DNA of 64,000 bases. It comes from a virus. The notes under the pieces were generated by a model that saw only the letters and a program-made list of their open reading frames with translations, ran no database searches and was not told the DNA's origin. The DNA lies in IMG/VR virus record IMGVR_UViG_3300021957_000015, positions 15,170 to 79,169 of that record. One strand, given 5' to 3'. Position 1 is the first letter of the stretch, and every line of letters starts with the position of its first letter. A program made the translations under genes and the position numbers. Positions 1-64,000 of this stretch are shown here, one piece after another.

Positions 1-1826
1 TGCCAGAACTTGTTTTTACTTATATTAGCGGACCGTCTGCATCGGGAAAATATTCCTTAGAAAATCCCCTTGGTGTTCAGTTTGAAACTTTCGTGTCGGA
101 TATTGATGAAAGCGGAGAGGCAACATTGAATGGATATCCAATAAGAGGGTTTCCTGTTGATGAAGAAGATGCCGCAACAGTGGATTCTCAAGGTAATACT
201 ACTATAGAATCGTCTGCGCAAGATACTCCACCTAATGCAACTAGTTTATATGGTGTAAACGAGGTAGATTCTAGAAATTATACTGTTGGTAAAACTGTCA
301 GCGGTACTGGTGGTGATAAAATAGAAGATTCTGGAACATCTGTTTCGGCAGGTTTAGGTCTTAATTCTAAAATGAATGCATGGTCTTTACATAAATATAA
401 AAATAGATCTGATTCTTCTAAAGATGATATGTCAAGTGGAAAAGACTCTTATAATAAAGCAGTATTCCACCATGGGTTAGCTGACGCATATAATCCAACT
501 GCCAGTAATATTGTAAACGAATCTAGAGAGCACAACTCAATTGCTTACACTTATAGTTTTAGTGATTTTCTACAAGCAGAACATTACGGTAAAATATCTA
601 ATGATTATTTAATTACACTAAGAAGATTTCCATATCCTGTTCAGGATGATCTTAAGAATATGATGATTCCTGGAAAAGACGGAAAGCCAGTTGATGGTTC
701 TATGCCAGATTTAGCGAGAGCTATTACTTGGATGTCTCCTAAATTAGGTAATGAAATGAAATCTATTCTTAAATTTGGAACTAAATTTAATTGGAAAGAG
801 ATAGAATCTGAAATTCAAAAAATTACAGCAAGTGCTGGTAAAAAAGGTAAAGTAGGTGCTATGATTGACGGAAGCCCGTTATTAAGTGCTGTAAACGCAG
901 GTGTAAATAATGTAAGTCCAGAACAAGCTATCAGGACAAAAGACAAAGGAGCAGGTTGGGATCCAACTAGTGAAACATATCCTAATAAAGTATTTGGACC
1001 ATTAAATGTAATTAAAAAGGTTTTAACAAAACAACAGGGATTGGAATTTGATCAATCGTTTGAATTAAATTTTTATTATGATTTAAAAGCTTTACCAGAT
1101 ACAAGTCCAAAGGTAGCATTTATGGATACGTTATCTAATATATTAGCATTAACATATAACAATGCTCCTTTCTGGGGTGGTGCTACAAGAGGATTAGGTA
1201 GTGGTAGTATTGGTAAACCATTTGGTGATATTGCTAAACTTAAGAGTGGTGATTATAAAGGTTTTTTAGGATCAGTTGCTAAACAAGTAAAAGGAGCGGC
1301 TGGTTTTGCATTAGGCGATTTAGGTAATGCGGTAAAAGGTGTTGCTAATGGTAAAGGTATAAATGCACTCGGTGATTCTAAAATTTTAGATAACATTGTC
1401 GGTGGTGGATTAATGAAAATGATGAATAGCCCACAGGGTGCATCAACTGTTGCAGCGTTCTTAACAGGTGATCCAACTGGACAATGGCACGTAACTATAG
1501 GTAATCCTATGAATCCAATGATTGTATGTGGAAACTTAGCAATGATAGAAAGCAAAATAGAATTTGATGGACCATTAGGTTACGAAGGGTTTCCTAGTAA
1601 ATTAAAATTAACCGTACAAATGAAGCCCGGTAGACCAAGAGACAAAGGTGAAATTGAATCTATGTTTAATGCAGGTAGAGGTAGATCATATTTACAACCA
1701 GATGTTGAAGGTTCAATAGACGTTAGTGCAATGTTCGATGTAAGTGCATATGGTAACAAAGATAACACAGCTTCTCACGTTACTAAGGCATTCCTTAAAA
1801 GAGTTTCTGACCTTAACGCCGGATAA
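1..1826 (+). CDS. Virion structural protein, possibly baseplate/tail-tube cap (gp48/gp54-like); 5' end probably just outside the window
   Basis: The frame is open from nt 3 (PELVFTYISG...) and nt 1-2 'tg' fit a clipped ATG. It lies directly upstream of the gp53-like gene. The C-terminal WHVTIGNPMNP...GFPSKLKLTV region is tube-like. Confidence 0.5.
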   Translation, partial: PELVFTYISGPSASGKYSLENPLGVQFETFVSDIDESGEATLNGYPIRGFPVDEEDAATVDSQGNTTIESSAQDTPPNATSLYGVNEVDSRNYTVGKTVSGTGGDKIEDSGTSVSAGLGLNSKMNAWSLHKYKNRSDSSKDDMSSGKDSYNKAVFHHGLADAYNPTASNIVNESREHNSIAYTYSFSDFLQAEHYGKISNDYLITLRRFPYPVQDDLKNMMIPGKDGKPVDGSMPDLARAITWMSPKLGNEMKSILKFGTKFNWKEIESEIQKITASAGKKGKVGAMIDGSPLLSAVNAGVNNVSPEQAIRTKDKGAGWDPTSETYPNKVFGPLNVIKKVLTKQQGLEFDQSFELNFYYDLKALPDTSPKVAFMDTLSNILALTYNNAPFWGGATRGLGSGSIGKPFGDIAKLKSGDYKGFLGSVAKQVKGAAGFALGDLGNAVKGVANGKGINALGDSKILDNIVGGGLMKMMNSPQGASTVAAFLTGDPTGQWHVTIGNPMNPMIVCGNLAMIESKIEFDGPLGYEGFPSKLKLTVQMKPGRPRDKGEIESMFNAGRGRSYLQPDVEGSIDVSAMFDVSAYGNKDNTASHVTKAFLKRVSDLNAG

Positions 1827-1840
1827 AATTATAATATACT

Positions 1841-2665
1841 ATGGATTTTAAAAGCATAATAAACAAAACAGTAGACACGGTCAAATTAATAATGACTCAA
1901 CCTACAATGATCTTTAGAAATAAGGATAATGCTGAAATTATAGCAGAACATGTAGTAACTAAAGATGATAAAGTTAGGCCAGATTTAATAGCTTTAAAAT
2001 ATTATGGAGATCATACTAAAACAGATATGATCTTAAAATATAATAGGATATCTGATCCATTTAGTATAAATCCAGGTGAAATCATACTAGTGCCTTCTCC
2101 TGATACTGCATATTATAGATTAGAAAGACCAGCATCGGTTGAAGATAATATAGTCAAAAGACAGTTTGTAGATACTAAAAGATTAAGTCAGAAAGATCAA
2201 AAAAGAATAGATGCACTTAAAAAGAAATATAATAAAGAAACTCTTTTGCCACCTAATGTTATTCCAGTAGGTAAAAAGAATTATGAGTTTAATGGAAATC
2301 AAGTTAGAATGGGCGCACAAGTTCAAACAGATCCTGTTACCGAGTCTATTACTGCTGAAGTTATTGCATCTCAGAATGCAGAAAAGAGCCAAAGAGATAT
2401 TGTACTAGAACAACAAGGTTCTGATTTTGAAGGTACTAGTGCTGGTGATAGTAATGGTGATAGTAATAGTAATAACGAAACAACTGATACTACTGCTGAA
2501 AATCAATTTAACAATGCATCAGGACAAGGCGGATCAGATGGATCAAATAATAGTAAATCAGATTCTGCAGATTCAACCGGGGACAATAACAATGGAGGAG
2601 ACGCTCCTGCTGGAAAAGATAGTACAGATACTGGTGGAAGTGAAGATTCACCGTGTGCCAAATAA
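1841..2665 (+). CDS. gp53: Baseplate wedge protein, gp53/LysM-like, with acidic low-complexity tail
   Basis: HVVTKDDKVRPDLIALKYYGD...ILKYNRISDPFSINPGEIILVP is a gp53/LysM-type motif. Confidence 0.75.
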   Translation: MDFKSIINKTVDTVKLIMTQPTMIFRNKDNAEIIAEHVVTKDDKVRPDLIALKYYGDHTKTDMILKYNRISDPFSINPGEIILVPSPDTAYYRLERPASVEDNIVKRQFVDTKRLSQKDQKRIDALKKKYNKETLLPPNVIPVGKKNYEFNGNQVRMGAQVQTDPVTESITAEVIASQNAEKSQRDIVLEQQGSDFEGTSAGDSNGDSNSNNETTDTTAENQFNNASGQGGSDGSNNSKSDSADSTGDNNNGGDAPAGKDSTDTGGSEDSPCAK

Positions 2666-2684
2666 TTTGACTAATAAATAATAG

Positions 2685-4181
2685 ATGGATTTAGAACATA
2701 ATATTTTAGCAGTAGTAGAACCAGCTTTAATGCCAACAGAAATAGAAATGTATGCTGCTGGCGAAGAAGAAGGTGGTGATAAACAAACTAAGAACACTGG
2801 TAATATTGAGCCATTTATAATGGTAAATAAATACGTTTTTGGTAGAGACAATATACAAAGCGTAGAATTAGATTTATCTGGAATTGTGCCTAAGTGCGAA
2901 ATTTCAGTTATTGATAATAAACAAGCGTTTGACGTTGATCACTATCCTAGAGACGGTGATTCTTTCGTTATTTTATTCAATTCTAAGAATCAAGAAACCT
3001 TTAAATCTATTCATATGGATTTCGATATTACTGAAATAACAAATGAACGAGAAGTTGATGGTGAACCAGCTACAATTAACATGAGTGGCATTGCTAAAGT
3101 ACCTAAACTGTTTGCAGAAAATTGTCAAACACTAGACTCAGCTGGATCATTAGATCATTTAGAAATGGTAGCAAGAGAACTTAAATTAGGTTTAGCAACT
3201 AACATAGATGCTACTGATGATAGCCAATCTAGAATACAAGCATATGAAACTTATTTAGACTTTATAAAATCTATAGCTAAAGATTCATATATCGATGAAG
3301 ATTCATTTACTAAATTTTATATAGATCAATATTATTACTTAAACTATGTTGAAGTTAATAAGATTTTTAACTCATCTAACCCTGACATAAACGATTTACA
3401 AGTAGCGTTAGCATCTGCTGCGGTTTCTTATGGAGAAAATGGAGACGATGAAGGAAGAGATGCTGATGATCTTGAGATGCCATTAATGCTTACTAACAAC
3501 AGGGAAATACAGGGATTAAACAACTACGCAGATAAAGTAGAACTTATTAACAATTCAAGTAAAATTAGTTTAAAGGCTGGTAATAAAAGAAATGTGATGA
3601 TCTATGATAATAATAGTGATTCTGATAGGTTGCAACAATTTGACATAGAGCCATTAAGTTCTACTAATCTTAGAGATATTGAAGAGCCATTAAAGGGTAA
3701 AAGAACAGAAGAACGTTATCAAGAAAATGTTAAGTTTAAGTATATGGGTAGACAAAACGCTGGAGATGATGGTTTAGGTAATACACATAAGAATGCGATC
3801 TACTCTAAATTATTTCAAAAGCAAAATGAAATGGAAACACAGAAAATGAAAGTAAAGGTTACTTTAAGTAGTTTTAACCCTGCGCTTTATAAGTTTCAAA
3901 AGATTCCATTGCTTATGTACCATTATGATGCTGTTAAAATTAAGGCGGCAGAAGAGGCTCAAGCTAAACAAGATGAGGCTGGTTTTACTGATCAGTCTAT
4001 AATACCAGATACGGGTGAAAGAGAAGAAGAATCAAATTCACAAGTAGTAGATAGATTTTTAACAGGATTCTATATTATAGAAAATATAAATATAAATTAT
4101 GACTTAGACTCTGGCCTTAGTCAAGAGGTTACACTTATTAGGAGAGAATGGCCTACTAAAGTAGCAGATTTAAAGGAATAG
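2685..4181 (+). CDS. Putative baseplate hub protein (gp27/GpD-like)
   Basis: 498 aa, between gp53-like and gp5-like genes; C-terminal LTGFYIIENI...SQEVTLIRREW is typical of hub proteins. Confidence 0.55.
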   Translation: MDLEHNILAVVEPALMPTEIEMYAAGEEEGGDKQTKNTGNIEPFIMVNKYVFGRDNIQSVELDLSGIVPKCEISVIDNKQAFDVDHYPRDGDSFVILFNSKNQETFKSIHMDFDITEITNEREVDGEPATINMSGIAKVPKLFAENCQTLDSAGSLDHLEMVARELKLGLATNIDATDDSQSRIQAYETYLDFIKSIAKDSYIDEDSFTKFYIDQYYYLNYVEVNKIFNSSNPDINDLQVALASAAVSYGENGDDEGRDADDLEMPLMLTNNREIQGLNNYADKVELINNSSKISLKAGNKRNVMIYDNNSDSDRLQQFDIEPLSSTNLRDIEEPLKGKRTEERYQENVKFKYMGRQNAGDDGLGNTHKNAIYSKLFQKQNEMETQKMKVKVTLSSFNPALYKFQKIPLLMYHYDAVKIKAAEEAQAKQDEAGFTDQSIIPDTGEREEESNSQVVDRFLTGFYIIENININYDLDSGLSQEVTLIRREWPTKVADLKE

Positions 4182-4199
4182 AAATCGAATATATAGAAT

Positions 4200-5567
4200 A
4201 TGCAGCAAGGATTATTTAAACATAGTAATGAGTTCAAGAAAGGCACTAAGCTTAGAACTATAAATGAAGACCCAACATATTTAAGTTTTATACTTATGTT
4301 CGAAAAATCTTCAAAGGAATCTCCTTTGTTTAACGGAACTGCAGAAAAATATTTATTAGAAACAGTTGGCGGAGATTACGGTAAAAAATTAGCAGCTAAC
4401 TTAAAATCATTTGGTGATTTATTATTTAAAATTAATACAGAATTACCATGGTTTTGGCAAACTATAACCGGCTTAGAGATTTCTCAACAATATAAGGATT
4501 TAGCAGAACCATATTGGGGCGCAGAGGATCCTAAACTAGAAATAGAATGTTTGGAAGAAACTGTTGATTTAACAGTTATCTCTTTAATGGACTTATATAA
4601 AAGTGCAGTATATGATTTTAATAGATGGATAGAAATAATACCCCACAATATTAGGTATTTTAGAATGCAAATAATAGTCACTGAAATTAGACAATTTCAA
4701 CAGGACACGCATGCTAAAGATTTAAATGGATCATATAAACCAGGAGGACCTGTTCATAAAGATGCAAAAGAACCTAAACCTATTCATGAAACTCTTAATT
4801 TAGTAGCTAAACCATTTATTCAATTACAATTTGATTTTTGTACATTCGATATAGATTCTATAGCTACAATGTATGCAGATTTAGGTAAAAATCCTGAAGC
4901 TAGAAAACCTAAATTGGCAATAAAATGGCAAGCAGTTGCTCAAACAGGTGGAAATCACGCATATAAATCAGACGCTAAAGAAGGATTAGGTGTTGTTGGA
5001 AATCCAAATCCATATGATTTTGGTCCATTTGATCCATTACAGTCCGTAAAAGACGCAGCTAATGATAAGTTAAAATCCATTAAAGATGGTGTAATGGGTA
5101 AAATAGATAATTTTAAAGGCGCATTTTCACAAGAGCCAAACGGATTAGCTAACGTGTATGGTAGTAGTAGAACTGGTTTAAGCGGACCATTAGCGTCGCT
5201 TGCGGATCAAGCTATAGATAACGTAATGGCTAGTCTTTTATTAGGAAATGTACACGGTGTTGGTGGTTTAGGAAGTATAAAAGATGCCATAACTGCTGGA
5301 AGTGTAAATGCTATTGCTAATTTAGCAGGACAATTATTTACAAATAATGATAATAGTCCAAAAGGAGACTTATCACCAGGTAACATATATCCAACAGATA
5401 ACTTTGCATTAGATTCATCACCAGATGGTAATATTTCTCCTAAGAAAGTATATGATAATACACCAGATGACCGAGATGATCCAATTAACGACAATGTATA
5501 TGGTGGTCGAAACACAGGCGTAGATTCATCACCAGATGGTAACTTAAACGATAACGTACATGAATGA
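4200..5567 (+). CDS. Virion structural protein (tail tube/baseplate-associated)
   Basis: 455-aa ORF in baseplate cluster; C-terminal DSSPDGN repeats. Confidence 0.45.
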   Translation: MQQGLFKHSNEFKKGTKLRTINEDPTYLSFILMFEKSSKESPLFNGTAEKYLLETVGGDYGKKLAANLKSFGDLLFKINTELPWFWQTITGLEISQQYKDLAEPYWGAEDPKLEIECLEETVDLTVISLMDLYKSAVYDFNRWIEIIPHNIRYFRMQIIVTEIRQFQQDTHAKDLNGSYKPGGPVHKDAKEPKPIHETLNLVAKPFIQLQFDFCTFDIDSIATMYADLGKNPEARKPKLAIKWQAVAQTGGNHAYKSDAKEGLGVVGNPNPYDFGPFDPLQSVKDAANDKLKSIKDGVMGKIDNFKGAFSQEPNGLANVYGSSRTGLSGPLASLADQAIDNVMASLLLGNVHGVGGLGSIKDAITAGSVNAIANLAGQLFTNNDNSPKGDLSPGNIYPTDNFALDSSPDGNISPKKVYDNTPDDRDDPINDNVYGGRNTGVDSSPDGNLNDNVHE

Positions 5568-6276
5568 TAAAGAACTATTTAAAGACAACATTAGAGAAAC
5601 TCACTGGCTTGGTGAGGTAGTTGTTAATGAAGATCCATTAATACAAGGAAGATGTAGAGTAAAGGTTTATGGTAAATTCGATACACTAACGGACGACGCT
5701 ATTCCATGGGCAACTCCTATGAATAGAGATCAAGTCGGTGCACATTCAGTCCCAAGAGTTGGTGATATAGTTGCAGTTAGATTTGATAATGGAAATATTT
5801 ACCACCCAGAATATTGGTTTCAGATTGATCAAAACCCAGATTTAAAGACAGATATATTGGAAGCATCTGATGCACCACATGACGTGATTAGTTTAGTATA
5901 TGATGCAGAAAGAAATGTTAGAATATATCATTCCCCAGAAGATGGCTTAGTTATTACTAGAGGTAGTGGTGCTAAAGAAAGACCAATGATACAAATAGAC
6001 GAAGAAGGATTCATTAAGATAAGCACAGATGCGAAGATGTTCTTAGACTGTGGTGATATATTCGTTTCAAATGAAGGTGAACCTGGAGCAGATGAGACAG
6101 AGCCCGCAGTAAGAGGTCAATCTTTACAAGATTGGTTGCAGATGTGGTTAGATGATTATAATGCACATATTCACCCAACAGGTGTTGGACCATCAGGTCC
6201 GCCGATGCCACCTACACCAGCAACTGTAGGTAAATTATCTAGTACTCATATTAACTATCAACAAAAAGGTAAATAA
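5560..6276 (+). CDS. gp5: Baseplate central spike, gp5/VgrG-type N-terminal OB fold
   Basis: WLGEVVVNEDPLIQGRCRVKVYG...IPWA, VPRVGDIVAVRFDNGNIYHP and C-terminal HxH (AHIHPTGVGPSGPP); no lysozyme domain. Confidence 0.8.
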   Translation: MNDKELFKDNIRETHWLGEVVVNEDPLIQGRCRVKVYGKFDTLTDDAIPWATPMNRDQVGAHSVPRVGDIVAVRFDNGNIYHPEYWFQIDQNPDLKTDILEASDAPHDVISLVYDAERNVRIYHSPEDGLVITRGSGAKERPMIQIDEEGFIKISTDAKMFLDCGDIFVSNEGEPGADETEPAVRGQSLQDWLQMWLDDYNAHIHPTGVGPSGPPMPPTPATVGKLSSTHINYQQKGK

Positions 6277-6278
6277 TT

Positions 6279-8168
6279 ATGCCCGTAATTTGGCCATCAT
6301 TTATCAGCGCAGCAGCTAATACAATTTCAAGCCACCAATTCACAAAACCAGGTGGAGCTGGATTGTCATATGATATGCCCGAGTTTTCTACTGAAGTAGG
6401 AAATCCAGCAAACGCTGCATTTATTACAGGTCCAGGACCATATGTAAATGCTGTTAATCCAGCGCCTTTAAGTGGTAGATTTGATTTTGGTAAAGCCATT
6501 GCTCAAGATTATTTAGATGCCGTTAAAGGTGCGGCTATGACACCGGTTGGTGCAACACATACAAATAATGGAGGTGCTGAACAACTATTATTAAATGGAT
6601 ATGGCTTAGTATTTGAAAGAATATTAAAAGAAGGCGATATACCATTAATGGACCAAAAGGATGAGGATGGAAATATAACTGAAGTTGGTAAAGAGTCTCA
6701 CCCTGATTATGCCGATCTTTGCCCCGAACCTATTGTACCTCCAGATCCAGTGGAAGAAGAGAAGAAAATTCAAAAAAAATTTAGTAAGTTTATTGAAGAA
6801 TCTAAAGAAGATCCATTCTATGATCTATATAAGTTTAGGTTTTTTCAATTTCATTGTTTAGACGGAAAAGAATCTGCAAGTGATATTATTGATTTATTTG
6901 CAAATAGGCTTTTGCAACAATTTGATAAAATAGGCAGCTTAAGTGGACAATTCAATTATATTAGATGGGCTACCAGTTTAGGTAAGGCAAATTACGAAGA
7001 CTTTGTTCCAAATAATTATTATTATGCTAGCAACCAATGGAAACAAAGATTCCCATATGTAAATGTAGAAACTCAAGTAAGAGACGATATAAAAAATGCA
7101 GGCTATAGTAATTGGAAGCAAATAGTAGATGGAGTTTCTAGAGTATTTAAAGAAGCAATAGACGTTGCATTTCCAGTGTACGAGGTTACAATTGCCGCAT
7201 ATGGAAATAAAGATGAGTATGTTTACAATGAAAATGACTTATTTAAAAGACTATCACTGGGTAGAAAGGCAGAAACTCCAATGCCGTCTCCAGATTTAAG
7301 CGAAGATGTACTTTGTCCATTAGATGAATATAAATGTCAAATATCTTTTAATAGAGAAAGAGATTTGCCTGAATATGAAAGCAAAAGACCTAGAATATTA
7401 ACCGACAGTGTAGTAGCATTCTTTTCATATGATAGCAGTGCTATAAAATCTATAAATCAATATTCTAATGTGGGTAATTCAAATTTAGAAGAAGGCGAAG
7501 CGCCTAACATTGTATTAAACGACAATAATAGGATTTTATGGTGGGACAAAGATACTCAATATGTACAAAATCAATATGTTGATTTAGAATATGAAAAACA
7601 TTGGGCTAAAATACCCGCGGCAGTAAGCAGTATTAGTCCAAATTCTACCGATGCTAAAGCAGCATTAACTCAATTTTTATCTATTGATCCAAAACAAGGT
7701 GGTACTGTTTTTAAATTTCAATATGATCAAGCCAAGAAGTCAAAAGAAGCTGCAGAAGAATGTGATGAACTAGAAGAAGGTGCAGAAATTGCATATACTT
7801 GGCCAGGTGGAGATCCATACGAAGAAATGGCAGCAATTACTATTGCATACTGGTATGCGTGTATTGTAAAACCATTTACACCAACAACAGCTATGCCTCC
7901 CGCACTAATACCTCCACCACTTACTGGTATTTATGTACCTATTTATTATGGTGGAAAAACTAGATTAGCTAATAATTTAAGAAGAGCTTGGAACTCTGGT
8001 AAATCATTCACTGTTCCACCAACAAAACCACCAGCGACCGTAGTCGCTACTGCATTAGCTGCGACTTATGCTATGCATCTATTAGAATTTAAATTACTTT
8101 ATTTGGGTGGAATTCCGACACCTGCAGGACCTGTTCCAATGGTGGGTTTTGTACCTGTCGTGTTCTAA
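6279..8168 (+). CDS. Hypothetical protein, probably virion structural
   Basis: 629-aa ORF immediately after the spike gene; Pro-rich termini. Confidence 0.5.
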   Translation: MPVIWPSFISAAANTISSHQFTKPGGAGLSYDMPEFSTEVGNPANAAFITGPGPYVNAVNPAPLSGRFDFGKAIAQDYLDAVKGAAMTPVGATHTNNGGAEQLLLNGYGLVFERILKEGDIPLMDQKDEDGNITEVGKESHPDYADLCPEPIVPPDPVEEEKKIQKKFSKFIEESKEDPFYDLYKFRFFQFHCLDGKESASDIIDLFANRLLQQFDKIGSLSGQFNYIRWATSLGKANYEDFVPNNYYYASNQWKQRFPYVNVETQVRDDIKNAGYSNWKQIVDGVSRVFKEAIDVAFPVYEVTIAAYGNKDEYVYNENDLFKRLSLGRKAETPMPSPDLSEDVLCPLDEYKCQISFNRERDLPEYESKRPRILTDSVVAFFSYDSSAIKSINQYSNVGNSNLEEGEAPNIVLNDNNRILWWDKDTQYVQNQYVDLEYEKHWAKIPAAVSSISPNSTDAKAALTQFLSIDPKQGGTVFKFQYDQAKKSKEAAEECDELEEGAEIAYTWPGGDPYEEMAAITIAYWYACIVKPFTPTTAMPPALIPPPLTGIYVPIYYGGKTRLANNLRRAWNSGKSFTVPPTKPPATVVATALAATYAMHLLEFKLLYLGGIPTPAGPVPMVGFVPVVF

Positions 8169-8213
8169 AAAATAGAAGGATATATAATATGTTACACTCT
8201 TAATATAAAAAAA

Positions 8214-9512
8214 ATGACAAACAAATCAAAAAGAGCTAGAATCGGCGAAACTACGGTCACTCTAGACGAAAAAGCAGTAAAACCAAATACTGAAACAGTA
8301 GTAGAATCAACAACTAAGAAAGAAGAAGTAGAAGATGCCAATGATCAGTGGTATAATGCAGAAGGAGAATTCATGTGGGATGAATATGAAGCTACTTGTG
8401 TAACTAGACTTAGAAAACCAAATCCACATATTAAAACCAGAAACGGTGACAAGGTTTATTCCAGAGAATTATATGCTCAAGAGCTATATGATAAAATGGA
8501 AGTATATGAATCTAATGTCAACATGCTACCTGAATTAATTGAAGGCGGAATATATGACGGTACAGTATTTGCTGTGACTTCAGATTTTATCACGGTCGAC
8601 GTGGGTTATAGAGAATCTGTTTATATTAAGTTTGAAAAAGAGCCTGAACATGTTCAAGCCCTTAGACCAGGTGAAGCTACCTCAGTATTGATCACAACCT
8701 ATAGACCAGGATCACATGTTATTGGAAGCATCAGTGGAGGCGTCAAGCAAAAAACATTTATGGATCTACGAGACGGTGTTGAAAAAGGCGACACTGCTTG
8801 GGTAGGTAAAGTTGTAAATATGATAGAAAATGGAGGTTACATAGTTAACGTTCAAGGAATAGATTGCTTTATGCCTGGATCATTAGCTGGAATTAATAAA
8901 CTGCATGACTTTAGTTCTATTATAGGAACTGAAATGTATGTTGTTCCTGTTAGTTTCTCACCAGACAGAGGCACATTAGTGGTTTCACATAGAAAGTATT
9001 TACAAGCATTAATTCCTACTGCAATAGAAGAATTAAAAGAGAGTATAGAAGTCGAACAAAAGGGACATGTAACAGGTACTGCTAAATATGGTGTATTTGT
9101 TGAATTTAATAAATGTCTTACAGGTATGATTCATAATAATGATTTAGACGAAGATACGTTAGTTAAGTTCAAATCTAGAGAGATTAAACCGGGCGATGAG
9201 ATTACATTTAAAGTAAAAGACATCGTTAGTGAAAAGAAAATTACGTTAACACAGAAAGCTAATGTAGAAGTAAATCCATGGAGTGATATTACAACTAGAT
9301 ATCAAATACCTTCTAATGTTAAGGCTACTGTCAAAACAAAAAAGGACTACGGTTTATTTATTACTATAGAAAATGGAGTAACCGGATTGTTACATATCAG
9401 TGAAATAGGGGAAGAAACAATGTCTGTATTTAAGCCAGGTGATGAGATCACTGTGCAAATTACTAGAATAGATGTAGACTCAATGAAAGTATTTCTTAAA
9501 CTACCACAATAA
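8214..9512 (+). CDS. rpsA: Ribosomal protein S1-like protein (about four S1 OB-fold domains)
   Basis: Repeated S1 motifs: GTVFAVTSDFITVDVG, GGYIVNVQGIDCFMPGS, GTAKYGVFVEF...GMIH, KKDYGLFITIENGVTGLLHISEI; also LVVSHRKYL. Confidence 0.85.
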   Translation: MTNKSKRARIGETTVTLDEKAVKPNTETVVESTTKKEEVEDANDQWYNAEGEFMWDEYEATCVTRLRKPNPHIKTRNGDKVYSRELYAQELYDKMEVYESNVNMLPELIEGGIYDGTVFAVTSDFITVDVGYRESVYIKFEKEPEHVQALRPGEATSVLITTYRPGSHVIGSISGGVKQKTFMDLRDGVEKGDTAWVGKVVNMIENGGYIVNVQGIDCFMPGSLAGINKLHDFSSIIGTEMYVVPVSFSPDRGTLVVSHRKYLQALIPTAIEELKESIEVEQKGHVTGTAKYGVFVEFNKCLTGMIHNNDLDEDTLVKFKSREIKPGDEITFKVKDIVSEKKITLTQKANVEVNPWSDITTRYQIPSNVKATVKTKKDYGLFITIENGVTGLLHISEIGEETMSVFKPGDEITVQITRIDVDSMKVFLKLPQ

Positions 9513-9520
9513 GTTCAAAG

Positions 9521-9558
9521 AGAGTGTGATATATAATCAAACGGTAATATCATACTCT
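9521..9558 (+). promoter_or_regulatory. 12-bp hairpin covering the translation initiation region, with a late-type promoter motif in its 5' arm
   Basis: AGAGTGTGATAT (9521-9532) pairs with ATATCATACTCT (9547-9558), one G-U; GATATATAA at 9528-9536; ATG at 9561. Confidence 0.6.
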
Positions 9559-9560
9559 AG

Positions 9561-10871
9561 ATGCAAAAACTTAATTTAAAATCTACAAAGGAACAAATCT
9601 TGAACTCCGCGCAAATAGGCGTGGAGTTCGAGTTCTATTCCAATATGGGGCTTGAAGAAACTCAAAAGTCATTAGCCAACTTATTAGACCGAAAGATTCG
9701 ATTAGAAGACAAGGCACACTCTGACTTTGTACCAGATGATAAAATCTTTAAAATGGAACCTGACATGTCAGGTGGTAAAGGCCTTATAGAATTAGTAACT
9801 GGTCCTATTCCATATAGAAACGCTAGAGTAATTATTATAAAAATGCTCAACTGGATCAAAGAAAACGGATATACTAATGATCGAGCAAGTATTCATTTAA
9901 ATATGTCATTTCAAACTGATTATTTAGAAGATCCAATCATGGTTTCTAAAATGAATGTTCTTAAATTCATTTTAGAATTCGATGAAGAGCAGGTTTATCA
10001 TTTCTTTCCTAATAGAGAAAATTCAACTTATGCTAAAAGTATTAAGTGGGTAATGCCTGCTAGGGAATCATATTGGTATGATGAAGATCACATTGCACCT
10101 ATGAATTTTGTGTTTGCTAATTCTAAGTATTATGGTATAAATTTTGAAAAAGCAGAGAAAAACTATTTAGAGTTTAGGTATATCGGTGGTGAAAACTATC
10201 ACCTTAAGAAAGAAGAAATATTATACTTATGTGAAAGGTTTATTATGCAGATGTGGAAATCTTGTAATAATCCTAGATTTACTCAACAAAATAGAATAGA
10301 ACTTAAGAAAATAATCAATAAAAACATACCATTAGTTGATATATTGAAAGATCACACTAAATTAAATGAACATTTTCCTAAAATTCATGTGCTAGTTGAT
10401 TTACAAGATAATGATCAGGTAATAAAAGTTCAATGGGCTAGAATTAAAGATAAAGTAATTGATCTAATATCTAATGGTTCTATGGAAAGGGGAATTATTA
10501 ACTATGATTCAGATTATGGTACTATGCAAATTAAAGATGGTGTATTTAAAACGATATACTTATTAGATGGGTATGAATTCATAGATTGCGAACTAAGAGG
10601 TAACGTAGAAAATTCACAAATGTACAATTGTTCAGTTGAAGGATCTATGATCAAAAGGTGTAATCTATATAGTAGTACAGAAGTTAAAGATAGTAAAATA
10701 GAATCATGCTATGTTAACGGTAGTGCAACTGCAACTAATTGTTTTGTGTTTGGACGTGACGGCGTATTTAAAGGAAGACTAATTGGTGGTATATACAGAG
10801 AGGGCTTTTTAGGAAAAGATGCAAGAATAAGTGACGAAACAGAAGTAGTAGTCAGTAAAAAAATAAATTAA
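9561..10871 (+). CDS. Putative amidoligase (COOH-NH2 ligase, Amidoligase_2-like) with C-terminal beta-helix-like region
   Basis: IGVEFEF, ELVTGP, SIHLNMS, KYYGINF and LEFRYIGG motifs; repetitive Cys/Ser/Val C-terminus. Confidence 0.7.
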   Translation: MQKLNLKSTKEQILNSAQIGVEFEFYSNMGLEETQKSLANLLDRKIRLEDKAHSDFVPDDKIFKMEPDMSGGKGLIELVTGPIPYRNARVIIIKMLNWIKENGYTNDRASIHLNMSFQTDYLEDPIMVSKMNVLKFILEFDEEQVYHFFPNRENSTYAKSIKWVMPARESYWYDEDHIAPMNFVFANSKYYGINFEKAEKNYLEFRYIGGENYHLKKEEILYLCERFIMQMWKSCNNPRFTQQNRIELKKIINKNIPLVDILKDHTKLNEHFPKIHVLVDLQDNDQVIKVQWARIKDKVIDLISNGSMERGIINYDSDYGTMQIKDGVFKTIYLLDGYEFIDCELRGNVENSQMYNCSVEGSMIKRCNLYSSTEVKDSKIESCYVNGSATATNCFVFGRDGVFKGRLIGGIYREGFLGKDARISDETEVVVSKKIN

Positions 10872-10874
10872 ACG

Positions 10875-11732
10875 ATGAGTAAAATTACAAGTGGAACTAA
10901 TCTTGATTTAACTACACCTAGAGATTTTGGTGATAATTGTCTAAACGATTTCTTAACTGAAATAGCAGATGAAATCACAGGTGCATGTATGTTGCCTGTA
11001 AATCTACCACAAAAGGAAGTTATTAACATAATTAATAGGGCTAAAAAATGGATGTACAAAAAGTATGAGGATTCTGTAAGAGAAAACTACTATCACGTTC
11101 CGTTTGAAGTATTTAATTCAGATTACTTTAGAGAAAACAGAGCACTTAATTTACCAGCACCTGCAGCTTCTGGAACACCAGGCGCCGGAGGTGGCGGAGT
11201 ATTTTCAGTATATGGTGTATATGATTTAACATCTGGGTGGAATTCAGTTGGATCTGGAATGGATCTTAGATTCCAGCCTGGTGCAGATTTTGCATTAGAA
11301 AGAATGTTATTTAGAAACATGTATAATGGATCAGGTCCTGCAGAAGCAGCTGAAGAATTACAATATTATGTGTTAAATGCATCTTTAGCGGATATGTCTA
11401 GACAAATTTTAGAAAATCCTATTTCTTATCAATATCAAAGAAACACTGGTGAATTAAAAATTATGGGTGATACGCCTAAGGGTGATGTTATATTAGAGTT
11501 GTTTGAGACTATACCAGACTGCGCCCTGTTTGATGACGAAATATTCTTCAGATATGTTAGCGCTAAAATAAAGCAATCATTAGGTGCTAAGTTAGGTATC
11601 TTTAAATTCGCTTTACCTGGTAATGTTGAATTTGACTATAGCGCCATAAAAGATATGGGCGATAGTGAATTAGAATCAATAGAAGAAGAAATCAAAGGAG
11701 ATGAAGGTGTAGACTTCATGTTCCATAGTTAA
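10875..11732 (+). CDS. gp13: Neck protein, gp13-like
   Basis: LPVNLPQKEVINIINRAKKW; YVSAKIKQSLGAKLGIFKFALPGNVEFDY is similar to the T4 gp13 C-terminus. Confidence 0.7.
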   Translation: MSKITSGTNLDLTTPRDFGDNCLNDFLTEIADEITGACMLPVNLPQKEVINIINRAKKWMYKKYEDSVRENYYHVPFEVFNSDYFRENRALNLPAPAASGTPGAGGGGVFSVYGVYDLTSGWNSVGSGMDLRFQPGADFALERMLFRNMYNGSGPAEAAEELQYYVLNASLADMSRQILENPISYQYQRNTGELKIMGDTPKGDVILELFETIPDCALFDDEIFFRYVSAKIKQSLGAKLGIFKFALPGNVEFDYSAIKDMGDSELESIEEEIKGDEGVDFMFHS

Positions 11733-11753
11733 AAAATTGAGATACATATATAA

Positions 11754-12110
11754 ATGGATTTTTATATAAAGACAAAAGGAGACCCAAACTGGAATAGAAC
11801 GCAAGTTCAAACCAATGGAGAAATAGAACAGCTCGTTCAACAAATAGAGACTATTCTATTTACTGGTAAAGCTGATGTTTTAGGGGCTCCTGGTTTTGGA
11901 TGCGATCTAGAGCAGTACATATATGCTTTAGGGTATAATGAAGGTCAACTAAAGGACGCGTTAGATACACAGATTAAATATTATTGTCCTTTAGCACAAA
12001 AATACAATGTTGCCACAAAGGTAAAATTCTTTAAAGGTAACGTTAGAGATATTGCATATATTGATATTACAATAGACGGTAAATATCTCGTACAATTAAA
12101 CATTAGATAA
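11754..12110 (+). CDS. gp25: Baseplate wedge/sheath initiator, gp25-like
   Basis: IETILFTGKADVLGAPGFGCDLEQYIY motif; precedes the gp6-like gene. Confidence 0.8.
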   Translation: MDFYIKTKGDPNWNRTQVQTNGEIEQLVQQIETILFTGKADVLGAPGFGCDLEQYIYALGYNEGQLKDALDTQIKYYCPLAQKYNVATKVKFFKGNVRDIAYIDITIDGKYLVQLNIR

Positions 12111-12111
12111 A

Positions 12112-13944
12112 ATGGCAGAGTTAAAATTTATAAGTACATTAAGAGCAACTGCACAGCAGATCAAAGACGACGCTAGAGTTTATATTTCTAGAGTTTATGG
12201 ACGTGCTGGTACATTGTTTACCGATGCATCACCATTTGCTCAAATCATATCTGTAATAACTGAGATTCAAGAATTAATATTATTTTATCTTGAAGACGCA
12301 CTAGTTGAGCAAAACATATATACAGCTCAACACGCAGAATCTATTTACGGTATGAGTAGGCTTACAGGCCATGACTCTACTAGAGGTTTTGCAGCTACAG
12401 GTGAAATTGAATTTAGATGGAAACCTGGTGTTGATTTTGATAAAATTTCAGGAGCTGGAATTACAATAGACAATAGAGCTGAATTAAAATTCGACCTTAA
12501 TGGGTTAACATATACATTGTTGACTAGTAAAGACAGATTTAGATTAGAAAAAAGTAATAATACTGTAATTAGTACCGCAATTATTCAAGGTAAATTTGAA
12601 TCACAAACTTTTACAGGGGATGGCGAACCTTTACAATCATTTAATGTACAAACTAAGGGACTTTCAGACCACAGTAAAATAAACATTAGTGTAAACGGTG
12701 AGGTTTGGACAAAACAAGAATCTTTATATGATTTACACAGAGATGAAAAGGCATATTTAGTTAAAACTGGAATTTCAGGAGGATTAGATGTATATTTTGG
12801 AAACACAGCTTTTGGTATGGCGCCACCGCTTGGTTCTAAAATTGAAGTAGAATATGTTACACATGAAGGTGTCAAAGGAAACATAGATGATTCAAATGAT
12901 TTAACGTTAAAATGGAAAGCAACCGGTGTAGATTCTTTAGGAGAAGAGCATGATCTAAATAATTTCTTAGATATAACGGTTACATCTTCCCCTAAAATGG
13001 GAACAGATAGAGAATCTACTCAGTTTACAAAGATTATGACTCCTCTTGCTAGTAAGTCATTTGTACTGGCAACTCCAGATAACTATGAATACTTCTTATC
13101 TAGATACAGTATATTTTCTTATTTAGATGCATACAACACAACAGATGATCAATATTTAGATGATGATAATGTGATTTATATTTTTGCAATTCCAGATGTT
13201 AGAAGGAAGTTAGCTAAAAACCAGGATTATTTTTCTATTCCACAAGAAGAAATGTTCTTTGATGATAATGAATATGAAAAAATGTCTAAGGTACTGCAAG
13301 ATAGCGGTCAACAAATGGTAACTACTGAAGTTGTTTTTGTTAAGCCTAAGATTAGAAAATATAGTATGGATGTTAATGTTAGATTTTTCGAAGGTTTTAC
13401 AAAAGAAGAATTAGGCAATGAGATTAGATCTAAGATAGATGAATATTTATTGAATGTAACTAGAAGAGATAAATTACCAAAATCAGATATAATTTACATA
13501 TTAGAAGAAATTGAAGGTATTGATGCTGTTAATGTTAGGTTTATTTCTGAAACAGAAGAAACAGCAAGAAGATTAGGTTACTTTGAATCTAAAACAATTT
13601 CTGTTGTACCGCAAGATCCTGTAACTTTAGAAAACGTTGGAAACGGAAAACAAAAATATGTGTTCTTTAAAAGAATAGAAGAAGTCTCAACTGTAACAGT
13701 AGACGAAGCAACGGTTATACCTGAAACGGTGGTTGGCTTAGATAGATGGGGTGATATTATTATGGAAAAAGAAGAAGTTGCAGTATTTAGAGGCGGATGG
13801 CAAGATAGAGACGGTGATGAGATTACTGATGATGTTTTAATTAACGCAGAAGCAGCACTAAGTATTAATTTTGAAGGTGATCCGGTTCCTAGAACAATAT
13901 ATACTAGATTACAAGCTGGTGATAGAAAGGCATTAAAGATATAA
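12112..13944 (+). CDS. gp6: Baseplate wedge subunit, gp6-like
   Basis: EQNIYTAQHAESIYGMSRLTGH, VYFGNTAFGMAPPLGSKIEVEY, LATPDNYEYFL; 610 aa. Confidence 0.8.
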   Translation: MAELKFISTLRATAQQIKDDARVYISRVYGRAGTLFTDASPFAQIISVITEIQELILFYLEDALVEQNIYTAQHAESIYGMSRLTGHDSTRGFAATGEIEFRWKPGVDFDKISGAGITIDNRAELKFDLNGLTYTLLTSKDRFRLEKSNNTVISTAIIQGKFESQTFTGDGEPLQSFNVQTKGLSDHSKINISVNGEVWTKQESLYDLHRDEKAYLVKTGISGGLDVYFGNTAFGMAPPLGSKIEVEYVTHEGVKGNIDDSNDLTLKWKATGVDSLGEEHDLNNFLDITVTSSPKMGTDRESTQFTKIMTPLASKSFVLATPDNYEYFLSRYSIFSYLDAYNTTDDQYLDDDNVIYIFAIPDVRRKLAKNQDYFSIPQEEMFFDDNEYEKMSKVLQDSGQQMVTTEVVFVKPKIRKYSMDVNVRFFEGFTKEELGNEIRSKIDEYLLNVTRRDKLPKSDIIYILEEIEGIDAVNVRFISETEETARRLGYFESKTISVVPQDPVTLENVGNGKQKYVFFKRIEEVSTVTVDEATVIPETVVGLDRWGDIIMEKEEVAVFRGGWQDRDGDEITDDVLINAEAALSINFEGDPVPRTIYTRLQAGDRKALKI

Positions 13945-13954
13945 ACAGTAAGAC

Positions 13955-14227
13955 ATGAATTTATTTAAAGACTTATTAAAATATAATAAACCTAGAGTAT
14001 ACGATATTGCTAAAACAAGGCATGATAATAGACTTAATACAGGTAATCAGTATATGGATGAAAGTTTTATATCTAAGATGCTTTCAAAACACATAATTAG
14101 AAATACTATCCTAAGAGAATTCTTATATTTTATAGATGATAGCTTATTTGTATTACTTAAAGGCGTTAGAACCTTTAAAGGATATAAAAATTACACAGTT
14201 AAAAAAGGTGATAAACATATTAGATAA
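13955..14227 (+). CDS. Hypothetical protein
   Basis: 90-aa ORF coupled to the next gene by a TAATG overlap. Confidence 0.6.
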   Translation: MNLFKDLLKYNKPRVYDIAKTRHDNRLNTGNQYMDESFISKMLSKHIIRNTILREFLYFIDDSLFVLLKGVRTFKGYKNYTVKKGDKHIR

Positions 14228-16980
14228 TGTATAATAATTTAAGATTTTTTAATGGTTTAGATAACGATTTGAATTTAGTTAAAAATTCAAATGGCGTGTG
14301 GTCTGGTAATTTATATTTAGATGAGGTTTCTGTTCAATTATATGAAACTGTAAATTTATTTATTTTAGAAGAATGTAAATATTTAGGTGATTTAGTTGCA
14401 AATACCCCAGTTGCCGAAAACCCTAACGATAGTAAATTTATAGCTAAATGGAAAAAAGATACCGTTGTTAATTCAAAGGACATAATAATATATGGAACTA
14501 AATTAGAAAATGGTAAAATTATTGTTGATGAAAAAGATTCTTTAGAATTTGATATTGAATCTAATTCTAATATTACCGGTACTGATGCAAACGGAATTAA
14601 AGAACTTTCAACACCTAATCAAGTTGCATTACAAATAAATATTGCACTTAGCTCTAAAACTGGAGGACCACACACAAGATATTTATGTATATTTGAATCT
14701 ATCAATGGCGTAGAAACAAAAATTGCAGAAATAACAGTATACGGTGAAGTAGTTGAAGAAGACGAAAGGCTTAGTATTTTGCTTTCTAATTTTGGAGCTA
14801 CATTAGATGTTGGGGATTTTATGCTATTTAAAACACATGACATTAGTGAAATGTCTCCAGATTTTAAACTGCTTAATAAGAAACGTAAAGAGTTGCTCCT
14901 AGAGTTACATAATATCAAGCCATTCGTAGGAACTTATAAAGCTATATTGAATGCTATAGATTTCTTTGGCTATGACAGAATTACTCTAAAGGAATACTGG
15001 CTTAACGTTGACAAATCTGCAGAAAGTTTCGGTAAAATGTATGCTGTGCCAGTGCCTAACGCATCTAAGCGTGGGGAAATGATTCGTAAGAGATTAAAAT
15101 TTAAAGTGCCTAGTAGCACTATTAAAAAAACTAGTAGATTTAGTTTAGTTTATAGAATTAATGAAACTAATGGAACGTTTGATCAATGGGATATCCCAAA
15201 TGTAGATGAAGTTTTTGATTTTACACCAGAAGAAGTTTTAATTAAATTATATGGTCTTAAAAATAGACTACAAAAAGATTTCTTGCCATTAAATGCAAAA
15301 ATCATTGATATAACAGGAGAAGGAGACTACTTTGCACAAAAAAATCTAAATGTTTGGAATATACAAAACAATGTAGGATTCTTTACAGAAGGACACAACA
15401 TAAAATTTGAAGTACATCCTAAGAATAGACCTATTTTTATTGAAGATACTTCAGTAGTACTTAAAAGTCATTTAGATCAAAATGATGATAGTTCTAACTA
15501 TAACACGTTATTAAACTTAACTTTTGGAAATGAAGATTCTATAAATGAATCTGAAAGGGAAGATTTAAGGCAAGCATACAGTAAATTCTACGAAACATAT
15601 TATGACAATTCTTTAGAATCTTATAACCAAAATATTCCTATAGGTGCGCCCATAACATTAGACGGTACATTGACATTTGATGACATTTGGAATGAAGCTA
15701 ATTTTACTTGGGATGATGCAGTTGACGCTAACTCAAATCTTAAAGTAACATGGGAAAACTGGTGGAAAAGATGGGTATATGAAATAGAATGGATAATAAC
15801 TAATAAAGAACATGGATATGATCAAACCTTTAGAGGACCAATTGATAACTTCCTAGTATTTCCTATAACGTTACCGTATGTTGGTCAATATTCTATAGAA
15901 ATGAGAACTTACGATTTATTTGGACATAGGTCTCATTTTAGAATGGATAATTTAGTTGATATTAGATTAAAAGATTTAGAATTATATGGTATCTATAAGT
16001 GGAAAGAATTATGTGATTGGAATTCTAAGGAATTAGATTGGTCAAAATCAGGTGGGTATTGGGATTTTCCTCAAGACAATACTACTAAAATAGAAGATGA
16101 CATAGCTACTTTGTATTTAACTTTAGATAGATCTAATTATGTACACAGGGAAGATGATCAAGGCGTTAGATTCTCAACAGTGCAAAGATTTGTCGATGTG
16201 TATTCTGAAATAGGTTTTAGTGAAAATGCTGGACCGTATCAATGGGACGAATCTACATTTAGATATAAAGATGCTGAACATCTATGGTGGAATGCCATGA
16301 GAGTTGGCTCTGATTTAACATCGTCTTTTAAAATTAACGATATTGAAAACGGAGATATTTTAAAAATAATTCATAAAGATCGTATTACTAATCAAGAGTT
16401 TATAGGTACACATGAAATAACATCTCCAACGCCAACTAGTACTTCTGATATATTTGCATGGAATGCTATAGCTGAAGAATTAAATAATAGTACAGATCCT
16501 ATTATAAATAAATTTAATTTTAATCCAGTACTAGAAGATGTTGATGGCATTGATCCATTAGCAAGTGATATCTTTAGATTTATTATAGCAACGGGCGAAG
16601 AATATTCATATACTTATGATTTTTCTGATGTTAGAATAATTAGTGCAAATTTAGGAAGCACGTCCAGCATTAGTGGTGAAAATCACGTAGTACATTATAA
16701 TCCAACATGGGACGATACTAAAATATTTAAAGACTACGCTGAAGTAGAAAGATCTACTCACGTAACTATATCAACTGACATTTCTAGGTTCCCTGGAGCA
16801 AAGAATGCTAAATGGACTATTAAGAATATAAGTAATCCAGAAATCACTGATATATACTATAATAATATGTGGTTGACTTACATATTCAAGCAACCTGGAT
16901 ACTACTCCATTGAGCTTGAAGCGGAAGACACATATGGAAACAAAAACGTTGTAAAACGCAATATGCTAAAAGTAAAATAA
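14227..16980 (+). CDS. Baseplate-associated structural protein (possibly gp7-like) with PKD/Ig-like segments
   Basis: Follows gp6; GTYKAILNAIDFFGY motif; GQYSIEMRTYD and PGYYSIELEAEDTYGN PKD-like ends. Confidence 0.5.
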   Translation: MYNNLRFFNGLDNDLNLVKNSNGVWSGNLYLDEVSVQLYETVNLFILEECKYLGDLVANTPVAENPNDSKFIAKWKKDTVVNSKDIIIYGTKLENGKIIVDEKDSLEFDIESNSNITGTDANGIKELSTPNQVALQINIALSSKTGGPHTRYLCIFESINGVETKIAEITVYGEVVEEDERLSILLSNFGATLDVGDFMLFKTHDISEMSPDFKLLNKKRKELLLELHNIKPFVGTYKAILNAIDFFGYDRITLKEYWLNVDKSAESFGKMYAVPVPNASKRGEMIRKRLKFKVPSSTIKKTSRFSLVYRINETNGTFDQWDIPNVDEVFDFTPEEVLIKLYGLKNRLQKDFLPLNAKIIDITGEGDYFAQKNLNVWNIQNNVGFFTEGHNIKFEVHPKNRPIFIEDTSVVLKSHLDQNDDSSNYNTLLNLTFGNEDSINESEREDLRQAYSKFYETYYDNSLESYNQNIPIGAPITLDGTLTFDDIWNEANFTWDDAVDANSNLKVTWENWWKRWVYEIEWIITNKEHGYDQTFRGPIDNFLVFPITLPYVGQYSIEMRTYDLFGHRSHFRMDNLVDIRLKDLELYGIYKWKELCDWNSKELDWSKSGGYWDFPQDNTTKIEDDIATLYLTLDRSNYVHREDDQGVRFSTVQRFVDVYSEIGFSENAGPYQWDESTFRYKDAEHLWWNAMRVGSDLTSSFKINDIENGDILKIIHKDRITNQEFIGTHEITSPTPTSTSDIFAWNAIAEELNNSTDPIINKFNFNPVLEDVDGIDPLASDIFRFIIATGEEYSYTYDFSDVRIISANLGSTSSISGENHVVHYNPTWDDTKIFKDYAEVERSTHVTISTDISRFPGAKNAKWTIKNISNPEITDIYYNNMWLTYIFKQPGYYSIELEAEDTYGNKNVVKRNMLKVK

Positions 16981-16989
16981 ATAAATAAA

Positions 16990-17550
16990 ATGGCAAACAT
17001 TACAGAAATCTTAGGAACTGACTCGGTGTCATCATCGAGACCAACTATTAATAATAACTTTGAGTTATTAAACGATGAATTAGCTAGTGTAACTGCTCTT
17101 TTAAATCCGACAACATCGGTTTTAGAAGGAGTAAGTAATATTAGTACTTCAGCTATTACAGTTTTGCAAAACAACTTAACATTATTCCAAGTTAATTCAA
17201 ATGGTGGAACAGTAGGAACAGACTTTACATTCAATAACGCAATTACAATCGCTGATAAAGTGATTAAGAGCGGTGTTGTTGGTACGGCTGCAACTGCAAC
17301 AACTGTCTCTGCACCAACGACAATTGAAAAATCAACATATTTTGTAGATGCTGATTTTACATTGCCAGTGGCAGCAGACGGACATGAGTTTACTATCATT
17401 GCAACTGCAGGCGTTACGCTTTTGAAAGCAGCTGGTGTTGAATTTGGTGCAACTTCAATTGCATTAGATGGACTTAACTCAACAATTACTTTAAGATGTT
17501 TTAGCAATACGTGGTACGTAATTAGTGCACATAATGCAACTATAGTTTAA
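16990..17550 (+). CDS. Baseplate/fiber-associated structural protein
   Basis: N-terminal DSVSSSRPTINNNFELL resembles gp9/gp10-type attachment motifs. Confidence 0.5.
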   Translation: MANITEILGTDSVSSSRPTINNNFELLNDELASVTALLNPTTSVLEGVSNISTSAITVLQNNLTLFQVNSNGGTVGTDFTFNNAITIADKVIKSGVVGTAATATTVSAPTTIEKSTYFVDADFTLPVAADGHEFTIIATAGVTLLKAAGVEFGATSIALDGLNSTITLRCFSNTWYVISAHNATIV

Positions 17551-17571
17551 TAAACAAAATTAATAAAATAA

Positions 17572-19509
17572 ATGGCGACTCCTTTAGTTAGAATACCTCA
17601 GCCGCAAGGCGGCACAATGTATGCATTCGCATCGGCTGCGAGAGACATAACTAGGGCCTTTAATAATCCTGATCTAAAATTTGAATTTAGCAAGTACGCA
17701 TTACTTGACTTACCAGATTTTACACAATCAGTAAACGGTTCTAATGTTATTGACTATGAACTTGGCTTAAAACAAGCATCAGGTCAATCTTATGTTGCAT
17801 CGATGCCAAATGTCGATTTCGCACAAACTTTTCAAAATTATGCGCTTAACTTAGAAGAGCTTCTTTTAAGAGATGATGACTATGATCCGATTATTTTACA
17901 ATCAGATGCAGAAAAAGTATTCTTTAAATGGATGTCTAAATTAGGTGCAGTAGATTTTAGACCGACTGATTCTAATGAAAGTGTTAATGGATTATATGCA
18001 GAAAACGATAACGCTATATTAGGTGGAGCAAATTACGAAAAGCTAGTAAAATATTTAGGTAGCATCGACGCAGAGAATGATGTAACATATTCTGATAATA
18101 CATATCATGAAGTTTATGTTAACGTTCCGACATCGGTTGGTTATACACCACTAGTATTATTTAGACCTACTAATTATAACACAACAGCTACTAAAATGTA
18201 TGCCGATGATTATATTAAAGGAAGAGCAGGTCAAACACATCCAGATCCTAATATTAATATTGATTCTGTAGTTGATGCGTATACTCCTAGTAGTGGACCG
18301 TATTATGATATACAAACTAATGCAACCAATTCGGTTCAAATAGAGTTTGAAGCAAGTAGCTATGCTGCTATAAAACAAGATCCAGATACTCAGTCTATAT
18401 TAGATTATTCTAAAAAAGGACAAGATTTTAGATTTAATGCAATATTAATTTATTACGATCTTTACAGTGAATCTGTACCTGCCAATAGAGCTACTAACTT
18501 ATATGGTATTTTAATATTAGATGATATTAAAGATGCATTCGGGCCAGGCACAAAGATACATGAGCAAATTAAATATAAACCGAATGAAGTTACCGGACTT
18601 AATGGTAATGCATATTCGTTAAAGCTAAACTTAAAATTTAATTCTTCCTTAGATAACGTAGGCGTTGAAACTTCTATTAATGATTTTACAACATTTTCTA
18701 TGGATTTATTCATGGATACTACAACTGCATTAGAAAATGCAACACAATTACTTTTAGAAGCTAATACAAGATATTCTAGCATTGTAACTAGATTAAACGA
18801 TATTGAATCATTAGTACTTAATTCTAATGATAGTGATGATCTTATTTCTAGAATCTCTGCGGTAGAATCTGATTTTGAAGATGCTTCAATACAATTACAG
18901 GATTCTAGATCTTTATTAGATCTTATTACTAAAGCACATGATAAAATCAATAGATTAATAGACGGAACTGTGCCAGTAGAATTACAATATAACACAGATG
19001 TTATATTTAACGGTAAAGGCACTGAAGTCGATAAAACTATAAAAGATAAAATTAAAGTTAACAATACAGTTTATGGATATTCTTTAGGAGAAGCTTGGTT
19101 GTACAACATTGCAGCCGAAGCATTAGCTTCTAAATTAACTACGAATGCACCTTTTGATGCAGGCGTCGATGGACAAGGTGCTGATAGGTTTGCAATATGG
19201 ACAAAGCTAGAGGATTATACTAATAGACTAAGTTTAAAAAACTTATTATCATCGGATCCTAATTCTGATCTGAATATATACATTGACGACAGTTCTTCTT
19301 CATGGAAGGTTGGACAAACACTTAAAATAGCGTTTGACACAATCGACATGCAAGGCAATAATATTAAAATTTATTCTGACAAGTCACGTAGATTTAATAA
19401 ATTAATTGCAGAAATAGAAGTTAGTCAACTTTTAACAAATAAACCACATATTGAGATAGTATGTGTAGATCCTACAACCTATCTCTTTGAAGCAGATATT
19501 TTAAGATAA
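17572..19509 (+). CDS. Virion structural protein (hypothetical)
   Basis: 645-aa ORF with coiled-coil segment, in structural module. Confidence 0.55.
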   Translation: MATPLVRIPQPQGGTMYAFASAARDITRAFNNPDLKFEFSKYALLDLPDFTQSVNGSNVIDYELGLKQASGQSYVASMPNVDFAQTFQNYALNLEELLLRDDDYDPIILQSDAEKVFFKWMSKLGAVDFRPTDSNESVNGLYAENDNAILGGANYEKLVKYLGSIDAENDVTYSDNTYHEVYVNVPTSVGYTPLVLFRPTNYNTTATKMYADDYIKGRAGQTHPDPNINIDSVVDAYTPSSGPYYDIQTNATNSVQIEFEASSYAAIKQDPDTQSILDYSKKGQDFRFNAILIYYDLYSESVPANRATNLYGILILDDIKDAFGPGTKIHEQIKYKPNEVTGLNGNAYSLKLNLKFNSSLDNVGVETSINDFTTFSMDLFMDTTTALENATQLLLEANTRYSSIVTRLNDIESLVLNSNDSDDLISRISAVESDFEDASIQLQDSRSLLDLITKAHDKINRLIDGTVPVELQYNTDVIFNGKGTEVDKTIKDKIKVNNTVYGYSLGEAWLYNIAAEALASKLTTNAPFDAGVDGQGADRFAIWTKLEDYTNRLSLKNLLSSDPNSDLNIYIDDSSSSWKVGQTLKIAFDTIDMQGNNIKIYSDKSRRFNKLIAEIEVSQLLTNKPHIEIVCVDPTTYLFEADILR

Positions 19510-19510
19510 T

Positions 19511-22500
19511 ATGAATACTAACAACTCACTTTCTAACACGCTCAAGAAGCTTCTTGAAATCAATGCTAATTCTTTAAAGATTTATGAAAGAATTAACGAA
19601 GCAATTACTACTGAAACAAAAGATGTTCCATTAGAAATATTAACTGCCGAAGGTACTACTAAGACAGTTTATGTACCTGCATTTGGTTATATGAAACGTG
19701 AGTTAGAAAGACTAGATACAAATCTAAAGGCGCTTTCGGGATTAGGTAAAGGTAATACCAAAATTAAATTACCTGATGGAAGCTATCAAAGCATTATTAC
19801 TTCTGCATTAAAAACGCCTGCTAATGATATTACAAGTGTAATTAGACCAGAACGTTTTTCTACTAAAAGTAATTATTTCTTTGAAGATTTTTTAAACCCT
19901 CTTTTAACTACTACGATTGATGTATCAGGACAAGTTACTGAAGAAACAGAAAGGGTTTTAATTAAAAGAATTATTTTTGATTCTACTAACGAAACTACAG
20001 TAGAATATTTTAAAAGTAATTATAACAAATCTGAAAATTTAGATTATTTTACTGTAATTAGAGATGTTGTAAATAACAATTTAGCATACATAGTAGACGA
20101 AGAAGTTAGAGATTTACCTTTTAGAAATAGTCAATATGGCGGTAAATTTGATATAACTTCAATTGACACTCTTAAGAAAGATGTAATAGTAGAAGGTGTT
20201 ACTAAGAAGAAATCAGTTAAGTTAATCACTGTCGATAAATTGACATATAACGATAACGGTAAAGATTTAAATGATACTGAGTTACTTAAAACAGGTGATG
20301 AATTAATGCTTAATTCTGGTAATAAAAATACTAGATATAAGATTGTAAAAATAGATGGTTCTACAAGACAATTAGAGTTAGAACTTATAGAAGGTTACGA
20401 AGCTTTAAAAATAGGAACTGATGTACTTTCTATATACAAGTATACAAACACTGGCTTAAATGTTCAAGTTAACTGTGGATTTAATGAAAGAATTTTAGTA
20501 TTTATTAAAGCTATTGACCCAGATTCTAATATGTTGGCCGAAAAATGGTCACCCGGTATTGGTTTATATACAAACGAATTAACATTTTTACAAGAAGATG
20601 GAACATTTATTAGATTAGACGATTACTATAAAGAAAACGTTGCTGATTTTGGTCAATACATAAAAGCTCTTAAAGAAGATGCTATTCCACCAGCAACGGT
20701 GGGAGTTACACCAGACGCACCAACTCTGGACAATAGAAACTTTAAGGTTGTTCAAATTAACAGACACCTGACTAAGAATGACGCATCTGATAAGATTAAG
20801 AAGTTCTCTGCAGATAAAACATCTGTCGAAGAAAATATCAAGAAACTTGACGATACTATTGCTAAGAAAAGAACTGAAATTTCTACTAAGAAATATGAAT
20901 CTGAAGTACAAAGAGATAAAGATAAAAGTGAACTTAATTCTTTAATAGAAGAAAGAGCAAGTGAAACTAAACTTTATAATAGTTTAGTAAACCAGATTCA
21001 ATCATTAGCATCTAGTACTAACGTAACTAACATTACACCTAAGTTTAGAGTAAGAGGTTTTTGGGCTGTTCCTGCTCCTAAGAAAGTTGCAGACACGGTT
21101 CCTCAAAAAGTAGTTCAATTCTCAATTCAATATAGATACTTATCCACTAATGGTAAATCAAGTGAAGTTTCACAATTACCATTTACTGACGGTACTAGAG
21201 AGAAGACCGCTGTGTTTTCAAATTGGAACGAGATTAAAACTAAACCTAGATCTAGAGGTAGAATAAAGCCTGTGCTTGCAACAGGACAAAAGCTTAGACC
21301 AATGAAGTTTGAGTGGAAAGAATCTCTAGTAGAAGATGCTCAAGAAATTAACTTTAACCAATTGGACATTGCTATTAATCAAAACGAATTAGTAGAAATA
21401 AGAGTAAGATCTATATCTGAAGCTGGATATCCTGCAAATCCGATATACTCTGACTGGTCGGAACCAATAACTATTGATTTCCCAGAAGCAGAAATTGATA
21501 CAACCGATTTAGATGCATTAGTCGAGAAAAACTTAGCTGAAGTTGCGGCTGTTAAAATATCTAGTGAGTTAACATCTAAGGGTGTTTTTACACACGTTGA
21601 TGAAAGTTTTATAGCAAATGAAAAATTCTATGCACATAATGCAGCGTCTATTGCTTCGGGCTTCTTGTCAGCAGAACAGAAACCTATTTCAGTATTTGAT
21701 AAATTAATAGCTTTAGAATCTCAAATAGCTGCACTTAAAGAAGGTATAGAAGCTGAAGTCGGTGAATTAGTGGTTACATTAAGAGCAGAAGATGGTACAG
21801 TAACAGTTATTCAAAATAACACAGTTAACCAAGTGTTTGCTGGATATTATGTTGATGAGGTTGCTGAGCTTTCTGTTAAAAAAGGACACATAGTTACTAA
21901 AACATTTAAACTTTTATTAGAAAATACCAAAGCTACACAATTAGAATTAGTTTCTAGATTAACTGGTGATAGAAATAAACCAGTATACAGATCTTCTACT
22001 GCGGGTTCTATTGAAGATACTAATGGATTTGGAGTTGGATCTAATGATCAAGAAAATACAGCAATTGATGCTAAAGTTTCATCAGACTCATATTACACAT
22101 CTGAAGGTAAATATGATTTAGCGCCTATTCAATATCAAAACATATCTGCATCTGCAATTGGATCATATGATTTATTATTGTCTGCGCCATATCAATCTGC
22201 ACAGAGAAGAGGTCAATTTATTTATTCAAGATATATGGATGTTGCAAATCAAAATCCACATTACATTACAGATTCTTTGATTAGTGGAGCTTCTCCTAGT
22301 TTAACTAACTATGAGTATACGTTGAGTTATTCTTCGTTTATGCCGCCAGATTCTTCAAACCTTCAATTAATAACTCCAAACGGAAATGCATTATCTAATG
22401 ATTTTATTTGGACAGGAACATTTGGTAGACACGCAGGCGTTCAAAACATTAATGGTGAATTTGAAGCTGAAATGATAGATGTTTGTTCTATAGGAACAAT

Positions 22501-23317
22501 AGGTGCTGCAGCTTACAACACTGGTATTTTTATGCACAAAGACCATCCTGAATTAGAAAACTTGTATAGTAATTGGATGACAGATGAAGATGGAAATCAG
22601 ATTGCATATTCAGATACTTCGCAAAAAGATTCATTACAAGCTCTTGTAAATCAAGCTACAAACACTATGCCTATTACGGCAACATTTGTATCTGGTAAAT
22701 CATTTAGATCAGTTGGTGCATTTGGCTCTAGTTTAATTAATGTAAACAACATTAAAGCTAAACAACAGCTTGCATATCAAGACACTGAAAATAATAGTAG
22801 TACTATTATTCCGCTTAATAGATCTTTAAAAATGTCATTTGATTCTAATGATCAATTCTTATTAGGTGGTAGATCATGTGGTTCATTCTTATTTATGTCT
22901 CCTATAAATTTATCATCACTTTCTGTTGATGGAGAAACTAAACAATCTAGAAGAGCCATTAAAGGTAGAGATAAATCAGGTCTAGATAATTCTAATGCAC
23001 TGTCAGTTGATGTCGTATTCCAATATAGAATGACTGATTACTTTGGTAATGACCCAGAATCTGACAGAGGTAGAATTGGAGGACAAGCAAAATTAACTTT
23101 CCCTAATTTAACATACACTAAGAAAATGGGATTTGATATATTTGATAAATTTGATAATCAATTTATGTTTGACTTAGAAATATTTGCTAAGTACTCAGCT
23201 AAAGGTAAAAACTTAAATTCTATTAGAGCTGCACAATTAGTTAGAAATGTGCCGAGTTCTATTTCTCCAGTGAAAGATAGAAGAATGTTTAGCTTTAAGG
23301 GTTATTCCATAAGATAA
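19511..23317 (+). CDS. Large virion structural protein (hypothetical)
   Basis: 1268-aa ORF with coiled coils and an FN3-like segment (VEIRVRSISEAGYP...SDWSEP). Confidence 0.55.
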   Translation: MNTNNSLSNTLKKLLEINANSLKIYERINEAITTETKDVPLEILTAEGTTKTVYVPAFGYMKRELERLDTNLKALSGLGKGNTKIKLPDGSYQSIITSALKTPANDITSVIRPERFSTKSNYFFEDFLNPLLTTTIDVSGQVTEETERVLIKRIIFDSTNETTVEYFKSNYNKSENLDYFTVIRDVVNNNLAYIVDEEVRDLPFRNSQYGGKFDITSIDTLKKDVIVEGVTKKKSVKLITVDKLTYNDNGKDLNDTELLKTGDELMLNSGNKNTRYKIVKIDGSTRQLELELIEGYEALKIGTDVLSIYKYTNTGLNVQVNCGFNERILVFIKAIDPDSNMLAEKWSPGIGLYTNELTFLQEDGTFIRLDDYYKENVADFGQYIKALKEDAIPPATVGVTPDAPTLDNRNFKVVQINRHLTKNDASDKIKKFSADKTSVEENIKKLDDTIAKKRTEISTKKYESEVQRDKDKSELNSLIEERASETKLYNSLVNQIQSLASSTNVTNITPKFRVRGFWAVPAPKKVADTVPQKVVQFSIQYRYLSTNGKSSEVSQLPFTDGTREKTAVFSNWNEIKTKPRSRGRIKPVLATGQKLRPMKFEWKESLVEDAQEINFNQLDIAINQNELVEIRVRSISEAGYPANPIYSDWSEPITIDFPEAEIDTTDLDALVEKNLAEVAAVKISSELTSKGVFTHVDESFIANEKFYAHNAASIASGFLSAEQKPISVFDKLIALESQIAALKEGIEAEVGELVVTLRAEDGTVTVIQNNTVNQVFAGYYVDEVAELSVKKGHIVTKTFKLLLENTKATQLELVSRLTGDRNKPVYRSSTAGSIEDTNGFGVGSNDQENTAIDAKVSSDSYYTSEGKYDLAPIQYQNISASAIGSYDLLLSAPYQSAQRRGQFIYSRYMDVANQNPHYITDSLISGASPSLTNYEYTLSYSSFMPPDSSNLQLITPNGNALSNDFIWTGTFGRHAGVQNINGEFEAEMIDVCSIGTIGAAAYNTGIFMHKDHPELENLYSNWMTDEDGNQIAYSDTSQKDSLQALVNQATNTMPITATFVSGKSFRSVGAFGSSLINVNNIKAKQQLAYQDTENNSSTIIPLNRSLKMSFDSNDQFLLGGRSCGSFLFMSPINLSSLSVDGETKQSRRAIKGRDKSGLDNSNALSVDVVFQYRMTDYFGNDPESDRGRIGGQAKLTFPNLTYTKKMGFDIFDKFDNQFMFDLEIFAKYSAKGKNLNSIRAAQLVRNVPSSISPVKDRRMFSFKGYSIR

Positions 23318-23401
23318 TATGGAAAAGCTACTCATATTGTGTTAGATATATAATAGAGAAAGTAGTTAGTACTCTATTAATAAAACAATTAGCACGGTAG
23401 A

Positions 23402-26400
23402 ATGGCAAAACAATTAATCATATTTGACACTAGCACATCACACTTAGATTCTTCTAATGTATGTTCTTACGATAGAAGTGGTACACAGTTAACTTTATAC
23501 TGTAACGATCTTGATGATATTTTAACAGATGACAATGTTCAATTATTTACGACATCTGCAGGTGCCGATACTGAAGATGATACGCTTGAGTGGACATTTA
23601 GCGGAGACGCTGGTGGTAATTGGTTTTATGTTCAAAGCATAGAAGGTACGAGTAGACATGGCGCTATTAAAATTCTACCAACGGGCGTAACAGCATCGGG
23701 CACAGATGGTAAATTTAGTGCATGTCCACCAATATACTCTATTGAATTTCAGGATGACAACGGAAACGCGATCACTAACGCAAATGAAGGTGATACCGTT
23801 AAAATATATGTTGATGCATTCTCTGATACCAGTTTAAATGGTAACACAGTGTCTTTACAGATTGATGGTACTTACAATGGAGCTACTATAGATGACATAT
23901 CTATAAGTTCATTAACTGACATTGTACTTAGTGTCGGATCTAGTGTAGGAGCAGATTCTAGACAATTTACAGGTGAGTTAGGATTTGACATCGTATCGGA
24001 TGCAGACCCAACTGAAGAATTGGTAATTATTGCTACGCCGGAACAAGTAGGCAGTTCAGCTCAAACAATTACTTTAAATTTATTAGCTGCTCCAACGCCA
24101 ACACCGACTGCAACTCCGACCGCAACACCAACACCAACACCAACTCCTTTACCTGATTTTACATGTGCATTAGCTGCAGTAAACGTAGATGATTTAAATG
24201 GACTTGCAGTTGGTACGACTATAGACAGCAATGATATACAAATTAGTAACGGTGGTACATTTAACAGTATTACGCCATTAGTTATAGGATCAAATACGCA
24301 AACATATGATGTAGTGGTTAATGTGCCATCTGGTTATAACAACAATGGTACTATTACATGTCAGGTAACAATTGCCGGAGATTCTGCCCCAACAGCTAAC
24401 GATAACACAATATCGGCTACACAAGGCATATCGACAGTGATTGATTTATTTAACTTAGTTATTGATGATAACACAAGCGATAGTAATTTAACATGGAGTA
24501 TTTCTGAAAGTTCTACATTTAATGGGACGCTCAGTACGTTTAACCAAGCTACTGGCGCAATAATATATACTGCACCTCAAATATCATTTGGATCACCTGC
24601 TATACAGGATACATTTACATACACAGTAGAAGATAGCATAGGACAAACCGCAACTGGTACTATTACTATTAATGTAAGTGCCGCGAGTAATACTGCACCT
24701 ACATTTAATAACACACCGTATAACATATCAGTTGAATTAAACTCAACTGAACCGATAGTTTTTCCGTTTAGCGCGACTGATCAAGAAAATCAAAATATTA
24801 CATATAGTATTTCTGCGCCTACATTTGGTACAGCAACAATAGATTTTAGCACAAATACTTTTTCATATTTGACTGCAGCCGGTAACACAGCACCTGATTC
24901 TTTTGTAATAACTGCAACAGACTCTGAAGGCGCTAGTTCTTCAGAAACTGTTAATGTAACTATTTCAGCTGGTACATATTATGCATTTAATAAAACAGGG
25001 TTTTTTGCTAGTGAAGATGAAGCATGTTTAACTGAGACAATTAATATAGGATATGCTAGAGTTACTCAGTCTACAAAAATAAGTGATATTGCAGTAGGTG
25101 ATGAAATCTATTTAGATGAAACAGGTAATCTGTTTATATCTAATAATGTTTCTAAGTATTTTAAAATTACTCAACTTACAGGAAATGGTAATTTATTAGA
25201 ACAAGTAATATCTGTAAATTCGTCTGGTATTGTTGAATCTGTATCATCATGTTCTGTACAATCTGACAAATTTAAAGAGACACTTGTTAGATATTCTGGT
25301 TCTGAAACAAGTATTTGTAATAATTTTGGAGGTGAAAAAGTAAAAGTTGCGTATGGTGTTAACGATAGTTCTGATCCTGCTAAGGATTTACAAACCTTAG
25401 TTGCCGATAATACGATATTATTTGTTAGTAGTTATTGGGCTAACCAGTACTCAAACGGATTTAATGAAGATTTAGAAGGGCAGATACCAGCTGGTTTATA
25501 TCAAGCAGAGTTTGAAACTTCTACTTATTATAAAAGAGGAACTGAAAACAATTGGGTATCTAACCCTGGAGGTTGGTCATGTCCACCTGAAATAGTATAT
25601 TCTACATATGAATTAAGTAACATATATTATGCAGATAATATTGATGAACTATGTAACGGTAAAACAACAACAACAAGTCTTTGGTATAGTTTACCCGAAG
25701 GCGAAGCTACTAAAGATTTCGACACTATAGTAAATCTTAATATTCCTGTTTACACTTCCCAACTTACAGCTTCTGAAAATACAATAGAAGGTTTAGCTCA
25801 AAGCGGAGTGTATTCTAATAACCTTGATGGTAGCGGATATGTATGGAATAATGAGGGTGACGGATTTGATTTTAGTTGGTTTGGCTTTAATAGTCAAAAT
25901 CAATTTATAAAATCAAATGGATCTACTCAAATTTTTACACAAAATTGTAACATTATAAAGGCACCTAATATTAATCTTACTAATTTACCAGGAGAAATAG
26001 AGGGTGATAGAGGTATAAACGATACCAATGTGTATTACGCATTCTATGGATGTGAAGCATACGAGGATCAAGATAATAGATTAGGCACTGAGTCATATTA
26101 TTGGAAATTATATGTAGTAGACGCGGGCGTTGATGTAGTATTGGATGAAAATGTAACAGTACAAGTAGGCCAAAGCTATCTTAACGATTTTATAAATACA
26201 TGGCGAGATTCATCAACAGCAGACTATTCAACAGATATTGTTTTTCAACCAAATGGATTTAAGTGTGTCTCTTATGTAAATACAATATATGCAGAGGATA
26301 TAAACAATGCAGCTAATAAGCTTAGTGATCATGGCTACGGAGCAATTAATGATATTAAAATAGTTACTACAAATCCTGTAAATTTAGGATTTGGTAGTGA

Positions 26401-29400
26401 AAACACAGTAAACATTTATTCTACATGTTTTGATTGTAGGAATGAATTAAATATAAAAGATAGTTATACCTTTCCAGTAGTTAATGATGCTGCGCTAGAT
26501 GCATTAGGTCCTAATTTTGATTTAGAAACAAATTATAAATTAGATAATGTTTCTAAGCCATTGTTAAGAACCAACCCTAAACTTACAACCAATGTAAAAT
26601 TAGTTGTAAATTCTGAAGATAAATTATACTTGGAAAGCATAAGTGCTACAAAAGAATTAGCTGCAATAGAATACAAGAAATTCCCAATAAACAAGGATGG
26701 AAAATATTCATACGATGTTGCTAATTTCTATAATGTAAATATGACTCCTAATGATCTTATGTTTACTACAAAAAGAGACTATTCAGATATTACTGTTTTA
26801 GATTCTTATGAGAAGCAACTAGAAGAGACATACCAGTATGGGACTAATTACAATGCATCAAAATTACATAGTGAAGACTTTAGGATTTTTGCACCTATTT
26901 GGTTAGATACAAATATTCCTAAAAACTTTGTAATTTACAGAGTAAATGATCCAGTAGGATCTCTAAATCTAGGAAACAATGCTGCTGATAATTTTAACAG
27001 AATAAAAAGTATATTAAAGAATTCTGAAATAATAGAAACGTTTGATTTAACAAGAGATTCTAATATAGGTAACTATTTAAGGAATCATATTCAAGACGAA
27101 ACATTCCCATCATCTCCGTTAACTATTAATTTTGAAAAATCTGCAAAATCTAGTTTTAATGGAATAGATCTTATTAAAGGTGGGTTTACACGTAAAGCAG
27201 AGTATTTGTATAAGAGTTATTCATTAACAGATAAACCATTGATAGAAGCTAACGATTTTATTACAGATTCGTTTAAAAGAAATGAAATTGCTTCCGCAAA
27301 TTTAATCAACTTAGAATTTTTATTTAACGATGACTCGGCTACTGAATATAGCATTAATAGGTATTTCGGTATATATGTTGATGATATAGAATCGGGATAT
27401 GGTAGAGTTGTTTCGGTAGATGGTAAGGTATACACATTTAAGGAATTAAATTCTACAGTAGATGCTAATGTACCTGAAACTGCTATACCATCATACAATC
27501 AAATTAGTAATATGCCGATGTTAGGATATGTTTCGGCTGGTAATAAATTCTTTAATATTTCTAGTAACACATATTACGATGCTAATCAATGGAAGGTTGC
27601 AGTAGAGGACGGTAGTAATAAAATTCAAGAACATTTAGGTATTCAAAGCACTAATAGATCAGTTGATCTAGTGTCTAATGATGATCATGGTTATGACTTT
27701 ATTAAGTTGAGTATAATTGATACTCCGTATACTAATGATTCATTAGGAATTACTTATATTAAGGAGGAAGCTAATAGGTTTACATTCATTAAACATGTAG
27801 CAAACCAGACTATTAGGTTTGAAATAGATGATCCTTCTGACTTTCAGAATACTTTAACGTTTTCTGTAAATAGTCAAAGTACAATAACTGACACAATAGC
27901 CGCTATTAAAACACGCGTTGAAACTGAAACAGATGAGGACTTACCTTTATTTAAAGAAATATATGATATTACATTTGACGATAAGTCAATATTCTTAACT
28001 GAAAAGAGAGCTAACTTAGGAGACTTTAATTTAAGAATTACATCACAAGGTGATTGTATTATTAGAAATGATTCTATTCAAACTAATGTAGGTTTAGAAA
28101 AGCACACTTATTATGCTGAGTCCCAGTTAGAAGCTAAATCATTTAAAGGTTTAAGATATTCTAATCTAGGTACATCTACTGATATTGCAGTTGCTTTATC
28201 TTCTTGTATAAACGCAAACGAAACAGAGTTTACTTCTATTAACGTAGGAGCTAACGTGTATATTATTAGTAATGTATCTGGTTATCAGTTAATGCAATCT
28301 TGTGTTTTATTAGGTAAGACCAATGTAAACGATTTTGTTTTATTAGAAAATCTAGATAGCTTAAATAAGCTTAATCTAAGACAGAATTTTCAATTCCTAA
28401 GCGGTCAAGCTATTTTACAAAAATTTAATGCATATTATTTATCAGGTGGAAATGCGCCAGAAAAATCAGTTTTTGTAAATAACGAAACCGTAAGTGAAAT
28501 AAACATTAATGATTATATAGAAACCAGATATAAAGGTGTATACAATAAAGTTATAGACATAGTTGAAGATATTAGAACGTCTGATAACATATATTCGAAG
28601 GTTATTTTAGAAGACAAAAACGATTTAAGTTCAGGCGATACTAAAATATTTTACGAAAATGAAATTAGATTAGGTTTATTTTCTGCATATAATATCTACG
28701 ATATGAATTTTGATTTCTATGATACTGATAACTCTGAATTAAAAGAATTGGCATACGAAACTCAAGAAGAGATAGAGTATGAACCATATATAAATGCTAT
28801 TAACAATATTGATGAGGCAACCGGTATAGAAACGACCATATTAAGTGCTAGAGATATCTTTAGTGAAGATTTCGAACTAAACCCAATAAATTATTTTTCT
28901 AATTTATCTAAAATATTAACAGAGGAATCTGTTGATGAAGAAGAAGACGAACAATTAACTTCAGAGTATGACAGACTTAAAGAGAACAATTTAAAAAAAT
29001 ATGCAACTAATTCTAGAATAGTACCTAATATTAATAAGTGGGTACTTAAGGATACTGTAACAGTTAGGGAACAGCCATATTATTTAAATGTTAACGAAGC
29101 ATTTGGTAGAACTAATTTCTCCCCGGATTTAACAGTATCTGAAAGAAGTCGAGAGTCTATGACACATGAGTGGTTTTATTTAGAGAAGCCACCAAAATAT
29201 TTAAAATATAATCAACTTAATGACACATTTAGTTATGTTAATTTTATAGAAGGTTTTGATTTAAGCGCTAATTTATTTAAAAGCACTACTAACAATTATT
29301 TTGATAAATTCATGATCAGTGATGGTTTTGAAAAAACATTGACTAGTGAAGATTTAGTATCTATATATAGCGACATAAATGAAAACGACACAGAACTTAA

Positions 29401-31471
29401 TTCATTAGAAGGTGAAATAACTTCATTTATTAAAACTAACATTCTTAAAAAATATACACTAATCGAAGGTGGAAATAATGTATCTTTTGCTAGTACTATA
29501 TTTAAAGGGATTAAGGTTGATTTTAAAAATAGAAAAGAATTTGTAAATAGTACTGCTAGTGAATTTGTAAATAGTAGTGAATTTAACGGTTACAAATTTA
29601 GTATTTTACTTAAAGTAAATGATAATGTTGAAACTAATAGTATAGAGTATGAAGTAATTCAAAACAAAGAATTCAAGTTTGTTATTATGTATATTACTTT
29701 AAACTTAGGTGATTATTGGATTGATGGAAACATGAATAGAAAATTATTGTATGAATTAAATCATAAAATAGTTTTTGATTCTAATCAAAATGATTTTACA
29801 TACGCAGATACTAAGTTTAACGGAGCATTACAATTTAATAGTACATCTGTAAACTGGGCAGAAGAAGGACCATATACTATTCCGGGTATTCCACATCTTA
29901 ACGGAAGTTTACCTAAATTTGATTCTCAGATAACTTTAGGTGATGATGGATTATATGGTGATATTTACATAGACTTATTTCCAAATGACGATACTAATTC
30001 TATTTATAAAGTTAGTGTAGCGGGTGTTGAATCTGATAATTCTATAAAAATCACAGGAAAACCTGTTAATGACAATGGAGATATACTCAACATTGAATTT
30101 TTACCTAATTCTATTCAAAAGAACGCTTCATATTCATATGTTGGTGGAGGTGCAAACGCACATAGAGTTATATTAGAAAATTTAACAGCTAAATCAGTTG
30201 CTGATCTAGTTAATTTAAATAATAATGATGTTACATATACTACTATAGAAAGTGACGGAACAATTTTAAATAATCAATTTGTAATAAACTTCAGCGATGG
30301 TACTGAAATAATAACCAGATCTGACCTGAATATAGAAGAAGACACCGATAAACCCAAGAGTTTTAAATTATTTAAGGGTAATATTGGATATAATCTAATA
30401 AAAGAACAAGAGTATTACCCATTCTTAATAAGACAAAACGGTAAATATACAGTAGATATGAAACCTGTTGTGACATTTACTGATGCGTATTCTCATTTTA
30501 AAGTTAATAGATTACATTTAACATCTAACGATAACGAATTATTATTTGAACAATCATTGTATAAACATTCGTTAACAGATATAACTGAATTTAACAGAGC
30601 AGCTGCTTACTATAAGAAATATAATAAATGTGGAATAGTATTTAACTTAGGTTATATTAGTGATACTGGTAATCACGATTCAAATTGGGGATTAATAAAA
30701 AATCATTTCTATCATAAAGTAAATGAAATAAATCCAGGAGGTGTAACTAAACTTTCTGCAACAAGTGATAAATTACCACTTTATCCTTTAATTGGAGAAA
30801 TAGCAATAGATAAAAAAGACGTAAACGTATTTAGATCTTCATGGGATTCTGATTATTATACAAGGTCTCTTGCCGGTGGAAATTCGACAAACGTACCCGG
30901 AACTTTAGACACACATGAAGAAAGATCATATATGTCCTCTACTGTAATGAAACCTAAGTATTCCTATAATCTTTTAGATTTTAATACATCTTATGTTTCT
31001 TCGGAAGAAGAGTTAGATGACATATTAAGAAACGGTGATAATTCAAGTGATACCGTATTATTTGAAAATAAAAATTACATTATTATAGACTTTTACATAA
31101 GTGATACACTAATTACTAAACTTGCAAAAGAAGGTGTATTAGATAGCATATCTAAATATGTTTTACCCGCTAATTCAGCTGGAAATAAAGAAACATTAAA
31201 TGACGATGCACTTATGTATGCTGAGAATAATTTAATAAAAACATATATACTTGATTCAGTTCAATTATACACAAAACAATTTAAGGGCAAAGGATCTAAG
31301 ATTATTAATGCAGTTACTGTAGATCAATTAGATGCAGATGGATTTACTCCAGATAATAATAATTTTGCATATAGAAATCACATTCAAAAGCCAATGAATT
31401 TTAGGTTGATATATAATAAAAGATTAGGCTACTCTTATGATATAAAACCTATGATAAAAATAAAGTCATAA
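23402..31471 (+). CDS. Giant virion protein with Pro-Thr linker, Ig/cadherin-like repeats and Cys-capped modules
   Basis: 2689 aa; APTPTPTATPT linker; APTANDNT...DTFTYTVED and NTAPTF...DSFVITATD Ig/cadherin-like repeats. Confidence 0.65.
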   Translation: MAKQLIIFDTSTSHLDSSNVCSYDRSGTQLTLYCNDLDDILTDDNVQLFTTSAGADTEDDTLEWTFSGDAGGNWFYVQSIEGTSRHGAIKILPTGVTASGTDGKFSACPPIYSIEFQDDNGNAITNANEGDTVKIYVDAFSDTSLNGNTVSLQIDGTYNGATIDDISISSLTDIVLSVGSSVGADSRQFTGELGFDIVSDADPTEELVIIATPEQVGSSAQTITLNLLAAPTPTPTATPTATPTPTPTPLPDFTCALAAVNVDDLNGLAVGTTIDSNDIQISNGGTFNSITPLVIGSNTQTYDVVVNVPSGYNNNGTITCQVTIAGDSAPTANDNTISATQGISTVIDLFNLVIDDNTSDSNLTWSISESSTFNGTLSTFNQATGAIIYTAPQISFGSPAIQDTFTYTVEDSIGQTATGTITINVSAASNTAPTFNNTPYNISVELNSTEPIVFPFSATDQENQNITYSISAPTFGTATIDFSTNTFSYLTAAGNTAPDSFVITATDSEGASSSETVNVTISAGTYYAFNKTGFFASEDEACLTETINIGYARVTQSTKISDIAVGDEIYLDETGNLFISNNVSKYFKITQLTGNGNLLEQVISVNSSGIVESVSSCSVQSDKFKETLVRYSGSETSICNNFGGEKVKVAYGVNDSSDPAKDLQTLVADNTILFVSSYWANQYSNGFNEDLEGQIPAGLYQAEFETSTYYKRGTENNWVSNPGGWSCPPEIVYSTYELSNIYYADNIDELCNGKTTTTSLWYSLPEGEATKDFDTIVNLNIPVYTSQLTASENTIEGLAQSGVYSNNLDGSGYVWNNEGDGFDFSWFGFNSQNQFIKSNGSTQIFTQNCNIIKAPNINLTNLPGEIEGDRGINDTNVYYAFYGCEAYEDQDNRLGTESYYWKLYVVDAGVDVVLDENVTVQVGQSYLNDFINTWRDSSTADYSTDIVFQPNGFKCVSYVNTIYAEDINNAANKLSDHGYGAINDIKIVTTNPVNLGFGSENTVNIYSTCFDCRNELNIKDSYTFPVVNDAALDALGPNFDLETNYKLDNVSKPLLRTNPKLTTNVKLVVNSEDKLYLESISATKELAAIEYKKFPINKDGKYSYDVANFYNVNMTPNDLMFTTKRDYSDITVLDSYEKQLEETYQYGTNYNASKLHSEDFRIFAPIWLDTNIPKNFVIYRVNDPVGSLNLGNNAADNFNRIKSILKNSEIIETFDLTRDSNIGNYLRNHIQDETFPSSPLTINFEKSAKSSFNGIDLIKGGFTRKAEYLYKSYSLTDKPLIEANDFITDSFKRNEIASANLINLEFLFNDDSATEYSINRYFGIYVDDIESGYGRVVSVDGKVYTFKELNSTVDANVPETAIPSYNQISNMPMLGYVSAGNKFFNISSNTYYDANQWKVAVEDGSNKIQEHLGIQSTNRSVDLVSNDDHGYDFIKLSIIDTPYTNDSLGITYIKEEANRFTFIKHVANQTIRFEIDDPSDFQNTLTFSVNSQSTITDTIAAIKTRVETETDEDLPLFKEIYDITFDDKSIFLTEKRANLGDFNLRITSQGDCIIRNDSIQTNVGLEKHTYYAESQLEAKSFKGLRYSNLGTSTDIAVALSSCINANETEFTSINVGANVYIISNVSGYQLMQSCVLLGKTNVNDFVLLENLDSLNKLNLRQNFQFLSGQAILQKFNAYYLSGGNAPEKSVFVNNETVSEININDYIETRYKGVYNKVIDIVEDIRTSDNIYSKVILEDKNDLSSGDTKIFYENEIRLGLFSAYNIYDMNFDFYDTDNSELKELAYETQEEIEYEPYINAINNIDEATGIETTILSARDIFSEDFELNPINYFSNLSKILTEESVDEEEDEQLTSEYDRLKENNLKKYATNSRIVPNINKWVLKDTVTVREQPYYLNVNEAFGRTNFSPDLTVSERSRESMTHEWFYLEKPPKYLKYNQLNDTFSYVNFIEGFDLSANLFKSTTNNYFDKFMISDGFEKTLTSEDLVSIYSDINENDTELNSLEGEITSFIKTNILKKYTLIEGGNNVSFASTIFKGIKVDFKNRKEFVNSTASEFVNSSEFNGYKFSILLKVNDNVETNSIEYEVIQNKEFKFVIMYITLNLGDYWIDGNMNRKLLYELNHKIVFDSNQNDFTYADTKFNGALQFNSTSVNWAEEGPYTIPGIPHLNGSLPKFDSQITLGDDGLYGDIYIDLFPNDDTNSIYKVSVAGVESDNSIKITGKPVNDNGDILNIEFLPNSIQKNASYSYVGGGANAHRVILENLTAKSVADLVNLNNNDVTYTTIESDGTILNNQFVINFSDGTEIITRSDLNIEEDTDKPKSFKLFKGNIGYNLIKEQEYYPFLIRQNGKYTVDMKPVVTFTDAYSHFKVNRLHLTSNDNELLFEQSLYKHSLTDITEFNRAAAYYKKYNKCGIVFNLGYISDTGNHDSNWGLIKNHFYHKVNEINPGGVTKLSATSDKLPLYPLIGEIAIDKKDVNVFRSSWDSDYYTRSLAGGNSTNVPGTLDTHEERSYMSSTVMKPKYSYNLLDFNTSYVSSEEELDDILRNGDNSSDTVLFENKNYIIIDFYISDTLITKLAKEGVLDSISKYVLPANSAGNKETLNDDALMYAENNLIKTYILDSVQLYTKQFKGKGSKIINAVTVDQLDADGFTPDNNNFAYRNHIQKPMNFRLIYNKRLGYSYDIKPMIKIKS

Positions 31472-31472
31472 A

Positions 31473-32864
31473 ATGGCAATCAATATTAGAGAAATACTAC
31501 ACCCGAGTGATTCTGATTCTATTAAGTTTGAGAAAATCAACTACAACTTTGATCAGATTCTTGCTAACGGGGGAGGACCAAGAGGCCAAAAAGGCCAAAA
31601 AGGACAATTAGGAAATTCAGGTTTAACTGGAGAAAAAGGAATCAAGGGCGATCAGGGTATTCAGGGTCTTAAAGGAGAGATTGGTACTACTAATACACCT
31701 TGGTTTAGTATTGATCCTAGTGGCAACACTGACTTTAAAATTTTAAAACCAAAAAGATTAGGTTTACAATATACACCCGTCATATATTTAGGTGATGATT
31801 TATTTGACGAAAGTACGTCTTCGTTTGGTATTGATAGTGGACTTAATGCTAAGTTAAATATTAAAAAAGATTCTAACGCATTTGATAACTATGTTACATT
31901 AATAGATGATGTTAGTGATCAAAAAATAGTATTAACTAGTACATATAATTCAGCCTCTCAAATAACTAGATTTGCAATACAAAACGCATTTGGTGCAACA
32001 AATATTAAATTTGCGATAAGCGTAGATGATGTAGAAATAGCGGCACAAAATGAAATTGCTATAGTAGGTACAAATGGAGTGAAATTACAATCAGGTGGTA
32101 CTAGTGATATTAAATTAGAAACTTTAGGTACTGGTAAATTAGATGTTGATGCAAACTCAGAATTTAAAGGATATGTTAGACTTAATAACTCAACAGATCC
32201 TATATCACCAGTAGCAGGTATGATAAGATATAATTCTTCTAATAATAAATTTGAAGGTTATTTTTCTTCTAATGAATGGAAAGAACTATGTACTGAATGT
32301 GGAAGTGCGGTACCTAATAGTATTATTATAAACGGCGGGGATATAAATGCAAATCAAGATGGTTCACCGGTAAATAATAATAGTGTTGTCATAAGCGGCG
32401 GGGATATAAATGCAAATCAAGATGGTTCGCCGTATGGTGAAAATACGCCTACACCAACACCTACTCCAACACCAACGCTTGAAGAGACAGGAACAATTGT
32501 TATCAAAGAGAATGGTACTGGTAATATAGTTACAGAGTATTCCTTAGATGATTTTGCTGGAGGTCCAGGTTCAGACTCTGTATCGCTTACGTATAATCAT
32601 AGCGGTGGAAGTGTAAACGAAGACTTACCAATAGTCTTAGCTAAGGATAATGATATTAGTGTCTCATTTGTTCACGGTACATGGACAGGTGGAATAACAT
32701 ACGGTGGAATGACAATTCAAAGCATATCACCAGGTGCAGAATTTCCGGTCGGCAAAAACTTAGATGATTTAATAATACAAAATCCTCATGATATTAATGC
32801 AACAGTTACATTAACAGGAAGCTTGGTAGAAGGTTATTCCGGTGGAAAAGGTGAGAATGGTTAA
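31473..32864 (+). CDS. Tail fiber-like protein with collagen repeat
   Basis: DSDSIKFEKINYNF N-terminus; Gly-X-Y run GPRGQKGQKGQLG...; AGMIRYNSSNNKFEGY fiber motif; PT linker. Confidence 0.7.
   Translation: MAINIREILHPSDSDSIKFEKINYNFDQILANGGGPRGQKGQKGQLGNSGLTGEKGIKGDQGIQGLKGEIGTTNTPWFSIDPSGNTDFKILKPKRLGLQYTPVIYLGDDLFDESTSSFGIDSGLNAKLNIKKDSNAFDNYVTLIDDVSDQKIVLTSTYNSASQITRFAIQNAFGATNIKFAISVDDVEIAAQNEIAIVGTNGVKLQSGGTSDIKLETLGTGKLDVDANSEFKGYVRLNNSTDPISPVAGMIRYNSSNNKFEGYFSSNEWKELCTECGSAVPNSIIINGGDINANQDGSPVNNNSVVISGGDINANQDGSPYGENTPTPTPTPTPTLEETGTIVIKENGTGNIVTEYSLDDFAGGPGSDSVSLTYNHSGGSVNEDLPIVLAKDNDISVSFVHGTWTGGITYGGMTIQSISPGAEFPVGKNLDDLIIQNPHDINATVTLTGSLVEGYSGGKGENG
32316..32432 (+). repeat. 63-bp in-frame tandem repeat (2 copies)
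   Basis: GGCGGGGATATAAATGCAAATCAAGATGGTTC occurs twice, encoding GGDINANQDGSP. Confidence 0.9.
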
Positions 32865-32897
32865 AATAAAATAAATAAGAAATAAAAATAACATAAA

Positions 32898-33776
32898 ATG
32901 GCAGATTTACAGTTAAATAATAAATACACTAGAACTATAACAGTAGTTCCAAGCGGTAGTAGCTATACTTGGGAAGGAGTTGAAGAAACTCCATGGATTT
33001 CAATTTCACAAGTAGGTAGTTCTGATGAATGGGAAATTACAGTAGAAGAAAACAATACTAATGCATCTAGGGCCCAAATATTAACGGTGCGACATGGTGA
33101 TGGTTCAACAACTGCTCAAATTACTGTAAATCAGGCAGGTAGTGATGGGGTTAATGTAACACCAACTCCTACTCCTACTACAGCTACGACAATTTCATTT
33201 GGAGCACACAATATGATTGGATGTGATACACCAACCACCGATACATATACTTATGTAGATAATGGTGCATTCGAAGTTGGTGATTCGGTTAACGGAATTG
33301 GAGACGGTCAGTATATTCGTGTAGTTACAGCTGCAACAGGTAGTGCAACTGCTAATATAGGTCAAAAGTTTGCTATTCAAGACGAAGAAATTATGTCTAT
33401 TGGAAGTTGTGAGAATACTATTTCCTTTGGTGCTACTGGTCAGACGGCATGTGATACACCAACCACAGGCACATATACTTATGTAGATAATGGTCCATTT
33501 GAAGTTGGTGATACGATTAGTGGAATTGCAGACGGTCAGTATATTCGTGTAGTTACAACCGCAACAGGTAGTGCAACTGCTAATATAGGTCAAAAGTTTG
33601 CCATTCAAGACGGAGAAATTATGTCTATTGGAAGTTGCGATGACCAACCAACGCCGACCCCAACACCGACGCAGACGATTATGCAAAGCCCATCAAGTTC
33701 TAAATTTGTAGGCATGCCAACACCGACACCATCCCCAACACCTAGTATGTCAGTATCAGAACAAATCATTAGATAA
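32898..33776 (+). CDS. BACON-domain protein with two 76-aa repeats and PT linkers
   Basis: PWISISQVG...ITVEENNTNASRAQILTV...ITVNQAG is BACON-like. Confidence 0.7.
   Translation: MADLQLNNKYTRTITVVPSGSSYTWEGVEETPWISISQVGSSDEWEITVEENNTNASRAQILTVRHGDGSTTAQITVNQAGSDGVNVTPTPTPTTATTISFGAHNMIGCDTPTTDTYTYVDNGAFEVGDSVNGIGDGQYIRVVTAATGSATANIGQKFAIQDEEIMSIGSCENTISFGATGQTACDTPTTGTYTYVDNGPFEVGDTISGIADGQYIRVVTTATGSATANIGQKFAIQDGEIMSIGSCDDQPTPTPTPTQTIMQSPSSSKFVGMPTPTPSPTPSMSVSEQIIR
33189..33644 (+). repeat. 228-bp in-frame tandem duplication
   Basis: Two near-identical units TISFGA...CDTPTT...QKFAIQD..IMSIGSC starting at 33189 and 33417. Confidence 0.9.
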
Positions 33777-33792
33777 GAAAGACTAAATTTAT

Positions 33793-34596
33793 ATGGAAAT
33801 AATTAAGAAAATATTTGGCAATAAGAACACCCTAACATTTGTACTGGGTGCTCTTTTTGTGTTGTTATTTTTAAGACAATGTAACCAAGTGGCCTCTTTG
33901 AAACAAGATGTTAAATATGCGCAAGAAGACGCTAGTATTTCTTTAAATAATTTGTTAGCTTCCCAAGATTCTGTTACGGTTTTAAAAAATACTAACGGTG
34001 ATCAATTGGCACAAATAAGATCTTACAAAGTTGATTTATCAATTAAAGATAATAAACTTATTAAGATGACTAATAAGTATAAAAAAGCGCTAGACTTAAA
34101 TGATGATTTATCAGATGTTAATTCCTTGATATCTGCTGAATTAGAAATTAAAGATAGTTTACTAGCAAACGCAAGCGTAACTCAAATAGATTCAACTACT
34201 GCTGAAGTTAAGTATGAATCATTTAAAGATTATGGAAGTGGTAACAGTAGATCTCTATTTGGAACTTCTACATTAAAATATGATTTCGGTCAATTTAGAG
34301 TTTTAGATAGTAAATTTGAATTAAAACAAACATTGAGTTTGTTTGCTGCGATAGAAAACGTAGACGGTGCAGATAAATTAAAATTAAGTACTAGTTATCC
34401 TGGCATAGAAATTAAAGACATTGAAAACATAAACTTAATCAACACTCGTTTAAATAGAAAACTTGAAAAAAAATCAGGGTGGTCTATTGGAATTGGAGTT
34501 GGTTATGGAATAAACTTAAATAATAATCAAATAATTAGTACTGGTCCTTCTATTGGTTTAGGAGTGTATTGGTCACCTAAATTTTTGAGATTCTAA
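33793..34596 (+). CDS. Membrane-anchored coiled-coil protein, possible spanin
   Basis: N-terminal TM helix (LTFVLGALFVLLFLRQC), coiled coil, C-terminal amphipathic beta-hairpin ending in F. Confidence 0.45.
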   Translation: MEIIKKIFGNKNTLTFVLGALFVLLFLRQCNQVASLKQDVKYAQEDASISLNNLLASQDSVTVLKNTNGDQLAQIRSYKVDLSIKDNKLIKMTNKYKKALDLNDDLSDVNSLISAELEIKDSLLANASVTQIDSTTAEVKYESFKDYGSGNSRSLFGTSTLKYDFGQFRVLDSKFELKQTLSLFAAIENVDGADKLKLSTSYPGIEIKDIENINLINTRLNRKLEKKSGWSIGIGVGYGINLNNNQIISTGPSIGLGVYWSPKFLRF

Positions 34597-34602
34597 AACA
34601 AT

Positions 34603-36669
34603 ATGGCAAAATCATCAAGATATTTCAGGATAGACGAAGACGTTTTATTAGAATTCATATATCACGATCAAAGCAATCCAGACTCTACTAAAATTGAAGT
34701 AGACGATAACGGTAGTGAAGTAAAATTCTTAGATACTGTAAAAAATGTTACAGGAGCTAGTAGACATTTAATAAATGAATTGGGTAGTGATGTTGTAAAT
34801 TTTGACGTTACTACAAATGGCGGATACGTGTCTATAGAAAACTTTGCTGCTAGAACATTATTATTACAAAACGGTAAAACATATAAATTTGACTTATCTT
34901 TATTAGATAATCCAGAATTATTCTTTATCACTGGAAGCGCAGGAATATATTCGTATTCTGATGCTACTAAAATAGGAGTTTTCTCACCTAATCAAAACGG
35001 TACAATAGAGTATACATATCCTAATTTTATAGGAGGTAAAATAATAGTAGATACGAGAGCTAATCCTTTATTTTCTACACCAGATGAAGTTACCGGAAAT
35101 GATATTAATCAAATTATAGGTAGATACCATGGTATAAAAGTACCTAATGATGAATCAAGATATGCATTGTTAGGATACGATTCTACAGGTTATTATGAAA
35201 TGTTTAATTACATAAATAATAACGCAGGTTGGACTGGAGGTAATGAAGCTGATTTAATTAATTATCAAGTAGAAGCAACACAAAATATAAATTATATTCA
35301 ATATGATTCTGTTAGACTTCACTTAAAAAGTGGATATAGCTTTTCTGCAAGAAATTACGAAGGTTTCTTATTTGAAATTACAACTGACAGAGATAATGGT
35401 ATTAAAAATTATTTAACTCAATTAGTTTATCTTAATACTAGTAATTATGAATATGCTAATCCTAGACCATTCGTATTAGGAGAAACGCTTTGGAGTAAGT
35501 TTATTGAAATTAAAGTACCATCAATAATTGGTCAAAACGCTGAGTTTACTGATAGATTCTATGGAGATGGAACAGTAGGTTCAAGTAATTTAGATCCTGC
35601 TAGTAATTACGGAGTAAGTTTTAAACTTATAGATAAACTAGAAGTAGGAAATGGATTTGATTATTTTTATACAGCTGAAGAAAATAAATTTACCGTTTCC
35701 AGAGAAGATGAATATCAAGATTTTACCGTTGTAATTGAAGATGCAGAAGACGGTGATTACTTTAAAATATATGGAGAAAGAGATAATTCAATAGGCGCAT
35801 TTGAAGCATATGTTTTAAATAGAATCAGTACATCATCAGATGATATAGTTGTTATATTTGATGTCGATGTATTTGAACAAATTGGAACATCGTATGTAAA
35901 GACTAATGAATTGACGTTTACACAATATGAAGATTTTAATGATCCTATACTGTTTAGACCTATTATTAAAAATGCTGCAACTGCTGTAAACTTTTCTATA
36001 GAAGTTACAATGAGAATTTATAATCAAACTGATAATACTCAAATTGTAAAGAAAGCTAGTATGATTCTTAATCAAGCCGGCAAATATGGAAAGAAACTTT
36101 CTGCTCTTAAGATCAACAGTCCTAATGTAATGACAGAGGTCTACAATATATTACCTAATTTATCAGGTAATAAAATAATCAAAAGTTTAATTACTGATAA
36201 TTTACCTAGATCTGTAAAAGTTGTGCCTGCATTTATTGAAAGGCACAATATAATTACAACATCTGCTAAAGTTAAATTAGAGGGCGAAGGTGAAAATCAA
36301 ATGATCAAAGATGTTGAAGAAATTGAAACTTCTGAATTTATGAAAGAAGGCGACATTAGAATTAGCATCCCTCCATTTGCATGTTACTTTAAATTTGTTA
36401 TTTCTAAAAAATTAGGAGATGACATTCAATTTATTTCTTTTGAAAACGCTGAAAGATTGGTACTATCTTTTGGTGATGGAACTAATAAATTAACGTTTAA
36501 CCACATATCTAATAAAGATATAGACATGGGCGAAGGAGAAGTATTATTTAAAATAAATGAAGCTAATGCTAAAGCAATTAGAAATATGAATAATAATATG
36601 TTCTATATAAGCGTAGATAATGGCACTGAACAGACATATATAACATCAGGTAAATTTATATTAGTATAA
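34603..36669 (+). CDS. Hypothetical protein, probably virion structural
   Basis: 688-aa ORF in late module. Confidence 0.55.
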   Translation: MAKSSRYFRIDEDVLLEFIYHDQSNPDSTKIEVDDNGSEVKFLDTVKNVTGASRHLINELGSDVVNFDVTTNGGYVSIENFAARTLLLQNGKTYKFDLSLLDNPELFFITGSAGIYSYSDATKIGVFSPNQNGTIEYTYPNFIGGKIIVDTRANPLFSTPDEVTGNDINQIIGRYHGIKVPNDESRYALLGYDSTGYYEMFNYINNNAGWTGGNEADLINYQVEATQNINYIQYDSVRLHLKSGYSFSARNYEGFLFEITTDRDNGIKNYLTQLVYLNTSNYEYANPRPFVLGETLWSKFIEIKVPSIIGQNAEFTDRFYGDGTVGSSNLDPASNYGVSFKLIDKLEVGNGFDYFYTAEENKFTVSREDEYQDFTVVIEDAEDGDYFKIYGERDNSIGAFEAYVLNRISTSSDDIVVIFDVDVFEQIGTSYVKTNELTFTQYEDFNDPILFRPIIKNAATAVNFSIEVTMRIYNQTDNTQIVKKASMILNQAGKYGKKLSALKINSPNVMTEVYNILPNLSGNKIIKSLITDNLPRSVKVVPAFIERHNIITTSAKVKLEGEGENQMIKDVEEIETSEFMKEGDIRISIPPFACYFKFVISKKLGDDIQFISFENAERLVLSFGDGTNKLTFNHISNKDIDMGEGEVLFKINEANAKAIRNMNNNMFYISVDNGTEQTYITSGKFILV

Positions 36670-36670
36670 C

Positions 36671-37222
36671 ATGATTTTAAATAGTAGAAATAATACATTT
36701 GATTTTAAATTTCCTAGAAATTTTATACCCAAAGAGGTAGCAGAAAAATATAAAAAATATTTAACAAAAGTACCTGGCTCAGTTTTAGCAGAGCCTATAG
36801 ATTTTGTTAACTATTCTATACAAGGAGTTAATATTCCTGGAGTTTCATTTGATCCTATATCACAAGCTGATAATGATGGATCTATAAGATATCAAAGAGG
36901 TGCTGTTCCTATTCAAAATACAATAGAAAGACAATTTACGGTAACTATGCAATTGTTAGATGGTTTTATAAATTATTGGATAATGATGGACACATTATTA
37001 TATTATTACGCAAGATCAACTACTGAACCATATACTGAACCTTTAACTTTAAGAATATTAGATTCTGAGGGAGCTTCAGTTGCATATATGCAATTTGCTA
37101 AACCTATTATGAATTCTATTAATGAATTAAATTTAAATTTCTCAGATAATATTTCTGAATTTAGTACATTTGAAATAAACTTCTATTACAATCAATTAAA
37201 ACTAAGATTAGAAGTAGAATAA
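36671..37222 (+). CDS. gp3: Tail completion/tube terminator protein, gp3-like (tail-tube fold)
   Basis: VNYSIQGVNIPGVSF motif; LTLRILD; FSTFEINFYY C-terminus. Confidence 0.6.
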   Translation: MILNSRNNTFDFKFPRNFIPKEVAEKYKKYLTKVPGSVLAEPIDFVNYSIQGVNIPGVSFDPISQADNDGSIRYQRGAVPIQNTIERQFTVTMQLLDGFINYWIMMDTLLYYYARSTTEPYTEPLTLRILDSEGASVAYMQFAKPIMNSINELNLNFSDNISEFSTFEINFYYNQLKLRLEVE

Positions 37223-37234
37223 TATATATACAAT

Positions 37235-37786
37235 ATGAAACATTTACTTACATTAGAAAGTTATTATTCTTATAAGGATTTTGAAAAAGGAAGATGGGGA
37301 ACACCTTCTGAAATTGAAGAAGACCTTAGAATGACTATTGTAAATTTACTTACATATGCTGGTATTTCAGATAATTTAGATGATGTTGAATACAAAGACG
37401 AATCTAATGATAAAGGAATAAAGTGGGAAATAACTATCAAGCATTCTGAGGGTACAGATATATTACATGCTTACAAAAGAACTAATTGGAGAGGACAATA
37501 TGAATTATACTTAAATAAGAAGAAGTCAACTGCATATGATATTCAACAGACATTCTTAAAAAAGTTTGTATCGCCATTAGATCAATATTTAGCTTCAATG
37601 AAGTCGTTTGATAAACACTATCAATATGCAGATGATAATAGATCCTACAAAAGTGGGTCGGCACATGCTGAAAGATTAAGAGAAATGTATAAAACATTAC
37701 AATCTTCGGACAAAAAGAAAGCATATAAAGAATTTAATAAAAAACATGGAACTGATTTACCATTTAAGGATTTTTCAGGATCATAA
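37235..37786 (+). CDS. Hypothetical protein with capsid-targeting-like N-terminus
   Basis: Starts MKHLLTLESY; preceded by ATATATA motif. Confidence 0.6.
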   Translation: MKHLLTLESYYSYKDFEKGRWGTPSEIEEDLRMTIVNLLTYAGISDNLDDVEYKDESNDKGIKWEITIKHSEGTDILHAYKRTNWRGQYELYLNKKKSTAYDIQQTFLKKFVSPLDQYLASMKSFDKHYQYADDNRSYKSGSAHAERLREMYKTLQSSDKKKAYKEFNKKHGTDLPFKDFSGS

Positions 37787-37804
37787 TAAATAATAGATAA
37801 CATC

Positions 37805-38263
37805 ATGGCAAAACAAAAAATTTACACAGTATGGGGATCTAACCCAGAAAAAGGTGATCGTTTCGATAAAGCAGAAGAGTGGATGGCTGCTGTATTTGAA
37901 TCTGAAGAAGAAGCTAACGCTTTTAAGGATGCTGAAAGTAAAAATTACAAGTTCATAGAACAAAGTATTCATGCAGATGTTTCTTCAGGTTTTCGTGTAG
38001 CTAGTGGTTTTCACAGCGCTAGAATTTTCTGCGAGAGTATGTCTGAGAATAAAGCTAAAAAACAATTATTAAATTTAAACACTAGATGTTCAGCTTACTT
38101 TAAGAAGCCTATAAGTGGTGGAAGCTATGTTAAATTTAATAAAGATGGATTTGTTGAGGGCAAAGGATATAAATTTTACTCTAATGAAGATAATGCAATC
38201 CAAGAATCTAAAAAAGTATTAAGCCACTTACTGTTATTTGAACAATTTATTAATAAACACTAA
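37805..38263 (+). CDS. Hypothetical protein with capsid-targeting-like C-terminus
   Basis: Ends IQESKKVLSHLLLFEQFINKH. Confidence 0.6.
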   Translation: MAKQKIYTVWGSNPEKGDRFDKAEEWMAAVFESEEEANAFKDAESKNYKFIEQSIHADVSSGFRVASGFHSARIFCESMSENKAKKQLLNLNTRCSAYFKKPISGGSYVKFNKDGFVEGKGYKFYSNEDNAIQESKKVLSHLLLFEQFINKH

Positions 38264-38289
38264 GTTTAATAATCAAAGATATATACAAT

Positions 38290-38658
38290 ATGAAAACATT
38301 TAATAAATACTTAGTAGAGGAAAAGATTACTGAAAACGACATGGAAGTTCTTAAAGAAAACTTACAGTCTGAGTGGACTCCTGAATTAGAATCTAAAATA
38401 GATGCAGCAATAGAGGAATTTTGTAAAACTTACCAAAACGAAGATGGTACATATGACTTAGACAAGTTAAATGAAGAAATAACTAACGAAGGTCTTCTAG
38501 GTTCTATTATAGGTGGTTTAACTGGATTTGCTCTAGGAAAATCAGTTGGTAAATTATTAGCTAGAGTATTAGGTATTCAAAAGGGTATATTATTTGATTT
38601 ATTAACCTCAAGACTTGTAGGTGCTGCATTAGGTGCTAGTCTTGGTAAAAGATTCTAA
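38290..38658 (+). CDS. Small protein: acidic N-terminal half plus cationic glycine-zipper C-terminal half
   Basis: Starts MKTFNKYLVEE; after ITNE comes GLLGSIIGGLTGFALGKSVG...LVGAALGASLGKRF. Confidence 0.7.
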   Translation: MKTFNKYLVEEKITENDMEVLKENLQSEWTPELESKIDAAIEEFCKTYQNEDGTYDLDKLNEEITNEGLLGSIIGGLTGFALGKSVGKLLARVLGIQKGILFDLLTSRLVGAALGASLGKRF

Positions 38659-39312
38659 ATGAATTACGTTTCAGTAGATTTTTCTTTAAATTCTCCAGGT
38701 ATTTGTATTTTTAATACAGAATCCAACACACATCATTATATAAGTTACGTTAAACCAGGTTTAGGTACTAAGAAAGAACAAAAGCTTCAAGAAGACATTA
38801 GTCTACTAAGCGATGTTACTTTAGTATATCAGCAAGACTGGAAAACCACATTTGGTGATTACTCTAAAAATGAGCTAGCTAAGGTTAGAAGATATATGGC
38901 TACTGCTGACCAAATTATTAATATTATTTTAGGAATTACTAAAACTAAGAATGATTATATTATCGCATTCGAAGGAACTTCTTATGGTTCTAAAATGGGA
39001 ACTAATAATATAATTGACATGGCTGCGGGTGCCGCTATTCTTAAAGAACAAATGATTTCTCAGCTTCACGTTAAAGACATATTGACTGTTGCTCCTACTA
39101 CAATTAAAAAGTTTGCTGGCAAGGGTAACATGAACAAGCTTCAGTTGTTTGAGGCATATCAGCAAAATGTGAACGATGACCCAATCTTAGCTCGAAGCCC
39201 CTTACATTCTATGATCAAAGATCTTGAAATTGGGAAAAAGATCCCGAAGCCGTTGGACGACCTAGTAGATGCGTATTTCTTGGTTACATACGTTTCAAAC
39301 CCCTCCACCTAA
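38659..39312 (+). CDS. RuvC-like Holliday junction resolvase/nuclease
   Basis: RNase H-fold acidic motifs VSVDFSLNSPGIC, IAFEG, APTTIKKFAGKGN, DDLVDAYFL. Confidence 0.8.
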   Translation: MNYVSVDFSLNSPGICIFNTESNTHHYISYVKPGLGTKKEQKLQEDISLLSDVTLVYQQDWKTTFGDYSKNELAKVRRYMATADQIINIILGITKTKNDYIIAFEGTSYGSKMGTNNIIDMAAGAAILKEQMISQLHVKDILTVAPTTIKKFAGKGNMNKLQLFEAYQQNVNDDPILARSPLHSMIKDLEIGKKIPKPLDDLVDAYFLVTYVSNPST

Positions 39313-39340
39313 TCTTTCCTCCAGACTTAGATAACATTTG

Positions 39341-39368
39341 TTATATGCTAGTTGCGAGAAACTGTTTC
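39341..39368 (-). promoter_or_regulatory. Reverse-strand GAAAC-N18-TATAA promoter-like element
   Basis: Minus strand reads GAAAC agtttctcgcaactagca TATAA. Confidence 0.4.
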
Positions 39369-39404
39369 ATTTTTTTATTATTTATTTTTAATAAGTCTTT
39401 CCAT

Positions 39405-39431
39405 GAAACAATTAGGAACTAAGATATATAA
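39405..39431 (+). promoter_or_regulatory. GAAAC-N17-TATAA promoter motif overlapping GATATATAA
   Basis: GAAAC aattaggaactaagata TATAA. Confidence 0.6.
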
Positions 39432-39460
39432 TAAGTATAATAATTAAAGTATTAATTTAT

Positions 39461-39631
39461 ATGTTGATTACTATTGAATACCTTCGTCTAATTAAGATCC
39501 TCGAAAAAATGGTGATAGCGAACCAGCTTACTGAAAAGGAAGCGTCAGAGTTACTTCACAAGTCAGGACTGATTAAGTTAGAGGAAAATAGATGGAAGGA
39601 ACCTTCAGGAGCAATCTTAACAGTTAGTTGA
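39461..39631 (+). CDS. Small hypothetical protein (56 aa), not in the ORF track
   Basis: MLITIEYLRLIKILEKMVIANQLTEKEASELLHKSGLIKLEENRWKEPSGAILTVS, translated by hand; downstream of a promoter motif. Confidence 0.6.
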   Translation: MLITIEYLRLIKILEKMVIANQLTEKEASELLHKSGLIKLEENRWKEPSGAILTVS

Positions 39632-39656
39632 AACTATTTATTATTATGCATTATAA
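39630..39656 (+). promoter_or_regulatory. GAAAC-N17-TATAA promoter motif upstream of SSB
   Basis: GAAAC tatttattattatgcat TATAA. Confidence 0.6.
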
Positions 39657-39717
39657 GGTAACGAAAGAACATTAAAGTAATTTCAAGTATTAAACAATTA
39701 AACAATTTAAAGGTATT

Positions 39718-40638
39718 ATGAGCGAATCATTTGACATTTTTAACTTGGGCGTAGAAGACGTAGAAACGCATCAGCCCGAAAGAACAACAGTAAACGAAGT
39801 TTACAAACCAACAGCCGATGACGGCAAAGACGGAACTTATAAAGCGCTAATCCGCTTCGTTCCAAATCCAGAGAATCCAAGAAATTCTCTAATTCAAAAA
39901 TACGTACACTGGTTAACTAATTCTAGTGGTGACGGTAAATTGGTAGATTCACCATCTTCAATAGGTGAAAAATGCCCAATCGCAGATGTATTCTGGAAAC
40001 TGAGAAAATCAGATTCAGCAGTAGATCGCAAGTCATCAGAGAAATTAAAGAGACGTCAGCAGTATTATTCTTTAATTAAGATTGTAAAAGATCCACAAAA
40101 CCCAGAATTAGAAGGTACTTATAAAGTATTTAAATTCGGTTACAAGATTAAAGAAAAAATCGATGCTGAATTGAAACCAGATTTCGGTGAACCAACACAG
40201 GTGTTTGACTTATTCGAAGGTAAGAACTTTGAGTTGATCATTACTCGCCAAGGTGAATATAATAATTATGATAAGTCTAAATTCTCAGCTAGTACTTCTG
40301 CAATTTTAATGGGCGATACTCCAGCAGAAAGAAATAAAGAGACAATGACTGCAATCAAAACTGAGTTAGAAAACGCACCATCTCTTGTAAACTATGATTA
40401 CAAAGCATGGGACGAAGATACTAGATCTTTTGTAAATGATGTATTAAGAATGTACTTAAATCCTGGAGATTCTATCTCAGCGATGACAAGTAGTTCAACA
40501 TCTACACCAAAGAAAGCCACTACAAGTGCAACAACGGTAGTTGAAGCAGAGGCTCCTGTAAAGACAGAATCAAAAGAAACTGCAGCAGTTAGTACAGATG
40601 ACGATCTTGATTCTTTCTTGAATGACCTCGACATCTAA
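39718..40638 (+). CDS. gp32: Single-stranded DNA-binding protein, T4 gp32-like
   Basis: YKALIRFVP, KCPIAD, IVKDPQNPELEG..KVFKFGYKIKEKI, FDLFEGKNF, NNYDKSKF; acidic tail DDDLDSFLNDLDI. Confidence 0.9.
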   Translation: MSESFDIFNLGVEDVETHQPERTTVNEVYKPTADDGKDGTYKALIRFVPNPENPRNSLIQKYVHWLTNSSGDGKLVDSPSSIGEKCPIADVFWKLRKSDSAVDRKSSEKLKRRQQYYSLIKIVKDPQNPELEGTYKVFKFGYKIKEKIDAELKPDFGEPTQVFDLFEGKNFELIITRQGEYNNYDKSKFSASTSAILMGDTPAERNKETMTAIKTELENAPSLVNYDYKAWDEDTRSFVNDVLRMYLNPGDSISAMTSSSTSTPKKATTSATTVVEAEAPVKTESKETAAVSTDDDLDSFLNDLDI

Positions 40639-41704
40639 TAATAACATAGAACTAACACAAGAGCTAAAGGAAAGAATAGAGTATGCACTTATACAAGTAA
40701 CTACTCAGCAACATTCTAATCCAAATAAGCAATCACTAAAGAGCATGCATGGGCGAATAACCCTTGCATGCCCTTATTGTGGTGATTCCCATAAAGATGA
40801 TACCGCAAAACGTGGTAACGTATTTTGGGACACCTTGCAATATCATTGTTATAACTGCGGTCACCACACAAATCTTCATACATTTTTAAAGGATCATGAT
40901 ATTAGACTTGGTAAAGCTGGTGATTCATTTGCAGTAATAGATTACATTCAACAAAACAAATTACAAGTACGCTCAGATAATGTTCTTAAGCCTACTCTAT
41001 TTGAAGATATACAAAAACATGCAATAGACATTGATTTGTTTAAATCTAAATTTAAGGCAAAGTCTATTGAACCTGGAGAATGGATATGGTTTCAACTTAA
41101 AGACAGATTACTACATAAAAAACTAGATGAGTTCCTATATTCTGCCAAAGAACATAGATTATGGATTCTAAATTTAAGTACAGATAATAAAATTATAGGT
41201 GCACAAACTAGAAGAATGAAAGGATATGGTCAAAGATACCTTTCATATGATTTACCTAAGCTTTATGAGGAAATGGGCCAACCATTACAAATTGAAGAAG
41301 CAGAATCAAATCAATTGGCAAAGATTTCTACACTATTTGGAATCATGAGAGTTTCTTTTCAAAGGCCAGTAACTTTATTTGAAGGACCGCTCGATGCTAA
41401 ATTTATGACAAACTCGTTGGCATTGGCAACTGCTGGAAGATCTACTGAAGAATTCGATGAAATAGAAACCGTTAGATATATGTTTGACAATGATGATACA
41501 GGTAAAAAGAAAATGATAGAGAAGCTTAAGAAGGGCAGACCTGTATTTATGTGGTCAAAATTTCTAAAAGATAATAATTTAGATACATATAATATCAAAG
41601 ATCTTAATGATTTGATGATTAAATGTTTTGAATTAAAGTCAGATGCTTTTAAAAAAATCAATAACTATTTTACATCAAGTCAATTAGATTTATGGTACAT
41701 TTAG
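40622..41704 (+). CDS. gp61: DNA primase, T4 gp61-like
   Basis: Zn finger CPYCGDS...HCYNC; TOPRIM FEGPLDA and FDNDDTG; KDLND. Confidence 0.9.
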   Translation: MTSTSNNNIELTQELKERIEYALIQVTTQQHSNPNKQSLKSMHGRITLACPYCGDSHKDDTAKRGNVFWDTLQYHCYNCGHHTNLHTFLKDHDIRLGKAGDSFAVIDYIQQNKLQVRSDNVLKPTLFEDIQKHAIDIDLFKSKFKAKSIEPGEWIWFQLKDRLLHKKLDEFLYSAKEHRLWILNLSTDNKIIGAQTRRMKGYGQRYLSYDLPKLYEEMGQPLQIEEAESNQLAKISTLFGIMRVSFQRPVTLFEGPLDAKFMTNSLALATAGRSTEEFDEIETVRYMFDNDDTGKKKMIEKLKKGRPVFMWSKFLKDNNLDTYNIKDLNDLMIKCFELKSDAFKKINNYFTSSQLDLWYI

Positions 41705-41919
41705 AAGAACTAACATTTATGGTTGAAGAAAACCTAGACGATTTTTATAATGACAAAGACCGATTTAAAGGTCATAGACTACTGATAGACTTTGATTCAG
41801 TAGAAATTCCTGATGAACCAGAAACACCAGATATGGAGTTTAGTAAGCCTAAATTTAAGAAAAGACAAACAACATCTGTTCACATAAAACCAGATCCTAA
41901 CAAAAAATCATTATTTTAA
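41692..41919 (+). CDS. Hypothetical protein
   Basis: 75-aa ORF between primase and UvsY-like gene (start uncertain); ends KKSLF. Confidence 0.6.
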   Translation: MVHLEELTFMVEENLDDFYNDKDRFKGHRLLIDFDSVEIPDEPETPDMEFSKPKFKKRQTTSVHIKPDPNKKSLF

Positions 41920-42342
41920 ATGAGTAAAGAAAAGATATTAGCACTCGACGAAAAGTTGAGTTCACAGAGGGCTGGATGGTCAAAAAATATTAAAGACTTA
42001 GCAGGTTCTTTAAGAAATATAAATGCAATGGAAGAAACCATATCAGGAGTATTATCCTCTAGACAAACTATGGTAGAACAAATAGCATACCTAAATACTA
42101 AGGTTAAAGAACAAAAGAATAACATAAATTCCAGGTGGAGAGAGGCATATATTAGATATTTTGAATATGACTATAAACTTGGAGAAAAACAAAAAGAGCG
42201 TTTTATTGAAAACGATCTAGTACAAGAACATACAAAATTATCTCTTTTAGAAAATCAATTAGATTTCATGAAAGAATCGGTAAAAACCCTAGATAACATG
42301 GGATTTGCCATTAGAAACAGGTTAGCACTTAAAGACCTGTAA
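41920..42342 (+). CDS. uvsY: Recombination mediator, UvsY-like
   Basis: 140-aa helical protein directly upstream of UvsW; LDFMKESVKTLDNMGFAIRN is like the UvsY C-terminus. Confidence 0.65.
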   Translation: MSKEKILALDEKLSSQRAGWSKNIKDLAGSLRNINAMEETISGVLSSRQTMVEQIAYLNTKVKEQKNNINSRWREAYIRYFEYDYKLGEKQKERFIENDLVQEHTKLSLLENQLDFMKESVKTLDNMGFAIRNRLALKDL

Positions 42343-42367
42343 CTAAAAATAAAAAGTCCCATTAAAT

Positions 42368-43876
42368 GTGGAACTTAGTTTAACAGAAAATAGACAGTTG
42401 CTTCGTATTGATGATGCAACTGAAATGGAGCTTGAACAACTTAATATCTCTCTTAACAAGAGAATTGAATCGTGGAGATTTAATCCATTAGTTAAGAAAG
42501 GATTGTGGGACGGTTACATATCATATATAAAAGATGACAAGTGGATTCCATCTGGGCTATGGAGAGAAGTCATGTCAATATGCAAAGAATACGGATATGA
42601 ACTTAAATTAAATGGTATAACTGTCCTGTTTGACACTAAAATAAACCAGGAAGAGTTTACAGAGTGGGCTTTAAAGTTCTTTGAGAAATCAGAAATAACG
42701 CCCCGTGATTATCAAATAGAAGCAGCATTTAACATTCTTAAATTTAGAAAATGTTTATCAGAGCTTGCAACCTCTGCAGGTAAAACATTGATATCATTTT
42801 TAACTGTAGCATATCAATTAGAGAAAAAGAAATCAGAAAGAATTCTTTTTATTGTACCTAATGTTTCTCTTGTAGTACAAGCTAGTGAAGATTTCTTAGA
42901 TTATAACTATAGAAACTCAGTAGATATAAAAGTACAACAAATTTATTCCGGTCAAAAAATAAGACCCGGTAGAAATGTAGTAATTGGAACATATCAATCT
43001 CTTGTTAAAAAGAATAAAGAATATTTTGAACAATTTGATGCAGTAATAATTGACGAAACACATAAAGCTAAATCTACTTCAATTAAGACTATATTACAAA
43101 AGTGTGTAAACGCTAAATATAGATATGGTTTATCAGGTACAATTCCAAAAGAAGGCACAATAGATAGACTTACATTAATGGCATACACTGGCCCTTTGAT
43201 CACTGAGGTTTCTGCAAATTTCCTACAAAATGAAGGACACATTGCAAAATGTAAAGTTAAAGTTATTAAAATGGATTATGCTCCTCAATCTACAAAGGAC
43301 GCATTTAGAGAAATGTCACAAAACAGATATGAAAGTAAAGATGTATTCAAATTTGAACAAAACTACATTATTAATTCGGAAGGGCGTCTTAATTTTATTT
43401 CAAACATTATATCCAGAGTACGCGGTAATAGTCTTGTTCTTTTCCACAGGATTGAACATGGTAAAAAACTTTATGCAAAACTTAGGCAAGAAAGTGATAA
43501 AACAATATATTATGTTGACGGTAATACCGATAAGGATATCAGAGAAGAATATAAAAAGAAAATGGAGGCAAACGCGAATGTAGTAATTGTTGCTTCATAT
43601 GGTACGTTCTCTACTGGTATATCAATTAAAAGAATTCATAATATATTCTTCACAGAGTCCTTTAAATCTGAAGTAGTTATTAGGCAATCTATTGGGCGTG
43701 GGTTAAGGCAACACAGCTCTAAAGAAAGCGTAAACATTATAGATTTTGTTGATGATTTGTCTTCACCTGATTGGGATAATTATCTTATAAGACACGCTAA
43801 AGCTAGACAAGCCATATATAAAGAACAGAAGTTTGCATACGAAATAAAAAATGTGTCATTTGAAGGAGATATATAA
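42368..43876 (+). CDS. uvsW: SF2 helicase UvsW
   Basis: WDG, PRDYQ, LATSAGKT, DETH, GLSGT, SYGTFSTGI and QSIGRGLR motifs. Confidence 0.93.
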   Translation: MELSLTENRQLLRIDDATEMELEQLNISLNKRIESWRFNPLVKKGLWDGYISYIKDDKWIPSGLWREVMSICKEYGYELKLNGITVLFDTKINQEEFTEWALKFFEKSEITPRDYQIEAAFNILKFRKCLSELATSAGKTLISFLTVAYQLEKKKSERILFIVPNVSLVVQASEDFLDYNYRNSVDIKVQQIYSGQKIRPGRNVVIGTYQSLVKKNKEYFEQFDAVIIDETHKAKSTSIKTILQKCVNAKYRYGLSGTIPKEGTIDRLTLMAYTGPLITEVSANFLQNEGHIAKCKVKVIKMDYAPQSTKDAFREMSQNRYESKDVFKFEQNYIINSEGRLNFISNIISRVRGNSLVLFHRIEHGKKLYAKLRQESDKTIYYVDGNTDKDIREEYKKKMEANANVVIVASYGTFSTGISIKRIHNIFFTESFKSEVVIRQSIGRGLRQHSSKESVNIIDFVDDLSSPDWDNYLIRHAKARQAIYKEQKFAYEIKNVSFEGDI

Positions 43877-43910
43877 TAAAATAATCATAACGAAATAAAT
43901 ATAAATTGTA

Positions 43911-45740
43911 ATGGATAAATTAAAAAACTTCGAGCAATTTGCTAAGGTAAAAACCGAACGTGATGCCGCTCAATTAAAAGAAGAGCAAGATTCTAAAAGA
44001 TCAGCAGAAGCTAATACCTTCAAATCTCTTTTATCAGAATTCAATGTCACTTCTATTAAAGAATTATCAGAAGATCAAAAATCTGAATTTTTTACTAAAC
44101 TAAGAGGTGTTGAGGTTTCTGAATCCTTTTTAATTATAGAAGGAACTAGAGGACAGTTTGGTAAAATAGACAAAAAAGGTAACATAGAATCAGTGTATAC
44201 ACATTACGACTCATATCCTGATAACATGCTACCACTTATCAAGAAAACATATTTAAAAGGTGGTTCACCTCTAAATATGGTTCTTAAAAATGGAGATAAT
44301 TCAGGTTTAGAAGCTGATCCAAGAGGAATGAACTACTACGGAGACTCCGATAATATGAAAGGTAACGTTAAAAACATTGACAGATACATTTCAACAGCAG
44401 GCGATAAAGGTGGTGCAGAATTCATTTACCTTTTTGATGAAAAATCAGGAAAGTGGTTAATGGCAGACATATATGCAGGTGATAAAGATTTAAAACCAGC
44501 ATTTGAATCTGTAGAAATTAATGAAGCTATTAAAGTAGAAGGTAAGAGAGATGCTAAGAAAGTAGTAACTCAGTATAATCAAATTTTGTTTTCTAAATTA
44601 AATGCAATCGGTGCATCTAACGATAAGAAGACTTTATTGGGTGCAATTAAAAAATTATTCTTAGATTCAATGGAAGATGCTAATTTCCATAGAGAAAGAG
44701 AAAAGTGTGCAGGCGCTATCAAAGGTAATATAGGATCTATTCCAGTAATAGTTGATGGTTTAGGCAAAATGTCAGTAAACATTGGATCAACAAGAATTAA
44801 AGATGCGTTAGAAAAAGAATATTCTAGAATTTCAAATGCAGCTGGATGGTCAGGTCAAGGTATTGCAGAAGGAACTGCATTATTCTTAGAGCAGTGTGGC
44901 TTTGCTAAAATGGGACAAGATTTACTAGATAGGTTTAACTCTTTCTTTGAAGGTGAAGTAAAAGACAACTTTGAATTTAGAATGTTTGAAACTATTAAAT
45001 ATGCAGAAAGTGTATTAGAAGCTACTGTAGTTATGGATGCAACAGATCCTGGATCTAAAGTATTAAAAAAATTACTTAAGAAACACAAAGTTACAATGGA
45101 GATCATCGATAACGAAGGTCCAACAGGTTTCCCAGAAGTTGAATTAACGGGTTCAAGAGAAGATCTACAATCAGTGTTAGGCTCTGACGATGGTTGGGGT
45201 GATCCTGAATTAGGGGAATACATTGAAGAATCTAACGAAACCTTTAAGATTAAAGTTAAAGCTTTAAATGAAGCTAAATTTGTAAAAGATTTTAATAAAG
45301 ATGTTTTAGGTGCTGAAACTAAAGAAGATATAAAATCTTATTATCCATCAGCTAAATTCTTTATTGGTAAATTGACACACTTCTTTGGAGAACTAGAACC
45401 TAACCTATTCTTTAAAGCTTACTATGCTAGATACTACAAAGAAGATACGGGCAAGAAAATTAAAGGTGACTTTAAAATTACTTCAATCTACTCTGAAAAG
45501 GGTAGTAATTATGTTCACTTACACAATGAATCTGCTAAAACAGTAGAAGCTCCAAAAGTAAACGAAGCAGAAGTTACTTCAGACGAAGAATTTAAAGAGT
45601 ATGCATTTTCAGTATTAAAGAAAGCATTCGGAGATGAATTTGACGAAGATAAGGCAGGTGAAGTTGTAGACGGATTAATTTCTAAAAACTCAGGAGATTA
45701 CGGTGCTATGGTTGGTGCCTTAAAATCATCACTAGGGTAA
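43911..45740 (+). CDS. Modular putative internal-head polyprotein
   Basis: Starts MDKLKNFEQF; domains separated by IIE/INE/VLE/LNE/VNE; YTHYDSYP module; one module shared with 48952-50775. Confidence 0.6.
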   Translation: MDKLKNFEQFAKVKTERDAAQLKEEQDSKRSAEANTFKSLLSEFNVTSIKELSEDQKSEFFTKLRGVEVSESFLIIEGTRGQFGKIDKKGNIESVYTHYDSYPDNMLPLIKKTYLKGGSPLNMVLKNGDNSGLEADPRGMNYYGDSDNMKGNVKNIDRYISTAGDKGGAEFIYLFDEKSGKWLMADIYAGDKDLKPAFESVEINEAIKVEGKRDAKKVVTQYNQILFSKLNAIGASNDKKTLLGAIKKLFLDSMEDANFHREREKCAGAIKGNIGSIPVIVDGLGKMSVNIGSTRIKDALEKEYSRISNAAGWSGQGIAEGTALFLEQCGFAKMGQDLLDRFNSFFEGEVKDNFEFRMFETIKYAESVLEATVVMDATDPGSKVLKKLLKKHKVTMEIIDNEGPTGFPEVELTGSREDLQSVLGSDDGWGDPELGEYIEESNETFKIKVKALNEAKFVKDFNKDVLGAETKEDIKSYYPSAKFFIGKLTHFFGELEPNLFFKAYYARYYKEDTGKKIKGDFKITSIYSEKGSNYVHLHNESAKTVEAPKVNEAEVTSDEEFKEYAFSVLKKAFGDEFDEDKAGEVVDGLISKNSGDYGAMVGALKSSLG

Positions 45741-45751
45741 AAACAATATAT

Positions 45752-45782
45752 AAACTAGAGAGCATAACACTCTCTAGTTTTT
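45752..45782 (+). terminator. Hairpin, probable intrinsic terminator or attenuator
   Basis: AAACTAGAGAG-cataaca-CTCTCTAGTTT (11 bp) followed by T residues. Confidence 0.55.
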
Positions 45783-45795
45783 ACTTTCAACTACT

Positions 45796-47067
45796 ATGAA
45801 AATATATACAGACTTTAGTACATTTATAACTGAAAGGGTTCATTTACAAGAATCTAATTTAATATTAGAAGGTGGAGCAGCCGGCCACATGTCACACCCG
45901 TTTGATAACAAGTCATTGACATTCGGCGATTTTAAAAAGCTTATAGAATCTGGATTAAGTGGAGAACTTAATTTTGAAGAAGATCCTACTGAAAAAACAG
46001 ATGGCCAAAATTTATTTGCAACTGTTAAAGATGGAGAAACAATGTTTGCCAGAAATAAGGGTCAAATGAAAAATCCAATAGACCTAAACGGTATTATTAA
46101 GATGTTTACTGGTCACGCTTCTAAATTAGTAGAAGAAACATATATTTTTGCAGCAAAAGATTTAGCTGACGCTTTACCAAAACTTAAGGATCAATCAATG
46201 TTTGCAAACGGATTAAATTTCGTTAACATGGAATTGATCTACTCTAAAAATCCCAACGTGATATATTATGATAGAGATGTTATTCAATTTCACAATATAA
46301 CAGAAACAGACGGAGAAGGTAATCAAACAGGAACTCAAAATTTAGCAACAGAATTAGTAGGTGCTTTAAAAGAATTAAAGAAAGATGTTCAAAACACATT
46401 TACTATAATTCCACCACAAGTATTAAAGATTGCTAAAGACGTTGACTTTGAAGCAAACAAGTCAAAATTCATTAAACAAGTAGAAGCATTAAAGAATCGT
46501 TATAAATTAACAGATGCTGACGAAGTTTCCAGATATCATGAAATGTGGTGGAGAGAAACGATAGACACAAATTTCCCTGATCTAGAACAAAACCATAAAG
46601 AAGGTTTATTATTAAGATGGGCATATGGCGATAAGAAAACTTTAAACTTAAGATCATTAGACAAAGCTATCGGTAAAGACAAAGCTGCACTAATTAAGAA
46701 GTTTGATAAAGAAGATGTTAAAAAGAAGTATAAAGAAAACATTAGACCATTTGAAGATCTATTCTTAGAATTAGGATCAGTAATCTTGAAAAACGCAAGT
46801 AACTTTGTAGCTGCATCGCCAGATAAAGAAATGCAAAGACTACATAATCAAATTAGAACTGAAGCTGCTAAGATTAAAAAATCAGGTGGAATTGATCAGA
46901 TTAAAAAAGTTGAAGCTGAACTTGCTAGACTAGAAAGAATCGGTGGAATAGAGTCTATTATACCAACTGAAGGTTTAGTTTTTAAATATAAGGGACATAC
47001 TTATAAACTAACTGGAACTTTTGCTGCAATTAATCAATTAATGGGAATTATTAAATACGGTAGATAA
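45796..47067 (+). CDS. RNA-ligase-like covalent nucleotidyltransferase (DUF6267-like)
   Basis: Motif I TEKTDGQN, motif IV EGLVF, motif V YKLTG; N-terminal MKIYTDFSTFITE...LILEGGAAGHMSHPFD. Confidence 0.6.
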   Translation: MKIYTDFSTFITERVHLQESNLILEGGAAGHMSHPFDNKSLTFGDFKKLIESGLSGELNFEEDPTEKTDGQNLFATVKDGETMFARNKGQMKNPIDLNGIIKMFTGHASKLVEETYIFAAKDLADALPKLKDQSMFANGLNFVNMELIYSKNPNVIYYDRDVIQFHNITETDGEGNQTGTQNLATELVGALKELKKDVQNTFTIIPPQVLKIAKDVDFEANKSKFIKQVEALKNRYKLTDADEVSRYHEMWWRETIDTNFPDLEQNHKEGLLLRWAYGDKKTLNLRSLDKAIGKDKAALIKKFDKEDVKKKYKENIRPFEDLFLELGSVILKNASNFVAASPDKEMQRLHNQIRTEAAKIKKSGGIDQIKKVEAELARLERIGGIESIIPTEGLVFKYKGHTYKLTGTFAAINQLMGIIKYGR

Positions 47068-47069
47068 CA

Positions 47070-48914
47070 ATGGCATTACAGAACTTAAAAACATATTTTG
47101 AATCAACTAATATCAATGACTTTAAAAAGTTACTAGATAATATTTGCGTCGTAACCGAAAAGGTACAAGCTTCAAGTTTTCATGTTAGAAGAGATGAGAT
47201 TGACGTTTTTGAATTTTTTAAAAGCGGTTCAAAAACACCTATTAATAAAGTAGACAGAACGTTAGTAAAATATTATGAAAACGGAATTAAACACTTTAAC
47301 ACAATATCAGATGTTATTCTAAATGAAATGCCAAAGGATTGGAAATTCGGGTTTGATTACATGTTAGAAACCAAAACTGTAGATATAGAATATGACAATG
47401 TTCCTAAAAACAATCTTATATTAACACATATACAGGTTTTAAATCCTTCAGATCCCTCTAAAGTAAAAAAAGTAATTAGAGATCCTAGAATTTTAGAAAA
47501 ATGGGCTGGTTTATTAGATGTACAGCCAATATCTGTACTTTTTCAAGGTCAATTGGCATCTAATCAGAAAGATGACTTAATATCATTATTATCACTGGGC
47601 ACTGAAGAATTTAAAAAGAAATTTAAAAACCAATCTTTTACAAGAACTATTTATCACATATTCGATAACGGTAGAAATAAGTCAGCATTAAACTTGGATT
47701 TAGATAAAGACATTGATGCGCTAGTTATTAATTTTTATGAAGATAGGACACCTAAAAGTTTTAAGCTAGAAAGATTCGATAGAGAATCTGCACCAAATAG
47801 AAAATCATCAGACATGTATCAAATATCGATACTAGATTTAGTTGAATTCTTAACTTCATTTGATTTATCAGATATAAAATTAAAAGAAGAAAAGGCGGAT
47901 TTAAGATATGTAGAACTAATTTCATCTATATTTAATGCGTATGTTGAAAAGCATGCTACAAAATATGTAGGCGCTGATTTTGATTCAGCTGATTTTGCAG
48001 AAGGAGAATCATTTGAACTTAATACAGCATTTATGTCAAATGAAAAAACAATATCACTTGTACAAAATAAAGTACTAGCTGAATTGTTCAAAATAGCATT
48101 AGGATCTTTTAGAAAAAAGAGAACTAAAGAAACAGATATCATTAACGCAGATTTATTATCTCAAATTAATGAAATAGTTGAAGAAATAGATACTATTGTA
48201 ATGGGTAAAACAAATGAAAAAGATGTAATGGATTTTAAAAAATATCTAATTAATCAAAAACTAAATGGAGATGTAAGTCCAATAATGGAAGGATTAACTG
48301 TAAATTATCCAGATCAAGGTAAAAAGCCAGTCAATATGTTTGTCGGTAGATTTCAACCGTTCACATTAGGACATGCTAAAGTAATAGACACTATCAGCAA
48401 ACAAAATGGACACCCTGTTGTTGTAATATTGATTAAATCAAAGACTAAGAAAAAAGAAGATGCGTTTAAAAGACCATACGACGAGGAAACTCAATTAGCA
48501 ATGCTTAATAAATTAAAGTCTAAATACCCAATAGAAAAAGTATACATTTTAGATAGAGCTGCAATAGATTACATGTTTAACGCAATGCGAGCAGATGGTT
48601 ACGAACCAGTGCTTTGGGGAACAGGAACAGATAGACTTAAAACATATTCGTATCAAGTTGATAAACCAGAATATAGAGAATCTTTAAATTGTAGAGAAGA
48701 TTTCGGTTTATTTGAAATCCCTAGATCTGGTAAAAACATTTCAGCAACACAGGTTAGAAATGCAATGTTAGACGGTGATGAAAAAACATTTAAAAAATTA
48801 ACACCTAGACCAATTCATGGTATGTATACTGAATTGAGAACAAAATTAGAGGTTTCTATGGGTGTCGCAGAGTCAAAATTCATGACATTTGAACAGTTTG
48901 TGAAGAAAGACTAA
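47070..48914 (+). CDS. Degenerate ligase-like domain fused to HxGH-type (cytidyltransferase/NMNAT-like) nucleotidyltransferase
   Basis: N-terminal VTEKVQASSF; C-terminal domain VGRFQPFTLGH...GTDR...ISATQVR; ends FMTFEQFVKKD. Confidence 0.7.
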   Translation: MALQNLKTYFESTNINDFKKLLDNICVVTEKVQASSFHVRRDEIDVFEFFKSGSKTPINKVDRTLVKYYENGIKHFNTISDVILNEMPKDWKFGFDYMLETKTVDIEYDNVPKNNLILTHIQVLNPSDPSKVKKVIRDPRILEKWAGLLDVQPISVLFQGQLASNQKDDLISLLSLGTEEFKKKFKNQSFTRTIYHIFDNGRNKSALNLDLDKDIDALVINFYEDRTPKSFKLERFDRESAPNRKSSDMYQISILDLVEFLTSFDLSDIKLKEEKADLRYVELISSIFNAYVEKHATKYVGADFDSADFAEGESFELNTAFMSNEKTISLVQNKVLAELFKIALGSFRKKRTKETDIINADLLSQINEIVEEIDTIVMGKTNEKDVMDFKKYLINQKLNGDVSPIMEGLTVNYPDQGKKPVNMFVGRFQPFTLGHAKVIDTISKQNGHPVVVILIKSKTKKKEDAFKRPYDEETQLAMLNKLKSKYPIEKVYILDRAAIDYMFNAMRADGYEPVLWGTGTDRLKTYSYQVDKPEYRESLNCREDFGLFEIPRSGKNISATQVRNAMLDGDEKTFKKLTPRPIHGMYTELRTKLEVSMGVAESKFMTFEQFVKKD

Positions 48915-48951
48915 TATATAGTATAAGAATATAAAATATAGAAAATTAAAA

Positions 48952-50775
48952 ATGAAAAAATTCGAAGAATTTATCGGTGAAGGTAAAATCACTTTAAAGA
49001 GAAGATATACTGAAAACCACCCTGCAGTTACCGCAGGAACACACGCAAAAATTAGAAATAAAGTATTAGAAGCTATCGCTGATGGAACTTTAACTCAAGA
49101 AGAATTCGATAATATTCTAAAAGAGATGTCAAGCAATTCTGGTAGATGGATGAGAAGAAACGCAAAATACTTTAATGTGGCAGAATCTGGAATATCTCTT
49201 TCTAAATTTGGAAGAAAGATACTTAACACTATCAGTATATCTGAAGCAGAGATTGAAGAAGGTAATGCTTTCGGTGATGCTGTAAGAAAAGCCAAAGAAA
49301 ACGGAGACAAAGAATTCGAATTTGATGGTAAAACCTACCCAGTAAAAGAAGGTAGAGGATTTGTTGCGGCTGCTAAAAAAGCAAAAGACGCAGGTGAAAA
49401 AGAATTCGAATTTAATGGTAAAACATTTCCAGTTTTAATCAAAGAAGACGAAGAAGTTGAAGAATCAGTAGTTACTGAAGACTCACTTTCAGGTATAGAA
49501 TTTGGAAACGATGATGACATACACCCAACTGAATTTAAACCATTAGTTAAATCTTTAAAGAAGAACAAAGTTAAAATGGAAGTTGAAAAAGAAGAAGGAT
49601 CACATGGATATCCTGAAGTTAAATTAACCGGTAAAAGAAAAGATATCGAAAATGTTTTGGCTGATGTATGGGGTCCAGACTCAGTTTCTGATTATGAAGA
49701 TTACTTTGAATCAGTAGTTACTGAATCGACAGAAGATACTGAATCGACAGAAGATACTAAATCTAATCATATACACGAATCTTTTTCAAGTTTCGTAGAA
49801 AGCTTAAATGAAGCTTTTGGTTCAATGAAGCTTTCTAAGTTATTTACAAACACTAGGGGTAAAGTTGATAAAGCATTATCAGGTGCATTTTATGGTAAAA
49901 CTAAAGTTGCTTTAGATAAAGTACAGGATGAAGATCTTATTGATACTGATCCAATGACAGCGTACAAGGCAAAACAAACAAATACTATTGTTTTTTACAT
50001 CTCAGATAATGAGAAACCTAATCCATATGCACCGAGCGATGCATACAGTTCTGATAAAGTTATTCCAGGTGGAAGTTACTTATTAGCTGTAGCAAGTGGA
50101 GGTAATGAATTTTACACAAACACATGGACTAGCAGATATTCTAGTAGAGACAGAGACAGAACTCTAAAAACTACTCCTAATAATTCAAGTGATACTATTG
50201 GTATTTCTAAGAAGTACAAAGGATGGGATGCAACTGGTCTTTACAATGTAAAAAGAATTGCAGAAGTTGCAGATAGAGCAGTTGTTATCAATATAGATCT
50301 ATTACAACAAAAATATTCTACAGCTAATAAAAGATCTGAAAGATCAAGCGCTAAAGCTGGTGCGATTGCATTTAAATCTGATAAAGACTTTAAACAAGAA
50401 AACAAAAACAGATATACTCAAATCTTAGCTACTAAAGCAGCTGCATTGCCATTAGATAAAATGGTTTCAGCGGCAATCGATGAATTAGCTAAACAAATTC
50501 AAGATGGTTTGAAAGCTGGAGAGAAAACAGAATACGGAGAAATCTACATTGGTAAAAACAAAAGAGGTTCTACTGTAAAATTAAAAGATGCTTCTTCACA
50601 CATGTCATCCATCTTAGACGATTACTCAAGATACTGTGATTATATCGCAAGATCTGAAGAGTCTGAAAAGAGATACGGTACAGGTGAAAGATGGTACGAA
50701 AGAGAAGCTAAGACATACGCTAAATCTATTAAAGATAGAATTAACAAAATCAAAACTTTCGATTACGCTTGGTAA
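48952..50775 (+). CDS. Modular putative internal-head polyprotein
   Basis: Starts MKKFEEFIGE; two tandem AK..G.KEFEF.GKT.PV units; ESVVTE-flanked module; internal HESFSSFVESLNE. Confidence 0.6.
   Translation: MKKFEEFIGEGKITLKRRYTENHPAVTAGTHAKIRNKVLEAIADGTLTQEEFDNILKEMSSNSGRWMRRNAKYFNVAESGISLSKFGRKILNTISISEAEIEEGNAFGDAVRKAKENGDKEFEFDGKTYPVKEGRGFVAAAKKAKDAGEKEFEFNGKTFPVLIKEDEEVEESVVTEDSLSGIEFGNDDDIHPTEFKPLVKSLKKNKVKMEVEKEEGSHGYPEVKLTGKRKDIENVLADVWGPDSVSDYEDYFESVVTESTEDTESTEDTKSNHIHESFSSFVESLNEAFGSMKLSKLFTNTRGKVDKALSGAFYGKTKVALDKVQDEDLIDTDPMTAYKAKQTNTIVFYISDNEKPNPYAPSDAYSSDKVIPGGSYLLAVASGGNEFYTNTWTSRYSSRDRDRTLKTTPNNSSDTIGISKKYKGWDATGLYNVKRIAEVADRAVVINIDLLQQKYSTANKRSERSSAKAGAIAFKSDKDFKQENKNRYTQILATKAAALPLDKMVSAAIDELAKQIQDGLKAGEKTEYGEIYIGKNKRGSTVKLKDASSHMSSILDDYSRYCDYIARSEESEKRYGTGERWYEREAKTYAKSIKDRINKIKTFDYAW
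49462..49725 (+). repeat. 18-bp perfect direct repeats flanking a protein module
   Basis: GAATCAGTAGTTACTGAA at 49462-49479 and 49708-49725, both encoding ESVVTE. Confidence 0.9.
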
Positions 50776-50807
50776 TCAATAAACTTACATAAATAAAAAA
50801 TATAAAA

Positions 50808-51347
50808 ATGAAACATTTACAATTATTTGAAGAATTTCTAAACGAAAAGGCATATAGAATGACAGGTATCTATGCAGCTAAGGGTTTAATAGGTGCTATT
50901 ATGCAGGCCTTTAAACAAGAAATCAAAAAAGTAAAATACGAAGGTATTAATGTAGTAACTCAAGAAGAAGTTAATAAAGAATGGGCTAAATTTGAAGATA
51001 CTGCTAAGAAAATGATTTTAGATCAAGTAGAAAAAGGAGCAGGTGGTATGGAAGGTGTTCTATATGTTACTGCTAATCTTTTTAATGGATTCGCTATAGA
51101 TGAGGTTAATGGTTTAAATTCTGAAGGATCAGATACGTTATACCTTGGTTATGAAGTTGTAATTAATGTAGGTTTCATGGACGATTTTAATGGCAAAAAG
51201 GTTTATAAGAAAATCGATAAGACCGGAATGATGAATTCCCCGCTAGCAAGTAAGAGAGATGTTATTTACGGTGAATACGATTCTGCAGTCGGTAACAACA
51301 ATCTAGAAATTAGAGATTCTGAATACATTCAGATTGACGGAAAATAA
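50808..51347 (+). CDS. Hypothetical protein with capsid-targeting-like N-terminus
   Basis: Starts MKHLQLFEEFLNE. Confidence 0.65.
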   Translation: MKHLQLFEEFLNEKAYRMTGIYAAKGLIGAIMQAFKQEIKKVKYEGINVVTQEEVNKEWAKFEDTAKKMILDQVEKGAGGMEGVLYVTANLFNGFAIDEVNGLNSEGSDTLYLGYEVVINVGFMDDFNGKKVYKKIDKTGMMNSPLASKRDVIYGEYDSAVGNNNLEIRDSEYIQIDGK

Positions 51348-51356
51348 TATTATAAA

Positions 51357-52262
51357 ATGGCAAAGATATTTTACGTAAGAGAAAGATCTGGAGATTATGC
51401 TCAGGTTAATTTTTTTAAAACAGAAAAAGAAGCATTAAACTACGGTATATCTGAATGGCCAGACTTCGATATGTTTGGTGACGAAGAAGATGAAGACGAT
51501 TCATATGACATGGATAATGATACATGGTGGGTTGGAGATTCAATAGACTTTAAGAAAGGCATTTTATTTTCGTTTGAAGAAGGTATGGTTTATGTTCAAG
51601 GAATGGACGATGCCGCTGCAAGAGAATATGTTAAAGAAGAAGTTGGAGAATATGGCGCTGCTATTTTCTTTGATGGTTTCAAAAAAGGAATGTATGGTTA
51701 CTTAGGTAATGGTGCAGACGGTAAAGGTTACAAATGGGACTGGGACGGCATAGACTTAAATGAAAGTTCTAAACCACATTCTTTTAAAAGATTTTTAGAA
51801 AACATTACACCTTCTAATATGGCAGGTATGGGACCAGTTGCTTTACCAGTTTCAGGTGCTGATGGTTCAGGAGATGTGCCTGCCGGACAAGGCGATGCCG
51901 AAGATGAATTTGAAAAGGCAAAAAAAGAGAAAGAGGCTAGAGATAAAAAGAAAGCCAACAACGAATCTTTTGTAAAAAGCTTTGAATCATTTTCATTTGA
52001 TTTTGAAGGCATAGATATTAAAAATCCATTTACAGATGAGACTGCAAGGATGGATGTAGATCCAAAACAGTATTACGGAAAGGAATACGCTAAGTCAGAT
52101 ATTAAAAAGATAGTTGACGCTAGTGAAGAATTTATTAGTAAATATAAAGAATGGAAAGAATATCAACCATTAGATGCAGATGAAGATATGCATGCTGATT
52201 ATGGTGAACATATAAAAGCATCTCTAGATAAATTAACAACATTAGTTAAAAAATTAGGATAA
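51357..52262 (+). CDS. Acidic modular hypothetical protein
   Basis: Internal LNESSKPHSFKRFLE and NESFVKSFESF motifs. Confidence 0.6.
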   Translation: MAKIFYVRERSGDYAQVNFFKTEKEALNYGISEWPDFDMFGDEEDEDDSYDMDNDTWWVGDSIDFKKGILFSFEEGMVYVQGMDDAAAREYVKEEVGEYGAAIFFDGFKKGMYGYLGNGADGKGYKWDWDGIDLNESSKPHSFKRFLENITPSNMAGMGPVALPVSGADGSGDVPAGQGDAEDEFEKAKKEKEARDKKKANNESFVKSFESFSFDFEGIDIKNPFTDETARMDVDPKQYYGKEYAKSDIKKIVDASEEFISKYKEWKEYQPLDADEDMHADYGEHIKASLDKLTTLVKKLG

Positions 52263-52292
52263 TTTAAGTATCATCAAATTAAACTAAATAAG

Positions 52293-52317
52293 AGCCCACT
52301 AGATGTGGGCTTTTTTT
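52293..52317 (+). terminator. Rho-independent terminator
   Basis: AGCCCAC-tagat-GTGGGCT followed by a T run, at the end of the late/cargo gene block. Confidence 0.85.
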
Positions 52318-52336
52318 ATGAAAAAAAGTGAGCCAG

Positions 52337-52370
52337 GATTTTTTTATGTCAAATATTTGTGGTATATTAG
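52337..52370 (+). promoter_or_regulatory. Early promoter, repeat copy 1
   Basis: GATTTTTTTATGTCAAATATTTGTGGTATATTAG; 32/34 identical to 52776-52809; TATATTAG resembles the Bacteroidota -7 element TAnnTTTG. Confidence 0.7.
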
Positions 52371-52376
52371 CAGTAT

Positions 52377-52766
52377 ATGAATGAGTTAAAGTGCAAAAAT
52401 ATAATTGAAGAGGTTTACGATGATATAAAAAATCATTATGGTAGATCTAAGTATCAACATGAATTCCCAGAAGTTGAACTTCACCATAACATCTATGTTA
52501 GAATAACAGGATGTGAAGAAGCCGAAGGTGATTGTGATCCAGATGCAGAATACGATAGACAAGAAAATAAAATAGTTGTATATTACCCAAAAGCCGAAAA
52601 TAAAGAATGGGTAATCTCAACACTATTGCACGAATATACACATTATTTACAAGACGGAGAAGAGATGCAAAGAATGTATGACGAAGATGGATATGAATAT
52701 GACACTCATCCATTTGAGTTAGAGGCTATCGCTGCAGAAAAAAACTGGAAACTTTTTTTAAAATAA
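52377..52766 (+). CDS. Zincin-like (HExxH) metallopeptidase domain protein
   Basis: TLLHEYTHYLQ...HPFELEA. Confidence 0.7.
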   Translation: MNELKCKNIIEEVYDDIKNHYGRSKYQHEFPEVELHHNIYVRITGCEEAEGDCDPDAEYDRQENKIVVYYPKAENKEWVISTLLHEYTHYLQDGEEMQRMYDEDGYEYDTHPFELEAIAAEKNWKLFLK

Positions 52767-52775
52767 GTCACTCCA

Positions 52776-52809
52776 GATTTTTTTATGTCATTTATTTGTG
52801 GTATATTAG
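52776..52809 (+). promoter_or_regulatory. Early promoter, repeat copy 2
   Basis: GATTTTTTTATGTCATTTATTTGTGGTATATTAG. Confidence 0.7.
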
Positions 52810-52834
52810 TAGAGTAATTAAAAGAGTAATAGAA

Positions 52835-53011
52835 ATGAAAAAAATCAAAGCAAAATTATTGACTTACTTATTCACCGATTGGGTAAAGTCAGAAACTGAC
52901 GTTGAAACGTTGATCATGACAAGAAACATGATAGAACAGCGTAAGAATAAAATAACTGGCCACACTCCAGTTTTGGGTTTTAGAATGCATGGAACAACTA
53001 ATATTAAATAA
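52835..53011 (+). CDS. Small hypothetical early protein
   Basis: Start moved to the ATG of MKKIKAK because the track start at 52796 lies inside the promoter. Confidence 0.6.
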   Translation: MKKIKAKLLTYLFTDWVKSETDVETLIMTRNMIEQRKNKITGHTPVLGFRMHGTTNIK

Positions 53012-53012
53012 T

Positions 53013-53273
53013 ATGAACTATAAAAGATTTAACAGACACGATTGCTTTACGTCAGAAATGATGACAATGACAATGGACATTATTAAAGCAACCGAAGACG
53101 AGTCACTAAAAAATATGGCATATGGGCTTTTTGATGGATATTTATACGATAATCTATTGCCTAAAGCAATTGAAGTCGGTGTAAGTAAAGAAATAGAAAA
53201 TAAAATCAAAGGTCTAAAAAAAGCCATTGAAATGTATATTCAATTAACAGGTAATACAGTGACATATGTATAG
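53013..53273 (+). CDS. Small hypothetical early protein
   Basis: ATG of MNYKRF follows the previous stop. Confidence 0.6.
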   Translation: MNYKRFNRHDCFTSEMMTMTMDIIKATEDESLKNMAYGLFDGYLYDNLLPKAIEVGVSKEIENKIKGLKKAIEMYIQLTGNTVTYV

Positions 53274-53430
53274 AACTACATTTTTTCTAAGAAGAGAAGA
53301 CGAATATTCTCCAGAAATTATTTACGCAGTAAAACACTGCAAAAGACCCGCAGCAACAAAAGCATATAAAAATCTTATTAAAATGTTTAATAAGGGTGAA
53401 ATTGCAGGGTATGGTTGGAAACGAAACTAA
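53266..53430 (+). CDS. Small hypothetical protein (54 aa), not in the ORF track
   Basis: MYRTTFFLRREDEYSPEIIYAVKHCKRPAATKAYKNLIKMFNKGEIAGYGWKRN fills the gap exactly. Confidence 0.6.
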   Translation: MYRTTFFLRREDEYSPEIIYAVKHCKRPAATKAYKNLIKMFNKGEIAGYGWKRN

Positions 53431-53441
53431 AATTATATAAT

Positions 53442-53744
53442 ATGAATACATTTGATAAAATTAAAATAGTTAAAGAAGCTGTACAAAAATTCTTCGATGA
53501 TAGTGCAGAACAATTTATACACGACAATGATATTATTTCTTGGGAAGAAAATCACATTGTCACAACAGGTACACAGATCATGTGTAAAAAATGGAATGTC
53601 AACGACATGGGAGGCGGATTTGTCCAATCAGTTATAGACAATGATTTAAGCAAAACAATGGCCTCAGCTGACAACATCAATATGCACGCTGTCAGATTCT
53701 ACTGTGCTATGATTTATAACTTATCTAAACCTAAACGTATATAA
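53442..53744 (+). CDS. Hypothetical protein
   Basis: ATG of MNTFDKI; contains GGGFVQSVIDNDL...ADNIN. Confidence 0.65.
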   Translation: MNTFDKIKIVKEAVQKFFDDSAEQFIHDNDIISWEENHIVTTGTQIMCKKWNVNDMGGGFVQSVIDNDLSKTMASADNINMHAVRFYCAMIYNLSKPKRI

Positions 53745-53810
53745 TGTTAGGAAACTAACACTTTGCAGCCATCAGCGCGAGTGCAGCACTAAAAGAGTCG
53801 AATAAATAAT

Positions 53811-53837
53811 TAAACAAATTATACTTTGTGTGTATAA
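53811..53837 (+). promoter_or_regulatory. (T)AAAC-N17-TATAA promoter motif heading the modification cluster
   Basis: TAAAC aaattatactttgtgtg TATAA. Confidence 0.55.
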
Positions 53838-53853
53838 TAACTAAACGTTTTAT

Positions 53854-54162
53854 ATGTCTAAAAAGAAAACCAACATCTTATCTGAAGCTAACGAAATAGT
53901 AAACAACCGCTCAGAAGAAAAATCACGTCAATATGGACCATTCGAAGAAGGTATGCGAAGAGCTGCTATGATTTTCAATGGCATGACAGGTAAAGAATTA
54001 AACGGCTCAGATATGTATGCTGCGCTTGTAGCACTTAAATTAAGTCGACACTCTTATAATTATAAACAAGACAATCTATTAGATGCAGTTGCATATTTAG
54101 GCGCATTAGATAACTATGTTGAAAAACATGGCTATAAAGACACTGAAGATCCAATAAAATAA
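53854..54162 (+). CDS. DUF6378-like all-alpha nucleotide pyrophosphohydrolase-related protein
   Basis: ILSEANEIVNNR...QYG...ALKLSR...DNLLDAVAY. Confidence 0.7.
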   Translation: MSKKKTNILSEANEIVNNRSEEKSRQYGPFEEGMRRAAMIFNGMTGKELNGSDMYAALVALKLSRHSYNYKQDNLLDAVAYLGALDNYVEKHGYKDTEDPIK

Positions 54163-54165
54163 ATT

Positions 54166-55227
54166 ATGACAGAACTAACATTTTTTACAGAAAAGGAAAC
54201 CGATAAGTCGATTAAAGTCGGCATTTGTGCATTGGTTGGTAAAATTAGCCCAAAAATATCATCACACAAAGGTGCTTGGGCCCACATGCTATTAAATCAA
54301 TTACAAAACGCTGGTTTTGAAAACGCAGAAGTAATCACATCTAACCAAACAGATTGGAATGACTATGACGCAATTCTAATTGATCACGGTATGGAATTCA
54401 AAGGTACCTTTAATATATTTGGAGGATCTAATGATGATTTATATCACCAACTAATGAGATTATTTACACCAGTCAAAATGTATTCTTTACATCATGACAT
54501 GCCAGATATTGGTAACTTAATTAAAACTAGACTAAAAGCGGGTACAGATTTATTTAAAACACTTGAATCTAGAATTGAAGAAGCTACAGAAATCTGTATG
54601 GAAATACAAAAGATTGATCATATTGAAAAAACTGAAAAGTTATGCTTTGGTGATAGTCACTCTTTTGGAATGTATCAAGCGGGATATATGTGTCAAAGAC
54701 ACGATGGATTAACAATGCATGGCGCACTTAAGCGTGGTTTACAAAGTTATGTTTATCCATGGATAAATGAACTTACAGTTTATATGGGTAATATTGATGT
54801 TCGACATCACTTAATGCGTCAGTCAAATCCAAGCGCTGCAGTCAAGGTACTCATAAAAAGATATGAAGAAGAACTTATTGGATTAGGTATTAATAATATT
54901 GAAATTGTAAATGTTTTACCTATTGAAAACGAAAGTAGACCTTTACCAAAAACAGGGTACTATAAAGGAACACCATTTGCTGGGACTTGGAATGAACGTA
55001 CAGCATTAGTTAAAGAAATTAATGCTGGAATAGAAGACATGGCACAAAGAAATAACTGGAAGGTTTATAAACATTCAGAAGTTTATTTTAATGCCAAAGG
55101 CGAACTAACTTTCGATGTAATGGAAAAACCTAAATCCGTCCACATATCTAGAGAATACTATAGATGGAATATGGAAAAAAACGAAGCAAATAAAAATTTA
55201 ATTAAACAAACACTATCTTTATTTTAA
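54166..55227 (+). CDS. Uncharacterised protein of the modification cluster with SGNH-like C-terminal domain
   Basis: FGDSHS, GNIDVRHH and SVHIS motifs. Confidence 0.5.
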   Translation: MTELTFFTEKETDKSIKVGICALVGKISPKISSHKGAWAHMLLNQLQNAGFENAEVITSNQTDWNDYDAILIDHGMEFKGTFNIFGGSNDDLYHQLMRLFTPVKMYSLHHDMPDIGNLIKTRLKAGTDLFKTLESRIEEATEICMEIQKIDHIEKTEKLCFGDSHSFGMYQAGYMCQRHDGLTMHGALKRGLQSYVYPWINELTVYMGNIDVRHHLMRQSNPSAAVKVLIKRYEEELIGLGINNIEIVNVLPIENESRPLPKTGYYKGTPFAGTWNERTALVKEINAGIEDMAQRNNWKVYKHSEVYFNAKGELTFDVMEKPKSVHISREYYRWNMEKNEANKNLIKQTLSLF

Positions 55228-55376
55228 TGAAAGCAGACGAAAAATTCAACATAGAAATTACCTACAATGGATCAGGTAAAACCGAAACAATAGTAATAGA
55301 AACTAAAGATATAGAGTGGTCAATGACACAGTTTCAAAGAAATAGACCATCATTTAATTGGAAAATTATAGATTAA
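55227..55376 (+). CDS. Small hypothetical protein (49 aa), not in the ORF track
   Basis: MKADEKFNIEITYNGSGKTETIVIETKDIEWSMTQFQRNRPSFNWKIID; TAATG-coupled to the upstream gene, stop 1 nt before the next ATG. Confidence 0.65.
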   Translation: MKADEKFNIEITYNGSGKTETIVIETKDIEWSMTQFQRNRPSFNWKIID

Positions 55377-55377
55377 C

Positions 55378-56586
55378 ATGCAAATAACAACGACTAAGTA
55401 TTATGATGAGTTCTTAAGATATTTTGAGCTAGCCAAAAAACAACAAGATCTAAGTAATCTTGGTCATGTTCCACATGCAGAATCAAAATTAGACGACGAA
55501 CTAATGCATCACATAGAATTATATGATGTAGTAGAACGTAAATACGCTGGATTTTCTCAAATAATCAACGACTGTTTTTATGGTTGGAATTCAGATCATC
55601 CATATTGGTCAAGAATGGAAGCAGGATTATACACTCCACAACGAATGGAAGTGGCTACTAATTGGAATTCTAAAAGAGACGAATTTGGTCTAGAAGAATG
55701 GCTTTATATTTTTATACTTCATAGGGTATGTGGATCTGCTATTAATTATGCAACCAAACCATCAGGATATCACAACACTATTTTATTCAATTTACATGAA
55801 TGTGAAACTATAGAAGAAATGTGTGAAGTTATTAAACATCACCCAACACCGTTTTACACATCAGTCGGATATCAATTTCCAGCATTTCCAAAACCGCCAA
55901 AACCCGAAGTTAACGAAGATTCATTTGTCGGAATGGCAAACTTTAGCAAACCTGAATATGTTTACAAAAGAGGTGGAGATTATTTCTTATGTGAATTTGC
56001 GCCTAGAATGGCAAGAGATATGGCAAATTTCCTAAGAACTGATGGTAAAAAAGACTTAAGAGAATTAGGTGAGTGGATGTTTAAATGGAATGCTGATAAT
56101 GGTCTAAGAGCATATAGATTTCAATATGCTGCAGTTATTGCAGATGTATGTGATTGGTACCCTGAATTTATGAATAGAGAATCAATGTTCTATTATGGTA
56201 CTAACGCAGTAGAATGTATTGGTTATCTTGCAGATCCTGTAGAAAAGAAAGGTAAGAAGTCAGAAGAATTTTTAGATGCAGTAATGACAAAGATTTATGA
56301 AGATACAGGCTCACTTCCATATAATGCAGAAGATGTAGCATGTGACTTTATTAGGTGGATAGAAAACTATCTAAGACCCGGAAAGGATTATGCTCACATA
56401 AATATGGATACATTATGGAATTCTTCTTCGATTACAGATCATCCATACGGTAGACAAAAAGCTATGTTGGATTTAGGTTTAGTAGAAACGTTCAATGGCA
56501 TGACTCAATTTCCATCGGACGACAAGGTATTACAAGGAGCAGGAGTCTCTGTTGAAGAGTATAAAAAAATGGTAGCAAAAATATGA
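55378..56586 (+). CDS. Putative DNA base hypermodification enzyme (aGPT-Pplase/amino acid:DNA transferase-like)
   Basis: YDVVERKYAGF, FILHRVCGS, FQYAAVIAD, YYGTNA and AEDVACDFIRW fit the glycosylase-like aGPT-Pplase fold; cluster context supports this. Confidence 0.6.
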   Translation: MQITTTKYYDEFLRYFELAKKQQDLSNLGHVPHAESKLDDELMHHIELYDVVERKYAGFSQIINDCFYGWNSDHPYWSRMEAGLYTPQRMEVATNWNSKRDEFGLEEWLYIFILHRVCGSAINYATKPSGYHNTILFNLHECETIEEMCEVIKHHPTPFYTSVGYQFPAFPKPPKPEVNEDSFVGMANFSKPEYVYKRGGDYFLCEFAPRMARDMANFLRTDGKKDLRELGEWMFKWNADNGLRAYRFQYAAVIADVCDWYPEFMNRESMFYYGTNAVECIGYLADPVEKKGKKSEEFLDAVMTKIYEDTGSLPYNAEDVACDFIRWIENYLRPGKDYAHINMDTLWNSSSITDHPYGRQKAMLDLGLVETFNGMTQFPSDDKVLQGAGVSVEEYKKMVAKI

Positions 56587-57689
56587 GTGAAGAAGTAAAA
56601 GAAATCAAAAAAGAAATTAAGCAAGCACCCGATCAAGGTGTTTTGTTTACATTTGATGATGATACCACACAAGAGTACAGTAACATCACTTATGATGGAA
56701 CTAATACAAATATAAAATTTAAAAAGAAAAAACCTGCAGAAAGTTGGATGAAAGATTGGTCAGAAGAATTGAGATTAGCTAAATTCTTTGAATTCTGCCA
56801 TGAGTTTGATAAACGAGAAGATAGATTACTATTAGAAGATTATCAAATATTTTCCCATAGATTACACTGGCATGAACATCCTTATTGTTACATGATGCAA
56901 CATGAGACAGATCTAGAAAAATTACTTTATTATACTATTGTGTTTTCATTCTCTAACGAACATTGGGGAACCATTACTAAATTAATTAATCAAGGTGAAG
57001 AAAAGACTAGGGCACATTTTGTAGAAAATAGACATGCTAGAAATGATTTATTTCAGATCTATTATCCTAAAGGTACAATAGTTAAAGACTGGTTAATTGA
57101 AGGACCTAAAAAAGCAGCAAAAGATATGGCTCACATTCTAGAAGATTTAGAAAGACCATACACAATGATGGAGTTTGCTAAATTATTAGAAGCTTATTTT
57201 AAAGAACATCAAAACTTTAGATCACCTCTATATCCATGCAAAAACACAGCAAGATATGTGGCCATGAGCAGACCAGATCTTGTTGATCCTGAATCTATTT
57301 TATTCGGAGGTACTGGACATTTTGATGGTATGCAACAGATATTTGGTGGAGTTAATCTTAATGGCAAAGTAAAATATTCTATTGACTCAGATGGACAATT
57401 TATTGCAGAGAATAAACATGCTGAAGAATGGCTAAGACAAATGGATGTACTTGTAAATCATCCAAATAATCCAATGGAAAGTCAAAAGTATTTAAACGTA
57501 GAAGATAAAACATGTTTCTTCTATAAACACATTGCAATTAGCCATGGAATAAAATCACCAACAAAAAGAATTCCATATACGTGGATATTTGATGGTAAAT
57601 TTAATTTAGCTAAGAATCCAGATAAAGAAATTAATGTTAACGCAGATACTACTCGACATTTATGGGGTAGAGATTATCCAAACGAATAA
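56583..57689 (+). CDS. Second aGPT-Pplase-like/glycosylase-fold protein
   Basis: FFEFCHEFDKRED, FSHRLHW, FGGTG and VEDKTCFFYK parallel the E-D-x-x-C motif of the upstream gene. Confidence 0.5.
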   Translation: MSEEVKEIKKEIKQAPDQGVLFTFDDDTTQEYSNITYDGTNTNIKFKKKKPAESWMKDWSEELRLAKFFEFCHEFDKREDRLLLEDYQIFSHRLHWHEHPYCYMMQHETDLEKLLYYTIVFSFSNEHWGTITKLINQGEEKTRAHFVENRHARNDLFQIYYPKGTIVKDWLIEGPKKAAKDMAHILEDLERPYTMMEFAKLLEAYFKEHQNFRSPLYPCKNTARYVAMSRPDLVDPESILFGGTGHFDGMQQIFGGVNLNGKVKYSIDSDGQFIAENKHAEEWLRQMDVLVNHPNNPMESQKYLNVEDKTCFFYKHIAISHGIKSPTKRIPYTWIFDGKFNLAKNPDKEINVNADTTRHLWGRDYPNE

Positions 57690-57692
57690 AAT

Positions 57693-58589
57693 ATGGCACA
57701 CGATAAACACACAACAAGTTCAATGAATCAAGATTTAAATCTTATGATGCCTAATAGACAAGCATGGTTAGATTTAGCAGGAGATTGGCAAGATCCACTA
57801 GATGATCCAATTATTATGAATCATGAAGGATTTAATGTAGTAAGAGATGATATGATGGGATTTGGATCTAAATGTAGATTTGGAGATATCTTAGTACAAA
57901 AAGCACCAACAGATACGCTAGTATATGTGCAGCCTAGATTTGGATTCGCAGGAATTTCTCTTGCATACTTAGCAAAAAAATACAATAAGAAATTAGTATT
58001 ATTTATGCCATCTGGTAAAGTAATATCAGATCATCAAGCAATTTGTATTGAAAGAGGTGCTATTGCTAAATTTAGAAGAATAGCGGCAATGCCTAATTTA
58101 AATAGAATTGCAAAACAATGGGCAGAAGATAACAATGCTACATTTATTCCTTTAGGACTTAAACATGAATTAGTAACTGCTGCAGCGGTAAAAGTTGCAT
58201 ATGATATAGCAGAAAAACATGGATATCCAGAAGAAGTATGGTCGGCAATATCAACTGGAGTTTTACAACGCTCTTTACAAATTGCATGGCCAGATGCTGA
58301 GTTTAATGCAGTTGCAGTTTCTAGAAATATTCAAAATGGTGAATTAGGTATAGCTAAAGTTTGGTCTCATCCAAAGGCATTTGCCTCAGATGTAAAACCA
58401 GAATTTGCTCCCCCATTCCCATCAGCAATGAACTATGATGCAAAAGCATGGGAGTTTATGGTAAAACATGGAAATCAAGGAGCTTGGTTCTGGAATGTAG
58501 GAGGACAGCCTTACCCAGAATCAGAAGAAACTAAAGAAAAAACAAATTCAAAAAGAGAATGGGGAGAAGTTTTAGAAATGGACCTATAA
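57693..58589 (+). CDS. PLP-dependent enzyme, fold type II (tryptophan synthase beta-like)
   Basis: VVRDD...GSKCR (PLP lysine), GFAGISLAY, SAISTGVL, NYDAKAW, FWNVG. Confidence 0.8.
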   Translation: MAHDKHTTSSMNQDLNLMMPNRQAWLDLAGDWQDPLDDPIIMNHEGFNVVRDDMMGFGSKCRFGDILVQKAPTDTLVYVQPRFGFAGISLAYLAKKYNKKLVLFMPSGKVISDHQAICIERGAIAKFRRIAAMPNLNRIAKQWAEDNNATFIPLGLKHELVTAAAVKVAYDIAEKHGYPEEVWSAISTGVLQRSLQIAWPDAEFNAVAVSRNIQNGELGIAKVWSHPKAFASDVKPEFAPPFPSAMNYDAKAWEFMVKHGNQGAWFWNVGGQPYPESEETKEKTNSKREWGEVLEMDL

Positions 58590-58594
58590 AAACT

Positions 58595-58621
58595 GAAACT
58601 ATCTCATTAAAGATCATAGAA
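58595..58621 (+). promoter_or_regulatory. GAAAC-N17-TAGAA promoter motif
   Basis: GAAAC tatctcattaaagatca TAGAA. Confidence 0.5.
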
Positions 58622-58640
58622 ATAATATACAAAAAAAATC

Positions 58641-59108
58641 ATGGCGAATATAGACAACGAATGTAAAGACTTAGAAGTAAAAGACTTCTACGCAGAATCA
58701 ACAACGCACTTAGAAGACATTATGTCTCATCAAAAAAACATGCAAGAACAAACTTACGGTTTTAACTTTGAAGAAATGTCATTACGAGATGTAATGAATT
58801 TTTGGCATTGTAATACGCATGCTGTAATTGATGAAATTCACGAAATGACAGATGCTCTTGGTGGAATTAAAGACGGAAGTGGAAATGCAGTATGGAAATA
58901 CTGGAAGAAAGACTTCTCAACATTTGATAATAAGAAAGTTTCTGATTTATCTGAAGATGATAAAAAAGAACTATATATGGAATGGGTAGATATTCTACAC
59001 TTCTTTATTAATTATGCCGCGTCCATAGGCCTTGACGCAAAGACCGCTTACAACTACTATTTTGCAAAAGCAGAAGAGAATGTTCAACGTCAAAAAAGAG
59101 GCTATTAA
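58641..59108 (+). CDS. Dimeric all-alpha dUTPase/dCTPase (T4 gp56-like)
   Basis: DEIHEM, WKYWK, EWVDILHFF, K..EN..RQKRGY. Confidence 0.85.
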   Translation: MANIDNECKDLEVKDFYAESTTHLEDIMSHQKNMQEQTYGFNFEEMSLRDVMNFWHCNTHAVIDEIHEMTDALGGIKDGSGNAVWKYWKKDFSTFDNKKVSDLSEDDKKELYMEWVDILHFFINYAASIGLDAKTAYNYYFAKAEENVQRQKRGY

Positions 59109-60523
59109 TGTTATTAGATATAGAACAAAAAGAAAACGAAGTCATAATTAGTTACTATGACAAAGAAGGTAAAGTATCTTTTAAAAGGTATTCAGTTAAT
59201 AAATTTGAAAACTGGGTAGTCACCAATGACAAAGATCGTTGGAGAGACAACACGTATACCAATTGGGATGGAAGGCCAATTAAAAGATCTATTTCTAAAA
59301 GCTTTAATAAATTTAGTTTACTATATTTCATGGATTCCTTACCAAAAAAGGATCAAGAAGAAATATTTGAATTCAATATGCCACGTACATATTTCGTAGA
59401 TATTGAAACCGAAATCGTAGATGGTTTTCCTAAAGCAGAAGAAGCCAAAACTAGAATCTTATCATTTTCTATTATTACCCCAGAACGTAAAGCTATTGTT
59501 TTAGGTTTGGAAGATATGAGTTCTGATCAAATAAAAAAAATAGAAGAAGACACCAATAAACATTTTAAGGATTACGATCAGGATTGGGAATTTAGTTACT
59601 ACAAATTTGATGATGAGTATAACATGGTGTATACATTTCTTCATAAATTCTTACCTAAGTTCCCAATGATGACAGGGTGGAACTTCATCAACTATGACTG
59701 GCAATATATAGTTAACAGATGTAAACGTTTACAAATAGACCTAACTGATGTGGCTATTACTGGCTCTTTAGATAGAAATGATAGTCGTCCTCTTCACATG
59801 GGAATATTAGATTACATGCAATTGTATGATAAATATGATAGATCAGTTGCTGTAAAAGAATCTAACTCGCTTGATTTTGTATCTGGTGCTGTATTAGATG
59901 TGGCAAAAATTAAATATACCGGAGGCTTACAAGAACTTTATGAAAACAATTTCCAAAAGTATATTTATTATAACGTTGTCGATTCATGTCTAGTATACTA
60001 CATAGATAAGCAACTTAGATCTATGGAAGTACTTTTAACATTAGCAACTATTACTAGAATGCCACTTTATAAAGCAGCTTCTCCGGTGGCGATGACAGAA
60101 GCACTAATGGCTAGAAAGTTAATTAGCCAGAATAAAAAAATTGGAATGGAATGGAATAAAGAAGATGCTAAGAAGGACGGTAAATATGAAGGAGCATTCG
60201 TTAAGCAGCCTATTGTAGGTTATTACTCTGGTGTTTCAGCATTTGATTTTGCATCTCTGTATCCTTCAATTATGCGTCAATTTAATATATCCCCAGATGC
60301 ATTTGTTGAGCAAGTAAATGAAATAGACATTCCAGAAAGAAGAAAAGATAAAAGCGTAATTGTTTGCGAAAACGGAGTAGTTTATAAGAAAGAAGATAGT
60401 ATTTTAAAAAAAATATTAGCAGACCTATATGATCAACGTAAACAATACAAAAAGACTTCATATGAGTATTATGAAAAGGCATATGAACTTGAAAAAAAAT
60501 TAAATAAAAAAATTAAAGTCTAA
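59108..60523 (+). CDS. gp43: Family B DNA polymerase, N-terminal subunit (exonuclease + motif A) of a split enzyme
   Basis: ExoI DIET, ExoII GWNFINYD, ExoIII YNVVD; YEGAFV; motif A DFASLYPSI; ends in the first fingers helix; no KxxxNSxYG or DTDS. Confidence 0.88.
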   Translation: MLLDIEQKENEVIISYYDKEGKVSFKRYSVNKFENWVVTNDKDRWRDNTYTNWDGRPIKRSISKSFNKFSLLYFMDSLPKKDQEEIFEFNMPRTYFVDIETEIVDGFPKAEEAKTRILSFSIITPERKAIVLGLEDMSSDQIKKIEEDTNKHFKDYDQDWEFSYYKFDDEYNMVYTFLHKFLPKFPMMTGWNFINYDWQYIVNRCKRLQIDLTDVAITGSLDRNDSRPLHMGILDYMQLYDKYDRSVAVKESNSLDFVSGAVLDVAKIKYTGGLQELYENNFQKYIYYNVVDSCLVYYIDKQLRSMEVLLTLATITRMPLYKAASPVAMTEALMARKLISQNKKIGMEWNKEDAKKDGKYEGAFVKQPIVGYYSGVSAFDFASLYPSIMRQFNISPDAFVEQVNEIDIPERRKDKSVIVCENGVVYKKEDSILKKILADLYDQRKQYKKTSYEYYEKAYELEKKLNKKIKV

Positions 60524-60673
60524 TTTTAGAAAAAGAAAATAGTAGCATGATATATAAAATCCTAGCAGCGCTGCTATTATTCTTACATTTTAATCGATTA
60601 GACTGGGTCTTAAACTAAGGCCCATTGTAGTCTTAACTGGAATCTGTAAAAAAATTAAAAATATAATAGCAAT

Positions 60674-61684
60674 ATGTCAAATCTCTTTAAAGAACGTTTA
60701 GAATATAAGCCGTTCGAATATCCTGAATACTACACCGAAGGTTGGCTTAAACAAGCTCAGGCTTTTTGGTTACACACCGAAATCTCAATGCAAGGTGATG
60801 TAAAAGACTGGAATGAAAACTTAATGCCACATGAAAAGAACTTAGTAGGCAATATTCTTTTGGGTTTCGCCCAAACCGAATGTGCAGTATCTGATTACTG
60901 GACAAACATGGTTACCTCTTGGTTTCCTAAACACGAAATTAGACAAATGGCAATGATGTTCGGATCACAAGAGACAATTCATGCTGTTGCATATTCATAT
61001 CTTAATGAAACTTTAGGTTTAGAAGATTTCGCAGCATTTCTTCATGAACCTGCAACTGCTGAAAAATTTGACTTTCTAACTTCAACAACAGCAGATTACA
61101 CGCATGAAGATTTACAAACAAATCCTGTAGCAAGAAAAGAAGTAGCAAGATCATTGGCTATTTTTAGTGCATTCGCAGAAGGCGTTTCATTATATTCATC
61201 ATTTGCAGTACTTTACTCGTTTCAAATGAGAAACTTACTAAAAGGTATTGGACAACAAATGAAATGGTCTGTAAGGGATGAATCATTACATAGTAAAATG
61301 GGATGTCAGCTGTTTAGAGAGATGTGTAATGAATATCCTGAATTACCTGAAGAAATTCACGCAGATGTACTTAAAGCAGCTGAATATATGGTTGAAATGG
61401 AACACAAGTTTATTGATAAAATGTTTGAGCAAGGAGATCTTGCAAATATGGAAGCTGAAAATCTAAAACATTTTATTGTTAAACGAGCTAACGAAAAAAT
61501 TGCTGAATTAGGATATAAAGAAGGGCCATTTATGGAATTAGATAATGAAAAGGCTAGTCATTTAGATTGGTTCTATCATTTAACAGGTGGACATACACAT
61601 ACAGACTTTTTTGCAATCAGACCTACTGATTATGCTAAAGCTGGAGAAGATGAAAACTGGGACGAGGACGACTTATTCGATTAA
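60674..61684 (+). CDS. nrdB: Ribonucleotide reductase class Ia beta subunit
   Basis: AFWLHTE, ETIHAVAYS, EGVSLYSSF and RDESLH di-metal motifs. Confidence 0.95.
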   Translation: MSNLFKERLEYKPFEYPEYYTEGWLKQAQAFWLHTEISMQGDVKDWNENLMPHEKNLVGNILLGFAQTECAVSDYWTNMVTSWFPKHEIRQMAMMFGSQETIHAVAYSYLNETLGLEDFAAFLHEPATAEKFDFLTSTTADYTHEDLQTNPVARKEVARSLAIFSAFAEGVSLYSSFAVLYSFQMRNLLKGIGQQMKWSVRDESLHSKMGCQLFREMCNEYPELPEEIHADVLKAAEYMVEMEHKFIDKMFEQGDLANMEAENLKHFIVKRANEKIAELGYKEGPFMELDNEKASHLDWFYHLTGGHTHTDFFAIRPTDYAKAGEDENWDEDDLFD

Positions 61685-61698
61685 TATAAATAATAAAA

Positions 61699-63531
61699 AT
61701 GAACAAAGAAGATAAAGTAAATTACGGAGCGTCCTTAGGTTGGGAGCTAGGTGTAGATTTCCCAACATGGGGAAACACAGAGATATATGTTAAAACAATA
61801 AGCAAAGGATATTGTTACCAAGATGAAACACCCAAAGATGCATACTGGAGAGTTGCAACTACGATTGCTAAAAGATTAGGTAAACCTGAACTTGCATCGA
61901 AATTCTTTGATTATATATGGAAGGGTTGGTTAAATCTAGCCTCACCTGTGCTTTCAAATACTGGATTAGAAAGAGGTTTACCTATTTCATGTTTTGGTAT
62001 TGATGTTGCGGATTCAATTCATGATATCGGTGCTAAAAACCTAGAGATGATGCTACTTGCCAAACATGGTGGTGGTGTAGGTACAGGAATTAATCAAATT
62101 AGACCAGCAGGTGCAAAAATTACAGGAAACGGTACATCAGATGGAGTTGTACCTTTTTGCAAAATATTTGACTCTACAATACTTGCCACTAATCAGGGTT
62201 CTGTTCGTAGAGGAGCAGCAAGTGTTAACATTGATATTGAACATCCTGATTTCTGGGAATGGCTAGAAATTAGAGAACCTAAGGGTGATGTCAATAGGCA
62301 ATCATTAAATTTACACCAATGTGCAGTAGTACCAGATGGTTTTATGCAAAAAGTTGAAGCCGGTGATAAAGAGTCTCGCAAAAAGTGGGCTGCGCTCTTA
62401 AGGAAGCGTAGATCTACAGGAGAGCCATATATCATGTATAAAGGAAATGTCAATAGAGCAAATCCAGAGGCATACTCTAAGAATGGATTAAAAGTTTATA
62501 TGACTAACATTTGTTCAGAAATAACATTACATACTGACGAGAATCACTCATTTGTTTGTTGCCTTTCTTCTGTAAATTTAGCAAAGTATAACGAATGGAA
62601 AGATACTGATCTGATTTACACTGCAACTTGGTTTTTAGATGGTGTTATGGAGGAGTTTATCCAAAAGGCTAAATTTATGAGAGGCTTTGAAAACTCAATT
62701 AGATCTGCAGAAAAAGGTAGAGCTTTAGGACTTGGTGTATTAGGATGGCACACATATTTACAAGAAAAGAATATTCCATTTGATTCTTTATCAGCTCAGT
62801 TCGAAACACGTAAAATATTTTCACAATTAAAAATAGAATCTGAAAGAGCATCTAGAGATTTAGCTACAGAATACGGCGAACCATTATGGTGTGTAGGAAC
62901 TGGAATGAGAAATACTCACTTAAGAGCTATTGCTCCAACAGTAACTAATTCTAAACTTAGTGGTAATGTTTCGCCAGGTATTGAACCATGGGCAGCAAAT
63001 CTATTAACAGAACAAACAGCTAAAGGTACTTTCATTAGAAAGAATCCAACATTAGAGCAAGTTTTAGATACAATAGGTAAGAATACTAAATCAACATGGG
63101 ATAAAATACTAGAAGATGGTGGATCAGTATTGGGATTACCATGGATTGAAGATTACTTTGTCTCATCATTTTCAGATAATGAAGGAACTTCAGGTATTCA
63201 AAAGCCACTAACTAAAAAGCAATTAGAAAAACTACCAACATTAGAACAAGCTGATTATATTCCAATGTCTGATGTATTTAGAACCTTCAAAGAAATTAAT
63301 CAATTAGATCTAGTAAGACAAGCGGGTATTAGACAACAATACGTTGATCAAGCTGCAAGTTTAAATCTAGCGTTTCCAAAAGAGGCAGAACCTAAATTTA
63401 TTAATCAAGTACATTTAGAAGCATATAGAAAGGGTGTAAAAACGCTTTATTATATGAGAACAGAATCAGTACTTAGAGGAGATATAGCTGCGGCAGCTAC
63501 AGATCCAGATTGTGCTGCATGTGATGGATAA
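61699..63531 (+). CDS. nrdA: Ribonucleotide reductase class Ia alpha subunit (no ATP cone)
   Basis: ASPVLSN, PISCF, GGGVG, RRGA, TNICSEI, CCLSS, IAPT, KTLYY and C-terminal CAAC. Confidence 0.95.
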   Translation: MNKEDKVNYGASLGWELGVDFPTWGNTEIYVKTISKGYCYQDETPKDAYWRVATTIAKRLGKPELASKFFDYIWKGWLNLASPVLSNTGLERGLPISCFGIDVADSIHDIGAKNLEMMLLAKHGGGVGTGINQIRPAGAKITGNGTSDGVVPFCKIFDSTILATNQGSVRRGAASVNIDIEHPDFWEWLEIREPKGDVNRQSLNLHQCAVVPDGFMQKVEAGDKESRKKWAALLRKRRSTGEPYIMYKGNVNRANPEAYSKNGLKVYMTNICSEITLHTDENHSFVCCLSSVNLAKYNEWKDTDLIYTATWFLDGVMEEFIQKAKFMRGFENSIRSAEKGRALGLGVLGWHTYLQEKNIPFDSLSAQFETRKIFSQLKIESERASRDLATEYGEPLWCVGTGMRNTHLRAIAPTVTNSKLSGNVSPGIEPWAANLLTEQTAKGTFIRKNPTLEQVLDTIGKNTKSTWDKILEDGGSVLGLPWIEDYFVSSFSDNEGTSGIQKPLTKKQLEKLPTLEQADYIPMSDVFRTFKEINQLDLVRQAGIRQQYVDQAASLNLAFPKEAEPKFINQVHLEAYRKGVKTLYYMRTESVLRGDIAAAATDPDCAACDG

Positions 63532-63584
63532 AAAATAAAGGTGTGGTTAAATCCACGCTTTAGGACCGGGATAGTTCTCGGAAC

Positions 63585-63622
63585 GAGGCCAGACGTATCG
63601 CTACTGTCTGGCCTCACTTTTT
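63585..63622 (+). terminator. Rho-independent terminator after nrdA
   Basis: GAGGCCAGAC...GTCTGGCCTC stem followed by ACTTTTT. Confidence 0.75.
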
Positions 63623-63624
63623 AT

Positions 63625-63651
63625 GAAACATTAGACTTCCTTAAAATATAA
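63625..63651 (+). promoter_or_regulatory. GAAAC-N17-TATAA promoter motif
   Basis: GAAAC attagacttccttaaaa TATAA. Confidence 0.6.
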
Positions 63652-63670
63652 TAAGTAATAAAGTAATTAT

Positions 63671-64000
63671 ATGAAGCCAACAAACCCTAACTTTTGGACA
63701 AATGTTAAAGGTCAACTAGCATTTAGAAACTTAGAAAAAGAAGAACAAGTATATCGAGATAATATATTTCCCTCATGGACTAATAATCAGATAGACGAAG
63801 CCATTGTAATTTATTATGAAGTATATGATTGCCACAGTGGAGGATATATTGATGATTCTTTATACCAGCATGGTGATTGTATTATTAAAGAAGGTGACGT
63901 TGTTCTAGATCTTGGTGCTAACATTGGTATTTTTACTAGATTTGCAAGTGATAAAGGAGCAAAAAAAGTTTATTCATTTGAACCTATTCAAGAAAACTTT
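63671..64000 (+). CDS. FkbM-family SAM-dependent methyltransferase (3' truncated by the window end)
   Basis: Translated by hand: ...IKEGDVVLDLGANIGIFTRFASDKGAKKVYSFEP. Confidence 0.85.
   Translation, partial: MKPTNPNFWTNVKGQLAFRNLEKEEQVYRDNIFPSWTNNQIDEAIVIYYEVYDCHSGGYIDDSLYQHGDCIIKEGDVVLDLGANIGIFTRFASDKGAKKVYSFEPIQENF

What the first reader, a model, noticed from the sequence alone, without database searches (positions are those of the whole stretch)
53854..59108. Putative DNA base hypermodification operon with two transferase-like paralogues, a PLP enzyme and an SGNH-like protein
Seen: tightly coupled genes for a DUF6378-like protein, an SGNH-like protein, a 49-aa ORF, two glycosylase-fold aGPT-Pplase-like proteins, a fold-II PLP enzyme and a dUTPase/dCTPase, directly upstream of the DNA polymerase. 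Known: in phages ViI and M6, amino acid:DNA transferases of this family plus a PLP enzyme build amino-acid-derived thymidine modifications on phosphorylated 5hmdU. Inference: this gene combination may make a different modified base. No 5hmU kinase or thymidylate-synthase homologue is visible in this window.
Basis: partly seen in the sequence, partly recalled or inferred. Interest (0 to 1): 0.7.

Follow-up and report, generated by a model that had tools for sequence, protein, structure and literature searches.

The report
Kinase-less cytosine DNA hypermodification operon
Just upstream of its DNA polymerase, an uncultured marine T4-like phage carries distant relatives of the enzymes that attach amino acids to thymine in other phages' DNA; in related phages this gene set travels with the hydroxymethylcytosine pathway and never with the usual DNA kinase, so the phage DNA probably carries a decorated cytosine that has not been described chemically.

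Summary
The gene set is real and tightly packed (53854-59108, + strand). The two 'transferase-like' proteins match no Pfam or PHROG model. Their AlphaFold models both have the PaMx11 gp46 amino acid:DNA transferase crystal structure as best PDB hit (Z 8.6 and 9.4). They are true paralogues (hhalign E 3e-6) and keep an invariant Glu-x3-Cys motif spaced as in the validated active site. The PLP enzyme belongs to the family of M6 gp52, the DNA-bound amino-acid decarboxylase, and keeps its lysine. The last gene is a T4 gp56 (dCTPase) homologue.

Four complete or near-complete genomes with the module have no 5-HMUDK; the positive control on M6 worked. All nine partner thymidylate-synthase homologues carry the T4 gp42 dCMP-hydroxymethylase signature, and in three lineages that gene lies beside the module.

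The invariant core is SGNH-like protein + transferase A + PLP enzyme, and the first two are fused in some phages. Transferase B and several other genes are optional. Best reading: a kinase-less 5hmC hypermodification cassette, a new variant of a known kind.

The precursor gene is seen only in relatives, because this contig is 29% complete. Nothing is biochemically tested. Earlier agents of this scan reached the same reading on other genomes.

The parts
53811..53838 (+). Promoter-like site (TAAACA-16-TATAAT) just upstream of the first gene
   Evidence: Best + strand sigma-70-like match in 53200-60800 (10 of 12). The scan as a whole is not enriched over shuffles, so this is only a candidate operon start.
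53854..54162 (+). DUF6378 protein (102 aa); frequent but not universal member of the module
   Evidence: PF19905 E 7.2e-12, 45.9 bits over the cut-off of 27.1; phrog_474 E 4e-13. Directly upstream of the SGNH-like gene in 51 of 58 related loci. No BLASTP match in the small phages L091-L093.
54166..55227 (+). SGNH-like two-domain protein (353 aa); core member and candidate functional replacement for the DNA kinase
   Evidence: phrog_13881 E 3e-56 and phrog_17781 E 2e-58. Lipase_GDSL only E 0.039. Invariant GDSH (S164), GNIDxRHH (N209) and KSVH (H326), plus N-domain motifs. Fused N-terminally to transferase A in P0271, L090 and L089. Present in every locus that has the module.
55227..55376 (+). 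Conserved 49-aa ORF of unknown role
   Evidence: BLASTP-detectable homologue (39-100% identity in the loci tabulated) at the same position in most related loci. A thioredoxin gene takes its place in the L065 lineage.
55378..56586 (+). AADT-like transferase A (402 aa); core member with candidate catalytic E318 and C322
   Evidence: No Pfam or PHROG hit. AlphaFold model pLDDT 75.7. Best of 48,161 PDB chains is 8z2m, the PaMx11 gp46 5-PmdU glycinyltransferase: Z 8.6, rmsd 4.2, 210 residues aligned. BFVD hits include AADT-named proteins, Pplase clade 1 and HMUDK_hel. E318, C322 and D323 are nearly invariant in 60 members down to 21% identity. The family holds 156 clusters at 50% identity.
56583..57689 (+). 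AADT-like transferase B (368 aa); optional paralogue with candidate catalytic E307 and C311
   Evidence: Model pLDDT 81.6. Best PDB hit is 8z2m: Z 9.4, rmsd 4.2, 226 of 287 residues aligned. hhalign against the family A profile gives probability 88%, E 3.1e-6, pairing VDPES..G[TN] and EDxxC. E307, D308 and C311 are invariant. Present in 29 of 58 loci that have the core.
57693..58589 (+). Fold-type II PLP enzyme of the M6 gp52 / ViI gp226 family (298 aa); core member with PLP lysine K60
   Evidence: phrog_7093 E 2.7e-38. M6 gp52, the validated DNA-bound amino-acid decarboxylase, scores 2.2e-159 on the same PHROG. K60 is invariant and aligns with M6 gp52's FSKIR lysine; the C-terminal PFP..YD.KAW..FWNxG signature is shared.
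58641..59108 (+). T4 gp56-like dCTPase/dUTPase (155 aa, MazG-type)
   Evidence: BLASTP to T4 gp56: E 3e-20, 31% identity over 108 aa. phrog_173 E 9e-13. Adjacent in 51 of 58 loci.
59108..60523 (+). N-terminal half of a split family-B DNA polymerase (context, not part of the pathway proper)
   Evidence: PF03104 and PF00136. tblastn aligns T4 gp43 residues 185-487. In relatives the C-half lies about 4.6 kb downstream.

Best explanation
This is a post-replicative DNA hypermodification cassette that most likely acts on 5-hydroxymethylcytosine, not on 5-hydroxymethyluracil, and that works without the 5-hm-pyrimidine DNA kinase of all characterised pathways of this kind.

Proposed sequence of events:
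1. Inferred from relatives; the hydroxymethylase gene is not on this 29%-complete contig. The gp56-like dCTPase (58641-59108) depletes dCTP and supplies dCMP. A gp42-type dCMP hydroxymethylase elsewhere in the genome makes 5hmdCMP. The split B-family polymerase then puts 5hmC into phage DNA.
2. Inferred from fold, motif and analogy. Transferase A (402 aa) flips the base out. Cys322 adds to C6, with Glu318 and Asp319 assisting. The C5 substituent leaves, giving an exocyclic methylene, and a nucleophile adds. That nucleophile is probably an amino acid bound through its side chain, so that its alpha-amine stays free.
3. Most speculative step. The SGNH-like protein is always present and sometimes fused to transferase A. 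It takes the kinase's logical place, either by making an ester leaving group on the hydroxymethyl or by handling the donor.
4. Inferred from family membership. The gp52-type PLP enzyme (Lys60) binds the free amine of the tethered amino acid and decarboxylates it, leaving an amine-terminated side chain.
5. Transferase B, which keeps its own Glu-x3-Cys, is an optional second transferase. In relatives, LOG, GT2 + UDP-galactopyranose mutase, CitG-like and FkbM methyltransferase genes further vary the product.

The likely purpose, as for other hypermodified phage DNA, is protection from host nucleases.
For: Fold: both models have the AADT crystal structure 8z2m as top hit among 48,161 PDB chains (Z 8.6 and 9.4), ahead of HhH glycosylases. 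BFVD hits include AADT-named proteins, Pplase clade 1 and HMUDK_hel.

Motif: Glu-x3-Cys is invariant or nearly so in both families. The spacing equals E243/C247 of PaMx11 gp46, the metal ligand and the nucleophile. Both residues are essential in M6 gp51 and ViI gp247 (PMC8989533). The end of the aligned range (model 333, chain 258) is consistent with C322 falling on C247.

PLP enzyme: same PHROG as validated M6 gp52, with the lysine conserved.

Functional linkage: SGNH-like and transferase A occur as natural fusions. The trio is conserved in 58 related loci and in unrelated 37 kb, 54 kb and 225 kb phages.

Cytosine route: gp56 homologue in the operon. All TS partners have Asp143, Asp169 and Asp177, using the diagnostics of bioRxiv 10.1101/2025.06.16.659550. 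The gp42-like gene is directly adjacent in L093, three genes away in L077 and L080, and about 5 kb away in L091. dCMP deaminase and an NTP pyrophosphohydrolase flank the module.

No kinase: PF18748 is absent from G001, G006, G008 and G009, which are complete or 93% complete. The positive control on M6 gave 1.1e-19.
Against: No sequence-level homology to canonical AADTs. Pfam ADDT gives no hit for the window's proteins, and only 1 of 60 family members reaches E 1e-3, below cut-off. hhalign against an M6 gp51 family profile gives probability under 3%.

Z scores of 8.6-9.4 are middling for helical proteins by the tool's own caveat. The next hits, the QNG1/DUF2419 queuine salvage enzymes, reach Z about 7.

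Residue-level equivalence of the Cys was not verified.

The gp42-like gene is documented only in relatives; the nearest complete one shares 76% identity in transferase A. It is not on this contig or on its closest long relative (G004, 43% complete).

Complete relatives also keep a canonical ThyA, which is compatible with the cytosine route but does not prove it.

The SGNH fold and the role of that protein are unproven. A non-PF18748 kinase elsewhere in these genomes cannot be excluded. No chemistry has been measured.
Confidence: 0.6

Rival explanations
1. One reading: a thymidine hypermodification pathway of the ViI/M6 type. Here 5hmdU in DNA is phosphorylated by a kinase encoded outside the window, an amino acid is transferred by the two AADT-like proteins, and the PLP enzyme decarboxylates it.
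For: Every characterised AADT and gp52-type PLP enzyme acts on thymidine derivatives (PMC8989533; PMC11472151). The contig is only 29% complete, so a kinase and a dUMP hydroxymethylase could lie elsewhere. gp56-type enzymes also hydrolyse dUTP.
Against: Four complete or near-complete genomes with the module have no PF18748 kinase (control). Every non-canonical TS homologue examined in module-bearing genomes is Asp-type; the only Asn-type TS seen is a canonical ThyA. Gene neighbours are dC-pathway enzymes.
Confidence: 0.1
2. The target is 5hmC DNA but the chemistry differs from 'amino-acid transfer then decarboxylation'. For example, the fold-II PLP enzyme may perform a beta-replacement or elimination, or may make the nucleophile. 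Alternatively the transferred group is not an amino acid (a polyamine, thiol or sugar-linked group), with the SGNH-like enzyme acting as an esterase that trims an intermediate.
For: Fold-type II PLP enzymes typically catalyse beta-replacement or elimination (general knowledge). The window's PLP protein shares only about 23% identity with M6 gp52. PhiW-14's AADT transfers putrescine, not an amino acid. Relatives add GT2/GLF, LOG, CitG-like and FkbM genes, which shows chemical flexibility.
Against: The only experimentally characterised members of phrog_7093 are decarboxylases of DNA-tethered amino acids. The PLP gene is as invariant as the transferase, which fits an obligatory tailoring step.
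Confidence: 0.15
3. The module acts on free nucleotides or on RNA rather than on DNA. The HhH-fold proteins would then be nucleotide or nucleoside glycosylase-like enzymes, as in QNG1/DUF2419 queuosine salvage, remodelling a modified nucleotide pool.
For: QNG1/DUF2419 structures are the second and third best hits for transferase A (Z 7.4 and 7.0). A LOG-family nucleotide phosphoribohydrolase is an accessory gene in about a quarter of loci. The operon sits among nucleotide-metabolism genes.
Against: The AADT structure outranks QNG1 for both paralogues. The Glu-x3-Cys motif is the AADT signature. The gp52-type PLP partner is known only from DNA-level pathways.
Confidence: 0.08
4. There is no joint function. 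The genes are unrelated early genes that happen to cluster upstream of the polymerase, and the fold similarity only reflects a common helical arrangement.
For: The Z scores are middling for helical folds. There is no curated-model hit, and no experiment.
Against: Natural fusions exist. The same trio recurs in shuffled order in unrelated phage genomes. Invariant catalytic-type residues are kept in three proteins.
Confidence: 0.03

Closest known systems
Thymidine hypermodification clusters of phages M6, PaMx11, ViI, PhiW-14 and SP10: dUMP hydroxymethylase, 5-HMUDK kinase, clade-2 aGPT-Pplase (AADT/ADDT, PF18724), often a clade-1 paralogue (HMUDK_hel, PF18723), and tailoring enzymes such as the gp52/gp226 PLP decarboxylase
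   Same: HhH-glycosylase-like transferase fold with 8z2m as top structural hit. Glu-x3-Cys motif. Often a paralogous pair. An adjacent PLP enzyme of the same PHROG as M6 gp52, with its lysine. Location near the DNA polymerase and nucleotide-metabolism genes. Combinatorial accessory genes.
   Different: No match to PF18724 or PF18723 at curated thresholds and no profile-profile link. No 5-HMUDK in complete genomes. The partner TS homologue is dCMP-specific (Asp177) rather than dUMP-specific. An SGNH-like protein is obligatory and can be fused to the transferase. Thr244 of the canonical E-T-x-x-C is Asp here (E-D-x-x-C).
Phage T4 5hmC pathway: gp56 dCTPase, gp42 dCMP hydroxymethylase, cd dCMP deaminase, alpha- and beta-glucosyltransferases next to gene 43
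   Same: gp56 homologue in the operon. gp42-type hydroxymethylase and dCMP deaminase in or beside the module in relatives. The modification genes sit next to the DNA polymerase, as b-gt and gene 42 do in T4.
   Different: The decorating enzymes are AADT-like, PLP and SGNH-like proteins instead of glucosyltransferases. There is no detectable similarity of the SGNH-like protein to T4 a-gt or b-gt. Some relatives add a GT2 and a UDP-galactopyranose mutase.
Other known 5-substituted cytosine hypermodifications in phages: arabinosyl-5-hydroxycytosine of RB69/DLP3, and the TET-dependent glycosylated 5hmC pathways
   Same: They start from a cytosine derivative made by a TS homologue or made in DNA, then undergo post-replicative group transfer.
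   Different: The TS partners here keep Asp169, so they are not of the 5hoC type. No TET gene was seen within the operon or the flanks examined, though no TET/5mYOX family search was run. The transferases belong to a different superfamily.
HhH DNA glycosylases (EndoIII, AlkA, AGOG, Mag) and QNG1/DUF2419
   Same: Same general two-lobed helical fold (Z 5-7.4).
   Different: They score lower than the AADT structure. They lack the Glu-x3-Cys motif and the PLP and SGNH partners.

Membership tests
Amino acid:DNA transferase (clade-2 aGPT-Pplase; Pfam ADDT PF18724) | Significant match to the PF18724 profile | tested here: not met
   No hit at E <= 0.1 for either protein. No six-frame hit at E <= 10 in the own contig or in 5 long relatives. 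Among 60 diverse family members, one reaches E 0.00099, below cut-off.
Amino acid:DNA transferase (clade-2 aGPT-Pplase; Pfam ADDT PF18724) | Profile-profile homology to the M6 gp51 / PaMx11 gp46 family | tested here: not met
   hhalign of A4 (60 sequences) and A2 against A5 (M6 gp51 plus 27 PF18724 proteins): probability 2.7% and 0.1%. Alternative local alignments are also insignificant.
Amino acid:DNA transferase (clade-2 aGPT-Pplase; Pfam ADDT PF18724) | Two-helical-bundle, HhH-glycosylase-like fold of PaMx11 gp46 (PDB 8z2m) | tested here: met
   8z2m_A is the top hit of 48,161 chains for both models: Z 9.4, rmsd 4.2, 226 aligned; and Z 8.6, rmsd 4.2, 210 aligned. Z is middling for helical proteins, so this shows a shared fold and not a shared function.
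Amino acid:DNA transferase (clade-2 aGPT-Pplase; Pfam ADDT PF18724) | Conserved catalytic Cys with a neighbouring essential Glu (E243-x3-C247 in PaMx11 gp46) | tested here: inconclusive
   An E-x3-C motif is invariant in family B (E307, C311) and nearly invariant in family A (E318, C322), with the same spacing as the canonical QEVETVLCKW. The end of the aligned range for the 402-aa model (333 against 258) is consistent with C322 falling on C247. No residue-level structural alignment was available.
Amino acid:DNA transferase (clade-2 aGPT-Pplase; Pfam ADDT PF18724) | Co-occurrence with 5-hmdU DNA kinase (PF18748) and a dUMP hydroxymethylase | tested here: not met
   PF18748 is absent from the own contig, from the 4 complete or near-complete module-bearing genomes and from 23 fragments. 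The positive control on M6 gave 1.1e-19. All TS partners are Asp177 (dCMP) type.
Amino acid:DNA transferase (clade-2 aGPT-Pplase; Pfam ADDT PF18724) | Transfers an amino acid or amine to an activated 5-hydroxymethylpyrimidine in DNA | not testable with these tools
   Needs in vitro reconstitution and LC-MS.
5-hmdU DNA kinase helical domain (clade-1 aGPT-Pplase; PF18723) | Match to PF18723, or fold similarity to members | tested here: inconclusive
   No six-frame hit in the own contig. One of 60 family A members reaches E 0.01. The 368-aa model hits HMUDK_hel and Pplase1 proteins in BFVD at E 4e-3 to 5e-2, TM 0.38-0.49.
PLP-dependent decarboxylase of DNA-tethered amino acids (M6 gp52 / ViI gp226; phrog_7093) | Profile match to the family that holds M6 gp52 | tested here: met
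   Window protein against phrog_7093: E 2.7e-38. M6 gp52 against the same PHROG: 2.2e-159.
PLP-dependent decarboxylase of DNA-tethered amino acids (M6 gp52 / ViI gp226; phrog_7093) | PLP-binding lysine (K36 of M6 gp52) | tested here: met
   K60 (GSKCR) is invariant and aligned with M6 gp52's FSKIR in A7. K36 is named in PMC8989533.
PLP-dependent decarboxylase of DNA-tethered amino acids (M6 gp52 / ViI gp226; phrog_7093) | Decarboxylates an amino acid attached to a pyrimidine in DNA | not testable with these tools
   Needs an enzyme assay.
T4 gp56 dCTPase/dUTPase (all-alpha NTP pyrophosphohydrolase) | Sequence homology to T4 gp56 | tested here: met
   BLASTP E 3e-20, 31% identity over 108 aa including the C-terminal ERQ..GY. 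Substrate preference was not tested.
SGNH/GDSL hydrolase superfamily | Profile match above cut-off, or the SGNH fold | tested here: inconclusive
   Lipase_GDSL E 0.039 and 0.0082, both below cut-off. The Atlas gives only a 0.91 lead. There is no PDB sequence hit.
SGNH/GDSL hydrolase superfamily | Conserved blocks: GDS(x) serine, block III Asn, block V His | tested here: inconclusive
   GDSH (S164), GNID (N209) and KSVH (H326) are invariant or nearly so in 11 homologues down to 30% identity. Block V is not the canonical DxxH.
T4 gp42-type dCMP hydroxymethylase (5hmdCMP synthase) | TS homologue with Asp at E. coli ThyA positions 143 and 177 and Asp169 retained | tested here: met
   Met in 9 TS homologues of module-bearing relatives: G001, G003, G006-G010, L077 and L080. 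No such gene is on the window's own contig (best tblastn E 0.27), so for this phage it is inferred.

The most novel reading that the evidence does not exclude
These phages carry an amino-acid-derived 5-substituted cytosine that nobody has described, for example an aminoalkoxy- or aminoalkyl-methylcytosine. It would be made by a new branch of the AADT superfamily whose substrate is activated not by a DNA kinase but by an SGNH-like acyl-transfer enzyme, through an ester instead of a phosphate leaving group, or with no activation at all. Swappable accessory genes (second transferase, LOG, galactofuranose-adding GT, CitG-like, methyltransferase) would then produce a family of different cytosine decorations across phage lineages.
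Probability: 0.3. Interest if true: 0.85.

Novelty: new variant of a known kind. Interest (0 to 1): 0.75.

Why it matters
All biochemically characterised AADT pathways modify thymine and start with a DNA kinase. A cytosine-directed, kinase-less version would extend this chemistry to a second base and to a new activation step.

The module is common. There are 938 and 478 protein clusters at 90% identity for the two transferases, some from Tara Oceans samples, and 427 IMG/VR stretches. A substantial share of phage DNA in such samples may therefore carry an unrecognised base.

That would affect sequencing and restriction-based virome methods, and it bears on how these phages evade host nucleases. 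The enzymes would also be candidate tools for site-selective derivatisation of 5hmC.

The hypothesis is directly testable with recombinant proteins on unglucosylated T4 DNA, even though the phages themselves are uncultured.

Tried and rejected
- BLASTP between the two transferases gave nothing significant. Paralogy appeared only with a broad profile.
- tblastn of either transferase against 50,697 GenBank phage records found no match. blastn of the region matched only the polymerase in three huge uncultured phages.
- E279-C280 of the 402-aa protein looked like a Glu/Cys pair in close homologues but is not conserved in the wider family. It was dropped in favour of E318/C322.
- hhalign against a single M6 gp51 sequence, against the 28-sequence ADDT profile, and with relaxed local settings all failed.
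- NCBIfam has no model for any operon protein.
- SGNH-like protein: no PDB sequence match, an uninformative Atlas search, and no similarity to T4 alpha- or beta-glucosyltransferase.
Contexts of distant members were obtained through the search for related loci instead.
- The TS and kinase survey of 17 further records was uninformative because they are 7-39% complete fragments.
- The promoter and terminator scan is not enriched over shuffles.
- Sequencing-run and read-laying tools were not used, since expression would not discriminate between the hypotheses.

Full report
**Setting.** The window is the last 64 kb of a 79,169-bp linear virus contig that CheckV rates 29% complete. All genes run on the + strand and the DNA is AT-rich. 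Earlier notes on the same genome, together with homologues from Tara and other marine metagenomes, place it in uncultured marine T4-like jumbo phages. A gene missing from this contig therefore says little about the phage.

**Observation.** The ORFs are exactly as described: DUF6378 (53854-54162), a 353-aa protein (54166-55227), a 49-aa ORF (55227-55376), a 402-aa protein (55378-56586), a 368-aa protein (56583-57689), a 298-aa PLP enzyme (57693-58589) and a 155-aa NTP pyrophosphohydrolase (58641-59108). They abut or overlap by a few bases and end at the start of a family-B polymerase gene.

Model matches are as follows:
- DUF6378 is above cut-off.
- The PLP enzyme hits PALP weakly but phrog_7093 at 2.7e-38.
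- The 353-aa protein hits two unannotated PHROGs strongly and Lipase_GDSL only at E 0.039.
- The two 'transferase-like' proteins hit nothing in Pfam, PHROGs or NCBIfam.

**Are the two proteins aGPT-Pplase/AADT-like?** By curated sequence models, no.
- PF18724 (ADDT) and PF18723 (HMUDK_hel) give no hit to the proteins, the contig or five long relatives.
- Of 60 diverse family members, one touches ADDT at E 1e-3 and one touches HMUDK_hel at E 0.01.
- Profile-profile comparison with a 28-member M6 gp51 family alignment fails.

By structure, yes.
- AlphaFold models (pLDDT 75.7 and 81.6) were aligned to 48,161 PDB representatives without Foldseek.
- Both have 8z2m, the PaMx11 gp46 5-PmdU glycinyltransferase, as best hit: Z 8.6 with 210 residues aligned, and Z 9.4 with 226 of 287.
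- HhH glycosylases and QNG1 follow at Z 5-7.4.
- In BFVD each model finds a 52-57% identical protein that UniProt names 'Amino acid:DNA transferase domain-containing'. Each also cross-hits the other's partner, and both reach Pplase clade 1 and HMUDK_hel proteins.

A broad profile of the 402-aa family (A4, built from an exhaustive search that found 156 clusters) aligns to the 368-aa family at probability 88%, E 3e-6. The two are therefore real paralogues.

Both keep an invariant or nearly invariant Glu-x3-Cys: E318/C322 and E307/C311. Canonical AADTs have QEVETVLCKW. There Glu243 binds the metal that contacts the base, and Cys247 is the C6 nucleophile (PMC11472151). Both residues are essential (PMC8989533). 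The end of the structural alignment (333 against 258) is consistent with C322 falling on C247, but I could not obtain a residue-level map.

My reading is a new, Pfam-uncovered branch of the AADT/aGPT-Pplase superfamily. It works like an AADT, and membership of PF18724 itself is not met.

**PLP enzyme and dCTPase.** M6 gp52, shown experimentally to decarboxylate amino acids tethered to DNA, is the archetype of phrog_7093. The window's enzyme matches that PHROG. It also keeps the lysine (K60 against gp52's K36) and the C-terminal signature. The 155-aa protein is a homologue of T4 gp56 (E 3e-20).

**What travels with what.** In 80 related IMG/VR loci, 58 contain the whole core of SGNH-like protein + transferase A + PLP enzyme. 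Of those 58:
- DUF6378 and gp56 accompany the core in 51;
- transferase B is present in only 29;
- a 190-250-aa extra ORF lies between the transferase and the PLP gene in 14. It proved to be a LOG-family protein (PF03641) in the three loci scanned and a homing endonuclease in a fourth.

Other inserts are GT2+TPR with UDP-galactopyranose mutase, a CitG-like protein (in a 98% identical relative), an FkbM methyltransferase, thioredoxin and further homing endonucleases.

The SGNH-like protein and transferase A are fused in several phages: P0271 (41% identity, E 2e-77 to the SGNH-like protein), L090 and L089. The same trio, in shuffled order, occurs in phages of quite different genome size: 225 kb, 54 kb and 37 kb. 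It is thus an autonomous three-enzyme module.

- The four complete or near-complete genomes with the module (G001 at 256 kb, G006 at 225 kb, G009 at 54 kb, G008 at 37 kb) have no 5-hmdU DNA kinase. The same search finds M6's kinase at 1e-19.
- Each has a divergent TS homologue, and G001 and G003 have a canonical ThyA as well.
- I used the residue diagnostics of Lee et al. (bioRxiv 10.1101/2025.06.16.659550): N177D indicates a dCMP substrate, L143D/E indicates hydroxymethylation, and D169N indicates 5-hydroxy-dCMP.
- All nine partner TS homologues are Asp143, Asp169, Asp177, the same as T4 gp42. M6's dUMP hydroxymethylase and ThyA have Asn177.

Gene order reinforces this.
- In the 54-kb phage the order is NTP pyrophosphohydrolase, gp42-like (phmmer 1.6e-61 to T4 gp42), SGNH-like, PLP, transferase A, dCMP deaminase.
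- In the L077/L080 lineage the gp42-like gene and a dCMP deaminase lie immediately upstream of the module.

Together with the gp56 homologue in the window, the module is embedded in the dC-replacement pathway. For the window's own phage the hydroxymethylase is inferred, because it is not on the contig.

**Mechanism.** Shown here:
- gene content, conservation and fusions;
- fold similarity and conserved residues;
- family membership of the PLP enzyme and the dCTPase;
- the association with gp42-type enzymes;
- the absence of the known kinase.

Inferred:
- 5hmC in DNA is the substrate.
- Cys322 adds to C6, and an exocyclic methylene accepts a nucleophile.
- The nucleophile keeps a free alpha-amine. 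Lee et al. showed that the PLP enzyme cannot act on N-alpha-linked glycine without a radical-SAM isomerase, and none is present here.
- The PLP enzyme then decarboxylates.

Most speculative: the SGNH-like protein stands in for the kinase, by analogy with the kinase-Pplase fusions of SP10 and of metagenomic contigs. I also note that the residue after the Glu is Thr, a metal/O4 ligand, in thymine enzymes but mostly Asp here. That could suit the N4-amino group of cytosine, though this is only a thought.

**Literature.** Searches for aGPT-Pplase, Pplase, cytosine hypermodification and 5hmC with PLP found no description of an AADT acting on cytosine or of this module. The pelagiphage study states that marine myovirus TS genes occur without Pplase partners (PMC9599517). 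The library is not exhaustive.

**Earlier scan notes.** After reaching this reading I found that agents of this scan had examined the same module on other genomes and called it a kinase-less (hydroxymethyl)cytosine hypermodification cassette. My tests agree, but these are not independent experiments.

**Verdict.** This is a hypermodification operon, but most likely cytosine-directed and kinase-less. It is a new variant of a known kind. Confidence in the overall reading is 0.6.

Noticed in passing
window 59108-60523; L010:19749-20975; L003 and L039 likewise: The family-B DNA polymerase is split. The N-half (aligns to T4 gp43 residues about 185-487) follows the operon. In relatives the C-half (residues 515-885) lies about 4.6 kb downstream, after RNR beta, RNR alpha, a 138-aa gene and a 247-aa gene. 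It lies beyond the end of this contig.
   Followed up: partly
window 63671-64000 (cut by the contig end); L010:19021-19764: A 247-aa methyltransferase-like gene sits between the two polymerase halves. The window fragment gives FtsJ E 7e-4 and phrog_8156 E 5e-7. The full-length relative has no Pfam hit.
   Followed up: partly
L065:13143-15423 (also L063, L067, L071, L072): Some relatives insert a GT2+TPR glycosyltransferase and a UDP-galactopyranose mutase (PF03275, E 5e-79) between the PLP gene and the dCTPase gene. This hints at a galactofuranose decoration in those lineages.
   Followed up: partly
L003:9191-9988: A relative with 98% identical transferase A carries a CitG-like protein (ATP:dephospho-CoA triphosphoribosyl transferase, PF01874, E 8e-11) inserted between the 49-aa ORF and transferase A.
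   Followed up: no
L015:12351-13025, L024:3943-4665, L029:11206-11877: A LOG/TIGR00730-family protein (PF03641, E 1e-31 to 1e-35; TIGR00730, E 1.6e-41) lies between the transferase and the PLP gene in these loci. A similar-sized ORF occupies this position in 14 of 58 loci, though the one scanned in L082 is a homing endonuclease. Its role in a DNA-modification operon is unexplained.
   Followed up: partly
L046:12597-13178; L065:9666-10001; L082:8783-9397; L069:13013-13822: Further variable inserts in the same operon: an FkbM methyltransferase, a thioredoxin (in place of the 49-aa ORF), and GIY-YIG/NUMOD3/HNH homing endonucleases.
   Followed up: no
L093:6738-11574 (54-kb complete phage G009): A compact cassette: MazG/PRA-PH + dGTP_diPhyd_N pyrophosphohydrolase, gp42-like dCMP hydroxymethylase, SGNH-like protein, PLP enzyme, transferase A, dCMP deaminase. 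This is the clearest natural statement of the pathway.
   Followed up: yes
P0341 (639 aa): A different fusion: a stretch resembling the MGDG synthase N-domain (PF06925, E 8e-4) lies upstream of a transferase A domain.
   Followed up: no
window 53415-53744: A 109-aa gene of unknown function (weak phrog_1622) is conserved just upstream of DUF6378 in the closest relatives.
   Followed up: no
G001 (record of L065): C1:6-524 and 255882-256442: The canonical ThyA of the complete 256-kb relative is cut by the record's ends (direct terminal repeats). The genome thus holds both a canonical ThyA and the gp42-like gene (L087:1255-2160), as T4 does.
   Followed up: partly
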